Shown here in pieces: positions 1-64,000 of a stretch of 64,000 nucleotides of DNA; positions within the stretch are counted from its first letter, which is position 1, and every line of letters begins with the position of its first letter. The position numbers and the translations under genes were made by a program. The DNA lies in the IMG/VR virus record IMGVR_UViG_3300016471_000988, positions 32,001 through 96,000 of that record, one strand, 5' to 3'. The stretch is from a virus. Below the pieces are notes generated by a model. The model made no database searches and had not been told where the DNA came from. It saw only the letters and a program-made list of their open reading frames with translations.

Positions 1-124
1 CGGCAGCCCAAATAGGTCTAAAATAAAAGGGTGTATTTGAAAGTGTATAGCTTGTATAGACGTTTGCTGAGTCTGGAGAATTTATAACCGTGACGCCGAT
101 TTGAACAGCCGTAAGCGCCAACAT
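1..124 (-). CDS. 5' part of a probable baseplate/tail protein, truncated by the window edge
   Basis: ATG at 124, 3 nt after the gp6 stop; open to position 1 (MLALTAVQIGVTVINSPDSANVYTSY...); not in the ORF track. Confidence 0.55.
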   Translation of the reverse strand, partial: MLALTAVQIGVTVINSPDSANVYTSYTLSNTPFYFRPIWAA

Positions 125-127
125 AAA

Positions 128-1996
128 TTAATATTCCCTCAAGCTTGCGCCTTGAATATCCGGCGTTACCACCTCAATGCTCTTAAGTATACCTTCAGGA
201 TTATACAAATATGGTATTTTAAAATACGGTAAAACATTACTTTGGGTTATAATGGAAATATCTTCGCTAGGGTTACTGTAAACAGGATTAAATACAAGAA
301 AGCTAAGACCATTTCTATTAATTTGCTGATCATTGATAATACGAGAGCTTGTTATAGATGTAACACCTGCAATCTTCAGGATATCACTTGCTAGTGCACT
401 TAAATCAATTGTTTGTCCAAGCTTAACGTTCGAAGGTTTAAAATAATTAACAATAATATTTGCAACTTGCAATTTAATTTCATTCTCTGAATATAAACTA
501 TCCGGAGCCCGGCCAATTACTAACTTGGTTTGCTCAATAATATCTGGTGTTAATTGTAAATTGTTAATTTCCTCGCTACTAGCAACACCTAGTCCCACAG
601 CAAGATAAACCGGGTCCATCATTACTATCTCTGCAGTTGTCAATTTTATGTTTTGTAATGAGTTTATAATATTATCTTTTAACCCTGTACCGATAAAATT
701 ATTTTTAATTTTTCCACTCTCTAATGTTTGTATTTTTGGAACTATGTAAATATAGATATTGTTGAAGTCGCAACTATCAGCAAAAGTAACTTGGTTGAAG
801 AGAATTCTACTATCACTATTAGGTGCTTTTAGCCCTATATTGTACAAATATCGAACATGCTCTGCTAGGTATTCCCAGTTATTAACCACTCTGACGTCAG
901 CAATAATGTTGCTAAAAGTATTTTTAATGTATGTTTCAAAGTCACGTGTCGTTACAAGTCGGTATTGAGTTTTAAAAACATTTGCAGCGTTATTTCGTAT
1001 ACCAATAGTATCTTCGAGGGGTGAAAATGATGTGCTAGCCACTGGATTCGTAAAAACAAGCGATGCCGCTTGTGTACTGTTAATGTAATTTAAATTGCTC
1101 TTAATATCAGAAAATATTTGATTAAAAGCCTGGACGTTAAATGTAAAGAGTTTGTTACTGTCGAGAACCCCAGGTCCTATCTCGCCCTGAACACCATCGC
1201 TTCTAAGGTAGTATACTGCTACTACATAACCGGCTTTGAGTTGTTTGCCGTTTACATCGTTACCAAATTTTATACTATATCTCTGATTTTCGTTAAACCT
1301 ACACTCAAAACTTTTTCCGCTTGAATCTTCTAAATATAAGTTGTTTACGCGCCTCCATTCAGTATATTTGCCTGTTTCATCTAAAACATATACATGAATA
1401 TTATTATGGTCTATAAGCTCATTATCACCGTTTTCTTTTAATACAGCTAAAGAAAATTCTTCAAACGGTGCCCCGTTTGCAATGTAAAGAGGGTACGGAA
1501 CAAACGAGCCTTGATATAAAAGAGCAGAATTATCAAGCTGGGTTAAATCTTCACTATCATCACTAGTTTTTGTAAAGGTTATATCATTAGCAAATGAATA
1601 GTTAATTCCATTTACTGTAAAATATGAATACCGCGGGATTGTATAGGCACCTGCAGGAAGAGATGCTGGTGCACTCGATTTAAAGCTAAGAACAGCTGAC
1701 TGATTTCCAATTGGATTATAATTGAGAATCTTTACTATACGATTCATATTCTCATATAACTGTGCTTGGCTATACAAGCTTTCGTTAGCTGTTCTATTTA
1801 AATAAAATAATAATACGTTATAGCTGTAAGCTATAATATCTAATAAACTATTAAAATTACTCCCCTCATAAATTTGATCAGTAAAGACGCCACCTTGAGT
1901 CAGGCGCTGTATCATTAATGATTTGAGATTCGATGCATCAAACGCGGCATACGCGTTTAAAGGCATATTAAAAGGATTGCTAGTTATATCTGCCAT
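128..1996 (-). CDS. gp6: baseplate wedge subunit gp6
   Basis: 622 aa; gp6-like N-terminus (FDASNLKSL...EGSNFNSLLDIIAY, LxYxP) and later YRLVTTRDFE motif; next to gp25. Confidence 0.85.
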   Translation of the reverse strand: MADITSNPFNMPLNAYAAFDASNLKSLMIQRLTQGGVFTDQIYEGSNFNSLLDIIAYSYNVLLFYLNRTANESLYSQAQLYENMNRIVKILNYNPIGNQSAVLSFKSSAPASLPAGAYTIPRYSYFTVNGINYSFANDITFTKTSDDSEDLTQLDNSALLYQGSFVPYPLYIANGAPFEEFSLAVLKENGDNELIDHNNIHVYVLDETGKYTEWRRVNNLYLEDSSGKSFECRFNENQRYSIKFGNDVNGKQLKAGYVVAVYYLRSDGVQGEIGPGVLDSNKLFTFNVQAFNQIFSDIKSNLNYINSTQAASLVFTNPVASTSFSPLEDTIGIRNNAANVFKTQYRLVTTRDFETYIKNTFSNIIADVRVVNNWEYLAEHVRYLYNIGLKAPNSDSRILFNQVTFADSCDFNNIYIYIVPKIQTLESGKIKNNFIGTGLKDNIINSLQNIKLTTAEIVMMDPVYLAVGLGVASSEEINNLQLTPDIIEQTKLVIGRAPDSLYSENEIKLQVANIIVNYFKPSNVKLGQTIDLSALASDILKIAGVTSITSSRIINDQQINRNGLSFLVFNPVYSNPSEDISIITQSNVLPYFKIPYLYNPEGILKSIEVVTPDIQGASLREY

Positions 1997-1998
1997 AA

Positions 1999-2466
1999 TT
2001 AATCAAAGTAGTATCCTGACTCGCTGAGTACTCCCTTGAGTCCGAATCCTTGTATATTTAGCGACGGAACATTAATGATCATGAATATATTATATTGATT
2101 ATTATCATAATCAGTTTCAACGTTTACCCTTTCCACTTGTACTCTAGGTTCAAATCGTCTTATACCCGTAAAGATTGACTCGCCTATAATCTGAGCTTGA
2201 GTTACAGATATAGGTACGAACAAGTACTGTGCCAAGTTTAACCCGTAAATCGGGTTTAAGATCTTTTGTCCAGGCATAGTCGTAAACAAATTAAACAAGC
2301 TGTTCTTTATTGCACCAACATCAAGTGATGCTTGTATATCTTTAATTTCTCTACGCTTTAAAAGCTGTGTATTTTGTGTATAATTTAGTTTTAAATCTAA
2401 AGATAAATCCTTGTATAGAGCACCAGATACTACTGATCCTATAGTACTAACGACAATGGCGGCCAT
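1999..2466 (-). CDS. gp25: baseplate wedge subunit gp25
   Basis: YKDLSLDL...AIKNSLFNLFTTMPGQKILNPIYGLNL...FEPRV gp25 signature. Confidence 0.9.
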   Translation of the reverse strand: MAAIVVSTIGSVVSGALYKDLSLDLKLNYTQNTQLLKRREIKDIQASLDVGAIKNSLFNLFTTMPGQKILNPIYGLNLAQYLFVPISVTQAQIIGESIFTGIRRFEPRVQVERVNVETDYDNNQYNIFMIINVPSLNIQGFGLKGVLSESGYYFD

Positions 2467-2471
2467 AAAAT

Positions 2472-2479
2472 TATTTATA
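2472..2479 (-). promoter_or_regulatory. T4-type late promoter TATAAATA (gp25)
   Basis: 5 nt before ATG. Confidence 0.85.
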
Positions 2480-2526
2480 ACATGGTAATTGTTCTAAAAT
2501 AAGCTTAGAAAACATAAGTATTTAAT

Positions 2527-3129
2527 ATGAACAAATTTGTCAAGTTATATGAATCCGCAATAAGCAGATTTACAAGAGGCGGGTTTTTAACTGGTGATTT
2601 AGTCAAATTTACTGATAATGCATTAAGAGATGAGTTTTTTGGTCAGCAAGCACCTAACTACCTAGCTAAAGTAAAATCCTTTATCGATAGTGGGTTAAAC
2701 ATGCGTGTTAGTGCTGTCAAACCAGTAAGACCCTCGACACAACCTGGAAACATACAGAACGAAGCTAGCGGATTTTTAATAGACATTACGTTAGAATTAG
2801 CACCAGGTCTCTATAAAGATTTTATAACATTGCCCGCACATGTCTTACAACATATTGACACTGGCACCAATCTTGCGCCTGTTCCAGATAGCTTGAAAAA
2901 AACAGACAATGTCAACATTAAACCAAAAGAAGTAGACATTAAAAGTGAAGATGAATTAATGCTATCACCACACAGACAAACAGGTACTAGCGACCAGGGA
3001 GATAAAAAAGATTCAGAAGGAGATAGAACACTTAACAATTTTAATACTGCAATACCTAGCTCACCTGCTGTTGGAGAAAAAAGCCCTGCTGTAGAGAAAG
3101 GTACTGCAAGATATCTACCTAAGCAGTAA
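2527..3129 (+). CDS. hypothetical late protein, candidate head-internal protein
   Basis: 200 aa ORF; ATAAGTA 6 nt upstream; N-terminus MNKFVKLYES. Confidence 0.8.
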   Translation: MNKFVKLYESAISRFTRGGFLTGDLVKFTDNALRDEFFGQQAPNYLAKVKSFIDSGLNMRVSAVKPVRPSTQPGNIQNEASGFLIDITLELAPGLYKDFITLPAHVLQHIDTGTNLAPVPDSLKKTDNVNIKPKEVDIKSEDELMLSPHRQTGTSDQGDKKDSEGDRTLNNFNTAIPSSPAVGEKSPAVEKGTARYLPKQ

Positions 3130-4051
3130 TCTCTGATAAAGCAATTAATAAACAATAGAAATTAATCTCTTGATCTAATGCAAAAGCTGATCGGTACATG
3201 TACTCTCCAATAGTTACTAACCATAATTTCTTTTGAGCTTCATTGAGCGAGTAATTACCGGTGTATACAGCATCAAACAATGCCTTCATTAACATACCAT
3301 AATCACCGTTAAATGTCGATTCGTTTTCAATAATGACCTTTCTTACTATCAAGACCTTTTTACTGACTACCAATTGTATAATTTTTGCAGCAAATTCATC
3401 TTTAATATTTAAATCCGGTATTTCTAGAGTTTTTGAAGTGCTGTATTTTTGAAGCTCATTAACACATTTACGGATGTCCGGAAAATATCGTCGAACTAGC
3501 CCTATAAGCTTTTTCTTAGATTCCTCTGTAACAGATACATTCTCACTCTTCAATATATTGTAACATCTCTTAACAACTTCTTGAAGCTGAGGATCCAAGT
3601 CTATAGACTGGCAACGACTTTGCAGAGGTACTATAACCCTATGCTTGTAATTACAAGTTAAGATAAACCTACAATGCCCAGCATATTCCTCCAGAACATT
3701 TCTTAATGACCGCTGAGCTTCAGTTGATGCCATGCCGTCTACCTCATCGAGCAATACAATTTTCTTTTTACCGTTGAAACTTTTAGTACGGCTAAAGCCA
3801 GTAATATCATTTCTTACAATATCTATACCAACTTCAGAACAATTTTTATATATATTTTCTGCATCCAAAGTTTGAATAAGAACTTTTGCAGTTGTTGTCT
3901 TTCCTATTCCTGCATGGCCACAAAACAGTAAATTAGGTATCTCATCATCCTTAATAAAGGATTTAAGGATTTTTCTAGTATCATCAGATAAAACAATATC
4001 ATCTAATGTATTAGGTCTATATTTTTCTGTCCAAACCTTATTTACGTCCAT
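3119..4051 (-). CDS. gp44: clamp loader AAA+ subunit gp44
   Basis: WTEKYRP, Walker A GHAGIGKT, LLDEVD, SRC motif; start moved to MDVNKVW at 4051, just after the dUTPase stop. Confidence 0.92.
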   Translation of the reverse strand: MDVNKVWTEKYRPNTLDDIVLSDDTRKILKSFIKDDEIPNLLFCGHAGIGKTTTAKVLIQTLDAENIYKNCSEVGIDIVRNDITGFSRTKSFNGKKKIVLLDEVDGMASTEAQRSLRNVLEEYAGHCRFILTCNYKHRVIVPLQSRCQSIDLDPQLQEVVKRCYNILKSENVSVTEESKKKLIGLVRRYFPDIRKCVNELQKYSTSKTLEIPDLNIKDEFAAKIIQLVVSKKVLIVRKVIIENESTFNGDYGMLMKALFDAVYTGNYSLNEAQKKLWLVTIGEYMYRSAFALDQEINFYCLLIALSEITA

Positions 4052-4052
4052 C

Positions 4053-4502
4053 TTATTTACCGCTACTGCCGAACCCTTGCGCGCCACGATCTGTCGGTTG
4101 GACTACTCCCCAACCGGTTTGCATATGAATATTATAGTAAACAACTAGCTGTGCTATCCTATCACCCTTTGCAACAGTATAATCTTCATGACCGTGGTTA
4201 TACAAAAGTACACCTAAATCGCCTCTGTAATTTTGGTCGATTACCCCTGGATGAGCTAAAATATTTTGTTTAAAACTCAACCCAGATCTAGACTCAACAC
4301 GAATCCAATAGCCAGGCTCTAGGTATGCTAATTTTAGCCCAACAGGCACCATTGCAGTGTGGAGACCTGGTATGAACTGCGATTCAACTGCAAATAAATC
4401 CCAACCAGCATCACTATCGAAGTTTTTTTTCGGTAGCTGAGCATCAGGGTGTGTCTTTTCAAACACCATTTTAGGTAGAAATGCTGGTAATGAAGGTTCC
4501 AT
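4053..4502 (-). CDS. dut: trimeric dUTPase
   Basis: DAGWDL, RSGL, GVIDQNYRGDL, GDRIAQL, RGAQGFGSSG motifs. Confidence 0.95.
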   Translation of the reverse strand: MEPSLPAFLPKMVFEKTHPDAQLPKKNFDSDAGWDLFAVESQFIPGLHTAMVPVGLKLAYLEPGYWIRVESRSGLSFKQNILAHPGVIDQNYRGDLGVLLYNHGHEDYTVAKGDRIAQLVVYYNIHMQTGWGVVQPTDRGAQGFGSSGK

Positions 4503-4508
4503 ATCATT

Positions 4509-4536
4509 AATATAACATATTGCTTAGTAATATCAA
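4509..4536 (-). promoter_or_regulatory. sigma70-like promoter (dut)
   Basis: TTGATA-N16-TATATT-N6-ATG. Confidence 0.8.
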
Positions 4537-4550
4537 TAGATAAATATATT

Positions 4551-5039
4551 GTGGAAGAAAAAGAATTTAGCGTAAACGATCTTATAAAGGAGCTTAATAT
4601 TAGCACCAAAGCCAGTAAAGATTTAGCAGAAAAGCAAGACCCAACAATAACAAGGGCTAATTTAGAGGATTTTGTACTTAATAGTACAGGAAAACTCGTA
4701 ACCCAAGGTCTTGAAATTGTTGAGGGCGTCAAGGATTATGTAATGAATAATCCAGAGAGTAGAGAAGTTGAAGCGCTTTCCGAGGCGCTTAAAGCGGTGG
4801 CAAGCGCCCTGTCCGTAATTAAAGATATTCATGTTACCCAAGTAAAAATGGAAGGTACAAAAGAACTTAAAATTATGGATATACAGTCCCGAAAAGCTCT
4901 GAAAGAAGTAGACCGTCAAGAAAAAATTTTAATGAGTCGCGATGAAATTTTTAAGAAAATCTTAGAAGAAGCTAATGTAATCGAAGCAGAAGCTACAAAA
5001 GCTATTAATATTACGCTCCCAGCACTTTCCGCGAAGTAA
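4551..5039 (+). CDS. probable terminase small subunit (gp16-like)
   Basis: GTG start 4 nt after ATAAATA; helical pattern LVTQGLEIVEGV...NPESREVEALSEALKAVA resembles the core of T4-family small terminases. Confidence 0.55.
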   Translation: MEEKEFSVNDLIKELNISTKASKDLAEKQDPTITRANLEDFVLNSTGKLVTQGLEIVEGVKDYVMNNPESREVEALSEALKAVASALSVIKDIHVTQVKMEGTKELKIMDIQSRKALKEVDRQEKILMSRDEIFKKILEEANVIEAEATKAINITLPALSAK

Positions 5040-5853
5040 GCTTGCTCTGTGTATCTTGAAGTTGGTTTGCAAGTAAATCCTGGTTAACAGGATTACCTTC
5101 AATACTCATTGTAATGTTATAATTGGGCACATACTGTAAGTTTTGCGGGGCACTTTTAGGGTTATAATTACAATAAAGATCAATAACTTTGTATAGTTGC
5201 TTATATTCGCCTTGAATTTTCTGTGTAATAGTTGGCATGATGCCTTTCATACGCGTAAAATGCTCAGTATCTGGTACTAGGTTATCGCCATGCGCTTTTT
5301 TGCTAGTTGAAACACTGGACTGAATACTCTGAAGATTTTTTCTAAAAACTAGATTAGTTTTTTTACTTACTTCTCCTAAAAGCAGCAATGTTGCAGGGTG
5401 TATTTTGTTAGATAACGAGCTGCCATATCGTAATGGCGCCATCATGTTTTGACTATTAACATCGCTAACCAGCTGCGTGCTATCGTCAAAATAATTTTCC
5501 ATCCTTGCAAGGCCACCTATACTATCACTGAACTGCCTATAAAAAGTACCATCGCCTATTTGCATACGAACTTCTTTTCGAACTGCATTTAAACTATTAT
5601 TGAACTGATTAATCCAATGTGCAGCAAACTGTGGTTCCATAGATCCCATTTTTTTATCCATTTTAACAAAAAAATCTTTTTGTGCTGTTATCGGATCATT
5701 TTTAACCTTGCTTAAATTATACTCAATAGCAGTTTCTATTTCAGGTGTATAGTTTTGCATTGTGCTCAAAAAATTCGACGCTTTCTCGTAAAATTCTTTT
5801 TTGTAGAAAAGATTTATGCTTGTTAATTGTGGATCTGTAGTAATTTTATTCAT
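5011..5853 (-). CDS. hypothetical protein in the baseplate operon
   Basis: 280 aa ORF coupled by an ATGA overlap to the upstream hub-like gene. Confidence 0.75.
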   Translation of the reverse strand: MNKITTDPQLTSINLFYKKEFYEKASNFLSTMQNYTPEIETAIEYNLSKVKNDPITAQKDFFVKMDKKMGSMEPQFAAHWINQFNNSLNAVRKEVRMQIGDGTFYRQFSDSIGGLARMENYFDDSTQLVSDVNSQNMMAPLRYGSSLSNKIHPATLLLLGEVSKKTNLVFRKNLQSIQSSVSTSKKAHGDNLVPDTEHFTRMKGIMPTITQKIQGEYKQLYKVIDLYCNYNPKSAPQNLQYVPNYNITMSIEGNPVNQDLLANQLQDTQSKLTSRKVLGA

Positions 5854-7439
5854 ACAACTGTTGAGGATTGCTTAGTCGATTCTGCAACATAAGGCTTTGT
5901 ACATACAAGATAATTATAATATTGATCGTTTTTAAACACGTGATCGACACGAACAACTAAGTAACTTCCCATAATTTTGTTATCGAAAGCAGATTCGTTT
6001 TGAGAATTATTTCTTTTTATTGTTATAAATTTACCGGCTTCACGGGCTGTTGATCCTCTAGCTCTAAAGGCAATAGTATTGTTATTAAAAATGCTATTTA
6101 AAATAATTTTGTTGCTACCGGAATTTAATCGTGAATTTGGATCAGTGTTAGGGTTAAAAGAATGCACAACATTTTGATTTTGTGTTCTAGTTTGATTTAA
6201 AACTATATTTGTACTAGGTGACTTACCTGCAAGCCCTTTTTGTGTCTGTACTATGTTTTTATTAAACTTTTTCATGCTTTCTTGTATGTTATTTTCTTTT
6301 GCGTCTATTGAAAATGTCTTTGTCGCTGGATCGTAGTTATGAACTATATGTGAAACGACACCAAAAGTACTTGCGTCTGCGGTCATCCCTGCATTTTCGA
6401 AGTTTTCTGCATAAGAATAATCAGGTAAATTATTAGCAAAAATTGATACTTGTGGATTGCGCTGTGGGCTAGTAGTTCCGCCAGAACCACTATTAGGACG
6501 AGCAATAATAAAATTCTCACTCATTCCAGGTCCACCTAAGTCTCCAAAACCTGCATTTCCCTTATAATATGCTCCCTGAAATAGGTCTGTTATTGGAATA
6601 AGACTCCATGCACCGTTTCTATTTTTTCTAAGTAACGCTGGTGGGCAAGAAGGATCTGATTCGCTTACATGATAATCTAGCAAATAGTATAAATCGTCTA
6701 TAGCTTTGTTGTTTGCAGGGCTACTATAAAAAAGCTTAGTTTTGCCAGTATCCCATTTACTTGAAAATTTCGGTGGCGTTAGATCATTAGATAGAGTATT
6801 GGTTAATAGCTCCTTTATTGCTGAGCCTGTATCAATACTACGTTCAGTATTTCCGATTAAACGCTTTGAAGAGCTTGAAGCTTGATTTTTTTGCTGAGAT
6901 TTCATCGTACTAAAATAAGCATTACGTTCATTTAATGTTTGAAAAGATTGCTCGTGAAACATTAGCTTTTTCAACTTTACATTTTTATCTTTATCTGACA
7001 CTATATCCTGAGTCTCATAAATCGAAAATATGTAATTTAATTCGAACTGTGTTCCGACAGAATTACTTCTCGATGTGTTAAATCCTTGATCGTCATTTAC
7101 GCCCATTGCGGGTTTAATATTTACTAATAATAAGTCACGGCCGTCACCTCTAAATCGAAATGGTGTAAAGGCTTGCTCAGGCATGCCCCTAACATCAGTA
7201 GATATACTTTGAGAGCTTTCTAGTGCATCTAAATTATTCTGAAACGTCAAGTATCCAGTCGCAAAAAATGAAGCTAATTCGTCTGTAATAGCAAAATCTA
7301 CTACACTGGCAAATTTAATTCCAGCGCTATCGCCATCGCTGTTAAGAAGTTGAACGTTAAATTCGTAGTGTGTATCTCCTATAGAAACGGAATCGCTCTT
7401 ACCGCTAAACGATAGATTTTTTAAAACCGGATTTTCCAT
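5850..7439 (-). CDS. baseplate hub protein (gp27-like)
   Basis: 529 aa; follows gp53; beta-rich C-terminus (GKFITI...GSYLVVRVDHVF) typical of gp27/late-control-D hubs. Confidence 0.55.
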   Translation of the reverse strand: MENPVLKNLSFSGKSDSVSIGDTHYEFNVQLLNSDGDSAGIKFASVVDFAITDELASFFATGYLTFQNNLDALESSQSISTDVRGMPEQAFTPFRFRGDGRDLLLVNIKPAMGVNDDQGFNTSRSNSVGTQFELNYIFSIYETQDIVSDKDKNVKLKKLMFHEQSFQTLNERNAYFSTMKSQQKNQASSSSKRLIGNTERSIDTGSAIKELLTNTLSNDLTPPKFSSKWDTGKTKLFYSSPANNKAIDDLYYLLDYHVSESDPSCPPALLRKNRNGAWSLIPITDLFQGAYYKGNAGFGDLGGPGMSENFIIARPNSGSGGTTSPQRNPQVSIFANNLPDYSYAENFENAGMTADASTFGVVSHIVHNYDPATKTFSIDAKENNIQESMKKFNKNIVQTQKGLAGKSPSTNIVLNQTRTQNQNVVHSFNPNTDPNSRLNSGSNKIILNSIFNNNTIAFRARGSTAREAGKFITIKRNNSQNESAFDNKIMGSYLVVRVDHVFKNDQYYNYLVCTKPYVAESTKQSSTVV

Positions 7440-7440
7440 G

Positions 7441-7833
7441 TTATAAAGTTAATTTAAAGTTAATTTCGTTAATAATATCTTGGACTAACTCTGGTTTAAT
7501 TATTTTTAAGGTTGTGCCTGGTGCTGGGTATTGTATAGGGTTGTCTATACCGTTAGCGAGAGCAATCAACCACCATAAGTCTATTGTTCGATATTCATTG
7601 TAACTTATAGCCGTCCAAGGCATAATTCTGTTAATGGTAATAGTATAATAGGAATCCACCGTAAGCTGGCCAGGCAAATAAACACTATTTAACAAATTAA
7701 AATACAAAAAATTAGATTGATCGTTATTTTCAGTTGTATAGACTCGAAATATATTTTCATAACTTATTTCAGGATTATCTCCCAGGACTTTAACGTCCCT
7801 TCTAAAGATTCCTAGTGCACTCAAACCTATCAT
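7441..7833 (-). CDS. gp53: baseplate wedge gp53 (LysM-like)
   Basis: WTAISYNEYRTIDLWWLIALANGIDNP motif. Confidence 0.85.
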   Translation of the reverse strand: MIGLSALGIFRRDVKVLGDNPEISYENIFRVYTTENNDQSNFLYFNLLNSVYLPGQLTVDSYYTITINRIMPWTAISYNEYRTIDLWWLIALANGIDNPIQYPAPGTTLKIIKPELVQDIINEINFKLTL

Positions 7834-9299
7834 TGATCAATTCCTGTTTTTGGTAAAAATCTACTTAGCTGACCGCCTAGGAACTGCGCACCAGACTGTC
7901 TTGACGTTTCACCGCTATTTAGTTGCGTATTCAAATTGACTTGATTCCAAGATCTAGACATCTCACGGGCTGCAATATCTAAGAAGTTATTGTTATCAGT
8001 GACCGTGACTACGTTTTGTCTATCTCGCAAGGTCGAATATAGGAAATTTTGAGTCTCCGAAACAAGTGTTCGTAACGTTATATTTACCATGTATGCATCA
8101 GGTATAATTGTATTAATTGTCGTTATTCCTCCACCTAGCGGTACCGGTATATTCATTCTTCTACGTGCTCCAACAAAATTTATTCGCATTTCTTGAATAT
8201 AACAGAAGGGATAGTATCTTAGACCTGGTATTGTAACTTCATATATACATGCCGGGTCAATTAAATCTCTACTACGCCTGTTGGGTCTATTTTGATATGT
8301 AAGTAAGAATAATAATTGCCAGTTTCTAGAAACATCATTAAAATTTGACCACCCGGTATTAATTAAAGGAAAACTAAAGGAAACCAATTCACCTTCTGCG
8401 GCAAAATTATAGAATTTAGGCTTTTCTATGTAAATACCAGGCGCGTCAAAGTTTGCCATTCCGGAAATAAAACCAGCAACACCGCGAGCTCCTTGCGCTA
8501 AGGCATTTAAATTTAGCGGATCTATATTAGTAAAAACCTCGTCCTGATCGCCAAACATATTTGATATCATATTTTGTGTATCGCTGAAATACGGAAAATT
8601 ATATAGAAATTTTGTATCTTCAGTAATATACAATCCTTCATATGGGCTCAAGATACTGCTTCCCAAACTATCAATATTAAATTGCTGAGGTAATGACTTA
8701 CCGAGGTTACCAGCGTTATTAATAAACCAATTTATACCAGCTGCAGGCGTATCTACTCCTAAATTATATCCTAGTGCGGCACCCGCTAAAGTTGCACCTG
8801 TTGCAATACTTCCACCAGCAGCCGCACCAATTGCAGAGAACGCTGCAGCTGCTTGTGGGTTTTGTGAAAATAATCCTCCCAGCGTTCCAACTAAGTTGGC
8901 TGTACCAGAACTGACTAATTGTCCTGCTTTAAACGCGCCCAACCCAACGAGTGCACCTAAAGCAGCTCTTTGAAATTCTTGGGGCAAGCCGCGCAGGCCT
9001 GCAGCAGAGCCAGCGGCAATATTTCCAATTGCTAAACTATAATATATACCTTGAGCTATCATTGCATTGGTTTTTAATCGCTTCTCTTTCAAAAATATTG
9101 CCGGTACCTCTTGTCGACCTGTTTTTGGTGTTGTTGTCCATTCAAATTCATTAATAACATCAACCATTTGATAACCTGGACTATCTTGTGAAAGATAATT
9201 TGCCCCGTTACCGGCAATAGGACCTACTGGTACAACGCGGGGTGCACCTTGAAGCTGTGGAAAAGGTTCTGAAAAATTTCTAAATGTATATAAGTTCAT
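7830..9299 (-). CDS. baseplate tail-tube cap (gp48-like) with Gly/Ala-rich hydrophobic insertion
   Basis: position before gp53; tube-fold-like C-terminus (FSFPLIN...PACIYEVTIPG...IQEMRINF). Confidence 0.5.
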   Translation of the reverse strand: MNLYTFRNFSEPFPQLQGAPRVVPVGPIAGNGANYLSQDSPGYQMVDVINEFEWTTTPKTGRQEVPAIFLKEKRLKTNAMIAQGIYYSLAIGNIAAGSAAGLRGLPQEFQRAALGALVGLGAFKAGQLVSSGTANLVGTLGGLFSQNPQAAAAFSAIGAAAGGSIATGATLAGAALGYNLGVDTPAAGINWFINNAGNLGKSLPQQFNIDSLGSSILSPYEGLYITEDTKFLYNFPYFSDTQNMISNMFGDQDEVFTNIDPLNLNALAQGARGVAGFISGMANFDAPGIYIEKPKFYNFAAEGELVSFSFPLINTGWSNFNDVSRNWQLLFLLTYQNRPNRRSRDLIDPACIYEVTIPGLRYYPFCYIQEMRINFVGARRRMNIPVPLGGGITTINTIIPDAYMVNITLRTLVSETQNFLYSTLRDRQNVVTVTDNNNFLDIAAREMSRSWNQVNLNTQLNSGETSRQSGAQFLGGQLSRFLPKTGIDQ

Positions 9300-10654
9300 G
9301 TTATACTGTTATTTCCTGGAAAAATCGTATTACGCACATAGCCTTTTGTAGTAAGGCCCAGGCGTTCACGATAATTGCCTATCATATTGGTGTTGTCTAG
9401 TGTCGTTGTTTTACCTCCAGGTTTATTTAATGACTCTGTTGAACCTTCTGATTTTAATGCTGGAAGCATTTTTAAAATTTCGCTAGCAGTATCTGCGAGT
9501 TGACCTATAGATGCAGTTAATTTTTCATTATACTGCTTTATTGACAAAGCTAAGCTATCAATACTCTTACTTATATTAATAAGATTTTCATCAGAAGAAG
9601 TTAAAGGAGAGGCTGTAGGTTTGGCTTCTGTTTCTGCAATCATCTTGGGAATTTCTGTTTGTATAGGAGGTTGCTCTGTTGCAGTAAAAGGCTGTTCTGT
9701 GTTTTCTGGCTCAATCGGTGCTTCTGTTATAGTTGGCTCTTGAATACCAAGGTTGGGTTCTATTGTCCTTGGTGGGGGTATTTGAGGAGCAGGCGGTACA
9801 ATTACTGAAGTTGGCGGTTGCTGCGACACTGGTGGTATTGTAGGAGCCTCTAGCTTTGGTGTAGAGATTTCCGGTATTTTTATTTCAGGTACATTAACAT
9901 TAATCTCAGGTATTTCAGTTACAGACTCGACATTAGAAATATCTGGTACAGTGGTTGGTGGCGGTTCAATTTTTGGTTGCGATGTCTCGAACATCGGAAT
10001 TTGAAGGTCAGGTAAAGGTTGTTCGGGTGTGGGTAACGGTGTAGGTTCTATCTGCGCAACAGGTTCAATAGCAGGTGGCAAGGGCAATGGCGCTGGTAAT
10101 GGTGTTATGGCGTCTGCAGCTAGGGGCTCTGGCATAACTTCTGGAATTGGATTTACAGGAGCCGCTTCAATTGTGTTGTTAGTTACAAAATTATTATTAC
10201 TAGTAACATTAGCATCTGGGGTTGGAAGCTCTGGCATTAAAGCGTTAGAGATTTCTTTTTCGATTATTCTCTCAACAACTTGAGGCTGTGGGTTGTTGGT
10301 TAACGCTTCTTCAGGTTGCTGTTGCGGAGGTAGTATAGGTGCTGGTGAAACCATAGCTGCTGGCTCTTCAGGCTGTGGTGGCAATTGTGGTAATTCTTCG
10401 TACAAAGGCTCTTCCGGCGCAACATTTATAGGTTTAATAGTTGCTGTTACGGGAGATTCTTTTGGTGCTTCAGGGGTGGGCTTTTGTTCTGGCGGAGGTG
10501 GTCTTGGTAGTGATTTTGCTTGTTGCTTTTGTGCTTCTAAAAATCTAGATAGCTTAAGATTAAGTGATTTAGCCTCTTTACCGACGCCCTTCATTCGTTC
10601 GCTAAGCTGTGACATTACGTCCAAATCAGATTCTTGCGGTTTTTCTTCAGCCAT
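9296..10654 (-). CDS. proline-rich low-complexity tail-operon protein
   Basis: 452 aa, about 80 Pro by hand count; TATAAATA 6 nt upstream. Confidence 0.85.
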   Translation of the reverse strand: MAEEKPQESDLDVMSQLSERMKGVGKEAKSLNLKLSRFLEAQKQQAKSLPRPPPPEQKPTPEAPKESPVTATIKPINVAPEEPLYEELPQLPPQPEEPAAMVSPAPILPPQQQPEEALTNNPQPQVVERIIEKEISNALMPELPTPDANVTSNNNFVTNNTIEAAPVNPIPEVMPEPLAADAITPLPAPLPLPPAIEPVAQIEPTPLPTPEQPLPDLQIPMFETSQPKIEPPPTTVPDISNVESVTEIPEINVNVPEIKIPEISTPKLEAPTIPPVSQQPPTSVIVPPAPQIPPPRTIEPNLGIQEPTITEAPIEPENTEQPFTATEQPPIQTEIPKMIAETEAKPTASPLTSSDENLINISKSIDSLALSIKQYNEKLTASIGQLADTASEILKMLPALKSEGSTESLNKPGGKTTTLDNTNMIGNYRERLGLTTKGYVRNTIFPGNNSIT

Positions 10655-10660
10655 ACGTAT

Positions 10661-10668
10661 TATTTATA
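10661..10668 (-). promoter_or_regulatory. late promoter TATAAATA (Pro-rich gene)
   Basis: 6 nt before ATG. Confidence 0.85.
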
Positions 10669-10679
10669 ATCAGACATTA

Positions 10680-11489
10680 TTACCGATTATCTGCGTTTTT
10701 CTTAGCTTTTTTCTCAGCGTCCTCAGCAACATATTGATTGACAAAAATATCGCATTCCGCTGGAGTGAGTTGGCTTATACTTTTATAATCTAGACCAATA
10801 TGTTTTAATAATTTGTATCTTTTTGAATATTGCCCCTTACAAAATGGTAAATATATAGATCTTGTGTAAAAAAATAATGTATTATCAAAAAGCTTTAATG
10901 TTACACTTGATACATTAACTAGTGTGTTATCGTTTTTTATTAAATAAAAAGTATCAAGCTTTGTATCTTGGGTCTTTAAAAAGGTGTTAATTAATTCATA
11001 CAAGCTTATATTTTCAGTAAGTAAATTAGACGAAGGTAGCTGTACATTATCAACAGTCTCGAGTGCTTCAAACCCAGGAATAACAGTATAAAGCCTACTA
11101 GGTACTTTAAACTTAAATACTAAATCTTGAACGTTCAAAGGGTCAAAAACAGGTTCAACTTCAGATAGTTTGGTTAGTGTATCAAACAAATCTAACTCAA
11201 CATTACATGGTGCACCGCTAACAGTGGTTGTCTGTATATAGACAATAGGCGAAATATTTGCTGCTCTCAAAAAACAAAGAATAAACCACTTATCAAATTT
11301 GTTTAGTTGAGAAAACATTTCTTTATCTTGCAAGTTTTCCTCTATAATTTTTTCAAACGCTTCTCCGGTGCCCTCGTGATCTTCATTTAAAATAAACTTC
11401 GACAGTACGTCAAGCTGCGCCATTTTTAATTCGGAAATCTTTACATATTTTTTAAGACTCGGCACCCAACATTTTAGGTAAAATTCCAT
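10680..11489 (-). CDS. baseplate hub assembly protein (gp26-like)
   Basis: 269 aa; KWFILCFLRAANI resembles the gp26 'yLflxLRaxS' pattern; positional support. Confidence 0.45.
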   Translation of the reverse strand: MEFYLKCWVPSLKKYVKISELKMAQLDVLSKFILNEDHEGTGEAFEKIIEENLQDKEMFSQLNKFDKWFILCFLRAANISPIVYIQTTTVSGAPCNVELDLFDTLTKLSEVEPVFDPLNVQDLVFKFKVPSRLYTVIPGFEALETVDNVQLPSSNLLTENISLYELINTFLKTQDTKLDTFYLIKNDNTLVNVSSVTLKLFDNTLFFYTRSIYLPFCKGQYSKRYKLLKHIGLDYKSISQLTPAECDIFVNQYVAEDAEKKAKKNADNR

Positions 11490-11507
11490 ACATTATATAC
11501 AAACAGT

Positions 11508-12446
11508 TTAGAAGAAACCAGCCACGTTTTGAGGAGCATTAGAGCTTTGTTGAAGAGGGGATACTACGGGTGTATATTTGCCATTAACTGCGTTGCTAAC
11601 GGTTTGAATAATATCAGCAAGCGGGAAATACATACTATTTTGCACTGTATAATTAGTATAGGTAAAGTTTACAACTGATTCAACCGCTTGCGTAGGTTCA
11701 TTACCGTAGTCTAAATTAAAATTTTGAATATTTGTCGGAACAGCATTGTAAAAAGTAAAAACTTTTCGCGGAATTTGACTTACATTTTGATAGCTTCTTG
11801 TATAGCATAATATAGTAATATTTGATTTCACGTTAAAGTAATCTTTGCTGCCTGGTCGATCACCTGGACGAGCAACGTAACCGTAATGGCTTGCTAGCAT
11901 TACCCAAGGTCTAAAAACAAAATCAACTATACTCGTGTTAGTTTCTAGGAAGCCAAGCTGTAATTGATTTGCTGAGTATCCTTTTCTGTTACCGGAAATA
12001 ATACCCGGTATAAAACCTCTATTATTTTCTATACCCACATCAGACGCTTCATATTGTTCGCCCGGTATTTGAGCACCTTGCGCGAACACACAGCCAATAA
12101 CTTTTTGAAAAGGATAACTGGTTAAAAGCGTTTTTGCTTGACTAATATCAAATCCTTTTTTAGCTCCATCAGTTCTCTCTAACCCTTGTATTATATCAGA
12201 CCGTAGTGCATAGGGAAAACTATCAATTACAGCGATCCATTGTGTTTGAAGCGGTATTGAAGTAAGCCAGCTTTGAAGTTGTAGTAGAAAATAATCACGA
12301 GTGCTGATTAATGGTACGCCTGGAATATTAAACCCCAGTAAACTAGTAATTTGCGGTTGACTTAAAGGATTGGTGCCTCTACCTATCCCAACTACATTAT
12401 TAGTTAGCCCCTGAAAAGCTTCGGATAACGGGTTTGCTAGTGACAT
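11508..12446 (-). CDS. tail tube initiator / tube-family protein (gp54-like)
   Basis: tube-fold pattern (AQGAQIPGE...LGFLET...YNAVPTNI...VNFTY); follows gp19. Confidence 0.6.
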   Translation of the reverse strand: MSLANPLSEAFQGLTNNVVGIGRGTNPLSQPQITSLLGFNIPGVPLISTRDYFLLQLQSWLTSIPLQTQWIAVIDSFPYALRSDIIQGLERTDGAKKGFDISQAKTLLTSYPFQKVIGCVFAQGAQIPGEQYEASDVGIENNRGFIPGIISGNRKGYSANQLQLGFLETNTSIVDFVFRPWVMLASHYGYVARPGDRPGSKDYFNVKSNITILCYTRSYQNVSQIPRKVFTFYNAVPTNIQNFNLDYGNEPTQAVESVVNFTYTNYTVQNSMYFPLADIIQTVSNAVNGKYTPVVSPLQQSSNAPQNVAGFF

Positions 12447-12477
12447 CTAGATATTTATTACTAGATTATAATTCGTA

Positions 12478-13029
12478 TTAACTAATTTGTTTGCGTGTAA
12501 AATAATGATATGCTAAAGTTACTGGAAAACTAACAATATCTCCAGTACCAGCACCGATTTTGTAATCAATGGCACCTACATTGCGTATGCTTACACCTAC
12601 TAACTGATACTGTGCGACTCTATTCATCTGTGTGTCAAGCTGTACCAAGTCAATAGTACTGGCTTGTGTTGGTGTGAAATAGTTACCTGTGCTGTTGGCG
12701 TCGTTAAAAGTATCTCTTGACCAATCTTCAAATTTTTGACGAAGATTGTTTTTTGCGTCGTTATAAAACTCTAATTGATATTGTTCACTGTTAGGGTAAT
12801 TGACTAGACCAGGAATATTAAAATTCAACCCCATATACTTTGCATTAACATTGGTAATTGCTCTCGCGGGTAAAGAGGCCGCTCTAGCATATACTAAATC
12901 ATTTTCATCAAATGTTACGCTTGTACCGCCAGGTGTGATGCTTAATACGCGAAATTGAATATCGCGTTGAAAATCCCGCGCAGCAGCTACTCTATAAAAA
13001 TCGGAAATTAATTGTTTTACGTCGGCCAT
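12478..13029 (-). CDS. gp19: tail tube protein gp19
   Basis: ARAASLPARAI...PG...FEDWS...QLDT...FPVTLAYHY; follows the sheath gene. Confidence 0.85.
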   Translation of the reverse strand: MADVKQLISDFYRVAAARDFQRDIQFRVLSITPGGTSVTFDENDLVYARAASLPARAITNVNAKYMGLNFNIPGLVNYPNSEQYQLEFYNDAKNNLRQKFEDWSRDTFNDANSTGNYFTPTQASTIDLVQLDTQMNRVAQYQLVGVSIRNVGAIDYKIGAGTGDIVSFPVTLAYHYFTRKQIS

Positions 13030-13036
13030 GGTAAGT

Positions 13037-13043
13037 TATTTAT
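13037..13043 (-). promoter_or_regulatory. late promoter ATAAATA (gp19)
   Basis: 7 nt before ATG. Confidence 0.8.
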
Positions 13044-13056
13044 TCTCCAATTTTTT

Positions 13057-15471
13057 TTACGCTACTATCTCCTGGAAGTTTTGGCTAGTACGTGTAGCGT
13101 AGAAGCTTACCAATATAAACTCCGCCGCGCGTACTGGCTTTAGATAGATATCGACCTTCAATTCATTATTATCTATAACTTCAGGTGTGTTGTTACGCTC
13201 GTCACATATGATCAAATAGTCATATACACCCTCAGTATTCTTAGCATTTTCAAATATTGGGGTAAGAACATTTGTGACTTGAGTACGAGTAAACAGGGTA
13301 TTAGGTTCGAAGATAAAGAACTTAACTGTATCTCTGGTTGCAATCTCGAGATTTAAGAACAATCTACGTACATTAATACGGTCAAACGCACTAGGCTTTT
13401 TCAAGAGCGTCTTCTGACCGAATATTACAAACCCTTCTACAGGGAAGAAAGCTACAGGGTTTAAGCTAATCTTATACAATTGATCGCGCTGTTTTTGTTT
13501 GGGATATAATCCTAAGTCATTAACACCGGTTAGTACGCCGCGGGTAAATCCGGCCGGGGCAAACCAAGGCTGGAAGTTAGCATCTGTATTACCCATAGCT
13601 GCTGCAGCAAATCCAGAGAATGGTACCCAAGTTTGACGGTTCGTTACTGTGTCAAGTACTTGAGCACAATTTGCATAAGTACAGGCATAGCTTGTATTAA
13701 GTAAGCTAAATTGATGGCGTAATGGCCAGTATATGTGTTGACTGAAGTTAGTTGCTACGTAGCCAGGAGCATAAGGGTCACTACCAACTCCAGCGTTAGG
13801 GCTCCATAGCTTTTTAGTATTAATAACTTTGCTATTCTCTCCTTGAATAAAGATATTTCTAATTGGATCTAGAATAGCTAAGAAGTCCTTGCGCTGATTT
13901 TGAGCTTGATTTACAAATATGCTTGCAATAGCATTGTAATTTGAACGTATTCTAAGCCCATCATCATTGAGTAGTTCAGTATTTGTAGTAAAGAGAGCAC
14001 TAAGCGTATTTACAGGAGTCGATTCAATAAATGGACCGCATGCAGAAACTGCTTTACCAGTAGCGTATGCCTCTTCTGCAGCATTTACAAATATCGTACC
14101 AAGACCAGCTTCACAAGCAAGATTAATTGGATAGATATCAGGATTTTCAACCAATTCAAACGCTCTTTCAAGCTTTGCAGGTAGATCGCCAACGTTTTTA
14201 TTAGATGTTACTGTGTTAGTATATATACCAATCGGATAAAGATTGCTTGTTGCACCTAGCTGACCAACCATATTACCAACGAAGGCTGAAGCCGCGCCTA
14301 CCCGTGTCACATAAGATGTGTGAGTATCAACAAAGCCTGGGGCATTAAACGGCCTGGCTAGGTTGTTCGAAAGCATTCTAACCTTCTTGGTTGGTAGACC
14401 ATCATTTCCAAGCCAAGTATCAGCATATTGATTGCTGATCCAAGGATTGACTATTACTCTAATGTTAGGCGATGTTGAACCGACTTGACCACCTAAAAAG
14501 AATCCAACTGCAGGACCGCCTTGTTGAGAAGCAATTTGCCTATGATAGTCAAGTGAACCGGCATAGCTTTCTGATAAGGTATAATCCAGCGCAATAACAT
14601 CTGGTGAAAATACACTTTGACGGATTTTAAATAATCCTAGCGAAAGTGTATCACTAAAGGAAGCATTACCAAGATCATAATTACTAACATTCTCCATGAC
14701 CTCACTAACACTATTACCATCACCGAACTTAGTTGCACTTAAAGTAAAGTTTAATCTAGTTTCAGGTACAGCGATGTAATTATTAATTGATGTTTGATCG
14801 CTTCCAATAGCTTTTAGCCCGAGAATACCATCAAAATTTGTTGCAGGGTTGTTATTATTATTGTCTGTTAAGCCAATATACTGCCCCTCAAACTTATTAT
14901 TAACCGTTGTTTGTGCGCGGTTTAAAATAATTACACCAGCCTGGCCGAGGGTATTGTAAGCAAATGTAGAGCCGGAATTACCACCGGTGAGAGAAGGATT
15001 ATTGGACCAGTCTAGATTATTATTAAGTAATTCTTGATACTGCTCTAGATCTAATTCTAAGTGTGTTGGATTGCCTAGCAAATAGGTGTTTGCCGCAGAT
15101 AGAGAATACGAAGGTGTCGAATTTAATCCAGATGTGGTTACACCCACAACAGGATAAACTAAGGCACTATATCTCCAGGCAGCAAACCCCTCACCTCTTG
15201 CTTCGCCATAAGGTAGACGGGTTACTTTGAGTTGAATAGGGGCCTGAAGAGCTGCTTTAACTGTATGGTAAAAATATCTTTCTGCAGCATTTGTTGGCTG
15301 CCCGTAAACTTGTTCAAAGTCGCTAATGCTGGTAGGCTGTAAAATTTCATCTACAGGTCCTTGATTTGCAAAGCCTGCTATAAATATACTAGTTCCTTGG
15401 TTGACTACAGGTCTTAATGCAAGATCTACTTCTCTTATCTCAACTCCGGGACTTTGAATAGTTCTTGCCAT
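13057..15471 (-). CDS. gp18: tail sheath protein gp18
   Basis: SPGVEIREVD N-terminus; WFAPAGFTRG, SAFDRINVRRL, FEPN motifs; start set at MARTIQ (15471), 9 nt after SD AGGAGGTG. Confidence 0.97.
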   Translation of the reverse strand: MARTIQSPGVEIREVDLALRPVVNQGTSIFIAGFANQGPVDEILQPTSISDFEQVYGQPTNAAERYFYHTVKAALQAPIQLKVTRLPYGEARGEGFAAWRYSALVYPVVGVTTSGLNSTPSYSLSAANTYLLGNPTHLELDLEQYQELLNNNLDWSNNPSLTGGNSGSTFAYNTLGQAGVIILNRAQTTVNNKFEGQYIGLTDNNNNNPATNFDGILGLKAIGSDQTSINNYIAVPETRLNFTLSATKFGDGNSVSEVMENVSNYDLGNASFSDTLSLGLFKIRQSVFSPDVIALDYTLSESYAGSLDYHRQIASQQGGPAVGFFLGGQVGSTSPNIRVIVNPWISNQYADTWLGNDGLPTKKVRMLSNNLARPFNAPGFVDTHTSYVTRVGAASAFVGNMVGQLGATSNLYPIGIYTNTVTSNKNVGDLPAKLERAFELVENPDIYPINLACEAGLGTIFVNAAEEAYATGKAVSACGPFIESTPVNTLSALFTTNTELLNDDGLRIRSNYNAIASIFVNQAQNQRKDFLAILDPIRNIFIQGENSKVINTKKLWSPNAGVGSDPYAPGYVATNFSQHIYWPLRHQFSLLNTSYACTYANCAQVLDTVTNRQTWVPFSGFAAAAMGNTDANFQPWFAPAGFTRGVLTGVNDLGLYPKQKQRDQLYKISLNPVAFFPVEGFVIFGQKTLLKKPSAFDRINVRRLFLNLEIATRDTVKFFIFEPNTLFTRTQVTNVLTPIFENAKNTEGVYDYLIICDERNNTPEVIDNNELKVDIYLKPVRAAEFILVSFYATRTSQNFQEIVA

Positions 15472-15472
15472 A

Positions 15473-15508
15473 TTAGTTAACACCTCCTACGGGAAAAAAT
15501 TGACTCAT
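15473..15508 (-). other. 11-aa upstream mini-ORF (MSQFFPVGGVN) in the sheath leader
   Basis: ATG 8 nt after TATAAATA; stop ends 1 nt before the sheath ATG; contains the SD. Confidence 0.35.
15481..15488 (-). promoter_or_regulatory. Shine-Dalgarno sequence AGGAGGTG of gp18
   Basis: 9 nt upstream of ATG 15471. Confidence 0.85.
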
Positions 15509-15516
15509 ATCGTTTA

Positions 15517-15524
15517 TATTTATA
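15517..15524 (-). promoter_or_regulatory. late promoter TATAAATA (gp18)
   Basis: 45 nt before the sheath ATG. Confidence 0.85.
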
Positions 15525-15562
15525 TCTTTACCGACTGACTTTTGCTAAAATTTTTTTCTTTT

Positions 15563-16147
15563 TTACAGCAATACCATTTTTAGCTGATGATATGCAAATT
15601 CAAACCCACATTCCATTTCACCAGCATCTCTATCATTATAATCAATACCTTCCAAGGCTATTGGAAAGGCACGAATATAGTCAAACCGTACGGTTTTTTT
15701 GTTATATTCGTCCAAACCATATACGCTAATATCAGTCATGTATTCATTAGCAAAGGAATCTGATACCGGTGCTGTGGGGTCAAATATACTTTGAGTTGAG
15801 TTATTGAAGACTTCTAACCATTTAAATATGACCCAGTAGTTATTAAACAAATTATCCACAGTGAAATCAATCTTTAAATGTGGAAAAGAAGGCCTATTAT
15901 ATGATGTCACTTTAAAAGTTTGGCCAGCGTAAGGTATTTGTACAGGTGGTATTTCTATGGGCGGTGCAACTGCACCGTATATACTAAATTGAATAGAATC
16001 AAAATTAACAGAAGTATTTCTTCGAGCTATATCTTTGACTTGGTCTCTTAATACATTAGGTATTGTCAAGACACAAATAAATTTATCTTTACGCTGTTTG
16101 TTTAGCGGGCTCTGAAAAATTGGTTCCTTGTTTGTCGGGGTAGGCAT
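15563..16147 (-). CDS. tail tube terminator / completion protein (gp3-like)
   Basis: tube-family motifs (L.IDFTVDN..NNY..I.KW, F.RAFP..L). Confidence 0.6.
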   Translation of the reverse strand: MPTPTNKEPIFQSPLNKQRKDKFICVLTIPNVLRDQVKDIARRNTSVNFDSIQFSIYGAVAPPIEIPPVQIPYAGQTFKVTSYNRPSFPHLKIDFTVDNLFNNYWVIFKWLEVFNNSTQSIFDPTAPVSDSFANEYMTDISVYGLDEYNKKTVRFDYIRAFPIALEGIDYNDRDAGEMECGFEFAYHQLKMVLL

Positions 16148-16154
16148 ATATTAT

Positions 16155-17861
16155 TTATATCTTGTCTTTCTCTCCAGGTAATCTCCACCCCTGTGCCTTT
16201 AATTGATCTATTTCATCTAGCGCTGGTTCATCAGTAAACATTACAGGCAATACACTCGATGCCTCTGTATCTTTTTCGTTAGTATAGATGCTTAACGGGC
16301 TTATAACACCTCTCAAGCCATAGTCAAGAGGCTTTATGACAAGAGGACGATCGCAGTCATCAAGCTTAACTACATCATAATACCGGGTACAAATTTCATT
16401 TTCTAAAATAATTAAAGCCCACACCATAGCCATAACGCGATCATCCCAGCTATCGGATCCCGGTCTCGCGCCCCATGTATTGTTAGGGAACCTAATAAAA
16501 TTCTTGAACTCCTGTAAAGTGTGCCTATCACGCATAACAACACTTTTGAGCTCATTAACCCAATAGCGCATATTCATAATACCCCTATACTTTGTGTTAG
16601 TATGAGAGAGAATGCCTACTCTTTTATATTCTGTCTTATCTCCTGCTTTAGCTCCCCACGAAACAATATTTTCATATCCATGAGTAAATTTGAGCTGCTC
16701 TACTACTTGTGCACCCATGCTATTCCGCTCTATACATACTGGTGGACGGCCCCACTGATTTAAAATTTCTAATAGCTTAGTAGTAAATTGAAAAGGTATA
16801 GTAGTCCGTGTATGATACACAGCTACTTGCTCGATGTTTGTTAGATCTGTAATATCAAGTATTTGTGCGACACTCGCAGCTTCGCCAACCCCCTCGCTTA
16901 TATCAACACCTACAGTGTATAACCGATTTTCTTTTGGTTCTTCAAAAACTGTGTATTTACCTTCATCAAATACATATTCAGGCTCTCTAATTCCGCGTAA
17001 CAACTTATGAAAAAGCTCCTCATTAATAGTACTCTCACCTCCCTGTAGAAACTCATTACCGAACTCCTGTGCAAATATTTCTGCACTACCTAGGGTACGT
17101 ATTGTATCTTCCTTCCACTTTTCATCACGACCAGGTATCTCCCACCAGTCTATTCGCTCAGCTTTCCAATTATTTTCTCCTTGTAGTGCACCTTGATATA
17201 GCCTGTAAAAAAGATTATCTGTTCCATTGGGTGTACTCGCTATAAAAATTTTTGATTTTTTTGAACTAGATATAATTGGGTAGACTGATTCCCAGAATTT
17301 CTCTACAATATGATTATCTATAAATGCTAGCTCATCCAATATAGTAACGTTTACGGATTCTCCTCTACCAGCATCGCTACTAGTTGTACTAATACCTATA
17401 CTACTGCCGTTTGTTAATGTCATGCTTGTTTGTCCGTACTCGACGACCCCTGGCTTTAAATAGTTTGGAAGTTGCTCGTACGCGAGTCTTACTCGTTTAA
17501 AAATATTTTTTGCTGTTTGCTCTTTATTTGCAACGATCAAAATTCTTTGATCTTCATTAAAACATGCGTTCCATAAACAATAAATGGTCATCATAGTTGT
17601 TTTACCAGCCTGTCGGCTAGATAATAATATTACGAAGCGATTATCTCTTAAATCCCTAAGTACCCTTTTTTGGCAAGAAAAAAGATTAATTTTTTCCTTA
17701 CCTCTATCTAGGTTTATAATAGTAAAATAATTTTCAGCGAAGTGAATAAGGTTTTTTTTACATTTTTTTAATTCAATCACCATTTCCGGGGTATATTCGA
17801 ATTTCGTTTCAACCGTCGGGAGGTTTTGATTACCAAGATAATATTTTTCTTTATCTACCAC
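16155..17861 (-). CDS. gp17: terminase large subunit gp17
   Basis: YLGNQNL N-terminus, SSRQAGKT, ILDELAF, ASTPNG, GVDISEG, DDRVMA; start inferred at GTG 17861, 5 nt after ATAAATA. Confidence 0.97.
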   Translation of the reverse strand: MVDKEKYYLGNQNLPTVETKFEYTPEMVIELKKCKKNLIHFAENYFTIINLDRGKEKINLFSCQKRVLRDLRDNRFVILLSSRQAGKTTMMTIYCLWNACFNEDQRILIVANKEQTAKNIFKRVRLAYEQLPNYLKPGVVEYGQTSMTLTNGSSIGISTTSSDAGRGESVNVTILDELAFIDNHIVEKFWESVYPIISSSKKSKIFIASTPNGTDNLFYRLYQGALQGENNWKAERIDWWEIPGRDEKWKEDTIRTLGSAEIFAQEFGNEFLQGGESTINEELFHKLLRGIREPEYVFDEGKYTVFEEPKENRLYTVGVDISEGVGEAASVAQILDITDLTNIEQVAVYHTRTTIPFQFTTKLLEILNQWGRPPVCIERNSMGAQVVEQLKFTHGYENIVSWGAKAGDKTEYKRVGILSHTNTKYRGIMNMRYWVNELKSVVMRDRHTLQEFKNFIRFPNNTWGARPGSDSWDDRVMAMVWALIILENEICTRYYDVVKLDDCDRPLVIKPLDYGLRGVISPLSIYTNEKDTEASSVLPVMFTDEPALDEIDQLKAQGWRLPGEKDKI

Positions 17862-17866
17862 TTTAT

Positions 17867-17887
17867 TATTTATCAGAAACATAAATA
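17867..17887. promoter_or_regulatory. back-to-back late promoters (gp17 on -, 17893 gene on +)
   Basis: tatttat at 17867-17873 and ataaata at 17881-17887, each 5 nt from a start codon. Confidence 0.85.
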
Positions 17888-17892
17888 CATAT

Positions 17893-18837
17893 ATGACGCG
17901 CAAAAGAAGCATCTTAGATATTGCCAACGTTTATTGCGAAATGAAGTCTAAAGAAGCTGAAGCTAAAGCCCCTCAATCCACAGAAGTCGTTGAGGAAAAA
18001 GTGGTTAAAAAACTTGAAACTTTTCCTAAAGCAACTGACAAAAAGATCAACACAAAAAAGACAACAGCAATTGGTTCGGATACAAAAGCATTTTTTCATA
18101 AAAATTCCGGTCCAGAAGCGGCCGAAGGATTCAATCCTAATATAATCGATCCAAAGACTGCTAAGACTGGAAAAAAAGAAAATCACTACCAACCACAAAA
18201 ATTTTCTTCAGCCCTTGAAAAAACGGAAACGACTAGTATAAATAATAACATGAGCAACAAATCTATTTTTGATAAACTTTATGAAGATGTAATGAAGGAC
18301 GACGCCCTTGATCTCGGCATTCAGGCTGGCCCAGAGGGCGATGCCGCAGATAAGACCGACGATCTCGGTGGTGGTGAAGAGTCTAGCGATGTAACACTAA
18401 CTCTTCCTCGTGATGTTGCTCAAAAACTTCATGATCTTCTAGTGGATGTACTTGGTGCTGATGAAGAGCCCGCTTCTGATGAGGATGCTGGTGCTGATGA
18501 TTTAGGCCTGAAGTCTGATGAAGATGAACAAAGCAAGGCTGAGAAGGAAGATAAGAAAGACGAAGATAAGAAGGATGAAGATCAAGAAGAAGTAGCCGGT
18601 GAGGCTACAGAGCTTGAAGAGCTTCCTGACAGCAAGGGTCTTTCCCTAACAGGTAAGAATAACAAGGTCCCGGGTAAGCTCGGCCATGCTAAAGGCGGTA
18701 AAGCTTCCGGTGACGTCAAGGGCGTAACAGTAGATGGTAAGCCTTCTGCACTTCCTGACAGCAAAGGTCATTCCTTGACAAGCAAGAATAACAAGGTTAA
18801 TGCCCCTGGCTACAAGGCCGGTGACTTCTTTAAATAA
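17893..18837 (+). CDS. acidic/lysine-rich late protein, candidate prohead core/internal protein; second in-frame start at 18250
   Basis: 314 aa; ATAAATA 5 nt upstream; internal TATAAATA 5 nt before in-frame ATG 18250; strong terminator downstream. Confidence 0.85.
   Translation: MTRKRSILDIANVYCEMKSKEAEAKAPQSTEVVEEKVVKKLETFPKATDKKINTKKTTAIGSDTKAFFHKNSGPEAAEGFNPNIIDPKTAKTGKKENHYQPQKFSSALEKTETTSINNNMSNKSIFDKLYEDVMKDDALDLGIQAGPEGDAADKTDDLGGGEESSDVTLTLPRDVAQKLHDLLVDVLGADEEPASDEDAGADDLGLKSDEDEQSKAEKEDKKDEDKKDEDQEEVAGEATELEELPDSKGLSLTGKNNKVPGKLGHAKGGKASGDVKGVTVDGKPSALPDSKGHSLTSKNNKVNAPGYKAGDFFK
18237..18244 (+). promoter_or_regulatory. intragenic late promoter TATAAATA
   Basis: 5 nt before in-frame ATG 18250. 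Confidence 0.75.
18622..18797 (+). repeat. imperfect 47-bp direct repeat (18622-18668 and 18751-18797) encoding LPDSKGxSLTxKNNKV
   Basis: cttcctgacagcaa.ggtc.ttcc.t.aca.g.aagaataacaaggt occurs twice. Confidence 0.85.
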
Positions 18838-18855
18838 GCCTTAAAAAATTGACTT

Positions 18856-18886
18856 AAAAAAGCCGCCATATGGCGGCTTTTTTTTT
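18856..18886 (+). terminator. intrinsic terminator (perfect 28-bp palindrome plus T-run)
   Basis: AAAAAAGCCGCCATATGGCGGCTTTTTTTTT directly after the 17893 gene. Confidence 0.9.
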
Positions 18887-18897
18887 ATAAATAACGT

Positions 18898-19317
18898 ATG
18901 AGTATGTTCGCTCGATTGTACACAAAGCAATTAAACGAAGAAATTCATTCTATAAATGAGTTCTCCACTTGGAATCAGGGACTCTTAACAACTACTATTG
19001 GACCTAACTTTTTTAAAGCATCAGGCATGAAACCCACACAAAGACATAGACAACACATTCCAAAAGACCCAGGATTTAGAAAGCATGCACAAACTGTGCC
19101 AGATATGCACAAAATAGATCCAAAATCATTACAAATGTTAGATGACTTAAAAGTATCTAATTCCGGACGAAAGGTTCTTAGTCAAGATGAACTCCAGAAA
19201 GTTTGTACACAATATGGGGTCTCTCAACTTAATCCTTCGGCGCCAAAAAAACTAGGCAATACAGGTATTCTCTTAAAATTTGACCCCAACGTCAGGGGGT
19301 ATGTGTTAGAAAAATGA
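18898..19317 (+). CDS. hypothetical late protein, candidate head-internal protein
   Basis: TATAAATA 4 nt upstream; N-terminus MSMFARLYTKQLNEE. Confidence 0.8.
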   Translation: MSMFARLYTKQLNEEIHSINEFSTWNQGLLTTTIGPNFFKASGMKPTQRHRQHIPKDPGFRKHAQTVPDMHKIDPKSLQMLDDLKVSNSGRKVLSQDELQKVCTQYGVSQLNPSAPKKLGNTGILLKFDPNVRGYVLEK

Positions 19318-20069
19318 ATAGTATAGACAAATATACTGGTTCTAATTGCATTCGAAAATATCCTTTACAGTATACCACATCCTCGCTTCGTTTTACCAAC
19401 AAAGAAAATAATGAAAATGAAAGAATGCTATTTAGTAACTATTGGCGGGAGCAGATTGATTTATACGGACAAAAAGCACTTTACTATAGAAACACTTACA
19501 ATACCCTCTGCGCAGATAATGTTTATGGTGAACAGCCAACAGCCAGATTTCAAGATCCTCAACCCATAATAATGCTTGTAAAGCTATCCGAAAACGCTTT
19601 AATATTAAGCAAATTTGGGTATCAAAGTGATGAGCAGTGTACTGCGTACGTACACATAAGCTCATTTTATGCAGTGTTTTCTCCTGACACAGAGCCGAAA
19701 TCTGGAGATGTATTTAAACTTGTAGAGTATGGTAGTGACAGACCTGGTGAGCGAGATGGCAGATTATATGAAATAACAGAAAGATTAGATCAAGATAATG
19801 CCGAAATTAATCCTCTTATGGGACATTATGTATGGCGCTTACAGGCTAAGAGGTTTGATTTGTCCTTTGAACCTAACATCACTCCTGAACGCGGCAGTAG
19901 TCAGGTATTTGATGATGAAAGGTACGGAACAATTTCCACGATTATACCGGACGATACAACGTATTCAGTACGTACTACAGCTTACCCGGGTGCAGCTGAT
20001 GTTGTTAGTAAGGAGACTGTATTTAATATGGCCGTTAACAATACAGAAATTTACGGCGGTTATTATTAA
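19314..20069 (+). CDS. gp14: neck / head completion protein gp14
   Basis: EQIDLYG...YY...VYGE...LSKFG...PKSGDV...YVW.L pattern of the gp14 family. Confidence 0.75.
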   Translation: MNSIDKYTGSNCIRKYPLQYTTSSLRFTNKENNENERMLFSNYWREQIDLYGQKALYYRNTYNTLCADNVYGEQPTARFQDPQPIIMLVKLSENALILSKFGYQSDEQCTAYVHISSFYAVFSPDTEPKSGDVFKLVEYGSDRPGERDGRLYEITERLDQDNAEINPLMGHYVWRLQAKRFDLSFEPNITPERGSSQVFDDERYGTISTIIPDDTTYSVRTTAYPGAADVVSKETVFNMAVNNTEIYGGYY

Positions 20070-20413
20070 AACGAAGGCTCCTCTTCAGCTTCTTCCTTCG
20101 CAATAGCATCAACATCCTCAACCGATCCGGGTTTAAATAAATGCTTATTTGCAGCTATAGATGCATTTATCCCTATATTAAACTCCTCTCTATCGACATC
20201 TAAAATCATTGTTTCGAGTCGTTGGTCGATATATTTTTGAAAAGCTAATGGCTTGACCCAGAAATCATCTGATACCATATCAGTTTTTAATTCCTCAGCT
20301 TTCCGCTCAACTAAATCAATTGCTTCTATTAAGCAAAGCCATCTTGCATATTCAACCTTCCCCATTTTATGCTCTTTAGTCTTACACTGAACGGTTACTA
20401 AATTATTATTCAT
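20066..20413 (-). CDS. hypothetical protein
   Basis: 115 aa ORF with TTGATA-N17-TATTTT promoter 7 nt upstream. Confidence 0.75.
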   Translation of the reverse strand: MNNNLVTVQCKTKEHKMGKVEYARWLCLIEAIDLVERKAEELKTDMVSDDFWVKPLAFQKYIDQRLETMILDVDREEFNIGINASIAANKHLFKPGSVEDVDAIAKEEAEEEPSF

Positions 20414-20451
20414 ACCTTGTAAAATAAACGAATATTAAACAGTTATCAAGC

Positions 20452-20853
20452 TTATTTTAACTTACCAAGAATAAAAGCAACGATAGTAGCAAAAAAGGTA
20501 GTTGGTTCAACCTTTACTCCTGCTTTGACAAGCAGGTTAAAAGCACTTTTTTGTATATTAAAAACTTCTTTAATAGCTATAGGTAGCTCCGAATTACCAG
20601 TCTCTCTTTGCTGTAATCTTATTGAATCTTCTAGAATATCAAAAAAGTCCGCAACAAAAGCTTCTGGTGAGGGCGATGTTCCCAGGGATGCCGTGAGTGC
20701 ATTTTTATATATCTTATAAGCTGTAGGCCCTTGGGAAAAAAAATGCTCTTCAACACGCTTTTTTACATCAGCTACACTCAGTGATTTAACTTGAAACCCA
20801 GACACAGGTTGTATTTGGCTTGCGGGTATATATTTTATATCAAAAGAATCCAT
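20452..20853 (-). CDS. hypothetical protein
   Basis: 133 aa ORF starting 1 nt after the upstream stop. Confidence 0.75.
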   Translation of the reverse strand: MDSFDIKYIPASQIQPVSGFQVKSLSVADVKKRVEEHFFSQGPTAYKIYKNALTASLGTSPSPEAFVADFFDILEDSIRLQQRETGNSELPIAIKEVFNIQKSAFNLLVKAGVKVEPTTFFATIVAFILGKLK

Positions 20854-20854
20854 A

Positions 20855-21274
20855 TTAAGACTTCGGTAGATTGTGCTTTATTACTTCATCCGGCGACTCG
20901 ACTACAGGTGTTGTAACTAGTACGGTTTTAAGATTAACCAAAACATTTATATCTTTCTTGCACCCCGGGCAGGTGTATTCGTTCCTCTCATTCAACAAAA
21001 TAGGAACAAACGACTTAAATCCTCGATCACACGGGCATATTACTTCCGCACCTTGTTTGCTTAGCTCGGCTTCCCTCGCTAATATAAGAGCCTGCTCTTG
21101 AAGAGCTGCTTTACGGGTTATATACTCGTAATAAAAATAAAAACCTACAAACTGTAATACCGTTAAAAACGCAAGTGAACTAAAAAAGTTTATTCCTAAG
21201 TAAGTCAACGGCCAGGCACCAATACAGGCTACAAAAAAAGTTATTAGCAGACTAATTGCAGTACGACGAACCAT
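20855..21274 (-). CDS. membrane protein with two TM helices and a CxC...CxxC zinc ribbon
   Basis: hydrophobic aa ~6-48, then coiled coil, CPC and CPGC. Confidence 0.75.
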   Translation of the reverse strand: MVRRTAISLLITFFVACIGAWPLTYLGINFFSSLAFLTVLQFVGFYFYYEYITRKAALQEQALILAREAELSKQGAEVICPCDRGFKSFVPILLNERNEYTCPGCKKDINVLVNLKTVLVTTPVVESPDEVIKHNLPKS

Positions 21275-21297
21275 AAGTTATTATAGTATATAACTTA

Positions 21298-21669
21298 TTA
21301 TTTTTCAACTATTTTATTTAGCTCTGCAGTACAACTCAACAGCTCGTCTTGAATTTTCTTAATTTTTTCGTTTAATAACCTAACTGCCTGTATTTTGTTT
21401 TTTGAATCTTTTATGATAGGATTATTGACACTACTTGCAAGTGTTCGTCTTAAATCAGCACATTTAACAAATAAATCACCTATAAAATCTAACATTTTGT
21501 CAAGCGGATATGGTAGAATGGGTGGCGCTTTGTCTGTATTACGAAATCTATTGATAATATCATCAATAGTAATTACTTCAGGTTGAAGGTCTCTTTTTGC
21601 TATACCGCTAACCCATTTATTATAAAGCATTGTTGAGTCTTCACTTAGAACACCAGGCCTTTTATTCAC
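21298..21669 (-). CDS. hypothetical protein
   Basis: 123 aa, GTG start 5 nt after TTAAATA. Confidence 0.75.
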   Translation of the reverse strand: MNKRPGVLSEDSTMLYNKWVSGIAKRDLQPEVITIDDIINRFRNTDKAPPILPYPLDKMLDFIGDLFVKCADLRRTLASSVNNPIIKDSKNKIQAVRLLNEKIKKIQDELLSCTAELNKIVEK

Positions 21670-21720
21670 ATATATATTTAATATCGCGATTTAATAAATA
21701 TATAAACAATAAATATCTTT

Positions 21721-22140
21721 ATGAGTATGTTTGAAAAGCGATTTTTAAGTATTTTAGAAGCAGATGATAGTGAAGCAGCAGCGCCACAGCCTGAAGTCTC
21801 TGATGCTCAAGCTATGCAGTCACAACTAGATACGGGCACTGATCCAAAAGCATTAGACGCACAAACACCACCGCCTGGTGTAGATCAGGCGATAGGCGCA
21901 CACAACGCAGCTCAAAAAAAGGTATTGTCAGGGTGGATAGATAGAATAGCTGAATTTGTAGGCTTCTTGAATGGTGTAGATGGCAATAGCGTGCAGTCAC
22001 AGCTTGCTGCAAGCAGCTGCGATACAATGTTCGAAAAAATCTCTACAAGTGAAAAGAAGCGCATCGCACGTGTTGCAATGGAATTAAGTTCTTTTAATGA
22101 ATCACTAAAAGGCTATTTAATTTCGAATGACGATCGCTAA
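21721..22140 (+). CDS. hypothetical late protein, candidate head-internal protein
   Basis: ATAAATA 5 nt upstream; MSMFEKRFLSILEA N-terminus. Confidence 0.8.
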   Translation: MSMFEKRFLSILEADDSEAAAPQPEVSDAQAMQSQLDTGTDPKALDAQTPPPGVDQAIGAHNAAQKKVLSGWIDRIAEFVGFLNGVDGNSVQSQLAASSCDTMFEKISTSEKKRIARVAMELSSFNESLKGYLISNDDR

Positions 22141-23162
22141 GACACCTGAGCTAGTAGCAAATTAGCTTTTACGCCAGAGTATGTATTTTTTAGTATAAAA
22201 TTTTCAGTAATGCTATCTAATTTTGTATGTATACAAACTTCGTTTAAGTCCTTAAACTTTCTTAATTCAATAGGCCATATGAATATTTTATAACCGAGTT
22301 TTGCCAAGATAGCGGTCTTTTTCTTACTAGCAGTATCAATAAACTGATTATCTAATACCCATATTTTTTCATGCAAAGGAAATGACTGCAATTGCTCTTC
22401 TTGTCTTTTTGTAAAAATTTTTCCTTTACTTTCATTTATGCCTGCTACAGCTATTCCGTTTTTTAGAAAACAAGCATCTAGTGGGCCTTCTGTTATAAAG
22501 ATATTTTTTAAGCCACAGTCAATCCTATCTATGCCAAACAAAGTTTTTTCACTATTGAGCTTTGAAAGATATTTTGGATATGACTTACTCTCAACTATAG
22601 TTCGTGTCTGGTAGTGAGCTATATTACCGTTTGTATCGTAAAAAGGTATAATTAATCTATTCTTATGAGTGGGATCATTAAGACTTAACCATAATGTCTT
22701 GGGTTTGTTTATGGCTGTATCTAGTCTTCTATTTTTTATTAATTCTAACGCCTTGCTGACAATAGGTTCTTTCTTGTAGAACTGTACTTGAGTATTGTCA
22801 AAAAGGTTAATTGCATCTGTAGGTAAATCTGAAGGGGGTAGTTCCTTAACCTCAACTACTTTTTTTGGCTCTATTTCACATTCATCGCTCTTTAAAAACA
22901 TGCCATTCTCTTTTAAAACATCAAAATATGTTAGCCCAGTAACTTGTTGAACCCATTTAACTGGTCGCATACTCAAGCCGCAATTGTGACAGAAGATTAA
23001 ATTTTTCTTAGGTATGTAGTAAAGTCTACGCTTCTTACCCCATGATTTGCCCTCTCTACATGTTGGGCACGAACCGTTATATGCTTTTGAGAGTCTATTG
23101 TATTTTGGAGAGCCAGCAAATTGATAAAATTTAGAGACGATATAGTCCTCGTTGAGTAACAT
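22137..23162 (-). CDS. gp61: DNA primase gp61
   Basis: CPTC...CHNC zinc finger, RLIIPFYD, TOPRIM ITEGPLDA, VLDN, KDLNE. Confidence 0.93.
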   Translation of the reverse strand: MLLNEDYIVSKFYQFAGSPKYNRLSKAYNGSCPTCREGKSWGKKRRLYYIPKKNLIFCHNCGLSMRPVKWVQQVTGLTYFDVLKENGMFLKSDECEIEPKKVVEVKELPPSDLPTDAINLFDNTQVQFYKKEPIVSKALELIKNRRLDTAINKPKTLWLSLNDPTHKNRLIIPFYDTNGNIAHYQTRTIVESKSYPKYLSKLNSEKTLFGIDRIDCGLKNIFITEGPLDACFLKNGIAVAGINESKGKIFTKRQEEQLQSFPLHEKIWVLDNQFIDTASKKKTAILAKLGYKIFIWPIELRKFKDLNEVCIHTKLDSITENFILKNTYSGVKANLLLAQVS

Positions 23163-23168
23163 TATATG

Positions 23169-23196
23169 ATAATATAAGAATTTAGAAAATAATCAA
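23169..23196 (-). promoter_or_regulatory. sigma70-like promoter (primase)
   Basis: TTGATT-N16-TATTAT-N6-ATG. Confidence 0.8.
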
Positions 23197-23381
23197 TCTT
23201 TTTTTTCAGATGGCAAATCTTCTACACTTAGTAACCCCTTACGAATAAAAGTACCGCTAGCCGGGTCAATCCAATGACATTCCTTATATAGCTTACCACC
23301 GTACACACGCTCAACAATCTTTGGTGCAACTGGCTGACCACTAATTGGGCTCGTTATCTGAACAGGTCTTACAAATTCCAT
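23193..23381 (-). CDS. hypothetical protein
   Basis: 62 aa; CTAAATA 5 nt upstream. Confidence 0.7.
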   Translation of the reverse strand: MEFVRPVQITSPISGQPVAPKIVERVYGGKLYKECHWIDPASGTFIRKGLLSVEDLPSEKKD

Positions 23382-23389
23382 ATTAATAT

Positions 23390-23728
23390 TTAGGGCTTTC
23401 GCTTAGAATTCAATGAAAAAGGTGCTATTTTTAATTTATAATTCTTCTTAAATTGCATTTGGCACATCCCATATATAGGCTTAGGTAGTTTTTCAACAAA
23501 TACTAAAACCTTATTTTTAACACCATATTCAAAGGATTTTCTCGGCACAACAATAGGAATCATTTTTGGCAGGCTTAAAAAATGATAATCACCAGTTTTA
23601 GTTGTTTCAACGAAAACAAAAAACTGTCCTATAAAATCTCCATGCTCCACGGCATATATGCTTTGTAATGACGGGACTGGTTCAAACAAATTAAAGTTGC
23701 GTAGCCAATTTTGAAATATCTCTTTCAA
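23390..23728 (-). CDS. hypothetical protein
   Basis: 112 aa ORF overlapping the end of the upstream gene. Confidence 0.7.
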   Translation of the reverse strand: MKEIFQNWLRNFNLFEPVPSLQSIYAVEHGDFIGQFFVFVETTKTGDYHFLSLPKMIPIVVPRKSFEYGVKNKVLVFVEKLPKPIYGMCQMQFKKNYKLKIAPFSLNSKRKP

Positions 23729-24554
23729 GCGATTCTCTCACAGGGGGTAACTGAAGGTTAAATTCTCTTATCTTTTCTGTGCTTAAGACGCAATTACTTC
23801 TTTTTGCAACTGTGCTTAATGCATCGAGATCAATAAAATTCCATGCAGGGTTATTAATACCTGCTTTCTTAAGCATTTCAACTATCTCTTTTGCTGTAAT
23901 GCTACCTTCATTTACAACGTTAATAGGCCCAGGTCTAATAGATGTATAAAAGAATTTAAATTTTAGTAAAAATTCTTGCAGGTCAGTAATACTAGTTAGG
24001 CTATTTTCAAGACTTATTAACGAATCATAACTTACAAGTTTTTTGAGATAATTTTTTCTCGAGGTAGTCCCGTCGAACGGCATACGAATTCGTATACTGT
24101 ATGCATAACAATTTTGAAAGATTGTTTCACATGCATGCTTGCATTTACTGTAAAAACTACTGTTGTCACTGTATAACCCAAAATTAGGTTCATCCTCTTC
24201 TGTATATTGTTTTTCGTGTCCCGAATATATACACCCGCTATTAATTTGCACCACAGGTAATTCAAAGGCGTTTGCTGACAGCACAACATTTCTCGGAACA
24301 ATTACATTCCAAAACCAACATTCCTTTTTATTAGCCTCACAACCATCTACATTCGGGGTACCAGTATAGCCTGCGCAGTTAACAACTAAATCATATTTAT
24401 CTTTATTCTCTGTAAGGAATTTTTGCAACACAACTGGATCGGTGTAGTCAAGAGTGGACCTGGAAAAACTATCTACAAGCACATTATTTGCGCGATAAAA
24501 TTCATCAAGTGTTTTACCAACGTATCCGCGGCCTAGCAATAATATAGATTTCAT
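23691..24554 (-). CDS. NAD(P)-dependent nucleotide-sugar epimerase/reductase (RmlD-like SDR)
   Basis: LLGRGYVG Rossmann start, VNCAGYTG, YSKCK (YxxxK), IRMP. Confidence 0.88.
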   Translation of the reverse strand: MKSILLLGRGYVGKTLDEFYRANNVLVDSFSRSTLDYTDPVVLQKFLTENKDKYDLVVNCAGYTGTPNVDGCEANKKECWFWNVIVPRNVVLSANAFELPVVQINSGCIYSGHEKQYTEEDEPNFGLYSDNSSFYSKCKHACETIFQNCYAYSIRIRMPFDGTTSRKNYLKKLVSYDSLISLENSLTSITDLQEFLLKFKFFYTSIRPGPINVVNEGSITAKEIVEMLKKAGINNPAWNFIDLDALSTVAKRSNCVLSTEKIREFNLQLPPVRESLERDISKLATQL

Positions 24555-24892
24555 TTACCCTCAGGATTAATAGAATTTAGTATAAATTTATTAATAGCCG
24601 CTGATAGGGCATCAGCGTCCATTTGATTTGTTGCATGAACGAGGCTTATTGGTTCACGGTTTACATTGTAGCCTATAATAATAAATGCGCTCAAATATTC
24701 TGATATAAGTGCAGCCAGCGAACTTAGCGATTTTGCTTTCTCACTTTTTACATTAGACTGAACTGTAAGATATTCCTCCATGGCTGATTTGAGCAAACTT
24801 TCAATTTGCTTTCTATCCATTTTTACCATTTTCTGGAGATCTTTATCCTCAGGTGAATCCATACTATTATTGGGCCGTTTGGGACGCTTCAC
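24551..24892 (-). CDS. hypothetical protein
   Basis: ORF-track start 25030 overlaps the upstream gene in full; GTG 24892 lies 5 nt after CTAAATA (alternative ATG 24862). Confidence 0.65.
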   Translation of the reverse strand: MKRPKRPNNSMDSPEDKDLQKMVKMDRKQIESLLKSAMEEYLTVQSNVKSEKAKSLSSLAALISEYLSAFIIIGYNVNREPISLVHATNQMDADALSAAINKFILNSINPEGK

Positions 24893-25241
24893 TTGTATAT
24901 TTAGGCTTTTGCGTGTAATACGGGCTTTTTTCTGGCTTATTATTAATACCGCGTTGAATAAGATATTTGATAATAACTTCAATGCTATCCGTTTGAATAT
25001 TGTAGTTCTTATTAAAAAGCACACCGCCATCGTTTAGCTCGAACATAATATCACCATTAAATTCTTTATTAGTAAAACATGTAATAAAAACTGACGAGCC
25101 GCCTGGGTCGACTAAAACAGTCCATCGCCGAGGATCATGAATACCGTAACCATTAAACATTTTTAAAACGATAAAACCATTATCGCGCAATCTCTTTACA
25201 AAATACCCTGGTGTCTTAATTTTATTTTTTGGTGTATTCAT
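24867..25241 (-). CDS. hypothetical protein
   Basis: 124 aa, coupled to gp45 by an ATGA overlap. Confidence 0.75.
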   Translation of the reverse strand: MNTPKNKIKTPGYFVKRLRDNGFIVLKMFNGYGIHDPRRWTVLVDPGGSSVFITCFTNKEFNGDIMFELNDGGVLFNKNYNIQTDSIEVIIKYLIQRGINNKPEKSPYYTQKPKYTSEASQTAQ

Positions 25242-25966
25242 TTTACAAGAGACGATGCTATATATTTTGTTTTTACGATAGAGTCAGCAGTTTGAAACAC
25301 TACAATGCCTATCTTAGGATTTATCGTACATTCTAACTGCTTCACTCTCACACCGCTAATTATTCTAATAAGCTCAAAGTTCAAGCATAAACTCTGTAGA
25401 GGTGTGCCACTATATTCACACAAAGGTATGGACATACTGTCAACATTATGCCGGGCTTTGTCGGTTAAATCTCCAATAATCTTACCATTTTCCGAATACA
25501 AATAAAGCTTATTGCTTTCTGTGGTAAAGGTGCTACCTCGGAGTAATTCTAAAAGGGTTTTATACTGTAAAGTAAAAGTAATAGGAAAATCTAATGCACC
25601 GAGCTTCTCTACATTAATCTTAGGCTTGGTTACAATACCATCTTCTAGCAGATGATATTTAAAACGAATCTCCGTACCTGAATAGCTAATATTATTCTCA
25701 TTAACAGTAAATTTAAAACTATCTCCTGCAATACAATCAAACGCTTTTATAATTTTTTTAAGATCAGCAATATTTAAGTCTTTAGGTGTTTTGGTATCGG
25801 TTTCTGTTTTATATGTTGAGTGTAATATAACTGAAGAGTCAGATGTACAAACAACACTAGACAGTTCTTCTGGCGTTACTGTGATGACGCAGCTATCATT
25901 AATTTTACTTAAGGGTGATAGAAAATGATTAAGGAATAATTTTTTATCCAATACGTCTATATTCAC
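25238..25966 (-). CDS. gp45: sliding clamp gp45
   Basis: 242 aa; clamp-like length and alternating beta/alpha pattern; lies in the replication block. Confidence 0.75.
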   Translation of the reverse strand: MNIDVLDKKLFLNHFLSPLSKINDSCVITVTPEELSSVVCTSDSSVILHSTYKTETDTKTPKDLNIADLKKIIKAFDCIAGDSFKFTVNENNISYSGTEIRFKYHLLEDGIVTKPKINVEKLGALDFPITFTLQYKTLLELLRGSTFTTESNKLYLYSENGKIIGDLTDKARHNVDSMSIPLCEYSGTPLQSLCLNFELIRIISGVRVKQLECTINPKIGIVVFQTADSIVKTKYIASSLVK

Positions 25967-25972
25967 TTAATT

Positions 25973-26000
25973 AGTATAAATTAAGTTTTTAAAATTGCAA
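25973..26000 (-). promoter_or_regulatory. sigma70-like promoter (gp45)
   Basis: TTGCAA-N16-TATACT-N6-GTG. Confidence 0.8.
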
Positions 26001-26379
26001 TTATATCTCTTAATTTATCTAAGATGCTATCAAGCTTCGAATTAATTGTATCTGGTGTTATAGGTTGATTAAAGTCAAATACTAATTGATTAGGGTCCTG
26101 TTCTGCAGGTGGTACACTAACTACTTGTTGTACTTGTTGTACTGGTACTGACATGGGGACCGGGGCAGGCTGGTGATAAACAGGCGGCGGCGGTGGTGGT
26201 GGTGCCTGTACATTCGCTAAAACATTACGCAAATCCGTCTTTACCCCTCTAATATTGGAAGAACTTCCAACAATGTTTTTATCAATCTCATTTAACTGCG
26301 CGAGTGTAGAGCCAAGAAGGGATTTTAACGCTTCTTGAGCCTCAAGTGAATTAGGGTCTATTGGACGGAATGATTCCAT
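25981..26379 (-). CDS. hypothetical protein with Pro/Gln-rich linker
   Basis: 132 aa, coupled to gp32. Confidence 0.7.
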   Translation of the reverse strand: MESFRPIDPNSLEAQEALKSLLGSTLAQLNEIDKNIVGSSSNIRGVKTDLRNVLANVQAPPPPPPPVYHQPAPVPMSVPVQQVQQVVSVPPAEQDPNQLVFDFNQPITPDTINSKLDSILDKLRDIIAILKT

Positions 26380-27197
26380 TACTCAATGCCTTCTAGAAGC
26401 TTCTTAACAGTATCATCTTCTAGAAGATCTTCACCAGCATTGCTTGAAGTTTGTGGCTCTTTCTTAGGTGTAGCTGTAGGAGCGTCCTCAGTCTTATTGC
26501 AAAAATAATGTTCATTCAAAAGAGCTGTTAGCTCGTCATAGCTTTTAACAGTAAAGACTGACTCTAGATCTATAATATTCTTATAGATATCATCAATTTT
26601 AGATTTATCTAACCCCTCAATAGCCTTAGGAGTAGCAAACTTACTACTTACGTAAGTGGGGTAATCACCCTGTTGCTCGACCTTAATTTTTAAATTGCAC
26701 CCTTTGTCACTAAGATCGAAAATCTTAGGACCAAGCTCTTCAGCGTCTTCACCCTCTATGGCGTCAGTGATAATCTTATGCAACTGCTTACCATATCTGA
26801 GCACCATTGTCTTGCCGTTGTTTTCGCTGTTAGTCGGGTCGTTAACAACATACGCATTAACTAGCCACTTTTCTGCACGGACAATTGCCCTGGCCCTTGA
26901 CTTTTCGTCTTCTGTGCCAGTCTTTAACGTCTTATATCTAAACTCGGCGATAGGGTCTCGTGAGCCAAACGTCGAAGGACTAACAGCAGAAACATACTGA
27001 CCTGTGGCAAAACTAGTCCAGCCGAATGTATAGTAGTGAAAAAACGTTTTTGCGGGATTACTTACATTAGGTATAAGACGAACTGTGTATGTGTTGCCTG
27101 CTTCAAGCTTTAGGATGTCCTTATTACGATTTTGAGGTGTATTTTTGGAAAGAGCAGATTTAATGCTTTCAAACATGGTGTTAGTAATTGTACTCAT
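26379..27197 (-). CDS. gp32: single-stranded DNA-binding protein gp32
   Basis: VRLIP, DPIAE, YVVNDP, LRYGKQL, GCNLKIK, Y.SSKF; acidic tail. Confidence 0.9.
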   Translation of the reverse strand: MSTITNTMFESIKSALSKNTPQNRNKDILKLEAGNTYTVRLIPNVSNPAKTFFHYYTFGWTSFATGQYVSAVSPSTFGSRDPIAEFRYKTLKTGTEDEKSRARAIVRAEKWLVNAYVVNDPTNSENNGKTMVLRYGKQLHKIITDAIEGEDAEELGPKIFDLSDKGCNLKIKVEQQGDYPTYVSSKFATPKAIEGLDKSKIDDIYKNIIDLESVFTVKSYDELTALLNEHYFCNKTEDAPTATPKKEPQTSSNAGEDLLEDDTVKKLLEGIE

Positions 27198-27204
27198 ACA
27201 AAAT

Positions 27205-27232
27205 ATAATAATGGCTCTTTAAATTAAATCAA
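27205..27232 (-). promoter_or_regulatory. sigma70-like promoter (gp32)
   Basis: TTGATT-N16-TATTAT-N7-ATG. Confidence 0.8.
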
Positions 27233-27912
27233 GAGGTTTTTTTAATTTTTATTAATCCATACATAGCGAGCTTTTTGGCTTTATCACTATTCAAAAATTT
27301 TGTTCTAAATACAGCTATTTGGTCGTAGATTTCGGGTATAGTGAAGCGAAGGATATCTGGGTCGTTTTCACTAAAGCATTTATCAAAATTTTCAAATGCA
27401 AACATATTGTATATGCTTATTTTGCGTTCTTTTAAATGAACAATGAAACTATTTTGAATACCGTTCTTATGTTGGGGGTAGTCAGTAGGGACAATGCCAT
27501 TTTGCTTGCAAAATTTTTGGATAAACTTTAACCCATTAGCTATAGCCATCAAATGATACAAATCATCAGGTGGTAGTAAGAGCTTCTTTTTTTGAGCTAA
27601 CGTATACACTTTAATAGCTTTAGGTGAAGAATAAAAAGCTAAATCAAACCCGCTTTCCCCCGGATAAATGGTATATGGCGCTTTAAAGTATTCAATCATA
27701 TCTACCGATTGGTTTCGAATAAAAAAGTTTTTAAGTCTCAGTACTAATGGGTAGTATTCAGTATTCTCAAATCCGTGCCATTGCTTCCGCAACTTGTATG
27801 GTAACCCACTTTGTGATCGAGAGATTTTTAAAAATGTATTGTAGATATTTTTTTCAGAAATTATTTTATTCTGTGGCTGTTCAAATATTTCATTATGTAT
27901 TTGCTCTTGCAT
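27229..27912 (-). CDS. hypothetical protein (positional candidate for helicase loader gp59)
   Basis: 227 aa between helicase and gp32; start uncertain (overlaps upstream gene by 52 nt). Confidence 0.6.
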   Translation of the reverse strand: MQEQIHNEIFEQPQNKIISEKNIYNTFLKISRSQSGLPYKLRKQWHGFENTEYYPLVLRLKNFFIRNQSVDMIEYFKAPYTIYPGESGFDLAFYSSPKAIKVYTLAQKKKLLLPPDDLYHLMAIANGLKFIQKFCKQNGIVPTDYPQHKNGIQNSFIVHLKERKISIYNMFAFENFDKCFSENDPDILRFTIPEIYDQIAVFRTKFLNSDKAKKLAMYGLIKIKKTS

Positions 27913-28127
27913 AAAGAAGGATCGAAATCTAAAAAGATTCTAACTGCTGCAACATCACTATCAACATCTAAAACGTGCTTAAATAAATTTCTTACGTCCT
28001 TGTTTTGCAGATACAATAATAAGATATTTGCAAGGTTGTACTTCTTGTTCAAAACAATACAAACGTAACTACAGAATGAGCGAAATAAATGATCTGTTTC
28101 TTCTCTATAAATATTGTGAAAGTTCAT
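27861..28127 (-). CDS. hypothetical protein
   Basis: 88 aa ORF filling the gap after gp41. Confidence 0.7.
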   Translation of the reverse strand: MNFHNIYREETDHLFRSFCSYVCIVLNKKYNLANILLLYLQNKDVRNLFKHVLDVDSDVAAVRIFLDFDPSLCKSKYIMKYLNSHRIK

Positions 28128-28178
28128 GCTGTAGTAAGTAGTTACTAAAATTTATGTAACTGCAACATGAAATCACGG

Positions 28179-29534
28179 CTAATTATCGCCTAGAGCTGTC
28201 AACGTTTTCGAAAACTGTCGAGCCTCCTCACTTTCATTGATTGTGTCGTCTTCTGTTATCTGAAGCGTATTATAGTCTATCTTCAAAGCAATACTTCCGA
28301 AATTAGGACCGAATCGATTCTTAGTCATACCTATGTTTATAATACCTAGTTCTTTATCCTCCTCTTTTTGCCATATTGAAATAATAGCATCTGCTGTCGT
28401 TGCAAGACCTATACTTTCTGAGATAGTTTCAAGACCTGGGTTGTCGATATTGTACCCACTCCTGTTAAGTTGCGTAGCAGAAACGATAGGGCAATTTAAT
28501 TCATAGCTAAGTGCACGTATCTGCTGTGCACAATATAAAACTCTTTCATAACTATTATTGCCTATAGGGCTAGCAAGCAAATTAAGATAATCTAATACGA
28601 TAGCATCTGGTTTTATGCCTTTTTGGACAAGTTTTTTTACATATGCTTTTAATTGATGTGCGGTTAGCATAGAGGGTGGAAATTCTTTTATTATAATTTT
28701 TGGGCGCTTAGACTGCGCAAATTGCTTAACTAAGTTGCGAACTGTTTCGGATTCCTCTTTAAGATGGCTCAGGGGAACACTAGTTATAGCAGAAGATAGT
28801 CTTCTCGCATACATCATTTCACTCATTTCTAAAGAAATTAACAAAACGGTTTTACCTTCCATTGCAATATTTGTAGCTATGTTGCCTAAAAATATACTCT
28901 TACCAACATTAGTTTCGCCCGCAAAAACATATAGGGCGCGGCCATTCTCTAAAAACCCGCCGCCTAGTTTATTATCAAGCCACTTCCATCCCGTTTTTAC
29001 GTGAGGCTCTTCGGTGTGAAGCTCTTTAATAAAAATATCAATATCGGAAAATATCTCTAACCCTAAATGTTGTGACAGATTTATACCTACAGACTTTTCA
29101 ATTTTTTGAAGAAGATCCGCTGTATTCAAGTCCTTACTATCTAATTTTTCTGCAGCTTCAAGCAATGTATTGTAAACTGCCTTTTCTTTTAAAAACAATT
29201 CTGTATTTTCTGTAAGTTCTGCTTTATCAAATTTTTTATCTACATCGACAAACAACTCAACAACACGCTTGAATGAAGCGCGCTGCTCGTCATCTGTTAA
29301 ATATGCTTTAATTTCTGTGTGTGTTGGTACTGTGCCGCGTTCTTTAAAAAATTTAGCTATAATACCAACAATTAATTTTATATCTTTATTCTTAAAAAAC
29401 TTAGGCTCTATGTAATCAATAATCGATGCAAGGTACACTGAATCTAGCAAACAATTATAGATAATAATTGTCTCATAGAAATCTAAATCTAAAATCTTTT
29501 TCTTAGACTGACCACTTTTGCTTGAAATATTCAT
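28179..29534 (-). CDS. gp41: replicative DNA helicase gp41 (DnaB family)
   Basis: AGETNVGKS, ISLEMSE, IVLDYLN, SATQLNR, ISES.GL..TAD, KNRFG. Confidence 0.95.
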   Translation of the reverse strand: MNISSKSGQSKKKILDLDFYETIIIYNCLLDSVYLASIIDYIEPKFFKNKDIKLIVGIIAKFFKERGTVPTHTEIKAYLTDDEQRASFKRVVELFVDVDKKFDKAELTENTELFLKEKAVYNTLLEAAEKLDSKDLNTADLLQKIEKSVGINLSQHLGLEIFSDIDIFIKELHTEEPHVKTGWKWLDNKLGGGFLENGRALYVFAGETNVGKSIFLGNIATNIAMEGKTVLLISLEMSEMMYARRLSSAITSVPLSHLKEESETVRNLVKQFAQSKRPKIIIKEFPPSMLTAHQLKAYVKKLVQKGIKPDAIVLDYLNLLASPIGNNSYERVLYCAQQIRALSYELNCPIVSATQLNRSGYNIDNPGLETISESIGLATTADAIISIWQKEEDKELGIINIGMTKNRFGPNFGSIALKIDYNTLQITEDDTINESEEARQFSKTLTALGDN

Positions 29535-30162
29535 TGCTCCTGTTCCATTCTATATCATTTATATCTCTTAATCCAGGACTTTCGTGATATAGAAATATAG
29601 GCCATACACCGAGTCTTAGCTTGTGCTTGTTGCAGGTTAAACTAAAGTCTATATCATAATGATGCCATTTAAAATTATTATCAAACCTGGCACCAGAATT
29701 GTGTATTTTATTAAACTCAAAGGCTAAAAACACACCGTCAAGTATTGCAACCCTATCTGGAAATGGTCCAAAGCTTGTCATAAGCATGTTGCCTCTGCCT
29801 GAGCTATGCGCGGCAATACCGCGATAGCTGGAAGGCTCCATCATCCAATGCCATAGATTTTTATCCTTAATAGTAGGCTCTCTCCCACCAGCAACGCCTA
29901 TAATATCGTACGATTTCAAGCCATCCTCTAAGCTATGATTTAAATTAGCATATCTTAAGGATATATCATGATGGCAAAATATAATATATCTGTATTTTTC
30001 ATTAGTCTTGTCATTTAAAACATTATTATAATATTCACAGAGCCCTACAGTTTTATTTTTATATAAAATGTTTAGCTCGACATCGTTAGTACCATGTAAG
30101 CTTCTTTCAAGCAAACAATCTGATTTTAAAGGACTTAAAGAAAATACCCCAATAGAACTCAC
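29503..30162 (-). CDS. GT2-like glycosyltransferase
   Basis: IFCHHD, VAILDGVFLA, FD..F..H.YD.DF; start inferred at GTG 30162, 6 nt after TATAAT. Confidence 0.8.
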   Translation of the reverse strand: MSSIGVFSLSPLKSDCLLERSLHGTNDVELNILYKNKTVGLCEYYNNVLNDKTNEKYRYIIFCHHDISLRYANLNHSLEDGLKSYDIIGVAGGREPTIKDKNLWHWMMEPSSYRGIAAHSSGRGNMLMTSFGPFPDRVAILDGVFLAFEFNKIHNSGARFDNNFKWHHYDIDFSLTCNKHKLRLGVWPIFLYHESPGLRDINDIEWNRSNEYFKQKWSV

Positions 30163-30200
30163 AATAAAATTATAATACAAACTATAAATAATCAAGTATT

Positions 30201-31049
30201 ATGGATTTAGATTCAAAATTAATATTTGAAGCATATCAGTCAAGACTTGTCTCGGAAGCTCCTATTGAAATGGGTGGTAGTATAGACGTGACCCCTGTTG
30301 TAAAGAAAACTCTACCAGGTCAGGGTAAAGCATATGGCGCAGGCGCTATTGCTAAAATCGCTGCAGCAACAAATAAACCAGAAGCTGATATAGCTAAAGA
30401 TATGGCAACAACTATTCTCGGACATACAAAAGAGCGTAAAGTTGTAGATGGTAAAGAAGTATATTATTTTCCTGGCGATCCAAAAACATTTATAAACGAA
30501 CTCACCCCTATCTTTAACAAGAAGTATGGTATCCCTGCATCAATGGCAGGTTTTACAGTTAATTATATTTTAATATATCTGCTTAATGCAAAAAAGACAT
30601 CGGGCGGATTAAAAATGGATGCATCAAGAGTTAAAGCAGCAAAGGCAGCAACAGCTGCAGCTGCACCAAAAGTCAAGCTCGAAACGGTTTATGAGATAGA
30701 TAAATCTGTTAAGATCGCGGACAAGTCCTTAAAATCACTAGTACTCAGTTTACCGGATGAAGATGTACATGAAAGAGAGATTTTGAGTGTGCTTAAGACC
30801 GCATTAAGTGAATATAATGATAAACCTGGTATTGAACCAATAAAAGTAAAATCTTTCGATTTGCTGGATAAATTAAAAGCCATAGGAGTTGTAAAGGAAA
30901 AACAAGTCGAGAAGCCTGCCGCAGAGGGCGAAGGCACTGGCGAGGTAGAGACGATTGATGATTTTCCTGAGGGTGATGACGTTACGACAGTAGCTAGAGA
31001 GCTAGGTTTTGATTTAGGTCCGAAGAAATTTGATAGTTTTGATTATTAA
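30201..31049 (+). CDS. hypothetical late protein, candidate head-internal protein
   Basis: TATAAATA 10 nt upstream; MDLDSKLIFEAYQSRLVSEA. Confidence 0.8.
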   Translation: MDLDSKLIFEAYQSRLVSEAPIEMGGSIDVTPVVKKTLPGQGKAYGAGAIAKIAAATNKPEADIAKDMATTILGHTKERKVVDGKEVYYFPGDPKTFINELTPIFNKKYGIPASMAGFTVNYILIYLLNAKKTSGGLKMDASRVKAAKAATAAAAPKVKLETVYEIDKSVKIADKSLKSLVLSLPDEDVHEREILSVLKTALSEYNDKPGIEPIKVKSFDLLDKLKAIGVVKEKQVEKPAAEGEGTGEVETIDDFPEGDDVTTVARELGFDLGPKKFDSFDY

Positions 31050-31753
31050 GCAAAAAACGGACTGTCACAATCAAACATACCGATAGCAGTTATCCCTTCC
31101 GGTGTTATTTGAAATAAATGACCTTCAGGTAGTGGTTCTGAGTCTTTAAATTCTACACTACTAAATTCATTTTGTAAAGCATTTATAAAAACTGTACTAC
31201 CACACCGCGCTAAATATATATTTCGGTTATTTGCATTGAAGAGCCATAATCCAAAAGTACCCTGTAATAGGCCTAAGGTTTGACATAAAATATCCGTATG
31301 ATCATATTTGTGACCGAGTGTATCTAACATTGCTGCTACCATAAATGGTATAATGCTTGAATCAACAGGGTTAGGCCATTTTGGGTCAAAGTTTTCCTTT
31401 ATATCTTTAAAGTTTGTTAGCACACCATTATGTGCAACAACCCACTCACTAAAGCTAAATGGATGGGCTGTATCGCGTGAGTATTTTCTTTTTGCTGAAG
31501 TAGGTGCTTGAGTATGGCCGAGGTAAAATTTTGCTTCACATGGCACCTGAGTTTTTTGTTCTAATATTTTAAGACTGTTTACTAGCTCTTTTTCAGCCTC
31601 TTTTTTTGTTATAGAGCCGCTCCACCTGTGCACCACTAAATCACCTTGCGTAGTTAAAACACAAAGCGAGGTAGCGAACGTCCCTCGCTTTCTATTTAAA
31701 TCATATAATTCTAAATAGCGCTCTAATTCTCTAGCACCAAATATACCGCACAT
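31046..31753 (-). CDS. class II (Ntn) glutamine amidotransferase-like protein
   Basis: MCGIFG N-terminus, RG, HPF, VAHNG, DS motifs; ATG directly follows the queC stop. Confidence 0.85.
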   Translation of the reverse strand: MCGIFGARELERYLELYDLNRKRGTFATSLCVLTTQGDLVVHRWSGSITKKEAEKELVNSLKILEQKTQVPCEAKFYLGHTQAPTSAKRKYSRDTAHPFSFSEWVVAHNGVLTNFKDIKENFDPKWPNPVDSSIIPFMVAAMLDTLGHKYDHTDILCQTLGLLQGTFGLWLFNANNRNIYLARCGSTVFINALQNEFSSVEFKDSEPLPEGHLFQITPEGITAIGMFDCDSPFFA

Positions 31754-32497
31754 TTAGGTATTATAAGTGTCGTATTCAATTAATCTACAATTATACTTTT
31801 TCCAAATATTACTCAAATCCTGTTTGTAAGGTAGAGGGTCTATATAACCTGCTTTAGCAAACCCTTTGATTCGTAGCGCGCTGCTTGGAGAGTTAGCATC
31901 ACTTTTATTATTGCCTGAGTAGCACGTATAGGTTTTACTAAATTTTACCTTGAGTCTTATGCCTTCCTTGACAATATCAGCCTTATCTAAATCAATTAAA
32001 GGTGCCTCGATAGTAATTCTAGTTTCCCGATTAAGGGCTAAAATACTATTTATAGTAGGTAAAAATTCTGGGCTTGCATCCCAATAACCAGCTAAACTAT
32101 CAACTTTTGTAGCACCGTGATAAACAATTTTTGCACCTACAGCTTCTGCATACGAAGCTGCAATACTAAGAAAAATCATATTACGATTTGGTACATATGA
32201 CTTAGGTTGTGCCTCGCCTGCTATCTGCCTTATATCTGGTGTTTCTATATTGTTGTTTGTGAGGCTACTTGTGGGCGCTAGCGTCTTGATAAAAGATGTA
32301 TCAATAGTTTGCCACTCTTTTATCTTGAGCTTCTTAACATGGTGTTCTGCTAAATTTAATTCTCTTTTGTGGCGTTGACCATAATCATATGATAGACCAT
32401 AAACATTCTCTGGTCCGAATGTTTCGACTGCCTTGTAAAGTATAACGGTACTATCCATACCGCCTGAAATTGGAACAACTACTTTAGCTTTTTTCAC
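31754..32497 (-). CDS. queC: 7-cyano-7-deazaguanine synthase QueC
   Basis: SGGMDS PP-loop, YGQRH, YVPNRNMIFLS, D.SPEF, TYTCY. Confidence 0.93.
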   Translation of the reverse strand: MKKAKVVVPISGGMDSTVILYKAVETFGPENVYGLSYDYGQRHKRELNLAEHHVKKLKIKEWQTIDTSFIKTLAPTSSLTNNNIETPDIRQIAGEAQPKSYVPNRNMIFLSIAASYAEAVGAKIVYHGATKVDSLAGYWDASPEFLPTINSILALNRETRITIEAPLIDLDKADIVKEGIRLKVKFSKTYTCYSGNNKSDANSPSSALRIKGFAKAGYIDPLPYKQDLSNIWKKYNCRLIEYDTYNT

Positions 32498-33569
32498 TTA
32501 CAACCTCACCAGATGTATTTCCATACTTGTATGCGGTTTCAAGCTTTTTATCGAGAAGAGGGATCAGCTCTTCATAGAACTTTGGATCTTTTGTAAAGTT
32601 CTTCGCATATCCTAGCTTGGTACCGTCTGGTTTGGTGTAAGTAGAACCTGTCTGAATAATCAGACCGTGGTTAACAGCCATCTCGAGCAAGCCGCTATAC
32701 TTGTCAAGACCAGTTAAATAATTTAAATCTATACTCGCCTCAAGAAACGGGGGCACAAACCTATTTTTTACAGTTAAGGCTCTTAAAGTTGCGCCGCTAT
32801 AGTTTTTGGCTTCAGGTAAAATAGCGTCATTTTCATCTTCTTGTTTTTCGTTCTTTTTAGCAAGCTGAACTATTACACTGGCCATATACAGAGGTCCGCT
32901 GCCGCCGCTTTGATTCTGTACAAGCGATGGATACAGAGAGGCCGGGTCACTATATGTATGATTAGTCATTAATATAGTCACGCCAGCTCGACCCGCTTTG
33001 TAAGTGAGCAATCGCAGCATGCTCTTTAACCCTTTTGCACGTGTTCCCATGTCTGCGGCAGACTTATCCTTTTCGGTATCGGTAACTTCTTTACTACTAG
33101 CAAGATTGCCCAAGCTATCCAAACTAATAATAAACTTACCCTGCAGATTATTTTCAACAATACTGTCTAAAAACGTACTAATCTGATTACGTGCGTTTTC
33201 TATTGTATATACCGGTACGTATTTGGTCTTATCTGGGTCAAGACCTACACCAGCTGTAGTCGTTTTATCAATTGCAAATTCTGTATCAAAGATTACTGGT
33301 ATCATTCCCTTCTTCTGCGCAATACCCAGAATCTTATTTACAAGCAATGTTTTACCGGTCTGCGAAGGACCAGCAAAAATCACAATACGTCCTTTCGGCA
33401 CACCACCATCACGCAGCTTACCAGACACTATAGCATTAAGTGCATAGCACCCGGTATCATGCCATGTATCTACATTACAAAGGGCATTCTCCGAAAGAAA
33501 CGTAGCTTCCGGGTTTAAGGCATCAAGCGACTTGAACGCTTTTGCCAGAAGGTCGTCTTGCTTCATCAA
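32484..33569 (-). CDS. uvsX: RecA-like recombinase UvsX
   Basis: DTGCYALN, GPSQTGKT, FDTE, LDSLGNL, DMGTRAK, GG.G..Y.AS. Confidence 0.93.
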   Translation of the reverse strand: MMKQDDLLAKAFKSLDALNPEATFLSENALCNVDTWHDTGCYALNAIVSGKLRDGGVPKGRIVIFAGPSQTGKTLLVNKILGIAQKKGMIPVIFDTEFAIDKTTTAGVGLDPDKTKYVPVYTIENARNQISTFLDSIVENNLQGKFIISLDSLGNLASSKEVTDTEKDKSAADMGTRAKGLKSMLRLLTYKAGRAGVTILMTNHTYSDPASLYPSLVQNQSGGSGPLYMASVIVQLAKKNEKQEDENDAILPEAKNYSGATLRALTVKNRFVPPFLEASIDLNYLTGLDKYSGLLEMAVNHGLIIQTGSTYTKPDGTKLGYAKNFTKDPKFYEELIPLLDKKLETAYKYGNTSGEVVSEKS

Positions 33570-33925
33570 TCGTCAAACAACTTAATGACCGGACTGCCCT
33601 TGCCACTCTTACCTGTCTCTGCGGGAGCAGGAGTAGCAGAAAAGATTCGTGTATACTGCTCACAAATCTTAGGTTCCAACTCTACTTCTGAAGTGACGAT
33701 TCTATCCTTGTTAAAGGAGAAGACCGCCCCCTCGCTACGCTTCGCGCTGTCAATAAACTCGCGGAAAAATAGCGGAATAAGTTGTACTTGCAATTGGCCG
33801 GACTGATTAGGAGTAACATGAAGCACCGCGGGGTTTCTTACCTTAAGTGCATCACCCTTATCAGAGACGACTTCAGCAAGAATAGTTTGACCAACATGGT
33901 TAATGAATACTGTAATATCGCTCAT
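33566..33925 (-). CDS. hypothetical beta-rich (possibly Sm-like) protein
   Basis: 119 aa, first gene of the uvsX-queC-gat operon, own sigma70-like promoter. Confidence 0.75.
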   Translation of the reverse strand: MSDITVFINHVGQTILAEVVSDKGDALKVRNPAVLHVTPNQSGQLQVQLIPLFFREFIDSAKRSEGAVFSFNKDRIVTSEVELEPKICEQYTRIFSATPAPAETGKSGKGSPVIKLFDD

Positions 33926-33931
33926 ATTCTT

Positions 33932-33959
33932 AATATATATGATCCTTTTCGTAAATCAA
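33932..33959 (-). promoter_or_regulatory. sigma70-like promoter (uvsX-queC-gat operon)
   Basis: TTGATT-N16-TATATT-N6-ATG. Confidence 0.8.
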
Positions 33960-36544
33960 GCTAAAAAAGAAAAAAGATCGCATTGTGTTACTTCACCTGG
34001 TTTTTGTATAGCCCAGTCAACAGAATCATAGAATCGCTCTATAGCACTAAACATAATTTTGTCAAACATCATATCATGGTCGGGCTCAAAAATTTGCGCA
34101 AATTCTTCTGGGTAGTAGTACTTATAGGCGATTGCACTTATACCGTAACGGTTTGGCTGTTTCACATAAAAGTATCTAATCTTATCACCACTGCTGATCT
34201 TTTCATATTTTTTATCTATTTTCAACAGATTTAATAATGTATTGTGCATGTATGCCGCCTTTACATGTAACGGCATAGATTTGACTGTTTTAAAGCCGTC
34301 ACACTTAACAGCATACTTTTCATATCCTTTTAGCCCTGTTACAAAGGAAATATCACTAACTGGTAGCGTTTTAAATAAATCATACGTTTGCAGTACAATC
34401 TCGCTTGTCTTTTGTTGGTCTCGCGTTGTTAGCATTGTTTGCACGATTTTTTTTGCTAGCGGCTTTAAAGGTGCTGGCATCGTAGTGCGTGCAATTTCTA
34501 CGCCTGTGTACTTAAATTTATCTGTAGGTATACCCTCTTCATCCAACACATGTAAGACGTATCTTTTTTTCTGAAGAAACATACCTACATCACATATGGC
34601 TTCTCTTTTGAAGACAATTCTGCTATCTAAACTATTTAAAGATTTTTCACACCATAGCTTTATCTCAGTATTTAAATATGTTTCAATTTCATGTACCAGT
34701 GCATGAAATTCTGCTGTTATTTTGCCTTTTTCATCGAGAAGATTAATATTTTGCCTTTCACAGACTTGTTGAAGTGTAATATAAACAGAATCGGTGTCAT
34801 TGTAAATAATTGGAGTATTTTTTTCTATTTCACCATCGGTAAGACCAGTTTTTTCCTGAATAAATTTTGATAATATCTTATTGCCTTGCTTGATAACTGC
34901 TTGACCGGTTAAAGTAATGCTTCTTGCCAGGTCATCATCACCAAGCGGAAATACTTTGTTACCTAATGCCCCGTATACAGTATTAATAAAAATTTTTATG
35001 GTATGTTGCTTAATATTGAGGATACTTATTTCATCTTTAATTTTTTGATAAGTTGGATCGGTTTTTTCTAATGTTGTTAATAGTTTTTTAGCTTTCTTGT
35101 GGTCGCGGCGAACCTGTACGCGCAACTTATAATATTGATCAACCATTTCTGGAATAATGCCTTTTGTTTTTTGGCTGAATAAAACTTTAGCTTTGCTAAG
35201 GCTTAGCTTTTCTTGTTGAACAAGCTGCGCAAACCTATTGATAGGAAGTGTAACAGTTTTACCATTAACATCTCTAATTATCACCTCCTCTTTATTTTGT
35301 GATTCGATAACTCCAAGCTTTGTTTCTGGTGATAAATTTAAAGTAACCATCACAGATGGATACAGGCTATTTGCATCAAAACTTACGATATTTCTTTGAA
35401 AGCCTCGCTTTGGCTCACTCACATACGCGCCCTCGTTTTGCTTACCTTCGTCCTCGTCGCGTACGAACGTTGGAATTCGCATGTTACGATGCCGCGCTCG
35501 AATTGCACATGCTCCAATAATGACACTCATGCTTCCCATAGCGGCTTCCATGGTAGTTAAGCCGGTATAGCTAAGCATTCTAAGTAATTGAAAATATTGT
35601 AATTTATCCTCTAATTTAACAAGCAATCTAACGTCTTGAACGTTATAATCGACAAACGTATTCCAATCACTATCCGCAAGACTACTTAAATTAGTTTCAC
35701 CATAATCGACCTTAGATTCGTTTAACTCAATCTTTGCAATATTATCAAGTTTATAATTTTCTCTAAGAACCATGCAGAATCGTTTATAGATATCTAGATA
35801 ATCTAGACAGGAAATACCATCTATATACCATCTAATTTGCTCTTTACCAAATTGTCCCTTGAGATGTCTACTGTAAACACGCCCGACAGGGCTCAACCTA
35901 GCTACTGTTTCATCATCGAATAAAACACGTATGCGATTAACTAGGTAAGGGAGATCGAAAAGAATCGAATTCCACCCCAGAATAACATCAGGATAATCCG
36001 ATTCAATATGCTTAATAAACTTTTCTAACAGCTCTTTCTCCGTCTTGCAGTATAAAAAGATATGATCCTCACTTATCTTATTACACGGCTTAATACCCCA
36101 CGTAATAAATTTTTTTGTCAGTGTATCGTAAATTGTGATAATATTAATAGGGTGATTAGCAGTTTCGATATTAGGAAAATCATCTACAGAATAAGTTTCA
36201 ATATCTAGAAAAAACAACTTTAATGGAAATTGTGAAAAATCTGTAGTCTCATTTACTTGCCAGAAGTTATCTAATAAAAACTGTTGTGCAGGAGAAAGAT
36301 TCTCAAATACGCGGGTTATTCCTGACTCTCGCAAATATTTGGATTTTTCGAACTGATTTCTAAATGTCTTTTTCTTTAAATGCGTGTTAAAAATACTTAG
36401 TGCGTCCTTTGCACTATTATTTTCTAGAAAAACATATGGATGATATGTAGAATCAATAGCAATTCTTTCACCACTCTTATTCCATGTAAAAAGTCTAATT
36501 AACTCCTGACGAGGGTCATATGCAACATTTCTATAGCCAATCAT
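33956..36544 (-). CDS. gp43: family B DNA polymerase gp43
   Basis: exonuclease LDIET, GWN...FD, YNVQDV; polymerase FDANSLYPS, K...NTVYG, YNDTDS. Confidence 0.98.
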   Translation of the reverse strand: MIGYRNVAYDPRQELIRLFTWNKSGERIAIDSTYHPYVFLENNSAKDALSIFNTHLKKKTFRNQFEKSKYLRESGITRVFENLSPAQQFLLDNFWQVNETTDFSQFPLKLFFLDIETYSVDDFPNIETANHPINIITIYDTLTKKFITWGIKPCNKISEDHIFLYCKTEKELLEKFIKHIESDYPDVILGWNSILFDLPYLVNRIRVLFDDETVARLSPVGRVYSRHLKGQFGKEQIRWYIDGISCLDYLDIYKRFCMVLRENYKLDNIAKIELNESKVDYGETNLSSLADSDWNTFVDYNVQDVRLLVKLEDKLQYFQLLRMLSYTGLTTMEAAMGSMSVIIGACAIRARHRNMRIPTFVRDEDEGKQNEGAYVSEPKRGFQRNIVSFDANSLYPSVMVTLNLSPETKLGVIESQNKEEVIIRDVNGKTVTLPINRFAQLVQQEKLSLSKAKVLFSQKTKGIIPEMVDQYYKLRVQVRRDHKKAKKLLTTLEKTDPTYQKIKDEISILNIKQHTIKIFINTVYGALGNKVFPLGDDDLARSITLTGQAVIKQGNKILSKFIQEKTGLTDGEIEKNTPIIYNDTDSVYITLQQVCERQNINLLDEKGKITAEFHALVHEIETYLNTEIKLWCEKSLNSLDSRIVFKREAICDVGMFLQKKRYVLHVLDEEGIPTDKFKYTGVEIARTTMPAPLKPLAKKIVQTMLTTRDQQKTSEIVLQTYDLFKTLPVSDISFVTGLKGYEKYAVKCDGFKTVKSMPLHVKAAYMHNTLLNLLKIDKKYEKISSGDKIRYFYVKQPNRYGISAIAYKYYYPEEFAQIFEPDHDMMFDKIMFSAIERFYDSVDWAIQKPGEVTQCDLFSFLA

Positions 36545-36550
36545 TTGTTT

Positions 36551-36578
36551 ATTATATTTGAAATTTAGTGTTTAGCAA
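36551..36578 (-). promoter_or_regulatory. sigma70-like promoter (gp43)
   Basis: TTGCTA-N16-TATAAT-N6-ATG. Confidence 0.85.
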
Positions 36579-36591
36579 TAAATTATATTAT

Positions 36592-36783
36592 ATGGATTAT
36601 ATAATGCAATTTTTTGATATGACAAGACCATGTCCAGAGCAAATTCAGGATTGCGAAAAGCATAGAGCGGCATACACAGCGGAGTATGAAGCAATAAAAT
36701 CAAAAGGCGGCTGCGGCACTTGCATGGAGAGAAATTTAAAGCAGCGCTATATTGGTCTATTGCAACAATTTCTTAAACTGTAA
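36592..36783 (+). CDS. small four-Cys protein
   Basis: CP...C...CGTC; start uncertain (36592 or 36604). Confidence 0.6.
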   Translation: MDYIMQFFDMTRPCPEQIQDCEKHRAAYTAEYEAIKSKGGCGTCMERNLKQRYIGLLQQFLKL

Positions 36784-38023
36784 TACCATTAATGCGGTTA
36801 ATATTGACGCGCTCTGGCGCACCATAAGGGTAATTGAATAGCTCGTAGTAACAATCCAGATTGCTACTATTCTCCATCCACCGACTATCAGCATTCTTAC
36901 GAGCTGTAGCACATATATTCATATATCTTCCCTTGCGGCTTAATACATCTCTTACTATCCCAATCATTTCTTCGCCTGTTTTAAACTTAAATTCCGCATC
37001 TTTGTATGTACAGAGATCTTGACACGCTATAGGAAGTCCAAAGCAATTAGCCTCAATCCACTTTAAATCAGACTTACTTTTATTAAAATTATTATCCTGA
37101 AGCGGTGCAATCATCATGTTAATTCTTAGCTTATAAATAGCCTCACCATAATTGTAAAGATTTGTCCAGGGGTGGAATTCAACCAATCCACGCTCAACTA
37201 ACGGACGAAGCGGTAAAGGGAAAGCACCTAAAAATACCCATTGAAACTCAGTATGAGTATCATAGATAGTTCTAATTATATGCTCAAAATCATCTCGCTG
37301 GTTTACTCTATTCTCTACATCGAAATGCGCCCCAGAGCCTGCATATAAGATTCTCGGCTTCGCCTTGTACGTGTCGTAGTTACTGCTAATTTGTTTCTCA
37401 TTATAGAAATGCCCGAGCCAAAACTTTGGCGGATAATTTGGAATAACTGTTACATGTTTATGTCCAGTTTTTTCCTTGTAATAATCCTTCATAAAATCAT
37501 TTGTTACAGTAATCTCGTCACAAAGCGACATTATGTCTTGTGCATTCTTCCGGATCTGGGGATCGACAAACGCTGTTTTAAATTTATTATAGTCAGGAAT
37601 ATCCTCACAGAAAACTAAATCATCAATTTCATAAACAATTCTAAATCCCGTCTGGCCAGGTTGTTTCGATATTTGCTCAGAAACTTCCCGTAAAAACTTT
37701 ACAAATTGTAGCTGCGACGAGGTCGCTTGTCTCTGGACACGTACCACCTTTACATTAACATACCACCGGGGGTCAAGCACCATGACAGTGCTGCCATGAA
37801 CAGTCATTCTACCGTATGCGTTTAGTAGGTGCTCCGGCCATAACATTCGCCAAAACCCGCAGCCTGAATAATCAGCATAGTACTGAACGGCGCGGGGAAG
37901 ATTAACGTCAGGAGGCGGTGAATTATCAGCTACAAGGGGAGTATTTGCAGGTACTTGTTGTACAGGTACAACACTTGGAACTGTTTGAAGTAATGGTGGT
38001 GTAAAATTACCTGTAATAAACAT
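36773..38023 (-). CDS. GT-B (GT4-like) glycosyltransferase
   Basis: GCGFWRM, YEIDD, VTNDFM, PN, IAPL..N.FN.SKS.LK..EA motifs. Confidence 0.85.
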   Translation of the reverse strand: MFITGNFTPPLLQTVPSVVPVQQVPANTPLVADNSPPPDVNLPRAVQYYADYSGCGFWRMLWPEHLLNAYGRMTVHGSTVMVLDPRWYVNVKVVRVQRQATSSQLQFVKFLREVSEQISKQPGQTGFRIVYEIDDLVFCEDIPDYNKFKTAFVDPQIRKNAQDIMSLCDEITVTNDFMKDYYKEKTGHKHVTVIPNYPPKFWLGHFYNEKQISSNYDTYKAKPRILYAGSGAHFDVENRVNQRDDFEHIIRTIYDTHTEFQWVFLGAFPLPLRPLVERGLVEFHPWTNLYNYGEAIYKLRINMMIAPLQDNNFNKSKSDLKWIEANCFGLPIACQDLCTYKDAEFKFKTGEEMIGIVRDVLSRKGRYMNICATARKNADSRWMENSSNLDCYYELFNYPYGAPERVNINRINGITV

Positions 38024-38054
38024 TTCGTTATATATAGCTGCTATCTTTTATAGA

Positions 38055-39863
38055 TCAACTTATTCCACTCTTAGTCAACGTAGTAATTCCATTGCATTTC
38101 TCTAGGCATATCATATTACCTGTAACAAACCTGGTACATTCTTTTCTATGTGTTATAACATAGACACCGTACATATTCTTAGCAACAAATTCATTGAGCA
38201 AGTTTAAAACCAAATCAACACCAGCTTCGTCTAAGCTAGTATCGAGCAATTCATCATAAAATTGAATATTATAATATATATTACCTTGTAGGCTCAGCAT
38301 ATCAATAAAGCTAAACATAATAGCGAGATCAATTACCTTTCTCTCAGCACCGCTGAAATTAAAATATGTTGTAAGTTTTCCTTTATCGTTTACTATTTGT
38401 TCCTCGAAATATTCATTAAATGAAATAACGGCGTTAGAATTTAATTTTTTAAGATAATATGTTATTTTACTATTAAAGAGTTTTAGAATTTTCTTCACGA
38501 TAAAACTCTTTACTCCTTCCTCGCTAACAATAAATTTTACTGTATCTAATAGATTTAAAACTTTTTGCAGGTTATCGAGCTTTTCCTTTGCAGCTGTAAA
38601 TTTCGCCTTAGCATCTTCAATAAGATTGGTAAGACCTGTGCTTGTATCAGTTAGATGTTGTAAATCCTGATTAACCTGCTCGTTGAGCTTTTTAAGCTGC
38701 GCAAGTTTACTCTTGTCGTTAACTAGCTGCTGGTCGGATAATTTACTATGATTAATATTATTTTGTCCTTTCTTTACAGCATCCTGTATTTTAGTCTTTA
38801 AGGTACTCAATTCAGATATTTTTGCTTCGTAATCTTTAATTTCCGTCTCTCTTAGCTTAATCTCCTTCTCATATTCTTGCTTTGTATGGCGGATATGGGT
38901 AATATCATGAGTGTCTATTGTGCGTAAACACGTAGGGCAAACATCCTTATCGGTGCCGATCTTAGACATTGAGGTGAACACTAATTCATTTTTTGTCTCT
39001 AATGTTGCGACCTGCTTACCAAGATCCTGTATCTTGGTATCGGTTTCAGATAACTTCTCTGTTAGCTTAGTCAAATTTTTTGTAATTTCCTCGACACTCA
39101 CAGGCTTATAGTTATTAATACTCTTCTCCAAGCTTTCGGCTTGCCGGTCATTGTCTCTCTGTCGATTGAGCAAGGTTTTTTTCCTATCTTCATATTCCTT
39201 ATGCTGTGTAGTCTGTTGCGCTGTAAGAGTGTTAATAGAATTCTCAATCTCCTCACTTCGCGCACTTTCAGTATCAAAGTCTTTTCTTACTGTTGATTGT
39301 TCCTCTCTTAACTGTGAGAGCATTTTACTAAAAATCTCTAGATTAAAAATACTCTCAATAAACTTTCTCTTTTCAGCTTTCTTCTTAGCCATAAAAGGAA
39401 CTGTATTATTGACCGTCATTACTACACAGTTTTGAAAGACCTCTGGGGTACATTGCAGTACTTGCATAATATAGTCTGTAGTATTAGCAATACTGTCTCT
39501 AGTTATATCCAAATCGTTATGATAAAGTGTACATCTGCTCGGTTCTAAAGTACGTATAATTTCATACGTTTCAACATTCTTATTACTTGCAGCCACGCTA
39601 AAAGATAGAGTAACTTCACACGTTTTACTTGTAATATTATTAATAATAAATTCTTTTTTTAATTCACGAAGTGTGGTTCCGAAAAGCGCAAAATGTAGCG
39701 CGTCGGTAATTGTGCTCTTACCAACACCGTTGCGTCTGTCCATTTGATCCTTATTAATACCGGTAATTCCATGAAGACCTGGTCTAAACTTTAAAACAAC
39801 TGGTGTATCCCCAACACTCAAAAAGTTTTTTATGGATAATTTATTAAAAAATATTTTCTTCAT
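38055..39863 (-). CDS. gp46: recombination endonuclease ATPase subunit gp46 (Rad50/SbcC-like)
   Basis: KNFLSVG, NGVGKST, CPTC hook, FSGAE, FYDELLD. Confidence 0.96.
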   Translation of the reverse strand: MKKIFFNKLSIKNFLSVGDTPVVLKFRPGLHGITGINKDQMDRRNGVGKSTITDALHFALFGTTLRELKKEFIINNITSKTCEVTLSFSVAASNKNVETYEIIRTLEPSRCTLYHNDLDITRDSIANTTDYIMQVLQCTPEVFQNCVVMTVNNTVPFMAKKKAEKRKFIESIFNLEIFSKMLSQLREEQSTVRKDFDTESARSEEIENSINTLTAQQTTQHKEYEDRKKTLLNRQRDNDRQAESLEKSINNYKPVSVEEITKNLTKLTEKLSETDTKIQDLGKQVATLETKNELVFTSMSKIGTDKDVCPTCLRTIDTHDITHIRHTKQEYEKEIKLRETEIKDYEAKISELSTLKTKIQDAVKKGQNNINHSKLSDQQLVNDKSKLAQLKKLNEQVNQDLQHLTDTSTGLTNLIEDAKAKFTAAKEKLDNLQKVLNLLDTVKFIVSEEGVKSFIVKKILKLFNSKITYYLKKLNSNAVISFNEYFEEQIVNDKGKLTTYFNFSGAERKVIDLAIMFSFIDMLSLQGNIYYNIQFYDELLDTSLDEAGVDLVLNLLNEFVAKNMYGVYVITHRKECTRFVTGNMICLEKCNGITTLTKSGIS

Positions 39864-40903
39864 TTACAATGATTGTACAGAGAAATAGTATACTCTGTTA
39901 TATCCTGCTTATTCTGTATATCGAGTAGATTAATAAATTCATTTATTGCTCTTGGTATATCCACACCGCTAAGATCTATTTCCTCTTGATTTGCAGCCCC
40001 AAACAAATCAAAATTAATTGCATTATCTATAACATAGCTATGTGGCTTAAGTGTGCCAATTTTTGTTGAAAGTCTATCTAAATCATTAGCAGAAATGGTT
40101 TTATCAACAACAAGCTTAACAATATTATTACCAAAAACCTCTTTACCCTTATTGTGAAAGTCCTTTATTTTTATTAGATCGGATAGATTTATTTTTATAT
40201 GCCGGGGTGAAAGAGTATTTTCGTAAAATTGATATGTAAGGTCATTAAAATCAAGAATATAATAGCCCTTTGTTGTGCCTTCATCACCAAAATCAAGCTC
40301 AAAAGGTGAACCTACATACAATATAGTGCCTTTACTATACTTACGTTCTTCTCTATGATGAAAATGCCCTGATACTATTAGACTAGCCTTTCCGAGCAAA
40401 TCACCTGATTTAAACCCATGGTCGCATATTTTATATGAGTTCATTTTAAAACTCTCAATTTCAAAATGACCAAATATTACATCAGACTCTGGAATAGTTT
40501 CAACTGCAGTTCCCCACGGTGCGAAAAAACATTCTTTACCAAAAAACTGTATAGAAGTTGGCTTATCTATCACCTCAATATTTTTTCTACCACTAAAAAT
40601 TCTTATACTGTTAACGCTACAATTATTTTTATAAAATGAATCGTGGTTACCGGCAATCATATAGATTTTTAAGTCTTTAAATAAGTCTAGTAATTCACCA
40701 GCCTGGTGTAAGGTGTTGACGGTTATTTCATTACGATTATGAAAGAAGTCACCGCAAAATATAACCTCCTCAATGTTTTTATCTTGTAAATCTGCAACAT
40801 ACCACTTAGCCCAATTTTGCGACACCTCATGCCACGCTGGGCTATTCATATGAACGCCAAGATGGATATCGGAAAAGATAGCTACTTTACGAGAATTAGG
40901 CAT
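39860..40903 (-). CDS. gp47: recombination nuclease subunit gp47 (Mre11/SbcD-like)
   Basis: SDIHLG, CGDFF, GNHD, GHFE, SGHFH; start moved to MPNSRK at 40903. Confidence 0.95.
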   Translation of the reverse strand: MPNSRKVAIFSDIHLGVHMNSPAWHEVSQNWAKWYVADLQDKNIEEVIFCGDFFHNRNEITVNTLHQAGELLDLFKDLKIYMIAGNHDSFYKNNCSVNSIRIFSGRKNIEVIDKPTSIQFFGKECFFAPWGTAVETIPESDVIFGHFEIESFKMNSYKICDHGFKSGDLLGKASLIVSGHFHHREERKYSKGTILYVGSPFELDFGDEGTTKGYYILDFNDLTYQFYENTLSPRHIKINLSDLIKIKDFHNKGKEVFGNNIVKLVVDKTISANDLDRLSTKIGTLKPHSYVIDNAINFDLFGAANQEEIDLSGVDIPRAINEFINLLDIQNKQDITEYTISLYNHCK

Positions 40904-41495
40904 TACTCTCATTATAACCGCTATTATCAAGGGCTCCAGCTGCTTCTTGTGTATAGACACGTACGCCTGACTCGTCTTCGTTTTGATTAATAAGGCTGCT
41001 ATAATTTCTTTCGCGATAATCTGCGATAAGCTGGTGATGCTTTTTTTCCTTTTTAATACGACTAATAAAAGCATGGAACGCTATCGTAGTGAAGTAACTG
41101 AAGGGGCTAAACCCGTGGTCAAGCTTAAACTTTTTATATTTTAAAGCCTGGTACATCTTAACCACAGCATCACCAATCATTTCATCGCGATAACTATAGT
41201 TAATGAAATTTGGTGCAAATGATAAGCCATACGCGATGCGTCTTATCGAATCAGCCAAATACTCTGTCATTTTATCCGTCTTGTAGTACTGTCTTATTTC
41301 ATCTTCAAACTGCTTACTATTTACATAATGCGGCTTTTCATGAGGCTTTAGCTTTCTACTGGCAGGTGCTTGATTTTCACCAGTCAGAGACGCCACAATA
41401 GATGAAACTATCTTCTGTTCGTCAGGAAGCAGATTGTCTGCTTTAGACTTTTTCGAAGATTTTTTTTGTTTGGTAGGGGATGGTTTCTTGATCAT
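40896..41495 (-). CDS. gp55: late-transcription sigma factor gp55
   Basis: HYVN...IAYGLS..PNFINYSYRDEMIGDA...PFSYFTTIAFHAF..RI.KEK. Confidence 0.92.
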   Translation of the reverse strand: MIKKPSPTKQKKSSKKSKADNLLPDEQKIVSSIVASLTGENQAPASRKLKPHEKPHYVNSKQFEDEIRQYYKTDKMTEYLADSIRRIAYGLSFAPNFINYSYRDEMIGDAVVKMYQALKYKKFKLDHGFSPFSYFTTIAFHAFISRIKKEKKHHQLIADYRERNYSSLINQNEDESGVRVYTQEAAGALDNSGYNESNA

Positions 41496-42924
41496 AAAGT
41501 GTTTGTCTTTTTAGTTGATGACGCTTTCCGTACGTAAATTGATCTGCAATGTCGATAATATATAACCTATCTTTCGTTTCATGTAGACGTAGCCCGCGGC
41601 CAATACTCTGTATAGTTCGTACCTTAGCTTTACCGCCACCGGCAAAAACAATAAAATGTAAGTTCTTAATATTAACACCGGTACTGAATATTTTACTTAT
41701 AGCTATACAAACTATATTATTATGTTTTTCCATTAGCTGCCTGACCTTATTGCGATCTTCGACTTCGACTTCACCTCTAATAAAAAATATCTGCTTTCTA
41801 TTACAACATGTTGTTAAGTAAGTATATAGCGCTTCTCCATGCTTAATGTAGTCAATTAAAATCAGTACATTGTTCGGTGCGTTGTTTGCCACAGCGGCAA
41901 TTGTTTTATTTCTAAATGTATTTTCAAAGAGAAACTCGAGTTCGGTTCTGTATTTTTCTGATGGGTTAAAACTTTCTTTTGGTTCAGGTGGTGAGACACT
42001 ATAGTGCAGTTCTAATATATTAGCTGTGACATTGCTTATATAATTTTCCTTTCGTAATTGAAAACTGTTTTTCTCATATATAACAGGTCCAATCTTACCT
42101 ATAATATTCCATTGATCTAATTTATCTTCTGGTAAAGTTCCAGTAAATCCAAAGCGCAACTGAGTTTTAATCTCTTTTAAGATATTATTTACCTTATTTC
42201 CACGACGGACTTTATGAACTTCATCAACAATAACAAAATCAATATTCTCAAGCCAGGATAAATCTGAATTTTCAGATTGTAAGATTCCTAGATTTGCTAT
42301 TACCACATTAGCTGCTCCAACATTATCGTTATCTAGAGGCTGCTTACCAGTCCATTTACGAGAAATAAAGGGCGAATTATATGAATTAAAGTCAGTAAAA
42401 GTTTGCTCTACTAACCCTAAATCCGGGACAATAAGTAAGCACTTAAAATTATTTTTCATGTGAAAGAAGTTTGAAAGCAGTGAAGCCATTATTAAAGTCT
42501 TACCACCGGCTGTTGCCAGCACAACCGTACCGCGGCCTGCCTCTAGACATTTAGTCACTATTGCTTTTTGATAATCACGAAGCTTCAAATTCAAATTGTC
42601 ATACGCTTGACTTGTATAGTGAATGTTGGTGTGGAGAGTAGTAGGTGCAGGCAATATATAATTTAAAAAGTCTTTTGATGCTCTTATTTCATCTTGATGG
42701 CAATAGTTATTTTGTAATAAAAATTTAGTAATCTCGAAAAACATGCACGGGTCTAATCGACCCCCTGGTGTAATAGCGTATGTACGAGCAGGGATAAACC
42801 GCCCACGCATACGCGCAAAACGGGCCCCTTCATTCTTAACAGAAAAATGTTCTCTTATATCATTAATATGATCGCCAGTTATAGTACCGTATTTTTTACT
42901 TTTATCTAAATCAAAATATACCAT
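41443..42924 (-). CDS. uvsW: SF2 DNA helicase UvsW
   Basis: LRDYQ, ATAGGKT, VDEVH, GFTGT, FSTGVNIKNLH, QSIGRGLR. Confidence 0.94.
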   Translation of the reverse strand: MVYFDLDKSKKYGTITGDHINDIREHFSVKNEGARFARMRGRFIPARTYAITPGGRLDPCMFFEITKFLLQNNYCHQDEIRASKDFLNYILPAPTTLHTNIHYTSQAYDNLNLKLRDYQKAIVTKCLEAGRGTVVLATAGGKTLIMASLLSNFFHMKNNFKCLLIVPDLGLVEQTFTDFNSYNSPFISRKWTGKQPLDNDNVGAANVVIANLGILQSENSDLSWLENIDFVIVDEVHKVRRGNKVNNILKEIKTQLRFGFTGTLPEDKLDQWNIIGKIGPVIYEKNSFQLRKENYISNVTANILELHYSVSPPEPKESFNPSEKYRTELEFLFENTFRNKTIAAVANNAPNNVLILIDYIKHGEALYTYLTTCCNRKQIFFIRGEVEVEDRNKVRQLMEKHNNIVCIAISKIFSTGVNIKNLHFIVFAGGGKAKVRTIQSIGRGLRLHETKDRLYIIDIADQFTYGKRHQLKRQTLYDQETIPYQTKKIFEKV

Positions 42925-43319
42925 TATGCTGTCTCCATTTTAATAAGTTCTATTAAATTCTTTACATCAAAACTAATACTGTGAATAGTCTTTTCTACTC
43001 GTTCTAAAAAATCAATAATACTTTTTTGACCAGCTATCTCCTCTTCTACTGCAATTACAGCGGGGTGCTTTTCCGCAGCACGCTCTAATGTTGGTAGATT
43101 AAGCTTAATAGGTGATTCGTTCTTAATTTGCTCAACAGCGGTCTTAATAATATCATTTTTCTTTTTATGTAGTTTGTTAAGGTTTGTCTTCTCTATCATC
43201 AACCGCGATACCCATTTAGCTTTTTTTGCAGGTAAGGTTAGTGCTGCGTCTTTTAAGTTTAATTCCTCAAGAGCAACATCCACTGATAATTCCTGTACAT
43301 ATTTCTCTAGAACCGTCAT
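42924..43319 (-). CDS. UvsY-like recombination mediator
   Basis: 131 aa helical protein directly upstream of uvsW; ends ...SFDVKNLIE. Confidence 0.65.
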   Translation of the reverse strand: MTVLEKYVQELSVDVALEELNLKDAALTLPAKKAKWVSRLMIEKTNLNKLHKKKNDIIKTAVEQIKNESPIKLNLPTLERAAEKHPAVIAVEEEIAGQKSIIDFLERVEKTIHSISFDVKNLIELIKMETA

Positions 43320-43325
43320 AAATAC

Positions 43326-43353
43326 AGTATACTATAAGTACTTAAAAAATCAA
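43326..43353 (-). promoter_or_regulatory. sigma70-like promoter (uvsY-uvsW-gp55-gp47-gp46 operon)
   Basis: TTGATT-N16-TATACT-N6-ATG. Confidence 0.85.
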
Positions 43354-43356
43354 TAT

Positions 43357-43569
43357 ATGAAGTCGTTCAAACAATACGTTATAGAAATGAATGTCGCGGG
43401 CGCAGGCGGTGTATTTGGCAGCGGAGCAAGCATGGGTCATGGTGGGTCATTCAATAATGCTGATTTTTATGCGCCTGGGGATACAAGAGTGCCTGTAGCT
43501 TTAGGAGCTAGGAAAGTCGGCAAAAAAAAGAAACCAGTTGTACAGAGAAGACCTTTAGTAAGTAATTGA
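43357..43569 (+). CDS. small Gly-rich late protein with capsid-targeting-like N-terminus
   Basis: MKSFKQYVIEMNVAGAGG...; ORF-track start 43174 is antisense to uvsY and is rejected. Confidence 0.7.
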   Translation: MKSFKQYVIEMNVAGAGGVFGSGASMGHGGSFNNADFYAPGDTRVPVALGARKVGKKKKPVVQRRPLVSN

Positions 43570-43985
43570 TGGAATTAGGTCACTGGCGGCTATCACCCGG
43601 TGTAGTTATAACAGAAAATACGTTTGGGTTTATCTACGAAATCTGCAATACTGTTACAGGAAGAAAATACATAGGTAAAAAACAATGTCTTACTAAATTA
43701 AAGCGCAAGCCACTAAAAGGTAAAAAGAATAGACGTATAGAAATAATTGAAACGGATTGGCAAACATACACCGGGTCGTCAAAAGAGCTTAACGAGGATA
43801 TAGTAAAATACGGTAAACAGGCCTTTAGTTTTACAATACTAAAAGCTTGTGGATCAAAATGGGAGCTAGGTTACAGAGAAATAAAGGAACAAATAGAGCG
43901 AGATGTTATTCTTAGGGAAGACTACTATAACGGTATTTTAAATGTAAGAATAGGCACCCCGCCTAAGGATTTTAAGCTTGATTAA
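43569..43985 (+). CDS. GIY-YIG family nuclease
   Basis: GFIY...KYIG, later E and YYN motifs. Confidence 0.85.
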   Translation: MELGHWRLSPGVVITENTFGFIYEICNTVTGRKYIGKKQCLTKLKRKPLKGKKNRRIEIIETDWQTYTGSSKELNEDIVKYGKQAFSFTILKACGSKWELGYREIKEQIERDVILREDYYNGILNVRIGTPPKDFKLD

Positions 43986-44011
43986 GTTAAAATTTAGTTT
44001 ATAAAAGTAAG

Positions 44012-44545
44012 GTGAGGTATAGTAAAAAAGTCGACGAGGCAAATATTAGAATAATTGATCTTAAGCTTGCTGTGCTTGATGAAATCGAGCCGCTAGTCGA
44101 CGAGGACCGTTATAAATTTAACCTTGCACAAAATTCTAGACTTTTAAAAAATTTTATCTTCTATAGACTTAGCGATTTTGTTTTAAAAACCATGGAAAAT
44201 TCAGTTGGTACTAAAGTTGTATTTTACATTACGCCGGACTTCAATCTAACCGTTTTACAGGAATATAGTAACTATACTAGAGCGGCGTTTGTGCAGATTG
44301 CTAGCGTATTAGCGCTAAATGTAATGATAGGTAAGACACATACATCACAGTTTCTTGCTACTTTAATCTCTCAGTCAGGTGAAGGCAAAGAGGCAAGAAA
44401 TAGACTACATTTTACCTTGAATAGGACTAAAAATCCTCCTAATTTACCACGCTTTAACAAACTCTTGCGTAAATACAATATACATAAGCTTGAAGGGGAT
44501 ATAAATAATAATTATAAAGTAAAATTAGGTTTATTTGTAGCATAA
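44012..44545 (+). CDS. hypothetical early protein
   Basis: GTG 6 nt after TTGATT-N16-TATAAA. Confidence 0.75.
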   Translation: MRYSKKVDEANIRIIDLKLAVLDEIEPLVDEDRYKFNLAQNSRLLKNFIFYRLSDFVLKTMENSVGTKVVFYITPDFNLTVLQEYSNYTRAAFVQIASVLALNVMIGKTHTSQFLATLISQSGEGKEARNRLHFTLNRTKNPPNLPRFNKLLRKYNIHKLEGDINNNYKVKLGLFVA

Positions 44546-44554
44546 ATATTGTAT

Positions 44555-44980
44555 ATGAAGTTCTTAGAAAAGCTTAAAGAACATTACCAGACATTGGGGG
44601 TAGAAGTTCCTGATTGGCTTAATGAAGCTGAAGTGACGGGATCACCAATCGGCGGTGCTACACCTGGCAGTACACCTCAAGCGGGTCAGCAGCCTTCCGT
44701 TGTTGGTCAATTCATGAAAGCTGTTGAAGTTATGGGTGATGATCCTGATGTTCAAAAACTAAAAGCTACAGTAACACAAAAAGTAACGGACGCAAAAAAA
44801 GTATTTACAGATACCGGTACAAAGGTCGTTGACACTATTGACAAGGCTATGCAAGGATTGAATAATATAGCTGGTTCTGCTGGTGCAGCTACAGCAACAA
44901 CAGCGAGTAATATTGCTGCAAATGCAGCTGCAGGAGCCGCAAATGCGGGTACAGCAGTAGGTCAAGTAGGCGTAAAATGA
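44555..44980 (+). CDS. Ala/Gly-rich late protein, candidate head-internal protein
   Basis: ATG 6 nt after ATAAATA; MKFLEKLKE...LNEAE. Confidence 0.8.
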   Translation: MKFLEKLKEHYQTLGVEVPDWLNEAEVTGSPIGGATPGSTPQAGQQPSVVGQFMKAVEVMGDDPDVQKLKATVTQKVTDAKKVFTDTGTKVVDTIDKAMQGLNNIAGSAGAATATTASNIAANAAAGAANAGTAVGQVGVK

Positions 44981-45333
44981 AATTTTTAAACCTTATTAAT
45001 AACAAGTTCAAGGAATTGAATGAACAAGTACCAGGAGAAGTGCCTGGGCTAGGGCCAACAGATCCTATGGCTCCTGCTCCAGCACCGGTGCCGCCTCCCG
45101 CTGCAGGCCCGGCTCCTGAGGCAGGTCCAAAGCCTCTCTCACCTGAAGGTGAAGTATTTTTAGTAAGATTATTAAAAAAGGCTTTGTTTTTAAACCCTGG
45201 CGATATTGATGAAAAAATGTTGAAAGATTTGCCTGAAATTAATGAAACCAATGCATCTGAAGTACTTAATTCAATTGTTGAGATAATGAAGAAGTACTCT
45301 AATAGTATTGATGTAGATACTGAAAATAAATAA
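44977..45333 (+). CDS. Pro-rich late protein, candidate head-internal protein
   Basis: MKFLNLINNKFKELNEQ; coupled by an ATGA overlap. Confidence 0.8.
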   Translation: MKFLNLINNKFKELNEQVPGEVPGLGPTDPMAPAPAPVPPPAAGPAPEAGPKPLSPEGEVFLVRLLKKALFLNPGDIDEKMLKDLPEINETNASEVLNSIVEIMKKYSNSIDVDTENK

Positions 45334-45340
45334 ATAACTT

Positions 45341-46567
45341 GTGGATTACAAGAGTTTAAAGGACATTTACACTGAAGCTGTAAATGGTAAGATGGTCCCT
45401 CCGCTACCGAGACAAGCTGTCCGCCTGCTTATTAAAGAGGAAGACGACTCTGTTAAGGTATATAAGCAAGAGCAAGATGACCCTGCAACGCTCGAAGGTG
45501 AAGTCGATAAAGAGTATTATAATGATGTAATATCGCCTGCAATAAACCGTGGCGGCGATTACAAACTATCAAAAATAGTTAAAGAGCGTCTCGTTGACGC
45601 ACATTGTTATACAGATAAAAATTACAACATGTTAGTAGATTTTTTTCAGGCGCAAAACATAACAATAACTGAAGGATTATTTACAGATTGTCAGCGAATT
45701 TTTCTTAGTAAAATAAATGCAAATGAAAATAGCTTTCAATTTATGGATGTGTTGGCTGAAGCATTAAACGCAAACGGCCAAAGTATAGATGGGAGGACGC
45801 TAGCGGGATATGATAAGGTTACTGAATTGTATGATATGCTTGCTACAGACAAGCCAGCAAGCGCTGATAGAAGTCAGAATGCAGGGCCAGGTGAAGTGTT
45901 TATTGCATTCTTTACGAAGGGCAAAAAACTATCATTTAAAGGTTCGGAAAAAACAGAAGAAGAAGCGAAGGGCGATATTGAGGTTGGAGGATTAAGAATG
46001 GAGTTAAAAGGTGTGGATGGTAGATTAAAGGTTCCTAATTTATCCTACGATCTATCACCAGAAAAGGGCTTCAAAGACTTAATAAAAAAAGGACCTCTAG
46101 AACAAATAAGATACATAGCCCTCGGTAGTCACAGTAGCGCAGCACAAATTTTTAAACCTTTTGAAAAGGAGGTTATTAGCTTGGTCTCGGATAGACCAAC
46201 ACTCGAAACGCGGCAAGACTGGACACTAGCGCGTGATATTGGTGGTTACATTACGTTTAAAATCTATGCAGAACAAAACCGATTAAACGCGTTTTTGATT
46301 GTTGATAAATACTCTGGCGGTGGGTTGGTATGTATACCGGTTAAATATAACCCAGGTAATACACTTACAGATATTAAAAACAATATAAAAGGAAGATTCT
46401 ACCTACAACTTGACAGAAAAGGAGCTAAAGTTAAGATTGGAAAGAGACCTGAAACACCGTCACAGTCTACACCAGCTGTTGAGCCTGTGCCGCAGTCAGC
46501 GGTCATGTCGCCTCCGTTAGCTCCGACTACACAAGAGCAACCGGAGATAGACAATGCTAACCTATAA
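45341..46567 (+). CDS. PD-(D/E)xK nuclease-like late protein
   Basis: GPGE...GDIEV...MELKG; GTG 4 nt after ATAAATA. Confidence 0.65.
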   Translation: MDYKSLKDIYTEAVNGKMVPPLPRQAVRLLIKEEDDSVKVYKQEQDDPATLEGEVDKEYYNDVISPAINRGGDYKLSKIVKERLVDAHCYTDKNYNMLVDFFQAQNITITEGLFTDCQRIFLSKINANENSFQFMDVLAEALNANGQSIDGRTLAGYDKVTELYDMLATDKPASADRSQNAGPGEVFIAFFTKGKKLSFKGSEKTEEEAKGDIEVGGLRMELKGVDGRLKVPNLSYDLSPEKGFKDLIKKGPLEQIRYIALGSHSSAAQIFKPFEKEVISLVSDRPTLETRQDWTLARDIGGYITFKIYAEQNRLNAFLIVDKYSGGGLVCIPVKYNPGNTLTDIKNNIKGRFYLQLDRKGAKVKIGKRPETPSQSTPAVEPVPQSAVMSPPLAPTTQEQPEIDNANL

Positions 46568-47177
46568 ACTTTTTCTTGAGCAAAGCTCCACTAGAATAAT
46601 CGGTCTTTTTCCCGGTGCATTTAAGCCGCCGCATAAAGGACATTTTGCAACTGCGCTAAACGCGGCTAAAAATAATAATGATGTTTTTATCCTAGTATCT
46701 TCAACAGACCGTGATGGCATCTCTTCAACTGATTCCCTGACAATTTGGAATATTTATAAAAAATATTTACCAAAAAATATTCGAATATACTTAATACCAG
46801 GTTCACCAGTATTAGCTATCTATCAAACTGTAGATATATTGAACAATGGTAAATTTAGCGCTACACAAAAAGTGCCGCTACCTATGCCTGTAGCTGCGGA
46901 ACTGGCAGAGGAAATCAAGCAAACTGGAAATAAGTTTAAAATTAATCTTTACACAGGCGGGGAGGATGCCGCCCGGTTTGATGCGTTTCAAAAAAACACA
47001 CCAATTTATGCTGGAAAAGATGTTATTGAGATAAAGCAGCAAAACGTATCGCGCATAGCATCAGCAACGGACGCGCGTGCAGCTTTGAAAGAGAAGAATT
47101 ATGATAAATTTAGACAAGTAATGCCAGATATAACTAAGGAAAATAAAATTGCTATATACAAAATGCTAGTAAAATGA
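46554..47177 (+). CDS. HxGH (cytidylyltransferase-like) nucleotidyltransferase
   Basis: LFPGAFKPPHKGH and C-terminal SATDAR motif. Confidence 0.88.
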   Translation: MLTYKLFLEQSSTRIIGLFPGAFKPPHKGHFATALNAAKNNNDVFILVSSTDRDGISSTDSLTIWNIYKKYLPKNIRIYLIPGSPVLAIYQTVDILNNGKFSATQKVPLPMPVAAELAEEIKQTGNKFKINLYTGGEDAARFDAFQKNTPIYAGKDVIEIKQQNVSRIASATDARAALKEKNYDKFRQVMPDITKENKIAIYKMLVK

Positions 47178-48505
47178 ACACCTATAAGAATTTTTTAGTC
47201 GTCGAAGCAGCTGCTCCTGCTGTAGATACTCATATCAAAACGCATTTGTCACATCTAGAAGACTTAGCTATAGAGCGTGGGCTAGATGGTTTTAATAATT
47301 TCTTAGAGCATATAAATGAAATGATTGAAAAGATTAGAGGGTTTGAGACTAATCAAGAAATAAATGCAAAGATTGATGGTAGTCCTATGATTCTTTTTGG
47401 CTTAGATCCGAGAAAAGAATTTAAAAATAAATTTTTTCTTTCCCTAAAGGGCGGGCTAAGTAAAGCCAATCCTAAGATATTGCATACGGAAGCTGATATT
47501 GAAGCACTATATGGCACACATCCTATAAAATCTAAGCTTAAAAACATGTTAAAATTTCTACCCTCGGCATATGATAACTCTGGAAAAATATACCAAGCGG
47601 ACACATTATTTGCAGAGCCAACAGACAAGAAAAAAATTAAAATTGGAGAGGAAGAATTCATAGCATTTAAGCCAAATGTTATTGTTTACGCTGTGCCTGT
47701 TGATCCGACAAGCGAGATAAGTAAGCGAATAAGTGCCGCAGTAGTTGGTATAATTGTTCATGAATCATTTAAGGGTGTACAAGAGGGTGAAGGCATCAAT
47801 TTGATATCGGCAGGTAGAAATGTAGCATCGCTTGTACAGAAAAGCAAGAGAACAAATGTGTTTATAGAAAGTAGCAATTACGGTCAAGTTGCGGTTAATA
47901 TTCCTGATGGAGAGGTAAGAAAATTACAATCAGAAGTTGCAAAAGCTAAGATTGCTATCGGACGAGTAACCCCTGAGTTTAATAAAGAATATATCAGTAG
48001 TCCTGTTTTAGCTTTATTAAAAATATTTTTAAATAAACAGGTTGATTTAGGTGAAAAAGGTTTTTTTGGAATAGCTAAGCAAAATATAGAAGCCGGTGAG
48101 CAAGAGCTAGTTGTTAATTCGTTTATTGATAATTTTCGAAGATTTATTTCGGAGCGCTACGGAAAAGAAGGAGAGCTTAAAAAAACTCCTCAAGGTAAAG
48201 CAAACGTAGAGACAAGATTAAATCAAATACTGTCATTTTTAGAGCTAAGTAAAAAAAGCATAGCCGGTCTGATCGCAGCAACATTTCATATGACGGCGTC
48301 AAAATACTATCTTTGGAATATTTTATCTAAATTTGAATCTAAACTTGGTAGGCAATTTTATCAAAATAAGGACGGGTCTTTTACCCCTGCAAGAGATGAA
48401 GGCTATGTTTTATTTGTCGGTACAAATCATGTAAAGATTGTAGATAGATTAGACTTTACAAAAATAAATAGGGCGGAGGGCGGAAGGCAGCGTACAACAA
48501 TTTAA
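47174..48505 (+). CDS. RNA-ligase-like covalent nucleotidyltransferase (resembles the family often labelled DUF6267)
   Basis: HLEDL, KIDGSP, YQAD, EGYV, VKIVDR motifs. Confidence 0.7.
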   Translation: MNTYKNFLVVEAAAPAVDTHIKTHLSHLEDLAIERGLDGFNNFLEHINEMIEKIRGFETNQEINAKIDGSPMILFGLDPRKEFKNKFFLSLKGGLSKANPKILHTEADIEALYGTHPIKSKLKNMLKFLPSAYDNSGKIYQADTLFAEPTDKKKIKIGEEEFIAFKPNVIVYAVPVDPTSEISKRISAAVVGIIVHESFKGVQEGEGINLISAGRNVASLVQKSKRTNVFIESSNYGQVAVNIPDGEVRKLQSEVAKAKIAIGRVTPEFNKEYISSPVLALLKIFLNKQVDLGEKGFFGIAKQNIEAGEQELVVNSFIDNFRRFISERYGKEGELKKTPQGKANVETRLNQILSFLELSKKSIAGLIAATFHMTASKYYLWNILSKFESKLGRQFYQNKDGSFTPARDEGYVLFVGTNHVKIVDRLDFTKINRAEGGRQRTTI

Positions 48506-49039
48506 TTACTTGCTGTCTTCTTGAATAGTTTTAAGAGCCTCTAAATTAAAAATTACCTGACGAATAACCTGCTCGAGAACTTCTTTCTTTTCGCCATGTA
48601 GCATTTCTTTTACTCTCGAAACAATATTGTCTTGGTGTGCTCCTTCTAAGTCAGTTCCAAACTCACCTTCTTTCTTAAACTTGTCATATTCTAGATAATT
48701 TTTTACTCCTTCAAGATAGCTAGCCGCAACAGTAATTTTACTGAACACCCACGGCTCTAAATCTGAACAATCTTTAATAATATTGTAAAGCTCTTTTGAT
48801 GCTTTATGAATCTTGTAGAGCTCACTCTTAGCCATAGAAGCTTCTGTTTCTGAATCCTCTGTATTAATGGGAGGTAAATGATCCTCCTGTTCTTCCTCTT
48901 TTTTTATAACTACCGCGGTAGGTGTACTTGGTGAAGGGGAAGCAGATCGACCAGCGCCAGGTCCAAAAGCAAGCATTTCGTTAACAATACTTTCGCCGTA
49001 TACTTCACCTAAATTTGCCAAGTCGCGTTTTCTATTCAT
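48506..49039 (-). CDS. hypothetical late protein, candidate head-internal protein
   Basis: ATG 49039 lies 6 nt after ATAAATA; ...ESIVNEM. Confidence 0.8.
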   Translation of the reverse strand: MNRKRDLANLGEVYGESIVNEMLAFGPGAGRSASPSPSTPTAVVIKKEEEQEDHLPPINTEDSETEASMAKSELYKIHKASKELYNIIKDCSDLEPWVFSKITVAASYLEGVKNYLEYDKFKKEGEFGTDLEGAHQDNIVSRVKEMLHGEKKEVLEQVIRQVIFNLEALKTIQEDSK

Positions 49040-49045
49040 TTTCAT

Positions 49046-49064
49046 TATTTATTCGTTATAAATA
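49046..49064. promoter_or_regulatory. back-to-back late promoters
   Basis: tatttat at 49046-49052 (6 nt to ATG 49039) and TATAAATA at 49057-49064 (4 nt to ATG 49069). Confidence 0.85.
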
Positions 49065-49068
49065 TGTA

Positions 49069-49482
49069 ATGCGTAGATTTGGTAAGCTTTTTATTGAACA
49101 AATACTTGGATTGTTTGAAGGTATTACTATACAACATGTTGGAACTGTTAAGGCTAAAGTAGATACAGGTAATAGTGCACACAATGTTCTCCATGCAACA
49201 AATATTAAAACTAATAAAAAAGAAGTCGAATTTGATACAGTAAACAACAAACACCTAAAATTACCTGTATCTGAGATGATCTTAATACATATTGGTAGTG
49301 GCAATAAAGAAGAAAGACCTGTAGTAAAGCTCGATTGCAGTATAGGTACAGAGCAATTTAACGGTGTACCGTTTAGTCTGGGCGATAGAACGGAAAATGA
49401 TACCCCTGTATTATTAGGGGAAGAATTTATTCGAAAAAATGGTGGTGTTGTTAATTTGAATATAAACCGGCAAACCCAATAG
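49069..49482 (+). CDS. retropepsin-like aspartic peptidase (RimK-associated 'ATP-dependent zinc protease' family)
   Basis: AKVDTGN, ERPVV, FSLGDR, VLLG; ATG 4 nt after TATAAATA. Confidence 0.82.
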   Translation: MRRFGKLFIEQILGLFEGITIQHVGTVKAKVDTGNSAHNVLHATNIKTNKKEVEFDTVNNKHLKLPVSEMILIHIGSGNKEERPVVKLDCSIGTEQFNGVPFSLGDRTENDTPVLLGEEFIRKNGGVVNLNINRQTQ

Positions 49483-49774
49483 ATTTTAAAATATAGTTTA
49501 AATTATAGGCATGGACTGCCTTGACAACACACGCTGTAGGAGCATAGATAAAATCAGTATCTACTCGTAACCCTACTTCCTCACCGGGGGTGAGAATGTC
49601 ATCTACATAATCCATACCACCTCTGCTTTTTAGAAAATTATAAAAAGGATCTTTGGGTTCACCTTCAACTATTACATTATAGTGGCAATACTCGTGCGCG
49701 TAAAGTGTGAGATCTCTAAAACAGGATATACTACTAGGCGGATTTATTAAGTCCCCGCGTATAATTAAATTACA
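49451..49774 (-). CDS. hidden 107-codon ORF with no in-frame canonical start (frameshifted start, non-canonical start or pseudogene)
   Basis: stop-free frame (C)NLIIRGDLINPPSSISCFRDLTLYAHEY...FAGLYSN fills the only 300-bp gap; CTAAATA-N4-GTG lies one base out of frame. Confidence 0.7.
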   Translation of the reverse strand, partial: CNLIIRGDLINPPSSISCFRDLTLYAHEYCHYNVIVEGEPKDPFYNFLKSRGGMDYVDDILTPGEEVGLRVDTDFIYAPTACVVKAVHAYNLNYILKSIGFAGLYSN

Positions 49775-49787
49775 CTAATTATTTAGT

Positions 49788-50441
49788 CTAGATTAATTTG
49801 CGATTTTGTGCAAATTCTATGAACTTATAAAACTCATTGCGAGAATTATCTTTATCATCGAGAAATGCACCGGACATTCTAGCTGTTCTCATTGTAGAAT
49901 CATGACGTATGCCGCGGTTCGAGCAGCAAGTATGGGCTGCTTCAATCATCACAGCTACGCCCTTGTTCTTTTCGCAAACTTCATCGATGTATTTGTGTAT
50001 TTGCATAGTTAGATTTTCTTGAACCTGTGGGCGACGAGAAAACCAATCCACAATTCGGTTGAGCTTACTAAGTCCAATTACTTTTCCATCCTTAGCAGGA
50101 ATATATGCTACATGTGCAAATCCCATAAAAGGTGCGTGATGGTGCGAACAAAGCGACGTTACTTTGATATTAGTTTGCGCAACAATACCATCGTACTTAT
50201 CAACATTATCAAAAGCTGTTACCTTAGGAGGCTCGCTATAACACCCCCAAGCAAAATCTTCAACAAATGCTTTTGCTACTCTGTGCGGTGTATTAGCGCT
50301 ATTTGGATCGTTCCTCCAGTCATATCCTAATGCATCCATATACTGCTCGTATGCTTTTGCAGCTTTTTCAATAATTTGCGCTCTTTCTTCTTGAGTATGG
50401 GGATGATTATGGTTGGCGAATTGAAGCTTCCTTTTAAACAT
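49788..50441 (-). CDS. folE: GTP cyclohydrolase I
   Basis: TPHRVAK, SLCSHH.APF, GLSKLNR, RRPQVQE, H.C...RG. Confidence 0.96.
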   Translation of the reverse strand: MFKRKLQFANHNHPHTQEERAQIIEKAAKAYEQYMDALGYDWRNDPNSANTPHRVAKAFVEDFAWGCYSEPPKVTAFDNVDKYDGIVAQTNIKVTSLCSHHHAPFMGFAHVAYIPAKDGKVIGLSKLNRIVDWFSRRPQVQENLTMQIHKYIDEVCEKNKGVAVMIEAAHTCCSNRGIRHDSTMRTARMSGAFLDDKDNSRNEFYKFIEFAQNRKLI

Positions 50442-50448
50442 ATACCTT

Positions 50449-50475
50449 ATTATATGAGTAATTTTTATTAATCAA
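50449..50475 (-). promoter_or_regulatory. sigma70-like promoter (folE)
   Basis: TTGATT-N15-TATAAT-N7-ATG. Confidence 0.75.
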
Positions 50476-50490
50476 GATTAAATAACATGT

Positions 50491-51816
50491 ATGCATATAG
50501 ACAGATTAATCGAAAGCACACTTAGAAATTCTAAGTTAAAGCGTGTAAGGATAAAAGTTGATCCATCTCAATTAGTTACACACGGATATGAGAATGTATC
50601 TAGCTTTGAAGGTTACGTACTCGAAGAAAATAATGCCTCGGTAAAGGTATATCTCATGAACGTTCCAAAGGAGTTTGATCCAGTGCAAACGGTAGATGCA
50701 AAACATGTAACCCTAGCTCCTGAACAACCACCTGTACCTAATTTCAATACATTTAAACAAAAAGTTTTAAGCTATCTAGTAAACAATAATAATGTTAGTA
50801 AAGAAAATCCTGTCTATAAGCAAATAGAAAATGCTAATAATCCTGAATTTATAGAAACGTATTTAAAGGAATTAAAATTTGATGATACAAAATTGTTACA
50901 CTTATATAAACATTTGCTGTGTAATGAAAGCGTTGTAGGTGATGCATTAAAGAATGTTAGTTGGGGTACTGTTCAAAAAGGGGCTCAATCTGTTTTGAGC
51001 AATCCATTGTATAAATTAGGTAGTCTTGCTGCAAAAACTATTGCTGGTACACCCGGGCTCTTAATTGGAAAAAATAATATAATTGGAAGGATTGCAAAGT
51101 TTATAAAAACACTGGATGTCAACGACTTAATGGCAACAGACAAAATTAAAATTCATTCTACGGAATTTGATAGTAGACCGCAGAAAAACGAAACTGTCTT
51201 AATAAGTTTCCCTTCGTCATTAAAATTGCCAAATCTACCTGTTGAAAAATATGGTGATTTTGAATATCAACTAAAAGGTGTGGTTGAAGGTAGCGTACTA
51301 CGTGAGCACAAGGCAAAGGTAACTAAATTGCGAGATCTAAGCCCCGCGTGGGTCGATAGAGAGCTTACATTATCTTTAGATTTTTCTATACTTAATAATT
51401 CTGAAAAAACTGGAACATTGATTATAGACTTTAAAGGCGGCGACACAAGTGCAAGGTTTTATAAAGTAAAAATACTTAATTACAAAAGTATATGGATTGT
51501 CGGTGTTATTGAAAAACTAGATAGTAAGATGGTTGCGGAGGTTGGGGGTATAGGCAAGTCATTAGCTCAAGATGAGACGCTTGCTCTGGTGTCAAAGGCT
51601 TTAGAACAGTATTTAAATAAGCGATCTGTTGACAACAAAATGCTTGATGATATAATCAACTCTGTCGCAACAAAAATCTTAGACGGCAATAGAGATAGAA
51701 ACCTACAAAAATTTGATGAAGTAATGATAAAGCTAGTAGAAGATCCTAATGCTTCAAAAACAATGGATCCTTTGATGTACTTACGTAAATACCTAAAAGA
51801 AGCCGCATTATTATAA
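50491..51816 (+). CDS. hypothetical late protein, candidate head-internal protein
   Basis: 441 aa; TTAAATA 6 nt upstream; MHIDRLIES. Confidence 0.8.
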   Translation: MHIDRLIESTLRNSKLKRVRIKVDPSQLVTHGYENVSSFEGYVLEENNASVKVYLMNVPKEFDPVQTVDAKHVTLAPEQPPVPNFNTFKQKVLSYLVNNNNVSKENPVYKQIENANNPEFIETYLKELKFDDTKLLHLYKHLLCNESVVGDALKNVSWGTVQKGAQSVLSNPLYKLGSLAAKTIAGTPGLLIGKNNIIGRIAKFIKTLDVNDLMATDKIKIHSTEFDSRPQKNETVLISFPSSLKLPNLPVEKYGDFEYQLKGVVEGSVLREHKAKVTKLRDLSPAWVDRELTLSLDFSILNNSEKTGTLIIDFKGGDTSARFYKVKILNYKSIWIVGVIEKLDSKMVAEVGGIGKSLAQDETLALVSKALEQYLNKRSVDNKMLDDIINSVATKILDGNRDRNLQKFDEVMIKLVEDPNASKTMDPLMYLRKYLKEAALL

Positions 51817-51823
51817 ATACTAT

Positions 51824-52090
51824 ATGCCATTAAAACAAGGATCCTCACAAAAAACTGTTGGTAAGAATGTATCGGAATTAATGCACGCGTACAAGCACAA
51901 AGGCAAGATAGGTACATCAAAGCCATCTAGCAAAGAGGCTGCACAAAAGCAGGCTGTGGCGATTGCTTTGGGTAAAGCTGGTAAAAGTAAGAATGAGAGT
52001 GTATTTGATGTAAGAATTAATGAAATTCTTGATGAATTGTTTAAGCCTACACCCGCGGCCGAGTCTTCACCAGAAGCAAAAGATAGTTGA
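51824..52090 (+). CDS. small basic protein (DUF6496-like)
   Basis: MPLKQGSSQK...KQAVAIAL.KAGKS. Confidence 0.75.
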   Translation: MPLKQGSSQKTVGKNVSELMHAYKHKGKIGTSKPSSKEAAQKQAVAIALGKAGKSKNESVFDVRINEILDELFKPTPAAESSPEAKDS

Positions 52091-52112
52091 ATTATTCCGT
52101 GATTAATTTAAT

Positions 52113-52132
52113 ATACGTGTAAATACACGTAT
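52113..52132 (+). repeat. 8-bp inverted repeat overlapping the queD start codon
   Basis: ATACGTGT-AAAT-ACACGTAT. Confidence 0.7.
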
Positions 52133-52808
52133 GAATTATCAAAGTACAAAGACAATTGATTTAGGCAGCTGCGCATTCAGACAGTGGAGGGCTGATAGCC
52201 ATTGCAAATTTATCCACGGCTATAGACTTCAAGCTAAATTTTGGTTCAATTGTTCAACATTAGACGACAAGAATTGGGTTGTAGATTTCGGTGGGTTAAA
52301 AGAGTTAAAGAGTGTCTTAGAAAAACAATTTGACCATACTCTGTGTATTGCAGCTGATGATCCTCATCTTTCGCATTTTCAACAACTTCATGAATTAGGC
52401 GTAGCAGACTTGCGTGTTATGGAAGGTGGTGTTGGTATAGAGAGAACCGCTGAGTGGTGTTTTGAGACGGCAAACTCTCTAATAAGAAAGTTAACCAAGG
52501 ATAGATGCTGGGTAGAAAAAGTTGAGGTCTGGGAGCATGACAAAAACTCCGCTATTGCTACACACGGCTATAGAACAGTACCGCAGGTCAATCCTTATGT
52601 AAAGCATGTAGCGGAGCAGTATGAATTAAATTTTAGCAAACCAGAACCGGTAGCAACAGCTGTTGCAGCACCGGCAGAAGAGATACAAGCTGCTATACAA
52701 GAAAAAATTCAAACTGCAGAACAGAAAAACCCTATTGCTGCGCCTGTAGGCAATCAAGTCACTACGGGCTGGTCGAATCCCTTTGGTGGGACGTCTTGGG
52801 GTCGCTAA
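52131..52808 (+). CDS. queD: 6-carboxy-5,6,7,8-tetrahydropterin synthase QueD with C-terminal extension
   Basis: C..IHGY, VVDFG.LK, FDH, E..A, VWE. Confidence 0.9.
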   Translation: MNYQSTKTIDLGSCAFRQWRADSHCKFIHGYRLQAKFWFNCSTLDDKNWVVDFGGLKELKSVLEKQFDHTLCIAADDPHLSHFQQLHELGVADLRVMEGGVGIERTAEWCFETANSLIRKLTKDRCWVEKVEVWEHDKNSAIATHGYRTVPQVNPYVKHVAEQYELNFSKPEPVATAVAAPAEEIQAAIQEKIQTAEQKNPIAAPVGNQVTTGWSNPFGGTSWGR

Positions 52809-53520
52809 TACCCCTTACAACAGTAACAATATATTTTAGCAGCTTACTTCTTGTGATGTCGTCTTCGCTAAAGTAAAAACATTCAATACCGTTTTTCTTT
52901 GATTCGTTGGAGTCAAATGCTTTCATTATTCTATGAAAATCATCTTTATGAATATCGGATTGTCTAGAATCGCCAATAAAAAACATTTTACAGTTTTTAC
53001 CAAAACGTGTTAGTATGGTTATTAATTCGCTCTTATCTAAATTTTGAGATTCATCAGCGATTACTACACAATTTGTAAAGGTAGAGCCTCTTAAAAAATT
53101 TACCGGGATACACTTCAAATAATCGTTTTCAAACAATACATTTGTTACTTGCTTTCCGACCAGTTCATCACATTTCTCAACCAACGGTATACTCCATGGT
53201 TTAAATTTTTCGTCAACCTCGCCTGGTAGACTTCCTAATTTTCTACTAGCAGATTCAACAATACTTCTTATGTAAATTATTTCATCTACTCGTTTATCTC
53301 GAAGCATGGTTAGCGCTGTGTAGACGGCTAAATAAGTTTTAGAGCTGCCAGCTGGTCCATCAGCAAAAATGATATTTGTATCATCTTGTAGAACTTTTTC
53401 GACAAAAGATTTATGATGTTCATTTAGATGAAACTTTTGATCAATTCGAAAATTTCTTAAAAGATCCGTCTTAATTAACTCTTTTTCTTTGAATTTTTGG
53501 TTCTTTTTAAAAGAACTCAT
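52762..53520 (-). CDS. phoH: PhoH-family ATPase
   Basis: GPAGSSKT, LGSLPG, FLRGSTF, DESQN, TRFG, GD..QSD. Confidence 0.93.
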   Translation of the reverse strand: MSSFKKNQKFKEKELIKTDLLRNFRIDQKFHLNEHHKSFVEKVLQDDTNIIFADGPAGSSKTYLAVYTALTMLRDKRVDEIIYIRSIVESASRKLGSLPGEVDEKFKPWSIPLVEKCDELVGKQVTNVLFENDYLKCIPVNFLRGSTFTNCVVIADESQNLDKSELITILTRFGKNCKMFFIGDSRQSDIHKDDFHRIMKAFDSNESKKNGIECFYFSEDDITRSKLLKYIVTVVRGISDPKTSHQRDSTSP

Positions 53521-53572
53521 CTAATAATATTTATTCTGGAAAATCTTTATTTGTACCGTATAATAGAAAAAA

Positions 53573-53779
53573 ATGAGTTATAAAATTAACGCTGAATTAG
53601 ATGAAAGAGAGATGTACAATTTGCGGCATGTACTAGGTGAATTTAGGAGAATCACTAGAGATCATTACTATCGTTATGTGGGTACAGAGAAACAATATTC
53701 TACAAGCTCACACAACAAAGAACAGCTAGATATAGCAGAAAGCTTAATTAAAAAGCTAGTTGAAGGTTATAAAGAATAA
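53573..53779 (+). CDS. hypothetical early protein
   Basis: 68 aa; TATAAT 8 nt upstream. Confidence 0.7.
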   Translation: MSYKINAELDEREMYNLRHVLGEFRRITRDHYYRYVGTEKQYSTSSHNKEQLDIAESLIKKLVEGYKE

Positions 53780-53787
53780 TATATACT
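53760..53787 (+). promoter_or_regulatory. sigma70-like promoter (queE)
   Basis: TTGAAG-N16-TATACT-N6-ATG. Confidence 0.8.
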
Positions 53788-53793
53788 TGTACT

Positions 53794-54534
53794 ATGGAAA
53801 CTACTATCTTTCTCAGCGACGATAAAATCTTTTATACTATTGAAGGTGAAGGTGAGTATGTAGGTCAGCCTTCAGTCTTCATGAGACTGTCTATGTGTAA
53901 CTTAACATGTAAGGGGTTTGCCTCGGCGGATTCACCTCATGGTTGTGATAGTTTTATTAGCTGGTCTGTTAAGAATAAATTTACTATTCTGGAGATTTTA
54001 GATCTTTTAGACAAAGAAAATTATACCAAGCACTTGAGGGAAGGTGCCATATGGAAAATTACTGGTGGTGAGCCGTTAATACAGCAAAAGGCCCTTCTTG
54101 AATTGGTTAGGGAATTTGCTAAGCGTAATGGATTTGTTCCTAAGATCGACTTTGAAACAAACGCAACAATTCAGCCTCTTGAAGAGTGGTCAGTATATCA
54201 AGTTACATATACAACATCACCGAAGATGTCAAACAATGGAGACCCGGAAGAGCGGCGATATAAGCCCGCTGTACTTAGATGGCACGTTAGTGCCGGTTCC
54301 GGTTTTAAATTTGTAATTAATAGTGAGAAAGACCTAGACGAAGTATATGAAAAGTATATAAACCATCCTGACGTATTAGTACCAAAGCATAGAGTCTGGT
54401 TGATGCCGTGTTGCGGTAGCCGTAATGAGCATACAGATAAAGCTGCATTAGTTGCAGAGCTATGTAAGAAGCATGACTTTAAATTTAGCCCTCGGCTGCA
54501 ACTAGTAATATGGGATAAAGCGTTAAAAGTATAG
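53794..54534 (+). CDS. queE: 7-carboxy-7-deazaguanine synthase QueE (radical SAM)
   Basis: TIEGEG..VG.PSVFMRL..CN..C, ITGGEP, ETN, SPK, KFV, LMP, RLQ..IW. Confidence 0.93.
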   Translation: METTIFLSDDKIFYTIEGEGEYVGQPSVFMRLSMCNLTCKGFASADSPHGCDSFISWSVKNKFTILEILDLLDKENYTKHLREGAIWKITGGEPLIQQKALLELVREFAKRNGFVPKIDFETNATIQPLEEWSVYQVTYTTSPKMSNNGDPEERRYKPAVLRWHVSAGSGFKFVINSEKDLDEVYEKYINHPDVLVPKHRVWLMPCCGSRNEHTDKAALVAELCKKHDFKFSPRLQLVIWDKALKV

Positions 54535-54568
54535 TTGATTTTTATAATTAATAATATAAACATAGCTA

Positions 54569-54766
54569 ATGAAAGTAACTATCGATACTAGTATTAGAGG
54601 TGAAAACGGCGGCTACGAATCCTGGAAGGTAGTTCTCAACCAAGACGAACTTACGGATATTATTCGTACTGAAGGTATTGACGCAGGCAACAAGGCCTTA
54701 ACATCCTTTGTTGACAAATTTGTTGATCAATTTCGCGAAAAACTTTCCGCAGTAATTAACCGCTAA
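54569..54766 (+). CDS. hypothetical protein
   Basis: 65 aa ORF filling the gap. Confidence 0.65.
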   Translation: MKVTIDTSIRGENGGYESWKVVLNQDELTDIIRTEGIDAGNKALTSFVDKFVDQFREKLSAVINR

Positions 54767-54794
54767 TTATTATTTTTAACCACATAAATAACAT

Positions 54795-55568
54795 GTGGAT
54801 AACGACTCTAAAAATATAAGTTCTCTATATTGTCTTATAAAAGAGAACGCAATTATTGCACAAACAAATAACGTGTCAAACGCAGGAGGTCCTACTGCGA
54901 TGAAAATAGGAACACTCAAGCTTACTGACCGTGAAGGTAAAGTTGTAGGTACATATCAATTTAGAAATGGCGGTGGTGGAAGAGGTTTTATACCTGGCGG
55001 TACATATATTGTTACTGGACGCGAAAATTTAGCATCATCTGATGTTTTACCCATGACAGTAGATGGTGTTGGGTACAAATACCGGGTTCGCTCTTCTTCA
55101 GGTAGCACTCAAATTCCTGATCCAAGATATCCAAACGATCCAAGAGAAGGTATATTAATACATCCTGATGGTAACGTTCCGGGTACAGCTGGGTGTATAG
55201 GAATTGTAGGGAATGGTAATGTTCAGAAAGATTTTCAAACAAAAATGGACACTTTAATTCAGCAAGGCGGTGGTCAGTATGTCTTAAAATTCGACGATCC
55301 AAGTACATCTATGCCTTCAATGTCCACGCCACCAGCAACAAACAAAGCTCCAGGTACAGAAACAGGTACAGCAGCTACTAGTACTGAGCCAGGCCAAGCT
55401 CAAAAATCTAAGGAAAAAACACCACCTGCACAGGCACCGGCACCAGTATATACGTTTGCAGGTAGAGTCTTAACCCCCGCACAAGCACAAGCCTTAGGTC
55501 CTTTTGCACAAGCCACAGTAGACCCGACGGAAATAGCTAAATTAGGAAATATCAAATATGGACGGTAA
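54795..55568 (+). CDS. L,D-transpeptidase-fold (Tlde1/DUF2778-like) protein with Pro/Thr/Ala tail
   Basis: G.IPGG.Y...GILIHPDG...GTAGCIG His/Cys motif; GTG 4 nt after ATAAATA. Confidence 0.75.
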   Translation: MDNDSKNISSLYCLIKENAIIAQTNNVSNAGGPTAMKIGTLKLTDREGKVVGTYQFRNGGGGRGFIPGGTYIVTGRENLASSDVLPMTVDGVGYKYRVRSSSGSTQIPDPRYPNDPREGILIHPDGNVPGTAGCIGIVGNGNVQKDFQTKMDTLIQQGGGQYVLKFDDPSTSMPSMSTPPATNKAPGTETGTAATSTEPGQAQKSKEKTPPAQAPAPVYTFAGRVLTPAQAQALGPFAQATVDPTEIAKLGNIKYGR

Positions 55569-56910
55569 ATTTAGTAAATTATCTTTTAATGATTATAGGG
55601 AATTAGAAAAAATTCTCACAGAGGCAGTTGACGAAGCAAGTCCATACGGGGAAAAAATTGAGTTATTTGGCGGTGCTATGAGCATGTCGTATGAAATGGC
55701 GAAAAGAGTGCTGCTATTTATTTTTAAAATTTTTGATCCTACGGGTGTTTCGAGTTGGCCGGACTTCGCAAAAGCTTTAGAAAGATGGCAAAAAGAGCCA
55801 AATAAGTGGAATTTTGCATGTTTGATTGCAGCTATATTTTGTATCGTTCCAACTTTTGCTATAGATGCAGCTGTGGCAGCAGCTACCGCTGCCACAGTAG
55901 TTGGTGCTCCAGCTGCACCCGCCACCGCTCTTGGTACTCATTTGACAGTTTCAATACTTAAAGGTTGTGCTAAACTCGGTGCAAAATTCTTGAGGTATCT
56001 TCCTAAAGGAGCGCAAATTGCTGCAGCTATACAGAAGTACGGTGTCGCTGTATTAAAACAATCATCAGGTGCAGTCATAAGCGTATTACAAAAAGGTATT
56101 CAACAAGGCCATATACCAGCAAAACTTTTACCAGCTCTTAATAAATTATTTCGTAGATTGCAATTTCCAACCCGCGCCTTACAGGGAATATTTAATATGG
56201 GCACTGATACTGCATACAAACTAGCAGGAGCAGCAGGGACCGCTGCAGGTGCGGGGGGTGGAGAAACGCCTGGTGAAACACCTGAATCAACGCCTGCGGC
56301 GCCTGGTGAAGAGAAAATACCTTATCAACTTCCGGATGGTAGGATACTTTGGACTACAGCTGCAGCTATGCAAAGCCAAGGGATAAATCCACCAGAAGAA
56401 CCTCAAGGTGAACCAGTGTACAACGTTACGGGTCAGCCTATGACCCAGAGTCAAGCCCAAGCAACAGGTCCATATTATACTGCTGTACCGCCTACATACG
56501 GAAGAACGCGCGGAGAATATATTCCTAGAAATGTTCAGCAAGGTGCAACAACAAATTCCTTTGGAAGGCCATTTATGTCACCTGCTGAGTATATGAGACC
56601 TGATAATTTTAACAATCCCCCAAATCTTGGCCCACAATCATTTTACAGATCACCTAACAATTACAATCCTTATGGTTATAATCAGGGATATGGGCCAGCA
56701 GGTGCTCTAGCTAATATTGGTAACTTGCTAGGAGGTACACTTGCTAATATGGGGGCATTAGCTGGTCAAATGGCAGGAACGCCTGTTGCAGGTGTTGCAA
56801 ATATGGCTGGCGGATTGTTGAGTATATTGCCGGGAATGGGAGCACCAGGGATGATGCCAAATCCTGGAATGATGGGCAATATGGGTATGTTCCCGGGTTT
56901 AGGAATATAA
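55558..56910 (+). CDS. late protein with hydrophobic Ala-rich segment and Gly/Met/Asn-rich tail
   Basis: 450 aa; ...KILTEAV N-terminus; DPTGVSSW then hydrophobic helices. Confidence 0.8.
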   Translation: MDGKFSKLSFNDYRELEKILTEAVDEASPYGEKIELFGGAMSMSYEMAKRVLLFIFKIFDPTGVSSWPDFAKALERWQKEPNKWNFACLIAAIFCIVPTFAIDAAVAAATAATVVGAPAAPATALGTHLTVSILKGCAKLGAKFLRYLPKGAQIAAAIQKYGVAVLKQSSGAVISVLQKGIQQGHIPAKLLPALNKLFRRLQFPTRALQGIFNMGTDTAYKLAGAAGTAAGAGGGETPGETPESTPAAPGEEKIPYQLPDGRILWTTAAAMQSQGINPPEEPQGEPVYNVTGQPMTQSQAQATGPYYTAVPPTYGRTRGEYIPRNVQQGATTNSFGRPFMSPAEYMRPDNFNNPPNLGPQSFYRSPNNYNPYGYNQGYGPAGALANIGNLLGGTLANMGALAGQMAGTPVAGVANMAGGLLSILPGMGAPGMMPNPGMMGNMGMFPGLGI

Positions 56911-56919
56911 ATAAATTAT

Positions 56920-57429
56920 ATGACACGTGATGCCAAATTAATTGCAGAGAATTACAGCAAAATATTTCTTGAAAAAGGAGCAAACCCAATCGGCGCGGGG
57001 ATGCCTGAAGGCAAAAGATTAAAAGATTTAAACAACTTCACCTCAAACCTTGTAGCTATAGACGCGTTTGAAGATAAAACAAACGAACTATTTAATACTG
57101 CCGTAAAAACTGGATTTTTTACGCAAGCGGAAGCTGCTCAGGCTAAACAAATAATTACCGGAACAATAAGTGGTTTTCTATTGAGCTTAGTTTCATCCAC
57201 GGAAATCAAGTCACCAAATCAACTTCAGCAAATGAAAAAAGCTATAGCAGACAAAATAACAGGCGTAGATGTAAAGCCAGTTTTAGCAGCAATCGACAAA
57301 ATGACAAGTGCTATGGCTCCCTCGCCAGCCCCTGCTACAACACCTTCAACACAAACACCAACCACAGGCCAACCATCTGCACCAACTCAACCAGTTCAAG
57401 CAACAACACCTACTCAGCCTACTAGTTGA
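56920..57429 (+). CDS. hypothetical late protein with PT/Q tail, candidate head-internal protein
   Basis: TATAAATA 6 nt upstream; MTRDAKLIAENYSKIFLEK. Confidence 0.8.
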   Translation: MTRDAKLIAENYSKIFLEKGANPIGAGMPEGKRLKDLNNFTSNLVAIDAFEDKTNELFNTAVKTGFFTQAEAAQAKQIITGTISGFLLSLVSSTEIKSPNQLQQMKKAIADKITGVDVKPVLAAIDKMTSAMAPSPAPATTPSTQTPTTGQPSAPTQPVQATTPTQPTS

Positions 57430-57458
57430 TAAATATAATTTTGTCTATAATATAACAT

Positions 57459-58154
57459 ATGCGAATCGCTTTTAGCGGTGCTGCCTCTACAGGCAAGACA
57501 ACAACTCTTAGGGCTTTTCTAGAGAGATGGCCACAATACAAGCAGCCAGAGCTTTCATATAGAAGTTTGATAAAGAATAATAAGCATAGCAAACAAACTG
57601 ATAAAAAAATACAAAGAGAAATACTCGATTTCATGGTAACTCAACAGCAAGAATTTACACAGCACGATAAAATAGTATTTGATAGGTGTCCTTTAGATAA
57701 TATTGTATATTCATTATGGGCCTTCGACAAAAATAAGAAAGGATTTACTGACAAATATATTGATGAATCTATAGCCTCGGTAAGAAAAGGAATGAGATCT
57801 TTGGACATTATATTCTTAGTGACACGTGACGGTATGGGACCTATAGAGCAGGATGATCATCGAGAGGTTGATGAAACATATGTAACAGAGACAGATAATC
57901 TTTTTAGAGCTTTGACTAAACAATATTCAACTACTGGGGTATCACCTTTCTTCCCGCCTAACGATAGCCCTGCATTAATCGAAATAAGCGGTACTACTCA
58001 AGAGCGTATTGAGCAAATATCAATGTATGTAACTGAAGACGGAAACATGTACGGTGAAGAGCAGAGTCTGGTTAATATGGATGAGATTGCTAAGATGGAA
58101 AGACTGCTAACGCATCAAAAAGAAATGCTAAAGAAAGAAAAGGGCATTCTATAA
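57459..58154 (+). CDS. P-loop nucleotide kinase-like NTPase (NadR/AAA_28-like)
   Basis: IAFSGAASTGKTT, FDRCPLD, R..RE. Confidence 0.85.
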   Translation: MRIAFSGAASTGKTTTLRAFLERWPQYKQPELSYRSLIKNNKHSKQTDKKIQREILDFMVTQQQEFTQHDKIVFDRCPLDNIVYSLWAFDKNKKGFTDKYIDESIASVRKGMRSLDIIFLVTRDGMGPIEQDDHREVDETYVTETDNLFRALTKQYSTTGVSPFFPPNDSPALIEISGTTQERIEQISMYVTEDGNMYGEEQSLVNMDEIAKMERLLTHQKEMLKKEKGIL

Positions 58155-58161
58155 ATAATAG

Positions 58162-58386
58162 GTGATGTTTAATAAGAAAGCTCAAAGTATTTTAGAAAAC
58201 TACGGGTCGATAAAAACCGTTACGCGGTTATTTTACCCGAGAAATTTTAATTTGTCGGATGAATTTATCAACGCTTTCCGAAAGGAATATGCAAGGTTAA
58301 AATCATTAGGAATAGATGATAAAAGAATTCTTTTAAAGCTGAACAAAGCTTTACATTTCCATACACGGGAAACTAATAAGGCTTAA
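58162..58386 (+). CDS. small late protein
   Basis: TATAAATA 4 nt before GTG; ...SILENY. Confidence 0.7.
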   Translation: MMFNKKAQSILENYGSIKTVTRLFYPRNFNLSDEFINAFRKEYARLKSLGIDDKRILLKLNKALHFHTRETNKA

Positions 58387-58942
58387 ATATATTCCAGTAT
58401 ACAACTGTATCGAAAGTAGAAATATTAGATAGATTAGCACGTAGTACATAACCAGTGACTGGATTACCGGTTAATGATGTAAATAAATTTACTACACCAC
58501 CAGATATTGCCGCAAAGGTGGTACTGCCAAATTCTAGATTTACATCATACGCACTAAGTGTTACACCAGCAGAAACAGGAATAACTATGTTTGTACTAAT
58601 ATTGCTACCAGCTCGTATTGTTAGTGTCCCTGTACGATGATAGATTTTTGTATATTCTGCGTTTATAGTAGAGCTAAGAAAATTAAAAACAGTGTCTGTG
58701 TACAGCACACTGCTTGCGGATAGCTTTGATTTTAGCGCAATTACCTCAGCACTAATGGGTGTTAAGTTGCTACTAACAGTTTCAATCACAGTATAAAAGC
58801 TAGTATTTTCTTTTTGTAAGTTGAAAAAATTAATATCTATTAAATGAGCACCATTTTCATCTTCAATAATAAGCTTATCTTCAGACTTTACCGTAGGCAT
58901 TCTGTTTAGATTATTAAAATTAACGGAATTAAAAGTGGCCAT
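58373..58942 (-). CDS. virion fibre-like protein, paralogue 2
   Basis: 189 aa; aligns by eye with 58944-59513. Confidence 0.7.
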   Translation of the reverse strand: MATFNSVNFNNLNRMPTVKSEDKLIIEDENGAHLIDINFFNLQKENTSFYTVIETVSSNLTPISAEVIALKSKLSASSVLYTDTVFNFLSSTINAEYTKIYHRTGTLTIRAGSNISTNIVIPVSAGVTLSAYDVNLEFGSTTFAAISGGVVNLFTSLTGNPVTGYVLRANLSNISTFDTVVYWNIFKPY

Positions 58943-58943
58943 A

Positions 58944-59513
58944 CTAGTATAGCTTTATTACATTATAATTAACTGCAACTTCCACCATTGAGGGGCTTGT
59001 TAGGTTAGCTTGCAAGCTATAAAAAGGTGTATTACCGTTTACTGACGGAAAGCAATTTATAAGCAGCCCGGTTAAAGCAGGCACAACAGTAGAATTAAAC
59101 GTCAAATTAACATTTTCTGGCCCGATGGTCATCCCAACAACAGGCAGCGTAATGACAACAGAATTACTAACAGTAGCACCAACCGGAAACGTTAGCTGAC
59201 CGCTTTGATAGAATATTTTACTATATTGAGATACAACGGTAGCACTCATACTAGCAGCCTTAGCATTAACGTAGTCTTGAATGGAGGTAGATATGCTACG
59301 TGTAGTTGTTTGTAAGCTATTATTAGTGGTAATGATACCGCTACTTAAAGAAATCACCTCATTGTAAAAATTAACATTATCTGGGCCAACAACAAAATTA
59401 GCAAAATCTATAGTTTGCGTACCTTTATCTGTCTCGACAAGCAATAAATCACCATTTTTAATTTCTTCTAAAACAGGTAACTCCTTAATATTGACGTTAG
59501 TAATAACTGGCAT
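58944..59513 (-). CDS. virion fibre-like protein, paralogue 1
   Basis: 189 aa; N-terminal I.ELP......GDLLLVE pattern common in fibre/baseplate-attached proteins; late promoter. Confidence 0.7.
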   Translation of the reverse strand: MPVITNVNIKELPVLEEIKNGDLLLVETDKGTQTIDFANFVVGPDNVNFYNEVISLSSGIITTNNSLQTTTRSISTSIQDYVNAKAASMSATVVSQYSKIFYQSGQLTFPVGATVSNSVVITLPVVGMTIGPENVNLTFNSTVVPALTGLLINCFPSVNGNTPFYSLQANLTSPSMVEVAVNYNVIKLY

Positions 59514-59573
59514 ATTGTTTATTTATTATTATCCATTATGTTGCAATACGTAAGATTGCTGTATAATATATGT

Positions 59574-60383
59574 GTGATAGGTGTCGGAATAGTGACCTGT
59601 AATAGGCCGAGCTTCTTTCTTAGAAGCTTTAAGTCTATCCCTAAAGAATTAGAGCTTGTAGTTGTAAATGATGGTGCTGATTTTGAGGATATTGAACGCC
59701 TTAACAAGCAGCGCCCGTTTACATACATACACAATAGTACAAATGTGGGTGTCGGTAGATCTAAAAATAAGCTATTCAAAGTACTGCTCGATAAAGGCTG
59801 TACAGATATCTTTATAGTAGAAGACGATATTATTGTAAAAAATGGTGATGTTTTTAATGAATATATAAGAGCAAGAAATATAACCGGTATTCATCATTTT
59901 AATTTTGGTTACCATGGACCAGCCAACAAAAACGGTATTTCAGGAGGAGTGCCGGTTCCCAGATATGTCGTAGATTATGGTGAAATTAAAATTGCATTTA
60001 ATATGCATAGCGTCGGTGCTTTCTGTTACTATACAAAAGAAGTATTAACTGCTGTAGGACTGATTGATGAGGCGTATACAAACGCGTTTGAGCATGTAGA
60101 CCATGATTATCGAATTTATAAAGCAGGGTACGGTACACCTTATTGGCATTTTCCAGATTTAGCTAATAGCACAGATTATTTAGATGAAATAGAATGTTCA
60201 GAGGCTAGCAGTGCAATCAGACCTCGTGAAGACTGGCGCGACAATATTGTGAAAGGTGCAGAATTGTTTATTAAGAAACACGGGGTATCGCCTGCTTGGC
60301 AAAATTGTGTCCCTGATACCGGTGAACCTGAAGTTAGAAAACTATTAAAAGCCCTATACAAGAAAAACAAAACAACAAAATGA
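59574..60383 (+). CDS. GT2 family glycosyltransferase
   Basis: I.TCNR, VVVNDG, N.GVG..KN, IVEDD, IDE.Y...FEH.D; start inferred at GTG 59574. Confidence 0.9.
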   Translation: MIGVGIVTCNRPSFFLRSFKSIPKELELVVVNDGADFEDIERLNKQRPFTYIHNSTNVGVGRSKNKLFKVLLDKGCTDIFIVEDDIIVKNGDVFNEYIRARNITGIHHFNFGYHGPANKNGISGGVPVPRYVVDYGEIKIAFNMHSVGAFCYYTKEVLTAVGLIDEAYTNAFEHVDHDYRIYKAGYGTPYWHFPDLANSTDYLDEIECSEASSAIRPREDWRDNIVKGAELFIKKHGVSPAWQNCVPDTGEPEVRKLLKALYKKNKTTK

Positions 60384-61027
60384 GTGATATTCTATTAGAT
60401 TGTGGTACTAATTTTTGTCAAGGTCTTCAGACTCAAATTAATAACCTAGAGATAGATAAGGACTGGAAGATACATTGTTTTGAAGCAAACCCCTATACAT
60501 ATGCACATACCAAGAATATTATAAATAAAAATTTTAATCATCTAGATATTACGCTGCACAACAAAGCAGTTTGGGTGAGGAACTGCGTACGTAAGATGAC
60601 TGTTGAATATAATGATCAAGATTGCCTGCAGCATATAGCAACAAATAATGGGTTTTCGTTGACAGATTTAAATTTGAATAAGGAGGATGCTTTCTGGGTC
60701 GGTGGTGCTAGTAATATAATGGAAGAGAATTTTTTACCAACTGAAAGCGTGGGTCAGGTTAAGGAGCAGACTGTGGATGTAGGTTGTATTGATCTTTCTG
60801 AATTTATTAATAAAACTTTTTCAAAAGACGATGTAATTTATATTAAAATGGATATTGAGGGTGCGGAATATTCAGTTCTAAATAAATTAATAAAGACCGG
60901 GGCTATAGATAATGTAAGAAAAATAACTATAGAGTGGCATAACCATTTATTAAAGGAGCAATACGATCAACAATACCTCGAAAAGGAAATAGAAAAAAGA
61001 GGTATTGAATTAATACCGTGGCATTAA
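60380..61027 (+). CDS. FkbM-family methyltransferase
   Basis: LDCGTN.GQ, FEANP, KAVW, IKMDIEGAEY, IEWH. Confidence 0.9.
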   Translation: MSDILLDCGTNFCQGLQTQINNLEIDKDWKIHCFEANPYTYAHTKNIINKNFNHLDITLHNKAVWVRNCVRKMTVEYNDQDCLQHIATNNGFSLTDLNLNKEDAFWVGGASNIMEENFLPTESVGQVKEQTVDVGCIDLSEFINKTFSKDDVIYIKMDIEGAEYSVLNKLIKTGAIDNVRKITIEWHNHLLKEQYDQQYLEKEIEKRGIELIPWH

Positions 61028-61029
61028 AA

Positions 61030-61857
61030 ATGAAACGAATAGCCCTTGGCGTTAATTTGTTTGGTACATCAAATCGTACGGATTTGTGTATAGAATCTAT
61101 TTTGAAATGTCAAAATAAGCATACAAATATAGATCTATTTAACATACAATTTAAACAACCAGCGAAATTTAGATCTCATGATAGTTTTAAGCTATTAAAT
61201 GTACTAGAAAAAAGTAATCAAGATGTAATTAAGTCGCCTTCTACTAAGATAATTCCCCTAATGAGCGAGCTATTCGATAGGTTAGCGGAGCTAGATTATG
61301 AATATTTCTGCTTTACAAACGATGATATCATTTTATCTAACAGGTATTTTGAATTTATTAATAATACTAATTACGACTGCTACCCGGCCTCGAGACAAGC
61401 TATCCAACCAATTACATCTCTAGATCATTCTAAAATTGTCGGCGAACATTACCAGGTTGCAGGTTTTGATACCTTCTGTATTAGAACCGATTGGTGGAGA
61501 AAGAATACTCATAGGTTTCCTGATTATATTCTCGGGCATCCATGCTGGGATGTTCATTATGCAACCTTATGTATGAGGTTTGGCACATCGACTTTGTGCA
61601 ATAAGTGGCCGCCACCTACTTTCCATATAGTTCACGGTGATGCTTCGCACGATCCAAGCCCTGAGAGAGATCATAATTTTAGTTTATACTGGAAACCTCA
61701 TAAGTTTGATGTCGATATGTGGCATAACTATCTTTTTAAGGTCTTACTAAGGCGTCCTGGCGAAAATTACATGACCCCTCATTCTGATGAAGAACAATTA
61801 GAAAAACAATATTTTAGTGATGATTGGTTTAAAGATAACTACCAATCCTACCAATAA
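61030..61857 (+). CDS. GT-A-like glycosyltransferase
   Basis: FCFTNDDII DxD motif, GFDTF, WD..Y; start set at MKRIALG. Confidence 0.65.
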   Translation: MKRIALGVNLFGTSNRTDLCIESILKCQNKHTNIDLFNIQFKQPAKFRSHDSFKLLNVLEKSNQDVIKSPSTKIIPLMSELFDRLAELDYEYFCFTNDDIILSNRYFEFINNTNYDCYPASRQAIQPITSLDHSKIVGEHYQVAGFDTFCIRTDWWRKNTHRFPDYILGHPCWDVHYATLCMRFGTSTLCNKWPPPTFHIVHGDASHDPSPERDHNFSLYWKPHKFDVDMWHNYLFKVLLRRPGENYMTPHSDEEQLEKQYFSDDWFKDNYQSYQ

Positions 61858-62708
61858 CAACCACCTTCAATTTGTCTGTACCCGCTTGGAATTTCCGCTT
61901 CACTGGGCCGAATCCAATAATCATTAAAAAATGAGCCTATAATTTTATTTCCATCCCACCTACCACCTTTAATACCAAAAAGTATTTGAAGCGGCCCACC
62001 TAAATGAATTGCCTTTTTACCTAAATTTTTAGCGTGCGAGGCTAAAGGCAGCGAGGAAGCACCAGTCCCAATAAGAGCAGCATCAAAATCAATTTTTTCC
62101 ATCTTACTCTTTAGGTCATTAATCATATCATTCCATGAGCCATAATTATTATTATTAGTAGAAATAGCTTTGCTTGTTGGATGATATAGCGTTAACAATT
62201 CAAATTCAGGAAGAAGATTATTTTCCCATACTAAATTTCTACGTGCATATTGGGCTTTTATTGACTCAACGAAAGGAGAAATTACGAGTACTCTTTTATT
62301 TTTTAAAAACTTTGTCCACGGGATTCCTGAATAATAGGGTTCTAGCGAGCCTAGATCAGCTAAGATACAATCCGGTGATCTACTCTTAATAAACCTTCTT
62401 TCAAAATCACTGAGACCGCCATTCCACGCTGCTAACAAATCGCTATTTGCAACTGCCTTTTCTAACTCCTGACAAAAGCTGACCCGCGCATATTCAGTTT
62501 GGGGAAAGACACCAGCATTAACATATATCTCTTTCTCGACAACAGGGCTCCATTGAATAGGTGTCTGCTTATGGTGTAACGCTAATTGGTAGTTGTACAC
62601 ACACATTAATTCGGCATTGCCAATTTTGCCACAACACACTGGATCAGGCGATTTGAATAAATCATACAGTTTAATCGCGCTGTCTAGAAAATTTAATACA
62701 TCAAACAT
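61848..62708 (-). CDS. glycan-biosynthesis protein (GT-D-fold-like)
   Basis: DFD.ALIG.G...LPL...AK..GK.AIHLGG..Q..FGI.G.RW motif. Confidence 0.65.
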   Translation of the reverse strand: MFDVLNFLDSAIKLYDLFKSPDPVCCGKIGNAELMCVYNYQLALHHKQTPIQWSPVVEKEIYVNAGVFPQTEYARVSFCQELEKAVANSDLLAAWNGGLSDFERRFIKSRSPDCILADLGSLEPYYSGIPWTKFLKNKRVLVISPFVESIKAQYARRNLVWENNLLPEFELLTLYHPTSKAISTNNNNYGSWNDMINDLKSKMEKIDFDAALIGTGASSLPLASHAKNLGKKAIHLGGPLQILFGIKGGRWDGNKIIGSFFNDYWIRPSEAEIPSGYRQIEGGCYW

Positions 62709-62745
62709 ATCTTGAAATATACGATTTAGATTATACTATATATAA

Positions 62746-63450
62746 GTGAAAATCAAGGCTTATACTTTATTCACAGATTCACATAAAAAGTTTCTAACAG
62801 ATTATTTTTTACCTACGTTCCCTTTCAGGAAAGAAATTGAGCTAACAGTTCTTCATAGACCACAACATTGCAAAACAGCGCTGTTTGAGACTGATGGCTG
62901 GAAGGATACGATGAGGGACAAAACTACATGTTTTTACGAAAAACTTCAAGAATGTAAAGATGGAGAGGTTTTTATGTTTATTGACCCAGATATACAATTT
63001 TTTGGCGATTTTTATGATGATATAATATCAAGAATACAGCACATAGACGTACTGTGGCAGAATGATGTTATTGGCGGTGTTAATACAGGATTCTTCGCGG
63101 TAAAGAATAATAAGCGAACAAGATCTTTTTTTAAGACGTTACTTGGTAATCTCGAATCAAAGGACTTCAGTCAAGAGCAAGTACTAGCAAATTATTTGCT
63201 ACAAAATGCCAGTCTATATCCATCAATAGCTATTGACTGGGCATTTCTTCCAGAATCATATTGGACATATGGGTGGGTTGCTGCTAGTGCAGATCCTCGA
63301 ACCGGCGCGTGTAGGGGTGGTTGGAAGCCAGACTCACTAGACTTTGATATACCTAAAAATATAATTATCCATCACGCAAACTGGACGGGTGGAATAGACA
63401 ATAAGCTAGCCTTGCTTAATATAGTAAAAGAAAAATATGCACGACTTTAA
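62746..63450 (+). CDS. nucleotide-diphospho-sugar transferase (GT77-like)
   Basis: FIDPDIQF DxD motif, NTGFF, EQ..N, HANW. Confidence 0.8.
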   Translation: MKIKAYTLFTDSHKKFLTDYFLPTFPFRKEIELTVLHRPQHCKTALFETDGWKDTMRDKTTCFYEKLQECKDGEVFMFIDPDIQFFGDFYDDIISRIQHIDVLWQNDVIGGVNTGFFAVKNNKRTRSFFKTLLGNLESKDFSQEQVLANYLLQNASLYPSIAIDWAFLPESYWTYGWVAASADPRTGACRGGWKPDSLDFDIPKNIIIHHANWTGGIDNKLALLNIVKEKYARL

Positions 63451-64000
63451 AGACCTAAGAATTACCCCAACTTATTCACCATACCCACCGTATCATACCG
63501 GTCCATATATGGAAGAGTTTTTTTATAATTTTTATAAAAAAAATAAAGAAGATTTTGATAGAACTGAAATTACCCTAATTCCAATTTTCTGGACTAACCT
63601 ATACATTGCCGGGGTACCAGATGATATTATCCAAGAGTATATAGATGTATTACCTAAAGATAAAAAATACTTTACATTATGTCAATTTGACGACGGCATA
63701 CATCACACTTTACCGAAACATACTATTAATTTTGTTGCTGGTGGCAATAAGGAGGGAATCCCCGTTCCCTTAATCTGCTCACCTATTCCTGATAGCTACA
63801 TCGATAAAACATTGTCTAAAGATATATTTTGTTCTTTTGTTGGAACATGTCTTAATACCGACAAATATTCATGCCGTTTGAAGTTATATGAAGAATATGG
63901 CCAGGATAATCAATTTTATTTCAATGAAAAGCGCCCATGGGATCGTATTGTAACTAGAACTCAGTTTGAAGAGTTTTGCAATATTACGCAGCGATCAACA
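63437..64000 (+). CDS. exostosin-like (GT47) glycosyltransferase, truncated by the window edge
   Basis: ATG 63437; MHDFKDLRITPTYSPYPPYH...KDIFCSFVG...R; open to the end; not in the ORF track. Confidence 0.7.
   Translation, partial: MHDFKDLRITPTYSPYPPYHTGPYMEEFFYNFYKKNKEDFDRTEITLIPIFWTNLYIAGVPDDIIQEYIDVLPKDKKYFTLCQFDDGIHHTLPKHTINFVAGGNKEGIPVPLICSPIPDSYIDKTLSKDIFCSFVGTCLNTDKYSCRLKLYEEYGQDNQFYFNEKRPWDRIVTRTQFEEFCNITQRST

Follow-up and report, generated by a model that had tools for sequence, protein, structure and literature searches.

Bacteriophage T4 provides most of the described systems with which the locus analyzed here can be compared. Its RNA ligase Rnl2 has KIHG as motif I, a motif IV found in the context AEGYVLKP and, in AIKCKN, a motif V of the K-x-K type with two lysines, followed by a C-terminal helical domain. 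The tRNA repair system of T4 combines another RNA ligase, Rnl1, with Pnkp, and both are early cytoplasmic enzymes, not cargo. Gp30 represents the ATP-dependent DNA ligases (PF01068), whose attributes include an adenylation domain with a KxDG motif I, an OB domain, motif VI, and a DNA-binding domain. Outside the phages, NgrRnl of Naegleria gruberi is a nick-sealing enzyme of the Rnl5 type, in which a nucleotidyltransferase domain is combined with an N-terminal domain.

Other T4 proteins travel in the head. The internal proteins IPI-III and Alt are targeted to the capsid by a leader of about ten residues followed by a hydrophobic-x-Glu site, processed by gp21, and injected into the host. In T4 this cargo comprises small basic proteins and an ADP-ribosyltransferase, and to our knowledge no capsid cargo with a ligase fold has been described.

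The locus considered here lies in a stretch of 64,000 nucleotides (the window) from the IMG/VR record IMGVR_UViG_3300016471_000988, which stems from a T4-like aquatic phage. One of its genes encodes a protein of the Pfam family DUF6267 that, judging from its motifs, modeled fold and N terminus, is probably a strand-sealing lysine nucleotidyltransferase of the ATP-dependent polynucleotide ligase type, tagged by a leader for capsid loading and host injection.

The DUF6267 Gene and Its Conserved Residues

The gene occupies positions 47174-48505 on the + strand, where the reading frame is open and the opposite strand is rich in stop codons. It encodes 443 residues, in which the open reading frame, the Pfam match and an AF2 model together delineate a predicted ligase-type nucleotidyltransferase domain interrupted by a helical bundle. 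In hmmscan searches (E ≤ 10), DUF6267 was the only Pfam family matched (E = 7e-54). The protein has no match in NCBIfam or PADLOC, matches only families of unknown function in PHROGs, and is connected in the ESM Atlas to no named family besides DUF6267, while a literature search under ‘DUF6267’ or ‘cytitidyltransferase’ returned no publication. An earlier, sequence-only reading of this DNA had already remarked that the family was left as a DUF, and indeed no paper naming it was found. The same reading had listed the strings NAKIDGS, YQADTLF, AFKPN, EGYVL, and VKIVDR, all of which occur at the places and in the order that it gave.

Motif I, NAKIDGS (aa 64-70; 47363-47383, +), contains K66, the predicted nucleotidyl-accepting lysine. 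The motif III-like sequence YQADTLF (aa 140-146; 47591-47611, +), with the invariant D143, is located on strand 138-146 of the model, and the motif IIIa-like sequence AFKPNVIVYA (47663-47692, +; AFKPN, aa 164-168) includes F165, P167, and Y172, which are invariant or nearly so. Motif IV, EGYVL (aa 409-413), and motif V, VKIVDR (aa 420-425), lie together at 48398-48448 (+) and supply the invariant residues E409, G410, K421, and R425.

Conservation was assessed in an alignment of 107 non-identical family members sharing 27-100% identity, which were drawn from 30 database homologues and 80 IMG/VR loci; in IMG/VR as a whole, the family patterns matched over 578 loci. K66, D68, G69, K92, D143, P167, Y172, H196, K377, E409, G410, K421, and R425 are invariant in all 107 members. 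The superfamily signature KxDG is thus present throughout as K66-I-D68-G69 (107/107), and the predicted catalytic lysine, acid, and second lysine proved to be invariant. Motifs III, IIIa, IV, and V follow in order, with D143, F165, E409-G410, and K421 invariant or nearly so, in a register relative to solved ligases that was deduced rather than obtained by superposition. Because these residues are absolutely invariant in the 107-member alignment, the occurrence of the ordered motifs in this 443-residue frame goes beyond chance. The short forms of the protein found in cyanophages (270-298 residues) keep motifs I, IV, and V and have a much shorter insert.

The family also possesses a conserved N-terminal motif of its own, HLSHLED (aa 24-30; 47243-47263, +), which leads into helix 28-54 and whose residues H24, H27, E29, and D30 are retained in at least 103 of the 107 sequences. 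T4 Rnl2 has SLEN at the equivalent position before its first helix, which is a resemblance only.

Predicted Structure and Relationship to Known Ligases

The AF2 model of the 443-residue protein has a pLDDT of 88.3 and a pTM of 0.85. It places the catalytic core at aa ~60-240 and ~390-436, split by a helical bundle that comprises helix 28-54 and aa 245-384. The insert of ~140 residues between motifs IIIa and IV (aa ~245-384; 47906-48325, +) carries the invariant K377, and its length varies in the family. In the model, K66 stands at the end of strand 61-65, ahead of a hairpin, motifs IV and V form a β-hairpin (strands 411-415 and 418-422), and the chain ends 18 residues past motif V, with helix 425-436 as the sole element to follow.

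A VIA-align search of 48,161 PDB representatives returned ligases in all of the best 21 rows of a first list and all of the best 50 rows of a second. The first was headed by NgrRnl (5cot; Z 8.9, 191 residues aligned), followed by REL1 and Rnl2 (both 7.9), Rnl3 (7.3), Trl1 (7.1), and Rnl1 (6.8), with DNA ligases at Z 6-6.7 and capping enzymes at Z 5-5.6. In the second, NgrRnl reached Z 9.0-9.4, the 191-197 aligned residues covering chain positions 125-339 and so nearly the whole nucleotidyltransferase domain, and T4 Rnl2 (8.0), REL1 (7.9), Rnl1 (7.6), and DNA ligases (6-6.8) scored lower. A Z of ~9 for the best ligase match is only modestly over the background quoted for VIA-align. The BFVD matches outside DUF6267 are mostly named RNA ligase. 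Foldseek matches in the PDB were weak (best E 0.03), so that the fold call rests on VIA-align, and neither a PDB sequence search nor a family-profile search found a ligase. The modeled structure supports a covalent nucleotidyltransferase (ligase) fold, with RNA ligases as the nearest solved structures, as the sequence-only reading had predicted. At the level of sequence, a link to characterized ligase families is absent from the Pfam, PDB sequence and profile, and hhalign searches.

The assignment to the Rnl2 type made in that reading could not be upheld. Neither PF09414 nor PF18043 was matched by the protein (hmmscan, E ≤ 10), and hhalign comparisons of the family alignment with T4 Rnl2 and with a 17-sequence Rnl2 profile gave probabilities below 1%. 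The non-significant alignments covered only motif IV and motifs III/IIIa, the best stretch pairing YQADTLF with YQVFGEF of Rnl2 (motif III) and the AFKPN region with FYVFD. The comparison with T4 Rnl2 that the sequence-only reading had proposed came out positive for structure (Z 7.8-8.0, with REL1 in the same range) and negative for profiles. Rnl2 and the DUF6267 protein are both phage-encoded and share the motif order and the EGYVL of motif IV. In contrast, motif I is KIDG in DUF6267, motif V has the form K-x-x-x-R (K421 and R425), the C-terminal helical domain is absent, and a helical insert splits the catalytic domain.

NgrRnl, the best structural match, has a K-x-D-G motif I, and the titles of its mutant structures (K170A, D172A) indicate the same K-x-D arrangement; neither protein has a C-terminal OB domain. 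Its N-terminal domain contrasts, however, with the helical bundle located between motifs IIIa and IV in DUF6267, identity is 7-9% with sequence homology undetectable, and NgrRnl has neither a capsid leader nor an HxGH partner. With gp30-type enzymes the protein shares the adenylation-domain fold (Z 6-6.8) and KxDG, but it is devoid of an OB domain, motif VI, and a DNA-binding domain. Beyond the adenylation domain no sequence is left for an OB fold with motif VI, the model stopping at a short helix, and PF01068 was matched neither by the protein nor anywhere in the 126.8-kb record. The likeness to the Rnl1-Pnkp system lies in a phage enzyme with an RNA-ligase fold (Rnl1, Z 7.6) and in the P-loop kinase that adjoins some relatives, as in HTVC008M, where a kinase of the PF13671/Zeta type is encoded between the DUF6267 and partner genes. 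However, the kinase is not a conserved element of the module, in which neither a phosphatase nor a 2H enzyme for end healing was detected.

Probable Capsid-Targeting Leader, Head Protease, and Late-Promoter-Type Box

The N-terminal leader MNTYKNFLVVE (aa 1-11; 47174-47206, +) resembles the capsid-targeting sequences of T4, and the head protease is predicted to cleave behind E11. The ipII and ipIII leaders of T4, read from NC_000866, are MKTYQEFIAEA, as compared with MNTYKNFLVVEAAAP here, and the predicted cut site is V-V-E instead of the classical L/I-x-E. Residues 4-18 have pLDDT values below 50 and are disordered in the AF2 model. The form M-x-x-F-K-x-[FY]-[IL]-x-E recurs and is enriched in the DUF6267 family, and its cultured members with a leader include those of Pelagibacter phage HTVC008M, Methylophilales phage Melnitz, and phage DLP6. 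Among the IMG/VR loci, the leader pattern was found in 40 of 80 DUF6267 frames and 20 of 51 partner frames, as well as in 46 of 783 other same-strand frames, clustered around the DUF6267 gene, and in 1 of 408 opposite-strand frames. The leaderless DUF6267 proteins of cyanophages start approximately at the predicted cut position.

The genome also codes for a head protease of the gp21 type (PF03420, E 1e-35; G000:C1:10827-11273). The DUF6267 gene is the last of a tightly packed operon (44555-48505) whose genes abut or overlap, the next gene (48506-49045) being convergent. A box of the T4 late-promoter type, TATAAATA (44500-44507, +), is located 48 nt ahead of the first ATG of the operon (44555). 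TATAAATA is not enriched across the window (18 found, 12.4 expected), and what lends the box weight is solely its placement shortly ahead of gene starts. The likeness to IPI-III and Alt extends from the leader and cut site of the DUF6267 protein to its setting, in a late-promoter operon among similarly tagged genes of a genome with a gp21 homologue. The difference is that DUF6267 is a protein with a ligase fold, whose status as cargo is predicted from its leader.

No DUF6267 protein was detected in any virion proteome. T4-GC190, the cyanophage counterpart of the partner described below, was detected in virions of S-SM1 (PMC3037559) and S-CREM2 (PMC10665884), and the published virion proteomes of S-SM1, S-PM2, and Syn9 contain no flag for T4-GC71, the cyanophage DUF6267 protein. 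These data fit the leader rule, since T4-GC190 bears a leader in S-RIM2 and was detected, and T4-GC71, which is leaderless in S-PM2, P-HM2, and S-RIM2, was not flagged.

The HxGH Partner and Neighboring Genes

The gene immediately upstream (46554-47177, +) encodes a partner of 207 residues, a cytidylyltransferase-like or NMNAT-like nucleotidyltransferase with an HxGH motif. It starts with MLTYKLFLE|Q, the bar marking the predicted cut, and its stop codon overlaps the DUF6267 start (ATGA). Its weak matches are to PF01467 and to NMNAT, NadD, and NadR models, all far below the family cut-offs and mainly over the HxGH segment; the S-CREM2 study regarded T4-GC190 as an NMNAT homologue (PMC10665884). 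In 51 of 80 related loci, a partner-homologous domain is either fused to the DUF6267 protein or encoded no more than 3 kb from its gene on the same strand, and in three more it lies further downstream. Fusions of the two occur in both orders, and were initially taken as proof of a shared pathway. This interpretation was weakened when related partner proteins turned out to be built like polyproteins, combining modules of the RimK, RimB-like protease, SET, Pol-beta, and DUF5824 types: as the fusions involve unrelated enzymes, they may mean only that the proteins are packaged together.

The upstream 408-residue protein was rejected as a member of the conserved module. It has a homologue in the nearest relative only (L012), BLAST did not link it to the genes found upstream in cultured phages, and its best fold match is Z 4.2 (HhaI). 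Elsewhere in the window, positions 57459-58154 encode an AAA_28 protein of the NadR-kinase type.

Phage Distribution and Alternative Functions

The DUF6267 family corresponds to T4-GC71, which belongs to the core genes of marine cyanomyophages and is present in 16/16 cyanobacterial and 0/10 non-cyanobacterial T4-like phages. Cyanomyophages infect Prochlorococcus and Synechococcus, and other relatives infect SAR11 and OM43 (Methylophilales). Gp30 was listed among the quasi-core genes that at least one marine cyanophage lacks (PMC2993671), and its absence is confirmed directly by the complete genomes of S-PM2, P-HM2, HTVC008M, and Melnitz, all of which carry DUF6267 and lack matches to PF01068, PF01653, and PF09414. 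This distribution would fit DUF6267 supplying the DNA ligase that the marine T4-like phages seem to lack. As a divergent, ATP-dependent enzyme without an OB domain, it would take the place of gp30 in joining Okazaki fragments and closing nicks in phage DNA. The position of the gene just downstream of uvsX, gp41, and mazG in cyanophages and pelagiphages, its leaderless form in the former, and the presence of DNA ligases among the structural matches point in the same direction. Nevertheless, we consider this role unlikely. The anticorrelation with gp30 stems from essentially one phage clade, and a gp30-type ligase (PF01068, E 2.5e-15) coexists with DUF6267 in Stenotrophomonas phage DLP6. Furthermore, the chain ends too soon after motif V to include an OB domain or motif VI, DNA ligases consistently score lower than RNA ligases in the structural comparisons, and the late promoter and capsid leader found in this window would be odd for a replication enzyme.

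Less probable still is that the nucleotide is transferred to a target other than a nick, in one pathway with the NMNAT-like partner, be it by a NAD+-using ligase with NMN recycling, by an enzyme that caps or adenylylates 5' ends, or in NAD-related counter-defence. The linkage to the HxGH protein is tight and ancient, given the ATGA overlap, the same-strand neighbors in most of the 80 loci, and the fusions in both orders. The predominance of NMNAT, NadD, and NadR among the weak matches of the partner, the AAA_28 protein, the kinase gene of HTVC008M, and the fold shared with capping enzymes (Z 5-5.6) would also accord with such a pathway. However, the matches of the partner are subject to the limits given above, co-packaging might suffice to account for the fusions, and in S-RIM2 the leader is on the partner and not on the ligase-like protein. 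NAD-dependent ligases are absent from the best 50 structures of either VIA-align list, an absence from a ranking rather than an exclusion. As for a catalytically dead relic of the ligase fold that serves only as capsid cargo or binds nucleic acids, it might explain why DUF6267 has no sequence similarity to active ligases and why its motif V departs from the Rnl2 pattern. Yet even at identities as low as 27%, K66, D68, G69, D143, E409, G410, K421, and R425 do not vary, and such absolute invariance, a conserved active-site signature, is unexpected in a relic, which makes this explanation very improbable.

Proposed Mode of Action

The combination of a ligase-like fold, conserved catalytic residues and a T4-type head tag argues that the DUF6267 protein probably seals strands and enters the host together with the phage DNA. 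By analogy with the superfamily, K66 would attack the α-phosphate of ATP to form an enzyme-Lys-AMP intermediate, NAD+ being another possible donor. The AMP would then be transferred to a 5'-phosphate end, and attack by the neighboring 3'-OH would seal the strand. D143 of motif III, E409 of motif IV, and K421 and R425 of motif V would bind the nucleotide and metal. Given the absence of an OB domain and the structural proximity to the nick-sealing RNA ligases NgrRnl, Rnl2, and REL1, a nick in RNA, or one that contains RNA, is slightly favored over DNA as the predicted substrate.

As for delivery, the leader-bearing protein would be made from the late-promoter operon and loaded into the prohead, where the gp21-type protease would cut after E11, and the trimmed form would be ejected into the host along with the phage DNA. 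The NMNAT-like partner, which has the same type of leader, would travel with it.

A more ambitious proposal, to which we give little credence as a whole, is that DUF6267 constitutes a new and structurally distinct family of polynucleotide ligases, devoid of an OB domain and with a helical bundle dividing the catalytic domain, and that it is the missing strand joiner of marine cyanophages and pelagiphages of the T4-like group. Carried ready-made in the capsid of many lineages, it would be the first injected ligase, which could reseal phage DNA or repair RNA cut by host defences early in infection, and it may use NAD+ regenerated by the NMNAT-like partner.

The function of T4-GC71 has been blank since 2005-2010, and assignment to the ligase superfamily would give these marine phages their only recognizable strand-joining enzyme. 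DUF6267 would represent a new ligase layout, of possible use in biotechnology. Its capsid leader suggests that aquatic T4-like phages may inject a wider set of enzymes, comparable to the anti-defence internal proteins of T4.

Conservation and Family Assignment of the DUF6267 Protein

The gene at 47174-48505 (+) is an unbroken ORF for a 443-aa protein, facing an opposite strand rich in stops. The five motif strings that a sequence-only reading had listed for it are confirmed in its translation in the claimed order, namely NAKIDGS (aa 64-70), YQADTLF (aa 140-146), AFKPN (aa 164-168), EGYVL (aa 409-413), and VKIVDR (aa 420-425). The family is indeed one left as a DUF, as that reading supposed: DUF6267 (E 7e-54, residues 23-432) is the sole Pfam match at E<=10. 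In PHROGs, the protein falls into phrog_455, of unknown function, whose profile includes a cytidylyltransferase part as well. Searches of NCBIfam, PADLOC, and PDB sequences gave no match, and no paper was found in which the family is named or described as a ligase.

A database search yielded 157 relatives, nearly all without a name, 30 of which made up a first alignment; adding 80 IMG/VR loci gave 107 distinct sequences, down to ~27% identity. Invariant among the 107 are K66, D68, G69, G76, P79, K92, and D143 in the N-terminal part, P167, Y172, G192, H196, and K377 in the middle, and E409, G410, V412, K421, R425, and F428 in the C-terminal part. Strict constraint thus applies to all the residues that the sequence-only reading placed in motifs I, III, IV, and V, and this, at the level of sequence, argues for a functional active site. 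Chance occurrence of the motif set is excluded by this invariance.

Predicted Fold and Relationship to RNA Ligases

The AlphaFold2 model built on the 30-sequence alignment (pLDDT 88.3, pTM 0.85) consists of a β-rich domain (aa ~60-240 and ~390-436) interrupted by five long helices (245-384), against which helix 28-54 packs; residues 4-18 are disordered. Foldseek matches in the PDB were weak (best E 0.03), with RNA ligases scattered in the top rows. When VIA-align was run exhaustively against 48,161 PDB representatives, the best 21 rows were exclusively ligases, led by the Naegleria gruberi RNA ligase NgrRnl (5cot, Z 8.9, 191 aligned) and including REL1 (7.9), T4 Rnl2 (7.9/7.8), archaeal Rnl3 (7.3), Trl1 (7.1), and T4 Rnl1 (6.8); DNA ligases ranked after the RNA ligases (6.0-6.7), and capping enzymes scored 5.0-5.6. 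A second comparison, over Foldseek's best 1000 chains, bore out the ligase fold expected by the sequence-only reading, as all 50 best rows were ligases. Twelve were NgrRnl entries (Z 8.9-9.4) with 186-197 residues aligned to chain positions 125-339, essentially the entire nucleotidyltransferase domain, and rows 1-28, above the DNA ligases, were RNA ligases, one of which entered the PDB as a putative DNA ligase. Taken singly, a Z of 9 is modest; the assignment is convincing because the ranked list is so uniform. In BFVD, matches outside the family were mostly named RNA ligase.

The secondary-structure setting of the motifs agrees with that in the T4 Rnl2 record: K66 lies at a strand end ahead of a hairpin, and EGYVL and VKIV occupy the two strands of one hairpin. 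Membership in the Rnl2 type, as originally proposed, is nevertheless not borne out. No match to PF09414 or PF18043 was found at E<=10, and profile-profile comparisons gave nothing significant, whether the target was the single T4 Rnl2 sequence or a profile of 17 Rnl2 sequences. The protein ends 18 residues past motif V and therefore has no C-terminal domain like that of T4 Rnl2 and no OB/motif VI domain such as DNA ligases and capping enzymes carry. Moreover, none of the matched structures contains an equivalent of the ~140 aa inserted between its motifs IIIa and IV. On these grounds, DUF6267 is filed as a new architectural variant inside the ligase superfamily, and the modeled shape is nearest to that of OB-less nick-sealing RNA ligases. 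Insert length varies across the family: the T4-GC71 proteins (DUF6267 in T4-like gene clusters) of cyanophages S-RIM2 (298 aa, L092:3495-4391) and P-SSM2 (270 aa, L093:2576-3388) retain HLEHLED, K-x-DG, EG[YF]V, and YKLVDR despite a much shorter helical insert.

Carriers, Activity, and Substrate

The source of the window is a 126.8-kb IMG/VR contig, estimated 59% complete, with T4-like genes (gp46-like, uvsW-like helicase, SegE, PhoH, FolE, QueD, QueE-like). Among GenBank phages searched, DUF6267 occurs in Synechococcus and Prochlorococcus myoviruses, HTVC008M, Melnitz, DLP6 (Pelagibacter, Methylophilales, and Stenotrophomonas phages, respectively, by name), and a few others, and was not found in enteric T4-likes. 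T4-GC71 was present in 16/16 cyano and 0/10 non-cyano T4-likes (Sullivan et al., 2010; PMC3037559 supplement).

Covalent nucleotidyltransferase activity is likely, and polynucleotide ligation is probable. In the mechanism considered most likely, Lys66 would be nucleotidylated, AMP would be transferred to a 5′-phosphate, and the strand would then be sealed. An RNA or RNA-containing nick is the tentative, slightly favored substrate; DNA is somewhat less likely. The idea that DUF6267 is the DNA ligase of marine T4-like phages is kept alive by the complete genomes of S-PM2, P-HM2, HTVC008M, and Melnitz, which gave no match to PF01068, PF01653, or PF09414, and by the listing of gp30 as a quasi-core gene, many of which are missing from marine cyanophages (PMC2993671). 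A simple replacement of gp30, however, fits poorly with DLP6, which has a gp30-type ligase alongside DUF6267, with the missing OB domain, and with the structural ranking of RNA above DNA ligases.

The HxGH Partner and Gene Fusions

Upstream lies a gene (46554-47177, +) for a 207-aa HxGH nucleotidyltransferase carrying GAFKPPHKGH, with weak profile matches chiefly to NMNAT, NadD, and NadR models; an ATGA overlap joins its stop codon to the start codon of DUF6267. Across 80 related loci, this partner domain was scored no more than 3 kb downstream on the same strand in 47, of which 6 have it directly adjacent, farther downstream in 3, upstream-adjacent in one (L012, the nearest relative), and within the same ORF in 3; it was not found in 26, several at contig ends. 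Fusions in the order DUF6267-CTase measure 591-731 aa and include that of resequenced S-PM2, and CTase-first fusions are found at L039:4066-7197 (1043 aa, HxGH NTase-?-DUF6267) and L061:1325-4138 (937 aa, HxGH NTase-SET-DUF6267). In P-SSM2, the T4-GC71 gene lies ~100 kb away from the partner (T4-GC190).

In many cases the partner protein is long and resembles a polyprotein, with RimK and RimB-like protease, Pol-β nucleotidyltransferase, or DUF5824 modules, as in the Pol-β NTase-HxGH NTase fusion at L030:2838-5429 and the ~1000-aa HxGH NTase-RimK-RimB-like protease fusion at L021:5537-8674. What links the genes may thus be a shared destination, as cargo polyproteins, rather than a single pathway.

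Two kinases were also observed. HTVC008M gp129 (L004:5712-6374), a Zeta-toxin/AAA_33-type P-loop kinase encoded between the DUF6267 and HxGH genes, may act in end healing or on a small molecule. In the window, 57459-58154 (+) encodes a P-loop kinase of the AAA_28 family (E 5e-14), to which the ribosylnicotinamide kinase domain of NadR also belongs; the presence of both this gene and the NMNAT-like one hints at NAD salvage.

Neighboring Genes

The DUF6267 operon also encodes a 408-aa protein (45341-46567, +), of which L012, the nearest relative, alone has a homologue, with gene order conserved. Invariant G-x-G-E ... K-G-D-x8-E-x-K residues in its 13-member family resemble a PD-(D/E)xK nuclease motif. 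Its AF2 model (pLDDT 78) gave weak best matches to HhaI (Z 4.2), MspI, NhoI, and PvuII, and its N-terminus, MDYKSLKDIYTE followed by A, is leader-like.

A SegE-type GIY-YIG homing endonuclease gene (43566-43985, +; PF19835, E 5e-29) sits between the uvsW-like helicase gene and the putative cargo operon. FolE (GTP cyclohydrolase I; 49788-50441, -), QueD/PTPS (52131-52808, +), and a radical-SAM QueE-like gene (53794-54534, +) represent the 7-deazaguanine precursor pathway near the DUF6267 operon.

A Probable Capsid-Targeting Leader

The N-termini of DUF6267 (MNTYKNFLVVEAAAP) and its partner (MLTYKLFLEQ) resemble MKTYQEFIAEA, the start of T4 ipII and ipIII (NC_000866), a leader type that is the capsid-targeting sequence common to T4 internal proteins (PMC3012670). 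A majority of the family starts M-x-x-F-K-x-[FY]-[IL]-x-E, with an HLxHxED motif a few residues on; examples are MKKFSTYLAEAKNT and MQSFREYLAEA. A strict leader pattern was found in 40/80 DUF6267 and 20/51 partner ORFs, in 46/783 other same-strand ORFs (mostly <2 kb from the DUF6267 gene), and in 1/408 on the opposite strand. The DUF6267 proteins of S-PM2, P-HM2, S-CRM01, and S-RIM2, as well as the short P-SSM2 form, are leaderless, the first four starting roughly at the predicted cut position. The genome also encodes a gp21-type prohead protease, and a TATAAATA box lies 48 nt upstream of the ATG that opens the packed operon (44555-48505).

Nearby, a 70-aa ORF (43357-43569, +) has a similar capsid-targeting-like leader, MKSFKQYVIE, followed by MNVAGAGG; its middle is rich in Gly and its tail basic (KKKKPVVQRRP), and its product could be internal-peptide-like cargo. 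A RimB-like 'Zn_protease' (49069-49482, +; PF05618, E 5e-8; N-terminus MRRFGKLFIEQ) is preceded by a TATAAATA box at 49057.

Virion proteomes in the literature agree with leader presence. The partner was detected in virions of S-SM1 (PMC3037559) and S-CREM2 (PMC10665884), as was the kinase-like gp130 (MISFDQFLSE) in those of S-CRM01, and T4-GC71 is not flagged by proteomics in any of S-SM1, S-PM2, and Syn9 (PMC3037559 supplement). Taken with the leader pattern, the protease, and the box, these data make packaging of the window's DUF6267 protein a well-grounded prediction rather than an observation, and it is moderately likely that, in this phage lineage, the protein would be loaded into the capsid and ejected.
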